NCBI GenBank assembly: GCA_965637545.1
Contig: OZ281494.1
Location: 27,776,001-27,840,000 of the forward strand
Reading direction: 5' to 3'
Source of the DNA: Phallusia mammillata
Taxonomy: Eukaryota
Length of the DNA: 64,000 nt
In this document: positions 1-64,000 of the stretch, piece after piece
Numbering within the stretch: position 1 is the stretch's first letter
Layout of the letters: each line of letters opens with the position of its first letter
Notes under the pieces: generated by a model
What the model saw: the letters and a program-made list of their open reading frames with translations, nothing else
Database searches by the model: none
Told to the model about the DNA's origin: nothing
Position numbers and translations under genes: made by a program

Positions 1-86
1 GCCAGACAGCGTCATCAAAAACATTTACAAATCGTCGAGCTACTTTCTCTATTTTTACAACTTGTCGACTTATAGTGTTTTGTAAT

Positions 87-404
87 CAGTGGTTCTCAAC
101 TGGTGGTCTATGGACTACTAGCGGTCCATGATGACTTTTTGGGTGGTCCACAGAACGAATTTAGTCCACAATAAATTTGGTGATAAACTGAAGATGATTG
201 TATATTATATATTGAAAGAGGGTCAAAATGTTAGTTGTTAATAATTTTAGCTCACATCTCGAAAATCGGTTTTAAAGAAAAATGTTTCAAGCCAAACTGT
301 TTGTCGCATATGCTTACGTCAATCTTGCTTAAAAATGGAATGGTCCACGATATTATTTTTACTAAGCCGGTAGCCCATGACCTGTAACGAGTTGAGAACT
401 ACTG
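87..404. mobile_element. hAT (Charlie-like) MITE
   Basis: TIRs CAGTGGTTCTCAAC (87) and GTTGAGAACTACTG (391-404). The flanking 8-mers do not match, so this is an older copy. Confidence 0.7.
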
Positions 405-662
405 GTCTAAGCGATTTAATTTTTTGGCAAGAAAGCCATTAACCGGGTGAGTACAAACAACCCGGCGATCGTCACATTTAAACCAGTTATAGAACCTATT
501 CACATATTATATATTTTTGCTCCCTACGAAATCAGAGCAATGTAGTTTGCAAAATAATTTACATTTTTACAGCTGTTTTATCCTTAACCAGTGGTGGGAT
601 TTAATTTTTTTGTCAGCTGGTTCTATCACAAAAGTCATATTTTTTAGCCGGTTCTCTTACAA

Positions 663-1219
663 CAGTGGTTCTCAAAGTATGGGTCGCGCAGGGTGAAAAA
701 TGGGTCGCGCTTTGGTGGTTCAATTCTGTCCAAACGAACTATTACTGCATTAAGTAAACACAAACGAATTTACCTAATGTTGTAGTTGTAAAGTCCCCTC
801 ACTCGACCACGTTGCACAATAAAATGAACTAATCATTGACAATAGCCTTCTGATTTTTGCTGTTACGCACATGGCGATTGTTACGTCATAGCACGGGGAA
901 TAAAAGTTAATCATGCAAAACTGAACGTGGATATGTACCAGTTAGCGTTTGAGGATGAGTATTCTTACACGGAAACATTTTTAGATTTGGGATTTACTTC
1001 TATCAATGACCATGGTGCTACAAAGCCACAATGTGTGTTGTGTTATATGTAGTATTGTCGAATCGAACTCGTTAAACCTGCAGCCATTTTGACACGGGCA
1101 GACTCATATGCGGCGACAACGTGGCCTCGAAATTGTTACATTTTGTTTAAGGCTTGGGTCGTGAGATGTTCATAATACTCAGATTTGGGTCGCAGTCAAA
1201 AAAGTTTGAGAACCACTGT
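663..1219 (+). mobile_element. Charlie-type hAT deletion derivative nested in the 589-1332 element
   Basis: TIRs CAGTGGTTCTCAAA / TTTGAGAACCACTG. Perfect 8-bp TSD TCTTACAA at 655-662 and 1220-1227. Confidence 0.9.
963..1080 (+). pseudogene. Decayed N-terminal BED-finger fragment of a Charlie/ZBED5-type hAT transposase
   Basis: Translates SYTETFLDLGFTSINDHGATKPQCVLCY, then frameshifts to VVLSN. Resembles the Y..GF....KPQCVIC..VL.N motif of Charlie transposases. Confidence 0.65.
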
Positions 1220-1619
1220 CTTACAAAAAGTCCATTGACAGTAACCAGTTATGCTAACCGGTTAGCTGATCTCATAAAATTTCCTGAGACGGTTCTATAG
1301 AACCGGTGCGAACCGGCTGAATCCCACCACTGTCCTTGAACAGTGTTTTGAAAATCGGGTTAGTTGCATATTTTTTGGGTAGGTTCGGTGGATCAGTAAA
1401 TGATTCCTTAATCGAGTTTTTAGTGGAGCTTGACTAAGCAGTGCCGCTTTCAACCAGTTGTTCTCGCTGAAAGTTAAAACCAGCACAACTGTGTTGATTG
1501 GTATATTCAGTTAATGGTAGTTTTTTTTAGTCAAGATGCCACACGCCATGTAGGAGAAAAGATTATCTCCAACAAAATAAAACAAACGCTCGATTCAAAG
1601 CAAAATAATTGGACACAAG

Positions 1620-2020
1620 TAAAAACGCGCGCGCATAAATATCCGCACGGTAGCGCGAAAGAGGCGCAGCAAAGGCCGACGTAGATTGTGACGCGACAAT
1701 CGCTTCAATAAAGCTTCTTTATGATGATAAAACACGCAATAAAACCTCTTTGTAACGTAATAGCGAAGAAATTGGTATCCGAAAGAAAAAAATTGGTTAA
1801 TTGAACGGGTACAAAATGCAGAATACGAAAACAAATCGTTAATCGCGTCAATAAAATGGGGGTCTGTCTTACGTCATAGAAACACGCTATAACGTCATAG
1901 TAACGAAACTGTGACGCGACAAAAGCTGACGCCGAGCTAAAATATGTGATATAGATAAAAAGTGCCAGAAGAGAATTTATGTACACCGCCGATCAAATAA
2001 CGAGCATATTCTGACGTCAT
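1620..2020. promoter_or_regulatory. CpG-rich region with clustered CRE-like words (possible promoter/enhancer)
   Basis: CGCGCG runs plus TTACGTCA, TAACGTCA and TGACGTCA (2012-2019). No associated gene was identified. Confidence 0.3.
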
Positions 2021-4128
2021 ACAGTTTGGGAATGCAAGAATCGTACAAGAAACACTCCCGCTAGTGGCCAGGTAGTCAAAATCGCTTTGTTTGCAAGTTT
2101 TTACTTCGGTCACTAGGGACAGCAGAAGCTGGTCGCTTTCCCTAATCGCAAGGGACAGAAAACAATTACGCCTGCATGTGCGAAATAATTTTACTACAAA
2201 AATGTTCGTTTGTGCAAAAAACGTGGCCGAGAAAATGTATATTGCCCCCTTTGTACGTTGTAACGTGAGAGTTCAAACAATACTACGATACAGTTTGTTG
2301 CGTTTAGCGGTATTTGATCTTGTTGCAGCGCCAAGTTACTGTTTCATGCTGAGTAGTTGAAAATCTGATGTTCAGTAAAGTGGTTCGTCCAAGGCATTTT
2401 TTAAAATTATTTTTGCAGGCATGAAACTCAAGTTGGTAAAAGTGGCCAATGTCATAGTTTAACGTGTAACATAGGTTAGGGAAACTTGTCAGTATCTTAC
2501 CAGTTTTCAGTGGTGCTAGGAATTGTTCACTAGTAAGTAAATTTAACCAGTAATCATTTCGCGTTTAATCAGTTATAACAAACTGTTAACCATTTGCATT
2601 TGCCTTTGGTTCAGGAGAAGAAACCGGACTGCGCTGAATAATTAACTTTCGCGGGAAACATGGGAATCAATACAAGGCTGCTGGCTGGAATTTCATTACA
2701 GCAGTCAGCGACGAACTGGCGTGGGCGTGATTGACACGTTAAGCCCCGCCTTTTCAATTGAACGCAACACGCTTGATGATGAGACAATAGGCCGTCTGGG
2801 CGGGACATAAATTCCAAACACCCACTTTTCTACCATTTCCAGAAACAAGTATGGACAAGAAAGGTAAAACATCGATAACTAGGCGTAAGAGTTTAGGGAT
2901 TTTTCCCTTTAATTACTGTGGGATAACACTATAGACTTTTAATAAACAGTAAAAATTGGTAGGTTTTACCATAAGTGTTGCTAAGGAGGGCATAGGATGG
3001 TTGAAACAGACTGGCGTAAGTATTAAGTGTGGTTTGCATAATTTGCTTCGCCCTTGCACACAAAATAACCTGCTGCAAGTCGATTAGAGAGCAGACCATT
3101 GGAGTAAAAGAAAAGATTAAAACATAGGCCTTAGATAGAACAAGACATAAAACAATTCAGAATACAGCATAAAAACCAGGTAACAGGCTGAAAAAGACAA
3201 AAAAAACACCAGAAAGTTAAAAAAACTAGGGTTTGGTTCATAGAATAGAATACTTCAAGAAAACATACCTGTCTAGTTTACATGACAATAGTTCAATATT
3301 TTAGTGACAATTTATCACATATCACTATTTTGGTAAATCAGGATTAGCTTTTACTGATTTTCTACTTTTTAATGATTATTTTTGTTTGTAGCCTATGACT
3401 TGTTTAAAAAACCTTAATAAGTTAATTTCCTAAAACGCATGGTGAAATTTCCTAAAGAAGGATTTCAGGCAATTCAGTTTAACAAAGGGGATTTTCAAAA
3501 CAGATCAGTTAAAATTAAAAGTGATTGGAAAACTCTTTGTATAACAAACTCAGAACAACTTTATATGATATATCAGTTTTTCTGCTGTCCAAATAAAACT
3601 TGCAAAACCGAAAATATGCTTTTCCAAAATTGAAGAAACTTGGAGCATTTATCAATGGGTTGATTTTTTTGTTTATCTAATATTTTGAACAAATTAAAAA
3701 TTTAAAGTGGATTTGCGGCTAAAATTTGAAATCAGTTTGTTTGCATTTATAAGCAAGGGTTCAACCACGTGAAAACCAGTGCTGTCAGTCAAACAGGATA
3801 AAAATCAATTATGAGCGATCGCTCTTTGATGACAATTTAGTGTTGCATTAAAAAGGAAGTCAAAACCTGCCAGTACCAGAGTGTAGAACAATACTAAACA
3901 ATATTACATTGTTTTGTGCTTAGTGGCAAATTGAAGCATTTGATAAAGTGAACCATGTACATATTGTTGACAGCAAAATATAATCTCTGTGAAAACTAGA
4001 ATTTGCAATAAGTTTTGCGTTTGGTTACTGTAACTTTATGTAACATTTGGTTAAGTAACATGAAACCGATAAAAACGTAATTATGTTTGCAGCTAATTTT
4101 GTTTAAAGCAGCAAGTTAATCATGCGAT

Positions 4129-4134
4129 TTTATT
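4129..4134 (-). terminator. Candidate polyadenylation signal of the G-alpha-q gene
   Basis: AATAAA on the minus strand about 270 nt after the stop codon. Confidence 0.4.
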
Positions 4135-4399
4135 GCCTTTGAACAGTTTAGGGTGTGCGCAGGCATTCTGTCAGTAATGACCACTGCAACCCCCCAAAAT
4201 TCTCAACTTTGGTGAATTTGCGAAAATGTCTCAAGTCAAGGTTTCCACAACCTTTTTTAGTTTCCAGTCAAAGAATAGACTTTCATAGCGGGGCAAAATA
4301 TCTTTTCAAAGAATTTTAAAATCCTTGTCCCAAGGTGTGGCACCGCTTCTGGTGTTATCGAGCAGCTGAAGTCATACAAGTCTTTGACTACAGGTCCGC

Positions 4400-17795
<13,396 letters not shown>

Positions 17796-19514
17796 TGTGC
17801 CAAACCGATGTTCAAACGGTCAAGATAATAACTTCCTTGTCACGTTATAGCAGGTGAGGCCAAGCAGTAACTGTAGTAGCAGCGACCCGCTTTGCTGGTC
17901 TAAAGTTCCAAATGAGTCTGTTATTGTTTTGGACAACGACGATTAATGAGCAAAGCTTCCTCAGGCCAGCGTTTTTTGCCCTACAAAGTCAACACACGTT
18001 TAACGCCTGAAAAAAATGTGGCATACGTTAGTAAGATCTCGATAGCTCCGCCTTTACTCCTTGCCAAAACCAATGGCCTGAATATCCTTGCCAGAATAAA
18101 ACCGCGAATATGTCGGTTCTTATATATGGACCCAACATATGGTTAAGCAAGCCCTGTTTTACATGCAAGACCAAAACTGCGCAATAAATTTAGGTCCAAT
18201 ATAAAAAAAACATTCTAAAGCAGGACTTTGTATCTTTTTAATTCAATTTCACATGAACTGAAGCATAAAAATCATTTAAAGCTTTACCTAGTCAGACAAT
18301 ACCTTTCTATTTAAACTCAATCACAAATTTACTGCACATGACATTTGACTTGGTGTTGTTGCCGCTGCAAAATTTATCACAAATGTAAAAAACACGTACT
18401 TTACGTTGATAGTTATGAATATAACCGAAGAAGCTCAGCGGTCAACCAAAACGTTAGTGCGACCCACAAAAATAGTGGACCAAAGCAAATGCATATACTA
18501 TAAGTCCGCTGTATTTTAACTTTTAATAAAACACCTAATTCAACTTACTTAGTCAGCACGCCTTACTAGGTCCAGAATTTAACTGTGACGTCAGAGATTC
18601 GCATTAACAAACCCATTGTGTGACCCCAATCAAGCCTATAGAAAAAATATAATACAACACAAAAAAACATATTCCCTTGATGTTTATTTTGTTTCGTGGT
18701 TTACATTTACATTTATGTATTCACGGTAAACATTTGCATTTACATATTTATACAATGTGTCCTTAAATTAATACGTTTAATTTTTTGCGACCCAAATTTT
18801 GATCGTTACTCATTATTTTGGGACCACCATTCTATCTAGTTTCAAGTATGAGCCTTGTGTAAAACATTAGCTAATTATTTTCAAAACATAATGAGATTTT
18901 GAGCACAACGGTAGTTGCAAACGCCCTTTCCAACGAAAAACAAAATCACAAAATCATTAAACCCAATAATTCTATTTTTTCACTCAAAAAGCATTTGGAG
19001 GTTTCTTACAGTTCTTATTGACAACCTATTTTAAAAATTCGCGAAAATAGGCTACAGTACAATCGCTAACATTAGTTCAGTACTCTTTGTTGCATTATAA
19101 ACGTGTAATATGCGAAAAAAATAATTATGGCACTATCTGGACTCGAAAAGATCATACCACCTCAAAGGCTTTCGCTTCCAATGGTACGCGTATTACAGTT
19201 TGATTTAACCTGACCACTAAAATATACACGAGTGATGACATTTTTCTCGCAAAAATGACCACTATTACGTAATAATGATACGATAAGTAAAAACTGCTGG
19301 TCTCTCAGCATTGAGGTTATTATTAGCATCATGACTCAACATTTCTCGAAAACTGAAACAAAATTTGCGCCCTGTGTGCAAAACGACACTATTGTGACAT
19401 GCTATTTATATATTGCCCATGTGATTCACCAGCAAAGCACCTGTTACATTAGAGTGCTAGAAATATTCTGATTAAAACAAAAACCATGCATATCTTCATT
19501 TGGTTCATTTGGGC

Positions 19515-21006
19515 CAGGGGTGGGGAACCTTTTGATTCATAAAGGCCACGCAACGTTTTGTCGACACTCGTGTAGGCCGCATTGTCTATTTCTCTGGTTT
19601 AAAACAGTGGTTTCTAGGGATGTTCAAAGTAGAATAATTGGGTATTCTAGAATAATTGATGCGAATCTAGAATATCGAATCCAATTCTTATATTATTTTT
19701 GACTGAGCAATCATTAATCTTAAAAACAACTAAATTATACCAGTTTAGTACATTATAAAACGTATTTTTCAGTTATAATGTAAAAAAAGAACCATACAAA
19801 ACAAAAAAAAACACCGGAAAAAAACGTTGCACAACTGAATTAAAACTAAATGACCCAAAATCCACTAAGCCAGAAAAATTAGCATAAAGTTAAAAAATAA
19901 CTTTTACTTTTATTTAGTTTTATTTTATTTAGTGATTATTATTGCCTTTAGTAGAAGTAACTATGTTGTAAGCATGCTGTGGTACCTTGATTTGTTGATG
20001 GTAGAGGACTGACATACACTCCCTAGTGTACTAATATATAACGTTTGTTAACCTAAAACAACTGCAAAAACAGGCACCCTAGCAAAGTTAAAATATTTGG
20101 TGATGTAAAGCTGGGACATTGGGTGATTTTAAATTCTACCATCGATTTTGCAACACAAAATGTGAACTTTGCAGCGTGTACTGACTGCATTCTTATGTTC
20201 GTATGGGGTTAAAAAATGATGCAAATGTCATATGTTATGGGATTCCGTCACTGTTTTTGCGATATTAACAGACAATCCCATGCTTCCAATCGCCGCCTAA
20301 CGCCATGACCGTTAATTTTTTGTTGTGTCGGAAACAATTAGATGCTGGTAAGACGTTGCAAAAAGTCGCCGGTATGTCATTCAATGGCATAAGCATAATC
20401 ACGTGATCAGATGCGTAACAAGTGCGCTAATCGTTAATTATGCCTCCAACGCATAACCGTCGCTAAGGCGTTGTTATAGCGACTCGTGGCTTGGCGTTAT
20501 AAGGTTGTATAGCGCTCCCTGATTTGACGGCGACGAGTCACTTGCCGTCTTTACAACTGGAATAATGACCGGGCGTCGACGTGAAAACGTAACGCATGTG
20601 TTTACATTTTTACCAACGGCAAGAGCACACATTTATATCGGTTCCAATTACCCGATATAAACGGCAAAAATGGATTCGAATCTAACTGGATTCGAATCCA
20701 AAGGATTCGTTATTCTACTTTGAACATCCCTAGTGGTTTCCAAACAGTTTTGTTTACATAATGGTCTTTTGTATTTTTTCCAAATAGCACGGTCAAAGGT
20801 GAATGCAATGTTAAACCTAAACAAATTTCCCACTACAACATTCAGGATTTATTTTACCTGCAGATTCGTTTTGTATGCATATCTATGATCTATTCTAAGA
20901 GACGTTTGTTACATCACAGAGAAATCTAAAACATTGCATTATGCGCAAACAATTTGACATGAAGGCCGCATTACTACCCCAAAAGGCCGCAGGTTCCCCA
21001 CCCCTG
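19515..21006. mobile_element. Non-autonomous hAT element (outer element of a second nested pair)
   Basis: TIRs CAGGGGTGGGGAACCT / AGGTTCCCCACCCCTG. Perfect TSD ATTTGGGC at 19507-19514 and 21007-21014. Confidence 0.92.
19615..20732. mobile_element. Non-autonomous hAT element nested in 19515-21006
   Basis: 23-bp TIRs TAGGGATGTTCAAAGTAGAATAA / TTATTCTACTTTGAACATCCCTA. Subterminal CGAATC repeats. Perfect TSD GTGGTTTC at 19607-19614 and 20733-20740. Confidence 0.92.
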
Positions 21007-22379
21007 ATTTGGGCCTACACAACGTTAAGTTGTATGTTGAAAAGATAAACAAAGCATGAACATCAGTAAACCGAAAGTAGGTCAAGGCTAGCGGAAATGT
21101 TAACTGCAACAAACTTTTGTTCTTATTATATTTGTATAGTAGACAATTTTAACGTTTTGTGGGCTTGGCAAAGGATGTGCAGCATGTGTCCCAGTAGGCT
21201 CATCACCATCAGTAATAAAGGTTGCACACCCCTGCGCTTATGTATGAAATTGATCTGCACAAAGACTGTCCTAAGTAGCGTTGAAGAAACAATGGCTACG
21301 ATAGCTGTTTGCTACATTTCTTCACGCAATCGTTTAGTTTCTTTGTTTAATGCAACACTGTAAACTCCAAAATGAGAAAGTTCAAACGTACGCAAATTAC
21401 ATTGCCATTTAGCAGACATACACAACTTAAATGGATGTCGTTCTAATGCTAATTGCTACGTGTAAAAAAACGGCTGCGGAGGAAAAATGAAACAAGGAGC
21501 AGATGAAATACGTACTGATAAATTGTGTCGACTTTATCGACCCTACAACTTTGGAAGCAATGTTTAACCTTTGTGTTTTTGAGACCTTGTGTTAAGGGGG
21601 TGTGCAACAGAGGCTACAAAGTGGTAGCTGCAGTTAAAGGCCCCGAAGAAAGTTTTATAAGTAGCATAAAGCAGTAATTATTATTAACCGGTGGTAAAAT
21701 TATACCCATTTTGTAGATTTCACCTAGGTTAAAGTAGGTCGCGGAAGTCTTGTCAAGGTTTGACGAATAAAACATCTTTTTTCTGCTTTAGTACATATTG
21801 CTTTTACCATGCCATGTCGCCAATTAAGTATTTGTTTACAAGAGCACTTTTAGCAACCTTTTCTTTTGACTTTTTATAGTTTATAGTTTAGTGGAAATAA
21901 TTTGTTAACAAAGTGTGGGGGCAAAGAGAAAAAGGGGATAAGAACCACGATGCAGTCGCAGAGTGAAACTACAAGAACACATTATGAGGTGAGTTTGAAA
22001 AATATTTTCCAGAAGATGGTCTCTTCGGTCTCATAAGTTGCTATACTCGGCTGATATACGCGCCAGCACAAACGGAAGTGAAGTACCCCGTCAACACTGA
22101 TTTATCGTTATAACATCACTTCCTTTATTCTGACTCTGTACTCGTCCATACAGCTGCCACACTTTATTTGGGCAACGAGACAAATATTTAGCAGTCATGA
22201 AATTGGTCCTTACTGGGGTATTTCACCGATAGCATATATATACTGCAACTGTCAAAACTCAAAACAATGATCCGTTGGATTTTAAGCTCTATCTATGTCA
22301 CCAGGACAATTACCCTGCCACAGGCGTCGTTGCCTTGTTGTTGTTTTTTTGTGATTAAAATATGTTCACATGTCTAGAA

Positions 22380-22494
22380 CAGTGGTTCCCAACCTTTCGT
22401 GGACCATGCCCCCCTTAAAGTAACTTTTTGGCCTCGGGGGGGGGGGGGGGGGGGGGGGGGGGGCGAGGGCATGGGCCCTGGTTGGGAACCACTG
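22380..22494. mobile_element. 115-bp Charlie-type MITE with an internal G28 tract
   Basis: TIRs CAGTGGTTCCCAACC / GGTTGGGAACCACTG. Perfect TSD GTCTAGAA, fitting the NTCTAGAN Charlie target. Poly-G at 22436-22463. Confidence 0.9.
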
Positions 22495-25414
22495 GTCTAG
22501 AAATCTAAATCTATAAATCATTGTTGTCTACTATAGCTCAGTTTGGAATTGACGAGCAACAAAATAAATACATTTAGTGGTGTAATCATTATACGGAGCA
22601 AACTGTTTTCAAATCTTGCTTTTTATGCAAAACGGCTGCGGCTCAATATAAATTTTACCAATAAACAGCACAAAAACACGTAAAACACAGATTCTAAACA
22701 GAATAAGCTGATAAAAATACTTCCAAGCCATCTAGGTCCATTTTTAGACTCAACATGATCCAAATACAGCTAGTCGACTGTTACAGAACACAAAACAGCG
22801 AACATCAAACACATTAACTCTAACTATTGAAACTGTAGGCAACACTGGTTCTACTTGACAACAGAACTATAACGTTATACGTGACGACACTATAGTTCAC
22901 TGTTCCATCACAGCAGTAGCTGCAGTCGTTTGCGGCGGGAATTCTGCGGTTGTGGACAGCGCTTGTCAATCTGGCGCTATTGTGAGGAAGTTTCCCATAA
23001 AAAATCCGCCACAAGCCCATCTGACAATCGCTTCTGAACATCCTGTGTGACTCCATCGTACTCTCATCATCATGCGCTGATGCATGCCTTGCTTTACACG
23101 CGCTACTCTACCACTGTATAACTGCTGGCTAAATGACCGAAATCTACACATGCCTCACAGCGGAAGACGAAGCATTAGGACATGAAACCAAACTTTACTG
23201 GTTCGGATGATTGTTTGATGGTAATTGTGATGTAATATAATGAAATGTGTTCAGATTGAAAAGTTCATCGGCAAACACCATGAAGGCGTTTTTCATTCAG
23301 ACTATTTGGATTGATGTAAACATAAGCTAACTGCTGTACGATGTACATGTTGTGGATGACTTTGCCTAAATGTTACACACATAGGATGTGACATAAAAAG
23401 TGTTTCACAGGATGTAAAATACTTTTTAACCGATACGTCAGAATTTTTGTGCAAGTCAATTTTGTATTAACTTTTTCGATAAAGCTATACAGATTGTTTT
23501 CTGAAAAGCTTTAAATAATGGCATCATTATTCAAGCTTAGTTTCGACAGAACAAAGGATCTATTCACACCGAATCAAATGCGATTGAGTCATATCACTGG
23601 TTTATCGTTAGAGAGCATACAATTTACCAAAGCAAGGCTAGTATTGTGAAGCAAAACTTAAATTTTGGATCGTAGTACCTTGGTCAAGAGCGAGTTCGCT
23701 TTTCAAACACTTGCTAGTTATTTTAAAGTCCATAAATCACGACTACCTTGATAACGAATTAACTCTCCAATGTAACTATTGTAATGAACGCCTCATCACC
23801 TCTTGTACTTCTATATCAGAAGCAATGCAGCACTAACGAACGATCAGCAGATGCTAACTACACCAATACAGCAACGTACATCAGTAATTTGTCGCTAACT
23901 TCCTCTCTTTGCGATTTATGCGTTTTGTGGTCGGTGTGCAACGTTAGTAGCTGATGGGTTTGTGGTGATAATAAACTCATAATTATGCATAAAAACAGTT
24001 CAATTCTGAGGCGTCTGAGTACTCATATGACTGCTTCTTTATACTATGGCGCAACAAAAACTATTGCACGCAGCAAAAATTTACAGGCATTTATACAACA
24101 TAACAAATACCTTGTCAAGAATATTTTTCCTTCAACTCATCCAATACACGCAATTGAGATAAAAACGATTTGGCTAAACTGTTTTCTGAGTTATGTGCAG
24201 ATTACGAAACAGCAATGGACATTTTTGGCTTCAGCAAAGTTCTGCATCTGGAAATCATAATTATTAAGAACGTCTGTTATTAAACTTTTCTTGAAAGACA
24301 CCGACACTAAAATTTCAAGTTCACGTTTTACACGTCTTTGTTTAAACAACCAATCAAAGAATTTTAGTTTTTTTGCTAAACTAACGACGCAAAAACTAAA
24401 CTCTTAAAGAACGCCAACGTTTCTTGACACATTTGGCTAGGCAGAAAGACATTTCCCTGAAATTTTCGCTGAAATCAGTCGCTTACTATAACAATATCTT
24501 TACTGCACTCTGCATTGGATTGGGCGGGGCAGATGAATCGTAACAAAACATTGCATTGCACACCTGTAAATGAACAGCGCCTTTAGTGGAAAGCGTGGTA
24601 GATATTTTGTACAGACTGGGGAACTCAAAATGGCCATGTTTAATTGATCAAACTCATGTGACAAACAACACTGTTTATTGCATAACAACTAGGTAACATC
24701 AATTAAAAAACACAGTGGTAGTCAAACATTTATATCATTATCAAGTTGACAAAACTGGTTAAAACCAACGGAAACAACTTAAAAATATTTTAATCAAGAA
24801 TATTAAAAAATTCAAATCAACATAAACTTACGATGGTAGGATTTCCCAAACTCAACAAAAAGCAAAAATTTCTCCAAAATTCTTTACTGAAGCAAACGTT
24901 TTTTTACGCAAATCGGATTTGATAATGTTTGTCTTGGTTTCAAAAGTTGGCTAATAAAGGTATCATCACTTTAACAAGAAAACGTAACGCTACAACAGGT
25001 AAAGGTAACGCAGTGCTGTAACTAATAGTAACCTCTAAGAAGCAACATAAGCGTTTTCTAATGAAAGGTAATATCGTTGCACTACAATTAGCAAAAAGGT
25101 AAACTTTTTTACATGTCGATATCAACAACGTTGTCAATTAGGTAAAGCCGTTGCTAATCAGTCTACTTACCTGATTTAACTGTAAGAAAAAGTCAAAACG
25201 TTAAAAGGCATGCAAAGAGACCAAACTTTTACTTGCCCAAAGTAATTCACAATATTTCATGCAACTTACTAATTAATGATGCTAATTTTAGCCTCAAAGT
25301 TTATTACGTAAAAATAAATTACACTAAACTTTTGTCAAGCTGATAATCAACAAAAAAATGAACAAGCGCTGCGTTAAACATAAACATCAAGGTAAGATCA
25401 TTTCAGGCAAAGAG

Positions 25415-28400
25415 TTAGTTCGCAGTTTCGGCTGCTAGGGCTGACTGCAAAGCTGCTGATGCACCCACCAAGTTCATCTCGTCTCTATCTCTCTGTAAAC
25501 ACAATAATACATTAGGACTGCTTTTTTTGAGCTCATTCTATCACTACCTTCATTTCCATGAGCAGTAGATTGCTAAGGTATCGAACTTGACGCGGCTTAG
25601 ACAACACTTTTTGTGCTTTGCTGAAATAGAGATAAACCAGCTTTGTAGCATTCGTAAATGAAAATTCTACTAACAAAAGAACTTTCATCACACAAAGTTT
25701 GCTAAATACCGATAGCTGTCACAAACAGGATTTGCGAATATTTAAAAACAAATTGTGTAAAAATACTGTTAGGGCTATTAGGATCGGGATAAGGTTTCAT
25801 AATAACATAAATAACAGTAAACCAACTTACAGACATAATTCCTAACCCTATCCCAGTCTCACTTTAATTGAAATAACTGTATACTTTACGCCACCTATCG
25901 GTATTTAGCAAACTTTGTCTGTTATGAGTTCTCACCTAGGAGCTCTTCCTTCGTTTACGTCGAGTTTAAACATCAACATGACAACAAGTTAGATTGTGAC
26001 GTAATAACGAGCGAGTTTTAGAGTTGTCTAAAATGGAAAGGTTTTAAGCGACTTACGTGTTATAGGCTTTCGTTTCTTCTGTCATACGGTTTGTAAATTC
26101 GCTGCACGACTTTCTCCACTGATTATGAATTCTGCGAAATCGTTGAAATATTTTTAAACCTGTTTTTGCCAGTCATAGTATGCCAGGCCTAAGCCGATCA
26201 CCTATGCATTCACATGTGGCAAGGCACAGGCTATAGTGGCCTGCGGTGGGATTCGTACCCGCAACAGGAGTCGGCCTGGGACTCGCGTTCCACCAACTGA
26301 GCTACGCAGGCTCAGCAATCAGCAGTGATCCTGCGGAAAGTTGAATCACAAGCACCGATGCCTGCCTCGCTTCCGACGTTTGAAAATTTGACAATAAGCA
26401 AATACAGAGCAACACCTGCGCTGGTTCAATATGTTAATGACGTGCGACACCTAGCGAGCGATGATTCTGCTATTTACGTCCCACTTGCAGCCGCTAAACA
26501 AGCGCCCAGGCTCGTAACTTTGGTGTCTCAATAAAATGCTCATTCTCCTTTAAAGTTTTACCTTTACCTTAATAAATGGTTTAAGATACGTAATGGTACG
26601 TTTGTGACCACAGTAACAAAACAAGTTGACTGATCAAAGATACAAAAACCTGTTGTAACTCTCCGTCGTTTCTCGAATTTTCTTTCCGCTGACCTGAAGA
26701 AAATCTTGGTACGTTGGCGCCTCTGGTGATGGATACGTTTCGATCTAAATATATGTAATACTGCCCTTAATATCGGCCATGGCAAATTAACATGTTTCAC
26801 ACCATAAGACACTTTTAGAACTTGCCGCCGGACTGCTGAAGATTTTACAAATTAAGCCCATGTGACTTTGTACTTGTAACACGCTGTGACCGCGTGTTGC
26901 TGTGTCAATACCCAGCCTAAACTAATGTAACGCAATACTTTATAGAAATCATAAAGTTGACCAATACAACTAAATCATAGCAGCCTACGCCAGGCCCATT
27001 GAAGGCGCAATACCGAATCAGCCGACCGCCAAGCACATCACAAAGCCACAAAGCAAAGAAGTTACAAAAATACACATATTGGATTTTTTAGTTGTCATGT
27101 CCACTTACTTGTGTTCTTCGTATCAAATGGTCGCAACCCGACCTACGTTCCAAATTATTCTGCTGCAGAAACTCACTTAGTAAAGGGGATCTTCCGTATA
27201 TATTAAAAGCGCAACGTTCAAACTCGGCCGAGCGTCCTACTGCGCACGATTCCTGCGCAAAACAAATAAGAAAAGAAAAATGAAATTTTCCTAACGGGTA
27301 GTTTAATGAAAAAACAAAAAATTCTAACAGCCGTAAAGTGTATGAGAAGATACAAAAAAAATTTAAAATGGCATTTAACCAAGCAAGCTCTTTATTGGTC
27401 ACATATTTATTCTGAAACATTGGTTGTGTTGTAAAATTGTCTAAGGTAACTGTTCAGATTTAGTCAACATACCAGGGAGCCGACAGTGGACAGCAATGTC
27501 GTTTGTGGTAAAGTTAATACAGTTAAGCAACAAAAATAATCAGGCCCAACTTTACTTCGTGTTTTCGTGCTGATGAGCGAGTTTTGGGATGAACAGATTC
27601 TTCATCGATACCAGCTGGAACCTGACAAAAAATACTATTGAAGCACAACCAAAAAGTTTCAATTAGTCATCGTCTCATACTTCGGTTATTGGGGAGAGAG
27701 TTGACTTATCATTAGTTTCGTTGCTTTTCGTTTTCAGTGACGAAACTGCAGACTGAGCTTCGGACCGTCCGCCCAGCATTCTGTCAATGGATGCATGTTA
27801 GCTTTGCAAAACATTTCTATGTGTATAACGGGGTCCAATCACTTTTTGGGTTGAGTTTATTTCGCTTGGTGAAAGCACAACTAGCGACACAATTGCACTA
27901 AAACAATCACCCAGCTGGAAATAGCTGCGCAGCGTTGAATCGTTATGGAGCGCAAAATAGTGGAGGGCACAATTGGTGGATCATGACTAAACGCGCTGCA
28001 GCTACAGCGTATTATCAGGCGTTACGTGGCGGTACTCACCAGATAGTGAGTTTGCTGTACTGTGTGTATAACATGACTGAGACCAGTCGAGGGAGGCCTA
28101 GAATCTAACCACTCAAGAGAGTGGGGTTCGACAGGGGAAAAAACACCACAAGAAGGCCTGACGAATAGTTTCAAAATTCTGCATAGAATAGCAACAGTTT
28201 ATTGCTGAAACAAAACCTAAGTTTGAAGTTTGCAGGATTGTATTAATTACAAACTCGACCGCACCAACGTGAGTACCTGTCTTTTTTGTGCCTAAGGGAC
28301 TTTTTCTACATATTTCTGCGCTATTCACTGATTATTAAATACACCAAAAAAGGAAATTCTTGAAGCAATTTTTCATACTGTATGGAAAACTTTTGCACCC

Positions 28401-31400
28401 CAATTACAACTTACTTCAAAATTCCTTTGTTTGACGCCCTTGAATGAGCGGTGGATGTTTTTGTTGAAGCCGACGAACCAATAGGACTAAGTTTGCCCCC
28501 GAAACCGGGTTTCTTTTCTGTAAAACATGAAATTCGCTGCTTTAAGTCTGGTGTCCCCAGTCCTAAACAAAAGTCCTTGGTATTTTTGTCTTCTGTTCAG
28601 GCGCTGGAATTTGCATCTAACAAGCAAAATAACTTGCACAGTCAACAAGCATCAAAAAGAAAAGTTTCAACAGATTTTTTTAACCAGACTTCCCATCATA
28701 CACTTCCAGTGTATATTTAAACAAAAAATTTGAAAACAGATCGGTATACCGTATTTACTCGATTGTAAGCCGCGGCTTATATTGTTTTTTAGCTGCCGTT
28801 TGTGCGGCTTATAATCGAGGGCGGCTTATATTTTATTTTATGCCGAAATTATTTCTACACTTCAACATTTTAAACTATTTGGGGTTCAAAACATGTATGC
28901 ATGTACGAATTATACGTCGATATACGTTCTGTTGGGTACAGTTATCAACGTAACTAACAGATATGGACAAATAGTCATACCATATAACAATTAACAAAAA
29001 GATGTATTAAGAAACAATGGTATCTAAAATTCCTGCGTGCGGCTTACAATCGAGGGCGGCTTACAATCGAGGGCGGCTTACAATTTTTTTAACACCTCAA
29101 CATGCGGCTTACAATCGAGGGCGGCTTACAATCGAGTAAATACGGCAGCGGCTTAAAAAGTAAAACGGTTTTACAAATGTGGTGTTAATTTTCGTCTTAA
29201 TCACATAAATTATTAATCTGAAACCTTTTACAGTTTTGACTTCTTTTCTCATTTTTGCAGGTTCTAATGCTTGGTAATTCCATTTCTCGTATTGCCGAGG
29301 ACTCGGTTGAATGCCAGACACCCACTTGGTGGTGATAAAGATGAGGTTTTCTTTGAACATGGGTTCGTCAAACTGTCGCCAGGATTGAGGAAATGCAAGA
29401 CAAAACGCTGAGTATACAGACTGTGCCAACATACTGGCATAAGTCTGAAACAAACAGGTATGTAATTAACGTTTGTGGAAAGATTATTATCTATGTGTTT
29501 ACATAAAGTTAACAAAAATAGAAGTGCTTGCTGTCTATGTTGTGCTAATTCCGGTCGATTTTGGTTGATTATTTGAAATCATTACCATAAAAAAGGTGTT
29601 CCTAAACTTTGGATCTTGGGACATCAGAAGAAATGTGACAAAATTTCGAGCAATCCGTTTGAAAAGTTTGCTCTGACTTTCCACATCTGGCTGCAAAATT
29701 AACAAAGGAAAAAAAATTAAACTTTTTGCTACACTAAAAGTACACAGAATAAAATTTGTCATCAATATGTTAAAACAACTTGTTGTAATGCAAAAAAAGC
29801 ATGTAAACAAATGAATTTTGTTTATTTGTTAGGATAATAACTAGCATCATACATGATACTTGTCAAGGAAAAACCACCAGAATGTGTCTTGGAGCACAGC
29901 TCGTTGTGTTTTGGAGTAGAGCATTCGGCGAACTTCTGCCCGATACTTTGGCTAAAACATAAATATTGTCAAGCAAATCATAATAAATTGTGTTTAATAT
30001 CAAACAAGCAATGTGATTATAGGAAAAATAACAATAAGACACTAGATCAGGGATCCTGAGCAGTAGCTTCCTCATTTGAATGTTTTTCCAAAAAAAAGTA
30101 AAGTATCCAGTGGGATAAAAGGTTAGAAACTCTGCACTAGATCTTACTTGTAACAATGCTATTAAGTCACATTTGTGATTTTGACAGATATGTGATATAA
30201 ATCAACCTCAACTTAACTATTACTGTGCAGCACATGTGAGGCAAATTACACAACTACAAGGTATAAGTTTGGTAATTCAATGTGTTTATTTTATGACTGC
30301 TTTACCTTTCTAGGCAGGTCATCTTGTGCTGAAATGACATGATCCAATACAGTCGTGGCAGCCAGAGAATGAGGTAAGGGTGTCAAGCGAGATGGGGAAA
30401 ATCCTGGGTACTGTTGAAGTTCAACTAATCGTGGTGCATCAGATTGCTGGATAAGTGTAAAGTTTTGTGTCAAGTTAAATATTTTGTAACCAGTTACAAC
30501 TTATTGTCAATCATAAACCATAAAGTGAGTGAAATAATTAGGTTGATATGGCGTGATGCTCAACACATCTCAAAACGTGCAAAATTTTGGTAGGTCCCAA
30601 GTCATTTTACGGCAGCTGCAGGTTAGGTGCAGCTCTTGCTTCGGTTTTGCTTTAGGTATTTCATGTATCTTTCGTTTAGACAACTGTATTGAATAATTTT
30701 AGTTGTGTCTTAGCTGCAGTTTTTTGGCAGTGATCATTTCCCTTTTCAGAACAGGCTAGGTCTGTGTTCAGATTTTTGCCCTTCTGTTAGACATTTGCTC
30801 TACAGAGTAGCCTACAGCCATATTTTAACTTTTTGTACAATAATGTGTAATTTAACTACTTGAATTTTTCAAAGGTCAAAATGTTGTCAAAAAAAAGTTT
30901 TTTAAAGTCAAAATTTTTCGTTTTTTAGGTCAAAGAATAATTACACTACTGATGACTTTTAAGTGTTAAGATTAAATAGATTTTAATTCCACTACACACC
31001 ATCTGTACTCATGTAGATAAACCAAATATTATTTCAAAATGTTTGTTGCAGAAACAATTGTTTTCTACCTGTGTTGGTTCCTTCTTTTTCCTGCTTTTGA
31101 TGTCAATTTTTTGCCCTGAAAAAAGTTGTTTTTGTTTGTGCCATTAAGGATAAACATTTTAAAACGTTACCTGATTCTTGTGAAAATGCTCCAGCAAATT
31201 TGTTTGTTTCTTTGTCTTCGCGATCTAGTAAAATATTTTAAATTGTTTTATTATTGATCAGAAAATTGAGAATAATGACTTCCTTCATGTGTTTTATATG
31301 TGCCATAAGATGACTGGTTGGTTTAGTCTTTGTTTATTAAATATTCTTCATTATGGAACAATATTGTGTGCGAAACTTTCAATGGCACAGTTGTGAGCAA

Positions 31401-32216
31401 AAATAAAAAAAATGAAAATTTTGTATGAACAGTTTGTTTCAAATTTTCTGTTGTTACTTGACTGTTGAACTACCCTTGGCAGATCTTGTTGACCTCCTTG
31501 TTGATTTCTGTTGGAATGTTCCAGTTGTTGGATCGTAAACTTCATCACGCATAGTTGAGCGACTTTCGATTGCAAGTTTGCTGTCATACAAGGATAACTC
31601 ACTGTCCAAGTTGCAAATTCTTTCATTTACTTTCTGTATTGATCCAATGAGAAAGGCTAGGTCAAAAACTGTTAAGAAAACCTGAAGCTGATACAGTTTG
31701 CTTAAAAATAATGTATAAGTAGCATTACTAACACCCATTTTTCAAACAATATGTTTGTTTTTTAAGTACTTGTACAGGAAGGTAGTGAGTGTTTGATATG
31801 CCAGCACATAAATAATAGAATTTCATATCATTTGGCATTTTTGAATTAACAAAAAAATAGCAGAAACTGAGAAGTGTTTTTAGAAGTTGCCGACCTTTGA
31901 AAGTCAAAAGGGCCATTGATTAATGTAGTACTGTTTGAGTCGTAATCCTAAAAATGCTCTCTAAGACCTAAAATCGGAATCTGCATGCAGTATTCTGAGT
32001 AATCCAAAAACACTTGGCCCCTGAAGCAAAGGAACAGATTAGCAACCACTGGTATTCGTAATAATTTAAAATGACAAAGTAACAAAGGATACGAGCAGGG
32101 CGAACTTTCTGCAAGTTACGCAATTCTTGTTTTCGTTTTTCAACCTTCTTGCTTGTGTCGAATAAATCCTCTTCGCAAAGACTCATAGGCGAAGCAATTC
32201 GACTGATATCCGCCAT
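25415..32216 (-). CDS. FAM227A: FAM227A/B-like protein (FWWh domain), about 17-19 exons
   Basis: Exons 32106-32216, 31474-31633 (or -31681), 31171-31224, 31069-31115, 30306-30446 (LVELQQYPGF), 29853-29951 (LQDTFWWFFLDKY), 29586-29690 (LFKRIARNFVT), 29225-29444 (LAQSVYSAFCLAFPQSW..WVSGIQP), 28415-28517, 28277-28320, an unresolved join at about 27780-28277, then 27681-27780, 27556-27621, 27109-27252 (FNIYGRSPL), 26650-26744 (PTYQDF), 26057-26131, 25548-25620, 25415-25492 (stop). Splice phases are consistent except at the one low-complexity join. The A versus B paralog call is tentative. Confidence 0.85.
26165..26311 (-). mobile_element. tRNA-derived SINE (copy 1) in an intron of the FAM227-like gene
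   Basis: Cloverleaf-like head at 26239-26311: acceptor GCCTGCG/CGCAGGC, A-box TAGCTCAGTTGG, stem GAGTC/GACTC, degenerate B-box GGTACGAATCC. Its 3' body (GCCTTGCCA.ATG..GAATGC..GGTGA...CTGGC.TACTATGA) is shared with 49491-49657. Confidence 0.75.
28749..29145. mobile_element. Tc1/mariner-superfamily (Tc2/pogo-like) MITE
   Basis: TIRs CCGTATTTACTCGATTGTAAGCCGC / GCGGCTTACAATCGAGTAAATACGG. Flanked by TA on the left and CA on the right. Internal tandem 17-mers GCGGCTTACAATCGAGG. Confidence 0.85.
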
Positions 32217-35129
32217 GTTTGTCTGTTAACCTTGACCCAACTGTTCATGTAACAATAACAGTTTACATTATTTGTGTGTGTACAGTGTTTTAATCACATG
32301 TAATATCATTCCAAATTGTCAATTGTCAAGTGTCAACCAATGCGCGAAAACTTTTTCTGATAATCCGGTGCAATCAAATCGCCTGCAAAATTTATTTAAA
32401 ATCCATACGAAAAGAAAATATAGCACCGTAAGCAAAATTAAAGAAACTTAAAGAAAATTTAAAGCAGTAATAAAAGAGTTGTCAAGTCATGACAAGTATT
32501 AATTGTGTTTAAATAGGTTTTGCCATCACGAAGATTTGGATAAATCGACTGCTTGGCGTACCTTTCGTTTCTATAACACCGGGCTGTTGCGCCGCAAGTG
32601 GTTGAGTTTATACCAATGCCACCATAACTAACAACCTAATAAAACTATCACACCCCAAAAATTACGGTTCAAAACAAAAAAATGTCCTGCGCTTCGCTCA
32701 ACCCTTTTATATGAAATTTTATTGAAACTTCAGGGACATATTGAACTTTTGACAATGAAAAAACAACAAAAAATGCCTACGAAAATGAAAATGCCTATTG
32801 CAAGTTACAGTGCATTTCCATGAAGTATTGAGAAACAAACATTTTTTTGATACACCATGTATAACAGAGTTTTGTATGTCAATAATTGGTCTTTAAAAAT
32901 ACAGCAGCTAATTGTCTTTTCAATGTCGGCGGGATTTCAACTTTTGATTTATTACCCCCATTCCTAAACTTGTGTTCCAAATACTTGCTCAAGTAAGCGA
33001 GTAAATGAATACGGTGACAAATGAGCAGAAATCCAAAGATTACAGTTTCTTACAGGTAGATTTAAACTACGTGTGTGGCCGCATAATGTTTTCATAATGC
33101 CCCCGACCTTATAAGCCAACGCCCCGAGGATTGACTAAAGCACCAATTGACTTCGTTAAACCCCGCTTTAGTTTGGAGCTGTTGGTCTTGACATTGCGTA
33201 TTAAAGGTTTATTTTTCACCATTGCGAAAACCATGCTATTCCGATGACAATTGCTCTTACTCGACAAAACAATTTATTTTGTTATTAACCTGCTCTGCTC
33301 GGTAAAGGTTGATATGGCTTACAGTTCCATATGTGTAAAGATAATGAAGTTGTGTCAAAAACTTTTGGCATTGTAAACAACTGTTTTATGAGATTTGTTT
33401 GCAGTTTAGTACACTTTCCATTTATTTGCAGCATAATGCAAATAATGATTTGTGGCATTATGACTTTGTCAAATTTTCCGTGTGTATTTTTGGAATTCCT
33501 TTCAGTCATTGTAATTTAGGTTTTTGTTATGTTTAACTTTCAGCAATTTTTCTTGTCAAGTATAAAACAACAGAATTTTTTGGAAAAAAAGTTTGATATA
33601 TGTTTCTGATGTCAAATAAATAATGCCAAATATTCAAATAAACATTGCTTTTTAGCTAATTAGTTTAAAGTTCTATCTGTTATACATCTCGTTTTGAAAT
33701 AGATGAAAAAGTGCATTAAACCGTGTTGTAACTGAAATGAAATAAGGATGCAAGCCCGAGTGAGGGCATTTCTCACAAACAAGGACAATCAAATTTTCTA
33801 TGGCGCTGTCAATGCCAAATCTTAGTAATAATGCCTATATTGTGCGATCTACTTAACCCCGACGCTTTATAAGGCAAAGTAATTCTGCTCGCATGGGGGC
33901 AAAGAAGGGGGTACTCAACCCACTTGTTATACTGCAAGAGAGAAAGCAGGCGAGCGACGGCCATTGTTGTACCATTATGACGTCACATTCCAAGTGGGTA
34001 TTCTTGAAATGTTGGAGAGCGCTGTTCTGTATTGATTTAGCGGATCGTCGGCACCAAGAAGCGTTTGCGTTTATTTAAACACGTTTTCGGGACAAATTTT
34101 ATTTCGCCTTATATCGCTAGCGAATCACTGGGATTGTGGCCCAACTTTTATTCTTTCATATCAATGCCGATTCATGACGCTTCAGTTTTTAAACTTTCAA
34201 CTTTTTAAATATTACTTGTTTCTTTCTATGTAAGGAGAAAATCATAAATGTTTGGACTGTTTTTGTCCAATATTCTGCTTGGTTTGATTGTCATATTCTG
34301 GAAAGTCTGCAATTTGCAAAATATGGTTTTGTAAAAATATATGGATGACAATTTGTTATTTATTTTCGTTTGACATTGTCCAAATTCGACAGACGTTGTT
34401 TGTATAGACCTCGAGGAAATTTATTAGGCCTCTGAAATACGGGACGTTATAACAGGTGCCAAACATAAAACGCAACTCAAGCATAACATATCGAAATCCA
34501 ATGTGCGTACAAAAGCATTGTTTATATAAAACTCGCGCAATAGCAAGCAATAAACGGCCGAGTTGACACCATACAACGCTAAAATAACTCGCTCCGTGGC
34601 CGGGACATATCAACACACAGGTTTAACTACGAGCTTCCACAGGGAATTATGATTAACAGACAAATGAATAAACTATTATGACGTGTCAATGGCACCACAC
34701 AGTGGATGGGGGAGTGGTGGTGTGTGTTTTTCTACGCGTGCGTGAATTCCTAAAGCTTGACTCCGGTACAACAGGAGTCAGGGGGATGTGAATAGACGGG
34801 TGTGGTTGTCGGGGGCAGGGAAAAGGGGAAAAGCGGGAGAAGGAAAGAGAGAGCGGGCTCGGGATGGCTCAAGGGAGCGGACTTCGACGGCGAAGGCAAG
34901 TATGTTAAGGCTAGCCATAACCCAGACGACTGAAGAGCGATGAACATTGCCTAAAAATCCGGGCACAAAGTTCCTCTGCAAATCAGCAACAATCAAATCG
35001 AAGGTACATAGAAAGTAGAGACAGAGACACAGACCAGGAGATTAAAACGTACTCTGTTTGTTGCAAATTATCAGTAAAAACGTACTATATTAGTCAGTGA
35101 CATCATCAGGGAATTTTCATTGCGTCATC

Positions 35130-38100
35130 ATGGACATTTCTCACGTCACCGGCGCTGAAGTTCATCAGCAACGTCATCAACAACAGCACGAACTCCGAGC
35201 TCTCTACGCATTCGATTTCGCCAAGCTGCAACATCGTGATGTCATTACTCGTGATGTCACGCCGCGTTGTGGCAGCGTAGCCGAAAGTGGAAGTGATGAT
35301 GATGTTGACGATGAGGTCATCAACGTAACTGATGACGACGACGAGGTTGCCATAACAACCGCTGAACAAAGTGCGCCCACTAATTTGCAATTTAAGGTTA
35401 GTTGGTTGGTGTTGTTTTTTCTCAATAATTTTTAAATCTTAAAATCGAGTACTTGAAATATTTTTCGAGTACTTGAAGTATTAAAATATTTGTAGGCCTA
35501 AAGAAACATTTTAAAATTCTGCACCAGCCGCTTCAGTAAACTGTAGAAACCATGCGACAAAGTTACGACTATTGATATATAAACTGTGGGGATTTGAAGT
35601 TGGTATTGCACAACTTAAGGGTGACGGGATAAAGTTTGCGACATTCCATAAAATTTACCCCACCCCGTGTTTAGACATGGAGAACTAGGCTGTCACAATA
35701 AACTCGTGCCATCGTCAGAAAATCGTGATTTCCGGCGCTGAAATATGTTTTTATTTGAATTACGTGCGCCATCAGTGCTAAACCTAACGACTATTAAAGG
35801 TTTAACGACCATAAAATGTGCTGTACCTAATTCCAATGGCAAATGTAATACTAGTATATTTAGTTTAATTGGTACCATTATTTTGTCTTTGTCAAGCCTT
35901 TGTTAAGGCAGCCTATTTATTTCGTCGTTTGTGTTTATTGCTAAGTTTCTCAAGCAGATTTATATTTTAAAAACTATAAAAATTTACTGAAGATGGAAAA
36001 AGTTCAAAGCCGAAAAGTTTTATGTTTTGAGTAAAAATATTTAAACAACACTCAGGGTTTGCAAAAAACATATTTGTATTAAACACGTCATTGTGGATAG
36101 ATATCAAATTCAACTTCTTTAACAGAAGCAAAACATAAATTATCTCATTCTAAACTGCAGGTAGTGAATCACGTTTAATCCAAACTTTACCTCAGTGGCT
36201 TGTTTGAACTGTCAGACGAAACTCTACATCTAAATCAAACAACTCCATTTCAATGACTCATAATCATTCCTCTTCATGACGTCACAACCCTAACCCTTCC
36301 GTTCTGTCAAAGCTAAATACTGAAAATTTCCGATCAAATTCTTCACCAATGTTTAAAAAGACATTTTTCTGAAAAACAAGCTCTGTTGGGGCGTCATATT
36401 GAAGAAAAGCGATAAAAGTTTATTTTTTCATTTTTTGCATACGAATGCGGGTAACTGAAAAGGTTATCTTCTAAACAGAATTTGTTGAGCTAATTTCGAA
36501 AACATTTTGTTGGATGAATTGGACCATTTTGGCATTGTGTCAAATTTGTTAAATAAAGAAAGTTAAATTAAACACAATCTCTACGAGTTAAGATTGTATT
36601 TCGTTGGTGTGGTGTATTTAAGGACCCAAGATACCAAAAAATGTTTGTCGATCTGTAAACGCTTGTCACATTACTTAACAAAATATAAAATTCACCGCCC
36701 TATTTGCCATTAACAGCCACTTAAAACCTCTCTGCACAATTTACTCCATTACAAATGAAATAAATCCCACAAAAATATAAAAAAGTTCATAAAACTGAAT
36801 CCATAAAAATTCAAAATGGCGACAGAGAAAAACCCAAACAACCTTAACTTGAATGAAGCCGTAGGCGTAGCTCGGTTTCAAAGCACTGTCAAAACACAGC
36901 CAGAGAAGTGAAGTTCCGCTTTGACAGCGCACAAAGTGGTCACCAGACATAAGGTGCTTTGAAACTTGGGTGCTGTTTCCTGTTGTTCAAACTGAACCTC
37001 AATGAAAAACATAATTAATCTTGCCACGGACTTGGTTTCGATTAGCCTGGTGGGTGAAACAGGAAACGTATAGGGAAGCATCAGCAAATAGGTTTGGTGC
37101 GTTGTATCAAGCTTATACGCTTGAAAAAAACTGAAGTTCCTCAGTCTTGTAGCTACGAAACAACACTTTGCGATAAATGTGGGTTTTAATTGGTTTGTCT
37201 TGTGACAGATTACTGTAACTTTGTGAGTTATTTATTTATGGTTTAAAGGAAGTTGTTTCTTGACAAAATAAAACAGCTTTTTGGAAATAAAAACACTTTT
37301 AGCATTTATGTGTTAAAGAGTGTAACAATACCCAGTATTTTCGCAAGAATAATGGTTCTCGATTTTGTACCATTCCTTTTGTAAGTAAAACAAATTGAAC
37401 TCTAATTGAATCTTTGAATAAAAAACGTAACCATTAAGCACACGACTGTTTATCAATTGCCTCCATTAAAGTAGGAAGACCACCTCCCATTATACTCTCC
37501 CCCCATAAACACTTCAAAACTCGTGCCCCCTTGGGCTCTTAATCTGTCAACTAACGTGGCCCCACTACCCATTACCCCACGACGTCGGTTATTCAACAAA
37601 AACGGGGTAAATAACACGCCCCTTGTCTAAACATGGGGGCCGGAAGCGGGTCCAAGGGGTGAGATCAATTTGATACGCCCTATTAACTTTTCTAGTGCAC
37701 AGGATTAAAATAAATCCACTATCGCTTTCGATTTCGAATTTATCGTGACTTTTCGCGAATTTCAGTGTCGTGCGTTACGATTATGACGCAACAGTAGCGA
37801 TTTTGAGGCGACATTCTTGGTCACTATGGCGATTTTCGGCGACACTACTGTCTGTTGCCGTTTAGCCACTTGACATTAAATTAAAACGGCGTCGCGACGT
37901 GTTTATGGTCACAAGTTATTTGTTTGAAAAGTTTAGTTGGCAGTAAGTGATTTTTGTCAGTCCCCGCCATTTTTTTGTAAATAATAATTTTAAAAAAGTT
38001 TTTTTTTTAGTATAAAATAAATTTAAGGAAATATTATGTATTTTAATACATATTTTGTTCGTCAATTAAAAATGTGTAAATGCCAAAAACCGTTATTTTT

Positions 38101-41100
38101 TGTACAAATCCGGGTTTGTCTTCGAAAACATTTGAAAAATCAAAATTTGAAAAACAAAAGTAACACAAAATACAAAAACAAACAACTTGACTTGAAAAGT
38201 CGGTCCCTGAAGTTTATAAAAATGCCTTTCCCACAGTTTTGTGTGTTTACTTCTTAATTCACTTTTCGCATTGAAAGAAGTGGTGCTGCAAAAACAAGCG
38301 TAGCTGTAATTTTCTTTAAGTGCATTTAAGACTACTTCAATCCAATCTCCAAGGTTTTGTCCTGTTCTCATAGCGTCCTTATTTCACCCTCGTTGCTCTT
38401 ACTCCTTAGCACTCGCTATCAGAATGTACGCTTTTTTATACAGGCGAAAGTTCTATATCTCAATTATTTCTTTCATTGCAAAAACGATAAATTTAATTTT
38501 TTTTTAAATGAGTTGAACAAATTTATTGCGCAAGCAATTTAAAAATCACCGAACATAGTATAGTGCAAAGTATATCAACATTTTTGGAGGAATAATTCAA
38601 TATGAGCATATTTGTTAAAATTCGACCGAATCTATTAATTTGACCTAGTCCCACATGTGTTGCCTTTTTCATGTTCAAATAAAAATGCATAACTGTTAAT
38701 CGTTAAAAATGGTCAATATGTCGATTACATTGAAGAAACAGCTAAACGTAGGCTGCCGTAGCCTACTCAGTAACCTATATACCACGGTTATTTTAGGTTT
38801 CAAAACTTTTTTAAAAAATAAAGTTTTTTTCAACATTAAGGTTCAAAATCTCGCCCACAAAAATATTTGCCTACATTCAGCCTCCAAAACATGTCCAATT
38901 TATTCGTTTGGGGTAATTTTACCGTTAGTTGAAAACCTCTAGTATACAACATAAAAAATGTATCAAAGTCTTGCAAGTATGTTCGGTTTATTTCTTATAA
39001 ATCAACCTATCCGGTGTAAGTTTGTTTCAAAAATCTTTCTGCTTTATCCTCAGGAAAGCGTCCCACATCGACACACAGAGGCTAGCAAAACAACGAATGG
39101 ACAAAACGGCAAAATCTATCAGCGTCGACCAAAACCACCTCTTTCCTATATTGCGCTCATCGCTATGGCCATAAAAGAATCACCCAACGGTTAGAACATT
39201 TAAAAAAATAATTTCCTAACGTATGAAATTGTTATTTCGTGATTCTAATGAAATGCACATTACTTGCATTGCGTTTATTGACATTGGAACACAATACACA
39301 GTCATAACACGTCTTTGTAGAGAGTAGAAGGAAAACACTTAAGTTTGGACTGTAATTGGATGCCATTTCTTGACAATTACAATAGCAGTACAGTCAAAAA
39401 TTAAAACAACCATTCTTGAACTTGAACTTTTTGCTGTAAATATTTAGCAAATTCTATTAAACAATACACAACAGACAGATAGGCTACGTGTTTTTTAAGT
39501 GGAAGTTTAATTTAACAAAAATGTCGTTCAACTGGTGTTAATGTTAAACAAAAATACTAGTTGTTTCTATCCATAACTTGTATTTTCGCTGACGTTTCGT
39601 CCACCAGAACGGTAGGACTTCTTCAGAGCAATGAATGACGAATGCAAGCAACAAGCGAAAGGCGCAAGAACAGCGTGATACCATGAAAAATAATTATATT
39701 ATAACAAAGGCCATCCGAAAAGAGTAGCGTCCGTTGCAAAACGATGAAGCGGCACTAATGTCCGAAATTTGATGGATTGGTCGGGCGTCTTGGGTGGATT
39801 CCTTTTCAAACCGTTGGTACATCGAGCTGTCCCCTAGGAGCGATTGAGCCTAAGTTCGTAATGTAGTCTATCCAAATCTGATGTGGCCATATTCTTTTTT
39901 GATGGTACCGATATCGACTGCCTTGACATACCTTCTGACCGCTGATAGACTCGCTTCATTATAATCTCTTCTGATAATAGAAAATGCTGTACAGGCGTTT
40001 TCGTCCACCAGGTTGCATATAGTCCTACCGTTCTGGTGGACGAAACGTCAGCGAAAATACAAGTTATGGATAGAAACAACTAGTATTTTTGTTTAACATT
40101 AACACCAGTTGAACGACATTTTTGTTAAATATGCAACCTGGTGGACGAAAACGCCTGGAAGTTTAATCTCGGTTAAGCAACCAAAGAATTTTAAATGTTA
40201 ACTGCAGCAATCAAAATCTATAAATAACTAATGGCAACATTAGAACTTTAACTGTAGAATATACGAGCTAATCGCTAGCACTTCAAATGTCAGGAGGCTG
40301 GGATTGCCAAAACACCACGTACACAAACTGCCACATAAACTTATACAACATCGCCCGGGCAAATTCGTAATGACCATTGAAAATTTACGTCCGAGTTTGG
40401 AGGCCTCTCGACAAGCACTCGCACAAGATCGGGCTTAAATAAACGGAACACGGAGTGGTTCTGACGAAATCCTTTAGATAAATAAAGCCCTGTATAGTTT
40501 GTTTACCCCGTGGTCACTTAACTAAAGCTACGAAAACCGGAGGCTGAAAAAAATCATCCGGGAGCCGCGATGGGAGGGCTAAACGAACGCGCCCTTTATT
40601 ACAAGCGCTCTCCGACAATGGACTTATTCGAATCGTTTGTCCCTGGCGACGAAATGGAACGCTGCGATTGTGCGCAGGCCATTTTCTTGTTTATGCAAGC
40701 CGACAATGACGTATTGTGACGACATAGAGCCAGATGTTTGCTCTCCAAACCGTTCTCTTGCTTGATGTTAAGAGAGTGGAGCTTGTGGAAGCGTGTTTAA
40801 ACCAACTATGACTGGGAAATGGGGGATGTTGTTTATATGGACGCAGGATGCGGATTAACGCAGATATCGCTTAAACCGCATCCCGGTCCAAAGACGATTT
40901 TTGTCCAACGCAAGACATGTCCATCACAGAGTGACATAGTCGGGGGAGCTCCTTCAACTCTATATGTGATTTAAATGCAGCGTTATGAATATTTAAATGT
41001 CATTTGACAATTAATGGCTGGCAGCGTTCCATCACAGAGTTACAGGGTCGGGGGATCCTTACTTCAATTCCACTGGGAGCTAAACGCAGGTTCACGAGTA

Positions 41101-42225
41101 TTTGACTGCTAATTAATTAACACTTAATGAAAGAAACCGTTCCAGCAGGGATACATAATTTTTTTAACACCCAAACAGTGATGTTACGGCATTCGGTTCT
41201 TGGTTTGACAAAGCTGATGAGTTATTTAACTATAACTAAAGCAATAGTCACGGAAAAGTTTGCGACTAGAAACTGCAATTTGTAAATAGTGTCATCTTGC
41301 TTTTGATACTTATTTTAGTGCGATATGGTGCATTAAAAAACGTCTTATTGACACAAAATCTGTCCCTTTGGTGTAAATGCATGGAACAAATCTTTTTTGT
41401 GTTTTTGATCAAAAATGGAATTTCGAATGGGCGAAATATCAACACCAAAAAGGTCATTTTATCTAACCACATTCGTACGTGTACCTTACATATATTCATG
41501 TCAATTGTTTATCATTTTTATTAATTATGCTTCTAAATTATGCAGGTAAACTTACACTCGCTGAGATCAACGATTTCCTGATGAAAAAGTTTCCCTTCTT
41601 TCGCGGCTCTTACACTGGATGGCGCAACTCGGTACGTCACAATCTTTCGCTGAACGAATGTTTCCAGAAAATCCTGCGCGATCCGTCGCGACCTTGGGGC
41701 AAAGACAACTACTGGACGATCAACCCCAACAGTGAGTACACATTCGCCGACGGAGTTTTTCGACGTCGCCGCAAACGCATCTCGCGCAAGTTGGGAGGGT
41801 GCCAGCGAATGATGACGTCACCAGCTCCGACTCTTATGTCATCGAGATCAAATTCTACCGATGACTTGCGTAGCAACAGCAGCGAAGGGGAACAGTCATC
41901 ATGCTCGCCTGTACCATTCTCGATCGATAGCATTCTGGCGCGCAAAGACGACAAGGTCAAACGTCAAGGTCACCGCTACCAGCAGAGTTTCTGGAACGCC
42001 GCGCCTCCGTCACCACCCCGTGAGGTCACTCCGTTGTACGTCGCACACCCGTTGCTTGGCTACAAACCGATGGATGCGCTGGCGTACCAGCAGCTAATGC
42101 AGATGCAGGCAGTGCACGCAAGCCTGATGGCTGCCAGTCAGCAGCAACATGTGGCACCAAAGGACATTCTGCTTAACTTCTACAACCCTGTGATGCTCCC
42201 CCACGCCAGGATGGGACACCACTAA
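35130..42225 (+). CDS. FOXQ1: Forkhead box protein Q1 (about 360 aa, 3 coding exons)
   Basis: Exons 35130-35396 (phase 0), 39054-39189 (phase 1), 41546-42225 are frame-consistent. The forkhead domain ([70 protein letters not shown]) is diagnostic of FoxQ1. eh1 motif FSIDSIL. Exon 1 assignment is less certain than exons 2-3. Confidence 0.93.
39512..40156 (-). mobile_element. Young 5'-truncated/inverted Penelope-like (retrozyme-type) insertion in FoxQ1 intron 2
   Basis: 11-bp direct repeat GGAAGTTTAAT at 39501-39511 and 40157-40167. Perfect 110-bp inverted repeat 39510-39619 / 40021-40130. Second perfect 29-bp inverted repeat 39992-40020 / 40129-40157. Contains a hammerhead core. Confidence 0.8.
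39586..39631 (-). ncRNA. Minimal type I hammerhead ribozyme motif
   Basis: Minus strand reads TTGCT-CTGAAGA-A-GTCC(T)ACC-GTTCT-GGT-GGAC-GAAAC-GTC-AGCGA. This gives the core CUGANGA/GAAA, stem II, palindromic ACGU stem III, a GUC cleavage triplet and stem I UUGCU/AGCGA. There is one extra A after the core. Confidence 0.75.
40846..41090. repeat. Hairpin followed by a diverged tandem duplication in FoxQ1 intron 2
   Basis: GGATGCGG-A-TTAA (40846-40858) pairs with TTAA-A-CCGCATCC (40871-40883). About 60-bp direct repeats starting CCATCACAGAGT at 40921 and 41029. Confidence 0.55.
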
Positions 42226-45200
42226 CGAAATCCCGCAAAAAACACTTTTTGCGAACTTTTTTTCAAGCCATGTTCCAACAACGACCCGCCCCTCTCTTTA
42301 GGGGCGCGAAAATTTTATGTGTCATTTTTGTTTCCGCATAGACATCATATATCGTGTGTATTTTTCTCGCACTCACTGTTCTTACGACTACAACGACAAC
42401 GCCCTCTCCTTGTTGTGAGGGCGTTTGACATGACGCACGACGTACTACGTCATGATGACGTTTTGCCTACATCATCAAAAATTCCAAACTGCATTTTACT
42501 GACCGACTGACGGGGAAATCCCCTGTCTGGATAACCTTGCTATGCAAAAAGTTTAAATTGAAATAATTGCCTCAAAATTTCCGGGTGGAAGAAAACTCTT
42601 ACGTGGCCGTTTCAAGGTCGAAATAGAAAAGATGTAAATATATAGACGCGATTTTGCTGTAGAATGATGCTAACAGCTGTAGGATGAAAACATTGACGGC
42701 AAAGTGCATTCGTACAACGTGTAAAAATGGCGACAATAGTGTGGTTCATAAGATGCAAAACTTATTTTGTAACAGGTTGGAATTGTAAAAATACCGAACA
42801 GCAACTGAAAGCAATTGTGTTTTAAGCTTGTAGTATAGCGACATAGTGGTTGGTTGAATTGTGACGTATGAATAGTTTATCTATTCACAAAGACGATTCG
42901 GTTTCCCTGGAAACTGATAAACAAACTTTTAATTGTTGTTTCACACTCACCGCGTATTACACAGATATGCATTATGACGACTCGCTGAAACGCGTATTGA
43001 AAATCCTAACAGTTAAATGTTTCGAAAATTGATAAATTGTTTTTCTATTTTGGAATGTTAATTGCTATTTACATTGTCTCGATTCGCTTGGTTTATCACA
43101 AAGCACATTGCGCCATAACAACGCTCCTTAATGCGGCATCATATAGTTCAAGGAGAGACTTTGAAAATAAATTCATTGGATGAAAACATTTTAGCCCGGC
43201 CCAGTTATTTTATTGATCCTAAATCTACCGTATAATTGCTTTTGATATTGACCCTTTTTAATGGCTTTACCAAACCGCATATAATAACGTTTGAAAATTT
43301 GTTTTTGCTGTGGCGTCAGTCTAATGGGTTTTAAGTACAAGAAAAAATACACATATGAACGACATAAAACCTGTGTGCTAAGTAATCAAGAAAAAAAGTT
43401 TTGAAAAATTTATGTATGATACAGCTGAAGTTTGAAAACTATTAAGAAATTTCACAGAAAAAAATTACTGTTTAACTAAATGCAAAGAGTATTAGTTTAA
43501 ACTTTAAAACAGTAAAAAAAGACAAAAAAACATTTCGTTTACGTTTGTCTGTCATGCGAAATTGATCTAACTTCACCTAGTTTTTCTCCACACTATCGAT
43601 CTATTATCATTTTAAAAAAGGGCGGGATCTCTAAAGATAAGATTACCCTTGTGACAGCATAAAGACAGTAGCCTTTCACGCGATTGTGAGTAAAACAAAC
43701 AAGTATTGTGACGAAACAATGAGCGTTGGTTGGAGGGTTGGATAGGCTCAATGGCTGCCGAGCAATTGAAAGTAAAATTGGTTAAAATCAACATCTGCGA
43801 TAGCCTGGATCAAAGCGGGTAATATTGACGTTGCTATGGGCAACACGGGTGACAATAAACTACTGGGAAAATGGGATTGTGGGAAATTAAATACCAGCCC
43901 TTGTGTGGTGCGAAATTATAATGGGCGGTCTGTTGAAATTGAAAAAGGCGGATAGCTATTGATTCACACGAGCGAATGTGACAATAGGAAGACGGGGGAC
44001 GTTATTTTACTAATCCATTATAAATCATGAATTGTAAAGTTGCACAATTAATAGTTCACTATTGTGTTGGCAACTTCAAACCAAACCTACATATTTGTCA
44101 CCGACAAATTTATTTTAACAAATTGAACGCAAAACACCAAAAAAAGAAAGAAAAGATAAAACTTATAAAAAAGCTAAAGAAAAGATCAATGGGATTCTTT
44201 CTATTTCGAACCGAATGAATTGTTTTACATCGGACCAAATGATTTCAAAATAAACTGCACCTAATTCCAAAGGATCAAGTAAAGCTTTCATAGCAAGCTA
44301 CACACCCACCGTACATCGCTAATCATCAGTCCTGCTGGTTTTGCAAGTTAACTGGCCGTAAAGGAAATATCTCTGAGCATATTGTTTGATTGCTAAAACC
44401 GTTGGGTGGGTGCTTCCGGAGTGCAAATTGTAAAACATTTTGTTATTCGCGTGTTGACAGGTTAAACCAACCCAATCGATTTACGTTTGGGTTGCTGATA
44501 GATTAACCGACCTCAACCAGTTTGCATTTCAGACCCTACAGGTCGAAATTGTTGGAAAGCATGATGTAAATTGTCATTGTAAAATACATGTAGGTTAAGT
44601 ATAAATGCATTGACGTATATCAATAGCACTGTTACCTAAAAGTTTTTGTTAAACTATTTTATTAAATTAAATTCAAAACACTTAGCGTATCAATATATAT
44701 ACGTCACAATTGTGATTTACGGTTTTACTGAAAAGACGCCATTACAGGATTGACGTCTTCAATTTTCGGTTGCCAGACCGAAAACGACCAGGTGCCCTGC
44801 AAATTTGCGCCATAATTTTTTTCAAGCGTAAATAGCATTCAACAACTATGCAGAGTGACGCCATGAAAGGTATTTACCGGTGCTTTATTCGTAAGATCTG
44901 ATATTTCAACAACTACCAAACTGGTTTAAAAAGATTAGTTAAAAAGTAAAAACGAACCCAAAATCAGAATACACTGCAATCAACTCAATAGCGCCACCAC
45001 GCGAAACAAATTTGTAGAAATTATTTTAATAGAGTTCTGGCGTGCGAGATTCGGGTTTAAATTTGTTAATTTCTTTTTAAATGATTTTGCATTTCACATG
45101 TTAGTAAACGTAAAAGGCATGTGTTTCTGTATTCAGGCAATTTGATTTCTATGTTTTACACTTTCCACCTTTTATTTGCCCGCGGAATTGTGTGTCTTTT

Positions 45201-45499
45201 AAAGTAAAAAAACATTGAGCAATTTCGCAACATTCTTGACAGCAGGTGCATTATTTGAAGAGAGTCTGATCATGGTAAATGACTACAAAGGTGCATGGCG
45301 TTTGTCCGAAAGAATTTTGACGTCTGTTGGTCCCTTTTCGAGACTTTCAATTCCATATCTTTTCCCGACAGCAAAGAGGGCCTGCTGATTGAATCACTAG
45401 CTTTGAAAATAAATGGTAAAGATAAGTCGTTATCAACTACGTAAAAATGTAGCTTTAATGCCGTTTGGTCTGTTAAGCAAGAACTTGTCACAGACTTCT

Positions 45500-46230
45500 G
45501 CTAGATGCCCCAAGGGATAAATTAGGCGGCACATTTCGTCTGGAGACACATTAGACGTCCTATTGGTTGACTAAAACGTCCTTGATCAAAGGAATTTCTG
45601 AACAGCAGCAAGGCACAGATGTTAAACGCTACATACAAGATCTTTCAAAACATCCTATCAAAGTAAGATTTGCATTTGAGAGAATGTAAACTGTGAACTG
45701 ATTGTATTTTGTGACGTAATAATAGGCCTGTTGCGTCACAATAACGACTAAAAGAGGTATTTCTTAATTCATGCTTGTCGTAAGCAATATTTTTCCGTTA
45801 GGTCTTTGCGCTTAAAATGCGGGTGTTTGTAGTCAAAATGAAATTGTCAGTGACTAAGTACAAAACATCTTTCTGCCATATTGTTCGTTATGACGTAGTT
45901 ATCATTCTAGTATACATAGCGCGCGTGTTACAGTTTCCCCTGAGTAAATGAATGCTACGCAGATGCCACCCGAGCCGTTAGCAGTCTCCCTATCAATCAA
46001 AACTTCCCTTTTTTCCAGCCGGCATTTGGATATTTCCGGTTTTCCCCTGGGGTAAGAGCGACAGGCGCTGCAAAGACGATTGACCAATCAGCGTCAAGCC
46101 GGCTTACTTACGCCGCTTTATGGGCATGCATAGGGGCTGAAGTTTTTCTCTGGACCCATGAGGTTTAGTATATAAGGGTTTAGGCAGTGGGTATGCAGCA
46201 TAGGTATTGACATACCTAACCAACTACCTG
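45500..46230 (+). promoter_or_regulatory. Myosin promoter and non-coding first exon
   Basis: TATATAAG at 46169, CCAAT at 46084, donor CTG|GTAAGA at 46231. CRE-like TGACGTAA (45712) and TGACGTAG (45891). E-box CAGATG (45960). COE/EBF-like CCCCAAGGGA (45508) and TCCCCTGGGG (46043). Confidence 0.55.
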
Positions 46231-46768
46231 GTAAGATAGTTTGATGTATTTGTTTTAAGATTTCTTGCAACGATGTTGTCATAGAAAATTATTCATGTCA
46301 TCAATTAAAAGCTGATTATACCAATTGTGTAGATTCGGAAGTTTTTAGACTACTCAGGTTACTTGTTTGTAAAGCAGTTGAACTGTCGGAATCGTAACGA
46401 CAATTTGTGACAGAGGCTTGAACGTTGTTGAATAAGATATGTTCTACTGTTTAACTTTTAGTAGTATCTGGTTAGTCCATTGCCGCAAGACTGTATAAAA
46501 TGGTTTATTTAGGAGGTAGTGATTTTCTTGTAATTTGGTTATAAGTATGGAGTTTTTGTTTGAGTTTTGAAACTTACATGCAAGTTACGTTCTTATGTGA
46601 TACAAGTCTAAACACACACAAAAAACAGTCCTAGTGAAAGATTTTACCTCAATCGCCCTATTGTATTTTTGCTGGTTCTAAAATACGTAAAAATGATTAA
46701 TATTAGAACTGATATCGTATCTCTGTTTAGACTTTTCCTTCTGACGTCACTGTCATTATTGTCTCATC

Positions 46769-49700
46769 ATGGTACCGAGGCCCTCCAACAAGGAGACCGC
46801 GAAGGGCAAGTTGCTTAAAATTAAAAAAACAAACATAAAGTTAAAAGATGCAGAATGGTTGATTGCTAAAACTATATGGTTTTCATCTTCATTACAATAT
46901 ACAAGCATTGTGATAAGCAGCAGACAGTGTACTGTATCGACCAATAAGGTATCATCAGTGCAGCTGGTGCCAAGAGGGTTTGTTTCCCAAACAGCTGTTG
47001 TTTGGACATTGTGAACCAGTTCTTGTGTAGCTAATGCCCGGCTGTGGCATCGGACAGGTTGGTGAGGCATGGCTTTTCAGCTTGTTGACCCCAAAAAACT
47101 GGAGTGCCGTACCTTTAAGGTGGCTACACTAGCTCATACGACCGAACTCTCGTTACCAGCTGTCCTGATGAGACCTTATAGGTCGAAACAGTGTGCAATG
47201 TGTGCAGCTTATCTTCATTGAAATTGTTTGCTTTCAAATTAACTGATACAATGAAAACGAAATTGCAAACAAAGAAACTTAAAGTGAACCCTGATAGCAA
47301 TTTTCCGAAACATTTTACACCAAAGCATCAGCACAGTAACATCTTATCTTAACAGGGGAATGCGGCCCCGGGGACGACCCCATGCCGTTTCTAGCGCCCA
47401 CCGAAAAGGAGCAGATGGCATTCGCTTCCCAAACTTACGATGGCAAGAAAAATGTGTGGGTTCCTCACAAGAAAGAAGGATACATCAAAGCCGAAGTTCT
47501 CGATTCATCTGGTGGCAAGGTCACAGTGAAAACTATCAAGAACGAGGTGATTATTTGGCATTGTTACGTCACAGAAAAAAGTTTCCATTTGTGTTGTTAT
47601 TTACTTAGTATTTTTTTAGTGATATTGTATGCAACGTCAATATAAGCGCATTTTTAGGAATTTTGAACGTTATACTATTGCGATATTACTCAGACTAGTT
47701 TGGAACTCTATATACGGCTCTGTTTACAAGTTTAATGACAAAAATAATGGCCCAAATGGACCGAAACAGCGACATACTTTATTATTCAAACGTTTTGGCA
47801 AATGCTCATGCCATCATCAGTGATATCAGAGGCCAAATCACATATAACTGTTTAAATGGGCTGCCCGCTAGTATTTCGTTAGTCCACAAACATCCTTTTG
47901 ACCCCAAAACAAATAAAATCAAAAATTTGAAGGTAATGGCCCAGACTCGGCTGTGAAAAAGTTTCACTACCTTTCGATAACGTCATAATCATTGCGTCAT
48001 CAGACGATCACAGTCAAGGAGGATGACGTACAGCAGATGAACCCTCCCAAGTACGAGCAGACCTCCGATATGGCAAACATGACTCATCTTAATGAGGCAT
48101 CTGTTTTGTACAATCTGAGAAGCAGATACGCAAGCATGAGAATCTACGTAAGTGATGATTGCAAAAGTAATCTCGCCCAAAATATTATGTTACATTGTTA
48201 ACCTTTAGCACACAGTTTCCCCACCAGGAAAAATTTTCCAAGGGAGGGTGAATTTGACATGCTTTAGGAGTATATAATTATTAGCTAAGTTGTGTTAGGT
48301 ATGAAATCTTAGATTGTTTAGGAACTTTTTTAGCACGGGGTAAATCTTCAGCATGCCAAAAAACTTGAGGTAAATTTTTCCATCGAAATCTGCAAAGGAG
48401 TAAATCTGAAAAGACTGTTTGTGAACCTATGCTTTAGTAATATACTTGACAGAAAAACGGCATTTCCTGTGTTTGTTTTTAAGCAAAGGTAAAGTAATGC
48501 CGTCACAAACGTCTTGCAAAAAGATATTAATAACGAACTTTTACAAATGATTAAACTTTACAATTTCTAAAAAATATGTTGTATAGACCTACTCTGGTCT
48601 CTTCTGCGTCTGTGTGAATCCCTACAAGTGGTTGCCAGTGTACGGTGCCAAGGTTGTTGTGATGTTCCGCGGCAAGAAAAGAGCAGAAATGCCGCCTCAT
48701 CTTTTCTCGGTGGCCGACAACGCTTACCACGACATGTTGATGGACAGAGAGAACCAATCTATTCTTATCACGTGAGTGCCTTTTAACCAATCATATTTGA
48801 CAACGTAACCTCAACAAACGAGATGCATTCCATTAACAGTCAGCCATCCCATGTTGTGAGTGGCCGCGTAGTTCAGTTGGGGTTCGGGTTGAAGTTTGAA
48901 AAAAAACATGGTCGATTCGGGCCTGAATTAACACCCATTTGTGCTTGAATTTTACCAATTTTTGGGTCTAATTCGGTATTTTTGAAACTGTTCCGGGTCT
49001 CGACTGGGATTTGCGCTTGTATACTTTCGGTTTTGAGGTCCAAATTCCTAATTTTTAGCCAACATGTATTTTAAGCAAAAACTTGAATCCATTTTATGTC
49101 CATATTAAAAAAAAACGCGACAAAACAAGTCAAAACCAAGCCAGTGGTATAGCCACTTAGTAACAAGTCACCTGACTGTCACAGCCAATCACAAACGTCG
49201 ATTTATACACAGTGGAGAATCTGGTGCTGGAAAGACTGAGAACACCAAGAAGGTCATCCAGTACTTTGCTAACATCGCTGCCCAAACAACTCAGAAGCCT
49301 GACTCAGAGAAGAAAGCGAACTTGGAGGATCAGATTGTGCAGACCAATCCCGTGTTGGAAGCTTGGGGTAACGCCAAAACCATCAGAAACAACAATTCAT
49401 CTCGTTTCGTAAGTTTATTTTTTAAATTTGTTTTGTTGACTTAAGATAACAAATTTAACAGTGCCCATGACTCCGCTTTCGACTGACTCACCGCTGAGTT
49501 TTTGTAACTTAGTTGGTGGAGCGAGTCCCGGAAAGACTCCTGTCGTGGGTTCGAATCCCATGGCAGCTCTTTTTTTCTATCCTACGCCTTGCCATATGGA
49601 ATGCTTGGTGACTGGCTGATTTAGTGTGACGCCTTCAAAAGGTCTGGCGTACTATGATTTGTTTTGTTGATGAACGATTTTACTCTGTTTGCAAACAAAT

Positions 49701-52700
49701 ATTTTTTTTTGCTAGATTTAGTTTGTATAAGATAACCGATAGTCTCGATTTTGGCAATAGGTCATTTTTTTATTTGGCAACGCCGCCAGAAACTGTTTTG
49801 GCGATGCACCAATTTAAATTGTCACCGAAAAACAACAAAAACCTGAGCTTTTTAAAAACAAAAACAGAAACTGCCATTTTTTCGTAAACTTTTTTAGGGT
49901 AAGTTTATTCGAATTCATTTCGGAACAAGTGGAAAGCTCTCGGGAGGAGATATTGAGTCTTATCTTCTTGAGAAGAGCAGAGTCATCTTCCAGCTTCCGG
50001 CAGAGAGGAGTTACCATATTTTCTACCAGGTTTGTACTAAAATCGATTTTGAAAGCCGTCTTCTAAATGTTCGATTAGCTAAACAAAAATACTAAAAGCC
50101 ATTACCACAGGCAAACTAGCCATTGTTATTCCTTTTACTAAGTGATTGTTTTACACCATAGTCAAAATTAAACGTTTTTAAGTCTAAAATATAGGTGGGT
50201 TAAACAGTTTAAAATCCAGCCAAATTCGATTTTGCTTCACGTTTTTTTAAATCAACCTGGATGACTTGATTCTTCTATGACCCCTCTCTCTAACTTTTTT
50301 AATAATAAAAAAACCTAAGTCCCTTTCACACACAATGTGACCAGTTTTTCAAGCTTTAAGATTTGAACCAGTTTTTCAAGCTTTATCAAGACATAATAAA
50401 GTGATTGAATAACGAGGAACTGTCGTCATTCAAGAAAGTTACATTCTTTTCGATAGCAAACCATTTTTTGTTGTTGTTTAGATTATGTCTTCTGGCAAGC
50501 CTGACATGATTGAGCAACTCTGCATTACTACCAATCCAAAGGACTACCAGTGGATCAGCCAGGGAGTGCTCACTGTTGACAACATGGACGACAAACAGGA
50601 ATTTGCTTTCACCGATGTAAGCTTACATGTTTTTTGCAGCAATTTTTGTGATTGAGAGTTTAAACGTTATGCAGAAACGAACTAATGCTATAATGAGTGT
50701 TAATGAATGCGAAAAGTAAAACGCAATAATTTCAGCAGGTTAACATACCTAACCGGATATTCCTGTAAGGTTGCCTGAAAAGTTGGATGTATTTTATTTT
50801 ACCTATTTTACTGGAACATTTTTAGATGATTAGAAAACTAATTCCCTTAGCCTAAACCCCTGTTTAGCAAAACTCAGCAAACAACCTTTTTAGGTATATT
50901 TTCACTTTAAAGAAAAACCTAAATTCATTTTTTATTCTCTCCCATTTTTTTACATTTTAACGCGCCATATTCACCTTTTCTTACAATACCACTTCACAAC
51001 AGGAAGCTTTCGATGTTCTCGGATTTACTGAGGACGAAAAGGTGGGATCCTATCGACTCACTTGTGGCGTAATGGTCTTTGGCTCTATGCGTTACAAGCA
51101 GAAACCCAGAGACGAACAAGCAGAGGTTGACAGTGTCGAAAGTAGGTCATACTGACACTTGTCACATGCAAACCGTAATGTCCTTTTCGTGTTTTAAACT
51201 TACCACATGTTTAGTTTTAGCTAAAAGGGTTCAATTTGAGTCCGTTGGAGGTTGTTGCCTGTTTAGCAAAAACCAAAACATGTTAATTTCACATGAGCTT
51301 ACTTTTTATTCCAAACAAAGAGGTTACAACAGAGTATTAAAACGGATAGCCAATTTTGTTCAAAATGCGGTTATTGTTTGATTATTCCCATTTTGTTAAG
51401 TTCAAAGTGTTTAATATCTTTTTTATGTGTGTCGAGTTTGCTGACAACTTTTTCAAATCTTCACTTGTCTTTCAAAACTTGCAGTTGCTGACAAATGCTC
51501 GTACTTGTTCGGAATCAACTCGAACGAATTGTGCAAAGCGATTACGCGTCCCAGAGTAAAAGTCGGAACGGAATATGTGCAGAAGGGTCAGAACGTCGAC
51601 CAGGTACGCTATTACGTCACGGCTACGTTTACCGCCATGTCATATCTACACAATTACGTCACAGACACTCGTCTACATTACATAAAAAGTACAACATTAC
51701 AAAACGTTTCATACCAAAATACAAGATATTAGAAGTGGTAAAATTAGCAATTGCGTCATTATAATGACGTCATTCTTGTGTGTTTCAGTGCAAAAACTCG
51801 ACAGGTGCTCTGGGCAAAGCTGTGTACAACAACTTGTTCCGTTGGATTGTCTTCCGTCTTAACATCACACTGGACACTAAATTGCCCAGAAACTATTACG
51901 TTGGTGTGCTAGATATTGCCGGCTTCGAGATTTTTGAGGTAATAGGCTGTTCAAAAATCTTTTAATTAATAACTTGATTATAACCAATCCGTTTGCGTTC
52001 TTTCATATCACCGCTTAATTGCTTTTATCTTCAAGTTTGCTTCGCCCCTTTCTTTACTGTTGTGCTGCACCAAGTTACATCCCTTCTGTTGGTTTTTATT
52101 TAACATGACGATCACAATACGAACTGTCTAACTCTAAACGTTGTGATGTTTTTCACTCAAACACTGGCTTGTGTCGTTTCGTCAGTTTTTGCCTTTTCCA
52201 CACCATTTTTGGGATAAGTACAATTTGAAACCGGAAAAAATCGAAACGATAGCATCAATTTTATTTCAAATTGACTTGTTTCTCGTTCCAACGTTTTCCG
52301 ATTTGTTTTCTCTAGTTCAACACTTTCGAACAACTCTGCATCAACTTCACCAACGAGAAGCTGCAGCAATTCTTCAACCACCACATGTTCGTCCTTGAAC
52401 AGGAAGAGTACAAGAAGGAAGGAATCCAATGGACTTTCATCGATTTCGGCATGGATCTGCAGGATTGCATTGAGCTTCTCGAAAAGGTAAAGGGATTTTG
52501 TAAACGTGTGATAAAGCCCAAATTTAATGATATTTTCTTGAAACTTTACAACTGTTTTGCTTATTGCGTAATTTAGACTTCCTTCCAATAACGAATATTT
52601 ATATGAAGGTTTAAAATGCAACTGTCTATACTTAGGTAAGCTATCCCGACGTATACTGCTTTCACAGAAAATTATGTCAAAATTATGTATCATCAATAAA

Positions 52701-55700
52701 ATAACTAACAAAAACATTTACACTTTCGACTATACTTGTTGCGCATGTATGCATTACAACTCTATATCTCGATTTGCAGATCTTGTAAATTTTACTCATA
52801 CAAAAAAAATTACTTTCACATTAACTTCTACCAATTTACTTATCACCCTCTTCATTGTATATCGGATTAAAAACAGTCTTACTGATCTCAACATCTCTCG
52901 TTCTTTCAGCCAATGGGAATCTTCTCCATCCTGGAAGAGGAATCGATCGTTCCCAAGGCAACCGATGAGACCTTTAAGAACAAACTCTACGAACAACACG
53001 ACAAGAAGTCCAAGGCGTTCGTGAAACCCAAAGTTTCTGGCAAGAAATCTGGCAACGCCCATTTCTCGGTTCGACATTACGCTGGAATCGTAAGTATCAC
53101 CAAACATAAACGTAAACACACTCGATTTAAACCAGTTATGCTAACCTAAGGTAAAGCCTTCCCACTATTTTTTTACACCATGTCCGAGAAATAAACAAAC
53201 ATTAATCTTCACAGCGTTCAGAATAATATAGACTACAACATGAAAACTATTTTTCTCTTTTTCAATTAATAGCGAATCTTAAAAAGTATTTTGCTAGCTT
53301 GGCGCATCATTCTTACAATATGACGTCACTTCTATATGACGTAGGTGGACTACAACGTCGACGGATGGTTGAACAAGAACAAGGATCCGTTGAACGAGAG
53401 CGTTTTAAGTTTGTTCAGGAAATCTTCAAACAAACTGATGTCGGGTCTCTTCCCTGAGGTTAAGGAAGAGGGTGAGTTTTTCAGCAACTTTGCTGTGTAT
53501 ATGGTATTAGATTTCAACACAAATAGTCTAAATTTAAAGATACTTTCATAATTAATTGGGCCACATCAGTTCTCGAAACGTGGATTTAGTATCCAAAAGA
53601 AATCAGTTTCTTCATAAAAGTTTCTTTGGGCTAAAACGATTATTGTTTAAACCACGAATCCATTCCGATTTTCATAGTTAAAATGTAAAACAAAATTTCC
53701 GCAAAAGCCTATCACACTGCAAAAGCCTATTTATGTACAAAGTAAACGTAGGCTAGTACTTCGCAATATAGTTAACATTATTCTTTGCCAATCAATGATC
53801 GACATTGTGTCACGTGAACGTCTCCTAGCAACCGCGTGCTTCCATCCCACAGCGACAACTGTGAATTAATTTACTCGAGCATTGCAGCTGCCACATCCAC
53901 GCCCGCGAGGCCACACTCCATATATGGATGGTAGTTACATGCCGCCGGCTTGTGGTTGTGGCGTCATAAAGATGATTTGTTGATGTCATAAGCTGTCTTA
54001 CAATGCACAATTCTAATTTTAGTCGTAACGTTATATTTTTAAAGTAAATAGATTATGTATTCTTTATGTAACTCAAGTGTTTAAAAACGGGTGTAACCGA
54101 TGTGTCCCCGCATATCACTGATGATGGCATGAGGTATTGCTGAAACGTTTGAATCAGAGTTGTAAGTCAGGCCGGGCTTTTCGGACCGGGTTCGGGCTAA
54201 GGTTTCTCAAAAACGGGCTTGATTCGGGCCTGACTTTACACTTTGTGTCAATAATTTTTTGAATAAATTTAACTAGCTAAGTTGCCAGTTACTGGACCTG
54301 ACCTAATGTCAAACAGCCCTAAAACGCCTTCTGGCCAATTATCTATTATGTTTGTTGGGTTGGTCTTTCCTGAGTATCGGGCTCGGGCCGGGTTCGGGCT
54401 TTAATTTCAGGCCTGTTTGCAACTCTTGTTTGAATACTAATAAGCATATCGCTTTTTACTTCTATTTTAACGGTTATTTTCCCCGATAAACTAATGAACA
54501 GATCCGTGGATAGTGCTCTAAAGGTTGTATATTTTTAATACAGCTTGAAACTTATGTTCAGCCAGTTTTCAATTAATTCTATTGTCCAGTGTGCAACAAG
54601 CCTCAAAATCTAGTTTGAATCAACACCCATAAGGTTACAATGGCAAGTTAAAAACAACTCTGTGTCTCCCTCAGGTGGCGGCAAAAAGAAGAAGAAGGGA
54701 GGAAGCTTCCAAACTGTTTCAGCTCTTTACAGGGTAACTTTTACGCTGTTTGTGATAAAATTTGCTAATAAAAGCCTTGGAGGATTTTTTTATCCCATGT
54801 AAACGGCGTGATTTCGAAAACTAATACAAACAATATATTGAAAGTTTTGTAGTAATCATAGGCTAGTTTAACCTCGATGCTAAACTATTCACCGGCAATA
54901 AAAAAATTAAGTCTGGCATTGTCTCTAAAAACTCGCTTTCAAGGGATGTTTTGTAATGTGTGATAATATAACTTTAAACCCAATGAATTTCTTATATGGA
55001 CCACTGGTGAAATCACAATAATGCTTTTTCTCAAGGAACAACTTAACAAGCTGATGACGAACCTTCGCAACACGAAACCTCACTTCGTGCGTTGCATTAT
55101 TCCCAACGAGATGAAGCAGCCGGGAATTATGGACGCACGTAAGTAACGAATTTTCCCCAAAGATGTCTCGTATGCCACTAGGTCGAATTGGTGCCGATTT
55201 TGGTTTCCTATATATTTCGGCCGATTGATTAATTTGCAGTGCTCAGATGAGGTCATACTACGCTGACGTCACTATTACGTCATTTATACTACTCGACAAA
55301 CATTTTTTTTGCTGGTAGACGATGATTTACCTAAAATCCATGCAGTTGTGAATACCTTTGATGCTGCAACGTGCGATACATTTTGTAGATTAAAACAGTT
55401 TTAATGCTTAAACCTAAGATCTTGTGTTTCTCTGACAGTATACCCTTTACTTTGCAGACTTGGTGTTGGCTCAGCTCAAGTGCAACGGCGTGCTTGAAGG
55501 AATTCGTATTTGCCGCAAGGGATTCCCCAACAGGCTTCCATACCCTGAATTCAAACAGAGGTTGGCTATAATCTTTGTATTAATTGGAGTTATAAACAAA
55601 CCATTCTATTTTGTATCATAACATTCGACCTTTATTCTTGTGTTGCGAAAATTCATTGGTATGCTTTGCGTAATCCGGCCTTTGTTCGTGACGTAGATAC

Positions 55701-58700
55701 CAGGTCCTTGCCGCAAAGTTGGTTGCAAACATGGTGGACAGCAAGAAAGCTACAGAGACGGTTGTGTCCCATGTAGAACTGGATACTGCTTTGTACAAAA
55801 TCGGACACACCAAGGTACGATGACTAAATGTTCATACATAGTTCAGGTAAAATGACAAAATGATTGTAAATGTATTGGTACAGCGACCATTATCAGTAAA
55901 TGCCAGGAATTGTGATCACTTTCCACTCAAATTAAGTCAAACTATTTATTGGCAGATCTTCTTCAAAGCCGGAGTTCTCGCCGATCTTGAAGACAAGCGT
56001 GACGAAATCCTCTCCATCATCGTCACAAAGATGCAGTCACGTGTTAGAGGAAAACTGATGAGGATCGAATTCAAGAAGATGCTGGAGCGACAGTGAGTGA
56101 TATTTGTTTTTCGCTCGTCATATATGTTACCTAACTGACACCTTTGTTGCGTTATAGACGTGCAGCGCGAGCCATCCAACGCAACATCCGTAAGTTCTTG
56201 CAGTTCCGCGACTGGCAGTGGTGGAAACTCTACACCAAGGTACGTCACATTTAAACCCAGTGGAATGTTGGCAATTATGTGACTTCACAAAAGTAATGAC
56301 ACCATAATTGTCAGTTTATATGAATATCTTGATTCGTAGTGTTTCAAATCAGTGGTTCTTAACATTTTTAGTGTAGTTTCCTACTAAAGTCAACCACTAA
56401 TGTCAAATTTCTCCCTTTGTTATTTCCATGATGATGTTTTTTGCCGTACACTGTAACAAATTGTCCCTATTTGACTGAAAATAGTTACTTTGTAACTAAA
56501 TGATTAAATTTGTGACTTAAGATATTCAAAAAATAAAACTTTACACAACAATTTGATACCATTGACTTAAGCAATTTTCCTCTACATGTACATTTCCCAC
56601 CAGTTAAGAATCACTGTTTTAAACTGTGTTCATTTGGGGTTCATTTAATTTCGTTTTAGATACGTTGTGCTTTATTTATTTTTTCTCAGTTTGTCAGATC
56701 TTGATCTGAATTTTGACTTATTAATATTATGACGTCACCAGGTGAAGCCCCTACTCAACGTGGTCCGTGTTGAGGACGAGTTGAAGGCGAAGGACGATGA
56801 GATTGCGGACTTGAAGGATAAGTACGGTAAAGAGGAAAAACTGCGCAAGGAATACGAGGAAAAATGCGTCCATCTCTTGTCAGAGAAGAACGATCTTACT
56901 TTGCAACTCCAAGCGGTAAGTCTAATACTTTGTTAAAGCGACACATGTTTTATTTGTGTAGCAAAAAAACGTTGAGGAAAATCATACAAAGTCAGTAATT
57001 ACAGCAAGAGCTTTTCTACTGGGCTCGAAAATTGTGCTTTATTTTATTTTTTTCAAATGAAGGCAATTCGTAAGGAGATGAGCTTAAAGACATTTTGACA
57101 ATAACTAGACCAGGGATGGCGAACACGAAGTGACCCGCCACGTGAATTTTAGTGACCCACTTGTAGTTTTTTTTACAATTTAGACTGATTACTATAGGTA
57201 GGGTTACCAGACTTTCAAGATTAAAAAGCAACGCAACAGTTAAATTTAAGCCCCTTGCCAGATTGCCTATTGTCTTAAAATACAGCTTGTTGAGTCACTT
57301 GTGAGGCAAAAGATGTTTATTTAAACGTACAACTTGAAACGATTTGTTGTAACTTTGTTAACGCTGTTCGGTTCAACATATTCATGCGAATCCTTGTTTT
57401 TACACATGAATTTGGTAAAATGAAGTGCCAGGAATCGTCTTAGCTCAGATATGACTGCTGCTTGTATTAAGATGAAACTGTCTAGGATTGCAAGGCTTGC
57501 AGACAAGATGCTTAAGCTTCTCATTGACATTCACATGTTATAAAAAATGTGACCCACTTTGTTTTCTTTTTGAATTATGATCTCATGTATAACCCATTCA
57601 ACTAAAAAGGTTCGCCATCCCTGAACTAGACTATCTTAAAATCTCATTGTTGATCCATTCCGTCTTTATAGGGTAATCGGTTTCTTTGTGCAAAAAATAA
57701 TATTGTATTTGGTAGCTAGAGCAGAGAAGTACAAGATTACGGAAAAGGCGATATCTTGTCTCTTCTTGCCTATAGTACAGTAAAAAGCGATTTTGTTATC
57801 ATCACCATTGACTACCACAACAACCAAAAAACAACGACGAACACATACAGTAAAACCAGTTCAAGGTGAAAAACTTCATCACAATAAGCCATATCATACC
57901 CAATTGTGATTAATTATCAGAACTCGGGAAAGTTTGTTTAAACTTTGATAACCTTTGTCTCCTTTCCTAGAACTTGATTGACACGTCGCGTCTGACACAA
58001 TACCTACTTATTAACGTCATATGGGGTTTCGACGTCGATTTGTTTAAGATTGCAAAAAATTAAAATAATACGTTCAAATTTAAGGTAAATTTCACTTGTG
58101 ATGTGTAACGCGGGTTAGGCATTTTTACGCAAGAGTTGTTTCTCGCACTCGAGTATTTATTTAACCCAGCTATAAAATTTCGCTATTTTGAGTTTACAAC
58201 TTCAATTTTCGGCCGCTCCCTCCGTTTCACACAACTGCTACACTTCCAATAAAACATGTCAAGCGACAACAAAATAGTGCTATGTAAATCCACACCAGAC
58301 CTCGACCAAAGCCCGTACATAAGAGTGTAAATATGTCAACGATCGACGTATGACATGAGTCCAACGTTAAATCCAAGTTACGTCTAGTTTAAAACGAAAA
58401 AGGGTTCTATGGAGGTAGTTTGGTAATGGATTGATTAAAATGCTATGGGGCCTTTCGTGCTTGATTTAAAGGCGATTCCTTTAGCGTGTCTAGCATCGGT
58501 AATATGACAGTTATCTTTTTCACATGTAACAAACAACCAATACTACTCATTGTCAGGAGAGAACGATTCAACCCTTTTCGTTTTCGTGTCCTTTAAACGA
58601 TGATTGTTAGCTTTCGGAAGGTAGAGATAGTTTGAGTTACTTCTTCAAACAATTCGCCTTTTGTTTTAATTCACCGATAAGCTATCTAGCTTTTGCCTAT

Positions 58701-61700
58701 CGTGTGTTGTACTAAATGGGAGAAAAGTTAACCTTTTTAGTGGCAATTTCGAGTTTTTGGAACGTAGTTAACAAAGCTATGGAGAACTACGACTCTAAGA
58801 CATCTTAACAACGTCCCATTTGATCTACAACAACGTACAAACAAGAACAAATAACAAAAAACAGAGTTCAAATATTAACATTTAGTCGCAAAGCCAAATC
58901 AAACAAAGAAAACATTTCGTACTTAAACATCCCTACACAACGTTAAGATGCTGAACAACGCAAACTCCGAAGCCACCAGATAAAAGGATTTATCCCGATG
59001 TAAACGCGACAATATTTTCACCTGTCAAACTCGTAAACCTTACACTGTTTGTCTTTTCCGCTCGAGGGGCCTTTGTGACTGTGTGTGTTCAACATAGTTG
59101 AGCTAATATTTAAGAAGTTCAATAATTGTTTGAGTGTTCGAAAGCTCGGTGCAGCTCTCACACACAGAAAGGCACTCATTCATAGGGATGGGCTTTTGTA
59201 GTTTTAGTGTTATTTGTCTTCACAGTATTACTTTTCCGGTTTCAAATACTCGTTTGTAATAAGGCAGTGCTTAGCGGAAGCTTTATTAACATCACACCTG
59301 TCAATGTATGTGGTATAGCAGGAGAGTATGAGTTAGTCATTTAATGCTTATTAGTTTAACAATCTTTACTAGTCGGTTACCTTTAAAGTTTAGTGTCCTA
59401 AAGCCAATTTTTGTCTGCTTCCACCCTTTCAAGCTTTAAATATTCTAACAGCGTAACTGTTGAAGGAGAAACATTTTGCTGTTAAAGATTTTGTGCCGTC
59501 GCAATGTCTGATGACGCTCACAGACTATCAGTTCGGCGTCGCACAAGGAATCGAAGTATTATAAATCCCAAAGACGTTGAAGAAAGCAAATCGTATGAAG
59601 TCACAAATTCTTTACAAGAGGTCACAAGAAGTGTTCATGACGTCATTACAGTGACGCAGTCAAGCGAAGTTGAAGTAACAACTGTACGGAGAAGTCGAGC
59701 GTCACGTGACCTAAAGAGATTGTCTGTAAACACCGGAAGTACGTCATCTCCAGCAAACAGTACACGTCACAGCAATGACGTCGATTCCAGTTACTCTCCC
59801 AGGCATTCCGAAAATATGGAACAACACTTGGACAGTCCGCGTTCTCACGAAGCAAATGATGACGTAGGCGTGACGCGGCGTTGCTCGTTGATGAATAGTC
59901 AGCGAAGCGGAAAGTTAATGGAGTTACGTAATCGTTACACAAGCGATGAGGTAGACAGTATGACGTTTGAAGACGAGGAGGTTGAATTAAAAAGCGAGCG
60001 ATCCCAACAGAGTGATGCCACTGATGAGCAGTATGACGTCACAACGAACGGTGCGCACGAGAGTGTGACGTCATGGCTTATGAACGACTGTAGTTCATCT
60101 GCTAGCGAGGATAGCGATAGTTCAAGTGATTCGGAAAGCGGCCGCGGGGAAACGAAAGCGCCAAGTCGGCAGATTTCAGCTGAAAATCTCAATGAGTTAG
60201 TTAATGGATGCGAACAAAGTGCTGAAGAAGTGAATGAACCGTTGGTAGAACAAGAACATGTAAATGAATCAATCAATTCCAGATTGCCACCGATGGAACA
60301 ATACCGATTGTGTTTTGAGGTTCGTCTGGGCAATAAATGTAACCAAACACACATAGTTACACAAGCACACGTGATGTACAACGCACAATAAAAATGCGAA
60401 CAAATATCTACTTCACATTTTGGTCTGATGAAGCAGGGAATTGGGCATTTTGAAAACACCTTTTTGTGATGTGTATTTTAAAGGGGTCAGTTGTGTGGCT
60501 GTGAAGTTGATCTTCTGTTGGTATGCCGTAGTTGTATGTACACAATATCAGAAGGGCATTTTAGCCTATGTACGTGTGTAAACATTATCAATAATTTTAC
60601 GTTGTAAACGGGACGGATAGGAACTATTTCGTAATGGTTTTAAACAAAATCTCTTTGTTTGGAAAGCACCACGCAAGATCATGAATTGGTGCGAGTAACT
60701 ATTACCAGCATTTCTGTTCAACAGAAAGTTTTATTGTCCAGGGGAAAATGAAACACATGTAGTAATTATGTAATATTATTTACAGGAGCAAGACAACTTG
60801 GCCGATGCTGAAGAGAGAAACGAGCAACTGGTTAAGAACAAGCAAGATCTTGAGAACCAGGTACAACCTAATACATTTAGAATGTTCACTAGACGGGCTT
60901 GCATCTAACAAATTGTTAACAACAAAATCAGACCTAATGTTTTCGATGACGTATTGGTTACGTGATTCTTACGTCGGAGTTTGTAATTTGGGCCGGATAC
61001 TATGGCTCGGGTTTGAGTTTGACTTTGAAATTGGTTTGATTAGCGCCTGACTTTACACTGGGCATCATTTGTGCTTCAATTGTATCATCTTTCGGGCCTA
61101 ATTCAGGATTCATTTTGACATTAAATCGGGTTTGGGTCGGGTTTTCGGCTAGTTCTTTCGGGTTTAGGTCTCAATTTCGGGCCCGCTTACAACTCTAACT
61201 GACGTAACATGCAAGCAAAGTTTAATGCTTCTTTAATCTGGCTGTAAAAATATCTAAAACTTACATCATTTAATACAGTTATGCTTGATAGCAGGAAATT
61301 TGATGACGTCACTAACGTTTACTGTGACGTAACAGGTGGCTGATCTCTCGGAGCGCTTGGAGGAAGAGGAGGCAAACAACGAACAGCTGTCAGCAGCCAA
61401 GAAGAAGTTGGATCGCCAGGTTGAAGATCTCACTCATGATATTGAGGAAGCAGAGAGCAACATCAACAGGCTCGACAAAGACAAGCAGGTTTGTGACCAG
61501 CGAGATTGTTTTGAAAACCGGGCTAGTTTTTTTAATGTATTACTTACTTAGGATTTGTGGAAAAATGAAAATTTCGCCACGCGCGTTTGTTTGAAAAGTT
61601 GGGTAAAATAATTTAGAATAAGTTAGCGACAATTACGACAAATTTTAACAACATCTTAAATGCTTTACAATCAAACAATGCGCTTTTTGTATGTTTTGGA

Positions 61701-63493
61701 TTTATAAGTAAAATCATAACTTATTGACATTTATTTTTAAATTAATGTCCCTAATCTAAAACAAGAAGTATTTACACATCTGATAGTTGAGTATTACATT
61801 TCAATCCGGTTAGTTTCATACCGGTTAAGCGCATATATTGAAACCGTAGCTTCTCACTGAAAATGTATCATTGGTCCAATCCGATAAATTGGAAAAAAGC
61901 TTGTCAAATTGCTGATGCAATTATCTAGATTATTTTGTATTGTATCTCTTATTAAACACCAACTACGCAAGAGATTGGCCGTTTTTCATTCACCAGACAT
62001 TGGTTTCCACTTTATCCATCGAAAATACATCCACAATTCCACTTTAAACATTTGTTTTTTAGAATCTTGAACTGAAACTTCGTGGTCTCTCAGTTGACCT
62101 GGAGCAGCGCGAGGAAAGTATTAGCAGATTGAACAAGGAGAAGAAACAGCTGGATCAAGTCAACCAGCAAACCTTGGAGGATCTGCAGGCCATGGAGGAC
62201 AAGGCGAACCACCTGAGCAAGCTGAAGACCAAGTTGGAACAACAAGTCGAAGATGTAAGTGACAGAAAAACACTCTGCAAATTTATCCATTTTTTGCCTT
62301 AAAGACTACACAGGGGTGCTCTATACTGTGTGTTTGATAGTAATTTAATCAAAATCACAGTAAATGATGTTTAGAACCAGAGTTTAAGTAATTTTAGGTG
62401 TAATGATATAAAAGCAAAAATGTCAATGTAGGATTAAATGTGTTAAAAAAATTGGCGTCAATTTGATAACATTTTTAAAACTTGTCAGGGGGTAAACTAG
62501 AAAAAAGGTTGAGATCCTCTAGTTCAGAACAATGCACTTTTGTGAGATTCAGAAAATGTTAGTTTTTTGTGTTTAATTTGGCCTTTACTTCGACAATCCT
62601 TTTCGCTCAAGTAAACCTATATTTTATGGCCCAACCCATTCACTTAGGTCGAGGATAGCTTGGAACAGGAACGCAAACACAAGAACGACCTGGAGAAGTC
62701 CAAGAGGAAGTTGGAGGCCGATCTGCGCAACGCCAACGATACCATCACCGATCTTGAGAAGGACAAATCGTCACTGGAGGACGCTCTTCGCAAGTACGTT
62801 CATTGATTTTCCCTTCTTGACAATTATTTACTCATTTGCTCATTTGGGTCAACCTTTAAGCATAAAAACGTATTTGGGTTATGGCCCAATTATTTCGAAA
62901 TGCTATGTTTTTTTTAATTAATTCAAATTTTGTGACTACAGGAAGGACTTCGAGATCAACCAGTTGAATGGACGCGTTGAAGATGAACAAACCCAATGTG
63001 TTCAACTCACCAGAAAACTTAAAGAACTCCAGGTACACTTGTGAGGAACAAACTCGATTAAACTCATGCATTGCCCCTGAGTCAATTTCTTGCTTTGCAA
63101 TAGTTCAAGCATAAAAATATCATTTTAAGTTGACCGTTGTTTGAAGTTAGGTCAACTTTTTTTTCAACAACCCTTAAATTTGCTTAAACCGAATTGGACC
63201 GGATTATTGTTTTACCCCAAACAAAGTAGATATTTTTTACAGACAAATTGAGTTTTTTTTGGAGGAGATAAAGTGGTATTGCCTCTATACCTGTCTTCCC
63301 GGCCAAGTGTTACATTTTAGACCTATCTAAATCTTAACTTTTTGCATAGGCTCGCATCGAGGATTCCGAGAACGAGCTGGAGATGGAGAGAATGGCAAGA
63401 AGCAAGGTCGAAAAGAACAGGAACGAACTTGTCCGTGAACTTGATCACCTTGGCGAGCAACTTGAAGAGGCTGGTGGTGCAACTGTTGCACAG
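46769..63493 (+). CDS. MYH16: Class II muscle myosin heavy chain, MYH16-like (5' 1161 codons; continues past the window end)
   Basis: Exons 46769-46805, 47356-47546, 48004-48147, 48587-48771, 49213-49408, 49898-50029, 50482-50616, 51003-51141, 51485-51603, 51789-51938, 52316-52486, 52910-53089, 53345-53471, 54675-54733, 55036-55138, 55458-55560, 55697-55814, 55956-56092, 56158-56239, 56742-56915, 60786-60860, 61336-61488, 62063-62254, 62648-62793, 62942-63032, 63350-63493 give one continuous frame. Motifs: [42 protein letters not shown], then coiled coil. MYH16-like features (from memory): [45 protein letters not shown]. Orthology is an inference. Confidence 0.95.
47157..47209 (+). ncRNA. Hammerhead-like core, probably degenerate, in the myosin GC-AG intron
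   Basis: CTGATGA-GACC-TTATA-GGTC-GAAAC gives a perfect core and stem II. No clean NUH triplet plus stem I downstream. Confidence 0.5.
48850..49075 (+). mobile_element. Degenerate copy of the CAGAGTTGTAAG hAT MITE family
   Basis: Aligns by eye to 54155-54427 and 60975-61197 (GGGTTCGGG..GATTCGGGCCTGA..TACAC; CATTTGTGCTT). Confidence 0.6.
49491..49657 (+). mobile_element. tRNA-derived SINE (copy 2) in a myosin intron
   Basis: A-box-like TAACTTAGTTGG, stem GAGTC/GACTC, intact B-box GGGTTCGAATCCC. Same 3' body as 26165-26311. Confidence 0.75.
54155..54427. mobile_element. hAT MITE (CAGAGTTGTAAG family)
   Basis: Ends CAGAGTTGTAAG..CAGGCC / GGCCTG..TTGCAACTCT. Perfect TSD GTTTGAAT at 54147-54154 and 54428-54435. 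Confidence 0.85.
56350..56616. mobile_element. hAT (Charlie-like) MITE
   Basis: TIRs CAGTGGTTCTTAAC / GTTAAGAATCACTG. TSD TTTCAAAT / TTTTAAAC (6/8). Confidence 0.78.
57111..57623. mobile_element. hAT MITE in the large myosin intron
   Basis: TIRs CAGGGATGGCGAAC / GTTCGCCATCCCTG. Perfect TSD AACTAGAC. Confidence 0.92.
59504..60319 (+). CDS. Putative alternative first coding exon (272 aa, Ser/Glu/Arg-rich) of a headless myosin rod isoform
   Basis: A 295-codon ORF (59504-60391) inside the 3.9-kb intron 56916-60785. Phase-0 donor GAG|GTTCGT at 60319/60320 fits the phase-0 rod exon at 60786 ([11 protein letters not shown]). In-frame stop at 59483. Acceptor TTCTAACAG at 59450 upstream of the ATG. 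Confidence 0.7.
60975..61197. mobile_element. hAT MITE (CAGAGTTGTAAG family, older copy)
   Basis: Right end CTTACAACTCTA and a degenerate left end. Flanks TCTTACGT / ACTGACGT (6/8). Confidence 0.65.
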
Positions 63494-63929
63494 GTAGCCA
63501 CATTTTCACGACGATATAGGAAATAGTATTTTATGCTTGCTGTCAATCAAAAGTGTCCACGTTTGTAAGCAATTAAGTCCGCAATTGTTTCACTTTCCAC
63601 CCGCAAACTTTACGACGTGAATAACTTGCATGTCAAGGGTGAGTTATTCGAGGTCAGTGTTGTAAGTCCAAGCAAGTTGGGGCCTAAACGGGCTTGATTT
63701 GAGCTTGACCTCTCAACCGGCATCAATTGTGCCGCAATTTCACCAACTTTCGAGCTTAATAGAGGCCTGGTAGAAAAACTCAATAGAATGACATTAAAAA
63801 GTTAACAAGAAGCAATTGAACTTTAATGCAGATAACAACCTTTGCTTATGTAAAACAATGCCAATGCTAAACCGATGGGATTAGAATTATGTCAATTTCC
63901 CTTCAAAAATATTTTCTCCCACGTGCAAC

Positions 63930-64000
63930 CAGTGGCGTAGGCAGCCAAAAATTTTGGGAGGGGCCAAATGATTTGTTGTCTAATACAACTTTTTGCTAAC
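63930..64000. mobile_element. Probable left end of a DNA-transposon MITE cut by the window edge
   Basis: CAGTGGCGTAG followed by TTTTGGGAGGGGGCC, typical of MITE termini. The partner end is not visible. Confidence 0.4.

Follow-up and report, generated by a model that had tools for sequence, protein, structure and literature searches.

The myosin gene and its longest intron

The sequence analyzed here is a 64,000-nucleotide stretch of Phallusia mammillata DNA (GenBank assembly GCA_965637545.1, contig OZ281494.1, positions 27,776,001 to 27,840,000 of the forward strand), referred to below as the window and numbered from its first letter. It contains part of a myosin heavy chain (MHC) gene on the forward strand and a neighbouring FoxQ1 exon. 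RNA contigs (X3 and X4) showed canonical joints in the MHC gene from 56915 to 60786, from 60860 to 61336, and from 61488 to 62063, and the first of these joints spans the longest intron of the MHC-gene part inside the window (Table 1). A first-pass annotation, made from the letters and their translations, had noticed a same-strand open reading frame (ORF) of 295 codons in this AT-rich intron of 3870 nt and proposed it as the alternative first exon of a headless myosin. We confirmed the ORF at positions 59504-60391 (+), together with its contrast in composition: the GC content is 0.45-0.48 within the ORF and 0.35-0.39 elsewhere in the host intron.

A motor exon of the host gene matched vertebrate skeletal MHCs better than scallop myosin. 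The neighbouring FoxQ1 exon was most similar to the genes of Ciona intestinalis (62%), C. savignyi (57%), and Clavelina lepadiformis (57%), and the gene order G-alpha, FoxQ1, MHC is common to the window and Clavelina. The FoxQ1 similarity and the synteny shared with Clavelina place the window in an ascidian other than Ciona, in agreement with the chordate host assumed in the first pass. The Clavelina lepadiformis locus (OX392442.1) was compared up to two exons before the host intron.

Table 1. Positions of the host intron, its flanking exons and the proposed features of the headless transcript in the window
Feature	Position	Strand	Basis
Exon preceding the host intron	56742..56915	+	Translation; donor GTAAGT at 56916; 90% identical to the exon on metagenome contig L003
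Host intron, 3870 nt	56916..60785	+	RNA contig joint 56915 to 60786, GT..AG
In-frame TAA, six codons before the ATG	59483..59485	+	Sequence; open frame from 59486
Candidate alternative first exon, coding part, 272 codons from Met to CFE	59504..60319	+	Homologs in two further species
Basic motif RRRTRNR, residues 11-17	59534..59554	+	Alignment; R12, R13, R15, N16, and R17 invariant
Block RRCSLM..S.KL.EL.NRY, residues 125-145	59876..59938	+	Invariant RRCS; one of two DNA-alignable intron blocks
Block HESVTSWLM, residues 185-193	60056..60082	+	Invariant H185, V188, T189, and L192
Terminal block N(S/T)R(V/L)P...Y(R/K)(I/L)CFE, residues 258-272	60275..60319	+	Best conserved; adjoins the donor
Proposed donor GTTCGT (GAG/GTTCGT), phase 0, after codon 272	60320..60325	+	Rank 1 by position weight matrix (PWM)
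Proposed headless-transcript intron, 466 nt	60320..60785	+	Tails unconserved; GC drop
Rod exon, phase-0 acceptor ttatttacag/GAG, for both forms	60786..60860	+	RNA joints 56915 to 60786 and 60860 to 61336

The open frame measures 301 codons from stop to stop, starting at 59486, and is the longest in a six-frame scan of the 64-kb window. Markov simulations of the intron based on its dinucleotide make-up reached 301 codons in 0 of 2000 cases (mean 108, maximum 229), and simulations with the richer composition of the ORF itself did so in 3 of 2000. The ORF at 59504-60391 is not a chance open frame, and its codon position 1 is purine-rich. An in-frame stop upstream of the ATG, already pointed out in the first pass, is present as TAA (Table 1) and excludes the use of the ORF as an internal coding cassette entered from upstream.

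The runs X1 and X2 are DNA-like, with depth remaining flat across introns. Their contig depth is also flat across the ORF, and because one contig covering 57604-62271 equals its flanks in depth, the ORF is single-copy and not a dispersed repeat. An origin of the ORF from a transposable element or other repeat was rejected on account of this single-copy depth and the absence of flanking repeats. One MITE-like element, at 57086-57648, is the sole repeat of the host intron.

Conservation in further species and the candidate donor site

Two homologs of the ORF, P0001 and P0002 (E ~1e-11 to 1e-12, ~38% identity over the matched part), came out of an exhaustive phmmer comparison with 1.84 billion representative proteins. 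The contigs that encode them come from marine metagenomes and represent two ascidian-like species, and in both the homolog occupies the same intron of the orthologous MHC gene, on the strand of that gene. On contig L002 the ORF is placed between an exon ending in ...LTLQLQA/gtgagt and a rod exon of the EQ(D/E)NLADAEER type (...ctcag/). The same arrangement is found on L003, a longer contig identical to L002 but assembled from a different metagenome, whose MHC exons are collinear with the window exons at 51090-63496 and share 70-98% amino-acid identity per exon, compared with only ~30% for the ORF. On L001 the ORF truly begins at position 418, with an ATG, and terminates in ...CFE/gtaatt. Exons orthologous to the rod exon of Table 1 come after the ORF in L001 (at 1438) as well as in L002 and L003. 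By this sequence comparison, the presence of the same ORF on the same strand of the same MHC intron in two further ascidian-like species is the new observation of this study.

Matches of the A3 profile were limited to these three loci, and a profile search of proteins returned P0001 only. ORF-based gene callers list the homologs as stand-alone proteins. The search for a database protein joining the unique domain to the rod gave none, although length limits or clustering could hide one.

Conservation in relatives, which the first-pass annotation had named as a check, was found at the orthologous intron of the two further species, where the ORF is intact and not frameshifted. The three species retain a frame of 259-283 codons despite many indels, at a protein identity of about 30-35% between species. 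Aligned codons differ most at position 3 (0.61-0.72, compared with ~0.5 at positions 1 and 2; position 3 > position 1 >= position 2), and for over half of the residues that are identical the codons differ between species. Outside the ORF the intron DNA is unalignable; two collinear blocks were obtained, both of them in the ORF, and the last, in the alignment to L001, ends at 60321, the GT. In each species the conserved region opens at a Met that is aligned and preceded by stops, and closes at an invariant CFE/GT. As judged from these alignments, the exon is under coding constraint at an orthologous place in three species.

The distribution of the exon was followed in a fourth ascidian, species D (L004, L006, and L007), where the orthologous MHC intron, linked to FoxQ1, has a length of ~520 nt and lacks the ORF; the A3 profile detected no copy of the exon near this locus. 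The orthologous intron is ~2.8 kb in species C. Because the intron of species D is without the ORF, the exon is, on the loci compared, lineage-restricted, having been either gained in the lineage of its three carriers or lost in D. No myosin was found within 10 kb of FoxQ1 in L005, L008, L010, and L011.

To assess the GT that follows the conserved CFE, we determined the positions of 19 orthologous donors for the window and for L003, several of them with RNA support, and built a PWM from the 37 GT donors mapped by orthology or RNA. The GT after CFE scored 7.84 in the window (GTTCGT), 7.92 in L003 (GAG/GTGCGA), and 7.17 in L001 (GAG/GTAATT), values at the median of the true donors; the window donor exceeds 24 of the 37 real ones. 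It ranks first among all GT sites of the ORF in each species (68 in the window, 37 in L003, and 55 in L001) and stands in phase 0 in all three. The candidate phase-0 donor GAG/GTTCGT that the first pass had placed after codon 272, in frame with the rod exon at 60786, is confirmed at the level of sequence. Real donors of these MHC genes are generally degenerate. Both donors with T at +3 that had been cited as precedents are real, namely CAG/GTTTGT at 50029/50030 and GAG/GTTGGC at 55560/55561, the latter conserved in a second species. The window also has GTTTGT at 61488/61489, which is RNA-supported, and GTACAA at 60861, and the donors of L003 include GTCCCC and one GC donor.

Beyond the GT, the frame reads through for 23 codons in the window (60320-60391 including the stop codon), 15 in L003, and 26 in L001. 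These tails are unconserved and as long as expected of random sequence, and their GC content is only 0.31-0.40, compared with 0.46-0.49 for the exon. The distance from the donor to the acceptor of the rod exon is 466 nt in the window, 283 nt in L003, and 171 nt in L001, where the read-through stop lies 90 nt before the host acceptor. A conserved Val after CFE would keep the GT in an unspliced protein as well, so that phase-0 compatibility and residue conservation are not independent lines of evidence. The donor reading gains its weight jointly from the sharp end of conservation, the rank that the donor has in each of the three species, and the tails with their intron-like make-up.

The predicted unique domain contains the kinase-type sites RRRT, KRLS, RRCS, and SPR (twice) listed in the first pass, all of which were recovered in the ORF translation. 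RRR(S/T)RNR, which recurs in similar form in the three species, may represent a site of the AGC-kinase or nuclear localization signal (NLS) type. An AlphaFold (AF2) model based on the three-sequence alignment had a mean pLDDT of 45 and was mostly disordered, with two short helices (136-146 and 183-194) at conserved blocks. Such a combination of disorder and two helices is consistent with a head piece that has a regulatory role and is composed of short linear motifs. The ORF had no match in Pfam, the host intron contained no Rfam family, and a word-indexed protein search with the single ORF found no family. In the ESM atlas no hit exceeded 0.77, and language-model recognition of the ORF was low.

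Transcript data and competing explanations

In the RNA contigs of X3 and X4 the depth was zero from 57585 to 60736, and the joint from 60319 to 60786 proposed in the first pass was absent from these two runs, which are small, of unspecified tissue and stage, and cover the MHC gene at a depth of only ~2-6. Sampled words of the ORF were essentially absent from 12 RNA-labelled runs of the species. Upstream of the ATG, no motif common to the three species exceeded chance in the 417 nt searched. An acceptor 53 nt before the ATG had been suggested as the entry point for a leader exon or for spliced-leader (SL) trans-splicing. The AG itself exists but falls outside the five best acceptor-like sites upstream, and the proposed leader exon or trans-splice at this undistinctive site received no support. 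Each of the three species has good acceptor-like sites 176-310 nt before its ATG, and these are likewise not distinctive.

In our view, 59504-60319 probably represents the coding portion of a first exon used alternatively in an ascidian sarcomeric MHC gene, which would give a headless myosin. Its reading as an alternative first exon is well supported by the species comparison. The proposal made in the first pass thus stands as regards conservation, which runs in three species from the Met to the phase-0 GT, but found no backing in the RNA. Another explanation is a nested same-strand gene with a single exon and its own poly(A) site, encoding a disordered, fast-evolving protein of ~275-295 amino acids that includes the tail. 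We regard this as unlikely, although it would account for an intact ORF with a start and a stop in each species, for the stand-alone proteins given by database callers, and for the lack of a spliced read in X3 and X4; moreover, the window has an AATAAA that overlaps the stop codon, and an ATTAAA precedes the acceptor in L001. A protein of this kind would not be expected to lose its conservation exactly at a GT that is the top donor-like site in three of three ORFs, nor to end in tails that vary in length and sequence and have an intron-like GC content. The sole AATAAA in L002 and L003 precedes the read-through stop, and in L001 a separate 3' end would hardly fit into the short distance from that stop to the host acceptor. 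In addition, host transcripts would be truncated if a highly expressed gene had a poly(A) site on its own strand within an intron, which counts against a nested gene.

The same exon could also be coding and yet used otherwise, being joined to another downstream exon, serving as a terminal exon, or acting as a regulatory upstream ORF (uORF) of a rod-only mRNA. The RNA of X3 and X4 shows neither a 5' end nor a 3' partner of the exon, and the good acceptor-like sites before the ATG would suit such uses. However, the rod exon offers the nearest acceptor of the right phase and is close in every species, the upstream in-frame stop and the conserved Met favour initiation within this exon, and amino-acid conservation over ~270 codons is unlike that of a purely regulatory uORF, so that these uses appear very unlikely. 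Even less probable is a functionless origin of the frame by chance, as a transposon remnant, or as a decaying pseudogene. It would be in line with the lack of a Pfam family and of a named homolog, with the low language-model recognition, and with the lack of detected RNA (12 RNA-labelled runs, and X3 and X4 as mapped), but it is contradicted by the length of the frame, unequalled in 64 kb and in the 2000 intron simulations, and by its intactness at the corresponding place in three species between which neutral DNA has diverged to saturation. The three-species conservation effectively refutes this explanation.

A candidate headless myosin compared with known rod-only products

According to the alternative-first-exon reading, transcription would start inside the 3.9-kb intron and translation would initiate at the ATG at 59504. 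The message would be spliced in frame from GAG/GTTCGT (60319/60320) to the rod-exon acceptor at 60786 in phase 0 and would then use every rod exon downstream, omitting the exon that precedes the host intron (Table 1) and all exons upstream of it. In the predicted protein, a disordered head piece of ~272 residues would stand in for motor and neck as well as for the initial 57 residues of S2. This head piece would have a basic start, followed by an acidic and serine-rich part, and would carry the conserved kinase-type motifs. About 1000 coiled-coil rod residues would follow, starting 57 residues past the KPLL proline that marks the border of head and rod, and this rod would let the headless protein co-assemble into thick filaments. 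We infer the splice use, the internal transcription start, the incorporation into thick filaments, and a regulatory or tonic role. A tonic or catch function would be proposed by analogy with known motor-less myosins.

In a survey of metazoan Mhc genes, rod-only MHC isoforms are mentioned only for molluscs and insects (PMC3912159). The molluscan form, catchin or myorod, occurs in catch muscle, and its unique exon is described as conserved across several species of its clade (Yamada et al., 2000, as cited in PMC3912159; PMC4410989); the unique domain of myorod is phosphorylated (PMC4410989). The Drosophila myosin rod protein (MRP) is described as a headless product of the sarcomeric Mhc gene that arises from an internal start and comprises almost the entire rod (Standiford et al., 1997, via PMC3912159). 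By the account in the survey, the alternative start of MRP extends the first post-neck exon in the 5' direction, and its short N-terminus is unconserved even among close relatives (PMC3912159). Catchin joins the rod ~260 residues further in than MRP (PMC3912159).

Like catchin/myorod, the candidate has a separate, long, and conserved unique exon with kinase-type motifs, as predicted from the sequence. As in the molluscan genes, the sarcomeric MHC gene carries the exon on its own strand and within an intron that follows the motor and neck exons, and this placement recurs in L001 and in L002/L003. The two differ in phylum, which is Tunicata here and Mollusca there, and in the junction with the rod, which would fall 57 residues past the S1/S2 proline in the candidate but ~830 residues from the C-terminus in catchin. 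With its junction near the start of S2, the candidate resembles MRP and comes closer to the position of MRP than to that of catchin. In contrast to MRP, it would possess a separate exon of ~270 codons with its own donor, conserved in three divergent species. The unique domain has no detectable homology to catchin/myorod or MRP. In particular, phmmer detected no N-terminal similarity to catchin, returning P0001 and P0002 only, in a search in which catchin may hide under an MHC cluster representative. The candidate is thus apparently a convergent headless-myosin gene product, as far as the sequences indicate.

Other muscle genes also yield products from internal promoters, such as Drosophila miniparamyosin and vertebrate telokin/KRP, the latter from the MLCK gene. 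As proposed for the candidate, a start within an intron yields the filament-associated C-terminal portion of a larger muscle protein, and a unique exon is sometimes added at the N-terminus. However, other host genes and other proteins are involved, and telokin is without a long unique domain.

Ascidian body-wall muscle is non-sarcomeric and uses the MYH16-type Mhc3 (10.64898/2025.12.09.693291; PMC6589888); a headless or rod-only form is mentioned neither in this preprint on tunicate Myh genes nor in this review of tunicate muscle. In its most far-reaching version, our proposal would be that a myorod-like motor-less protein evolved independently in a group of ascidians, that its phosphorylatable head tunes or latches the non-sarcomeric muscle of body wall and siphon, and that its mRNA possibly arises when a spliced leader is joined in trans to an acceptor within an intron of the full-length MHC pre-mRNA; we regard this whole chain as unlikely. 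We know of no headless myosin produced by way of SL trans-splicing.

If the alternative-first-exon reading is true, production of a rod-only partner from an MHC gene would be a recurrent solution, with a conserved and independent case in tunicates, the sister group of vertebrates. It would also provide a new thick-filament component for the body wall of ascidians, whose unusual muscle looks smooth and is multinucleate but employs proteins of the striated type. RRR(S/T)RNR, RRCSLM, and ...Y(R/K)(I/L)CFE would make up a defined set of conserved motifs for tests of kinase control. On the practical side, the reading flags an exon that ORF-based callers would be mis-listing as a stand-alone protein.

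Gene order and splice donors at the MHC locus

The gene block at approximately 13.7-64 kb of the window, with G-alpha, FoxQ1 and the sarcomeric myosin heavy chain (MHC) gene in that order, has the same order in Clavelina lepadiformis (OX392442.1), and the FoxQ1-MHC linkage is kept in another ascidian assembly (L004/L006/L007). In four further assemblies, no MHC gene was found within 10 kb of FoxQ1. Unusually degenerate splice donors, such as GTTTGT, GTTGGC, GTACAA, and GTAGCC, are found in the window MHC gene, and the MHC gene of a related species, on the marine-metagenome contig L003, has a GTCCCC donor and an apparent GC donor (GAG|GCGAGT).

CRE/ATF-type palindromes and CpG content around the ORF

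The palindrome TGACGTCA, a CRE/ATF-type site, has 14 copies in the window versus 0.78 expected, with a maximum of 4 in 100 simulations. The copies at 51765, 53321, 56730, and 61304 lie from a few to ~25 nt 5' of MHC acceptor sites, and three others fall within the ORF, the candidate alternative first exon of a headless myosin. The palindrome is also present 5' of the ORF homologs on L003 and L001, a contig from a second ascidian-like species.

In the intron 5' of the ORF, the CpG observed/expected ratio reaches 1.3-1.7 at 57800-58600 (window mean, 0.89); this stretch might be unmethylated or regulatory DNA, or hold a candidate internal promoter. The ratio within the ORF itself is 1.2-1.55. A TATAAAA motif occurs near 58172, in the CpG-high intron stretch.

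Antisense frames and a MITE-like element

Two antisense open frames overlap the ORF; long frames of this kind are a usual by-product of biased coding sequence on the opposite strand. The MITE-like element in the host intron has 15-120x the flank depth in the DNA contigs, and fragments of it are included among the RNA contigs. The reads also hold a variant copy missing ~204 nt.

Coordinates of sequence features in the window and in L003
Feature	Sequence	Position	Strand	Details
Degenerate MHC donors	window	50030, 55561, 60861, 61489, 63494		
Degenerate MHC donors	L003	11692, 12117, 13313		related species
TGACGTCA, first half	window	2012, 18586, 33978, 36277, 41813, 46742, 51765		
TGACGTCA, second half	window	53321, 55264, 56730, 59638, 60034, 60066, 61304		
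Antisense open frame	window	59938-60477	minus	180 codons
Antisense open frame	window	59649-60038	minus	130 codons
MITE-like element	window	57086-57648		39-nt imperfect terminal inverted repeats, ...CCAGGGATGGCGAAC / GTTCGCCATCCCTG...
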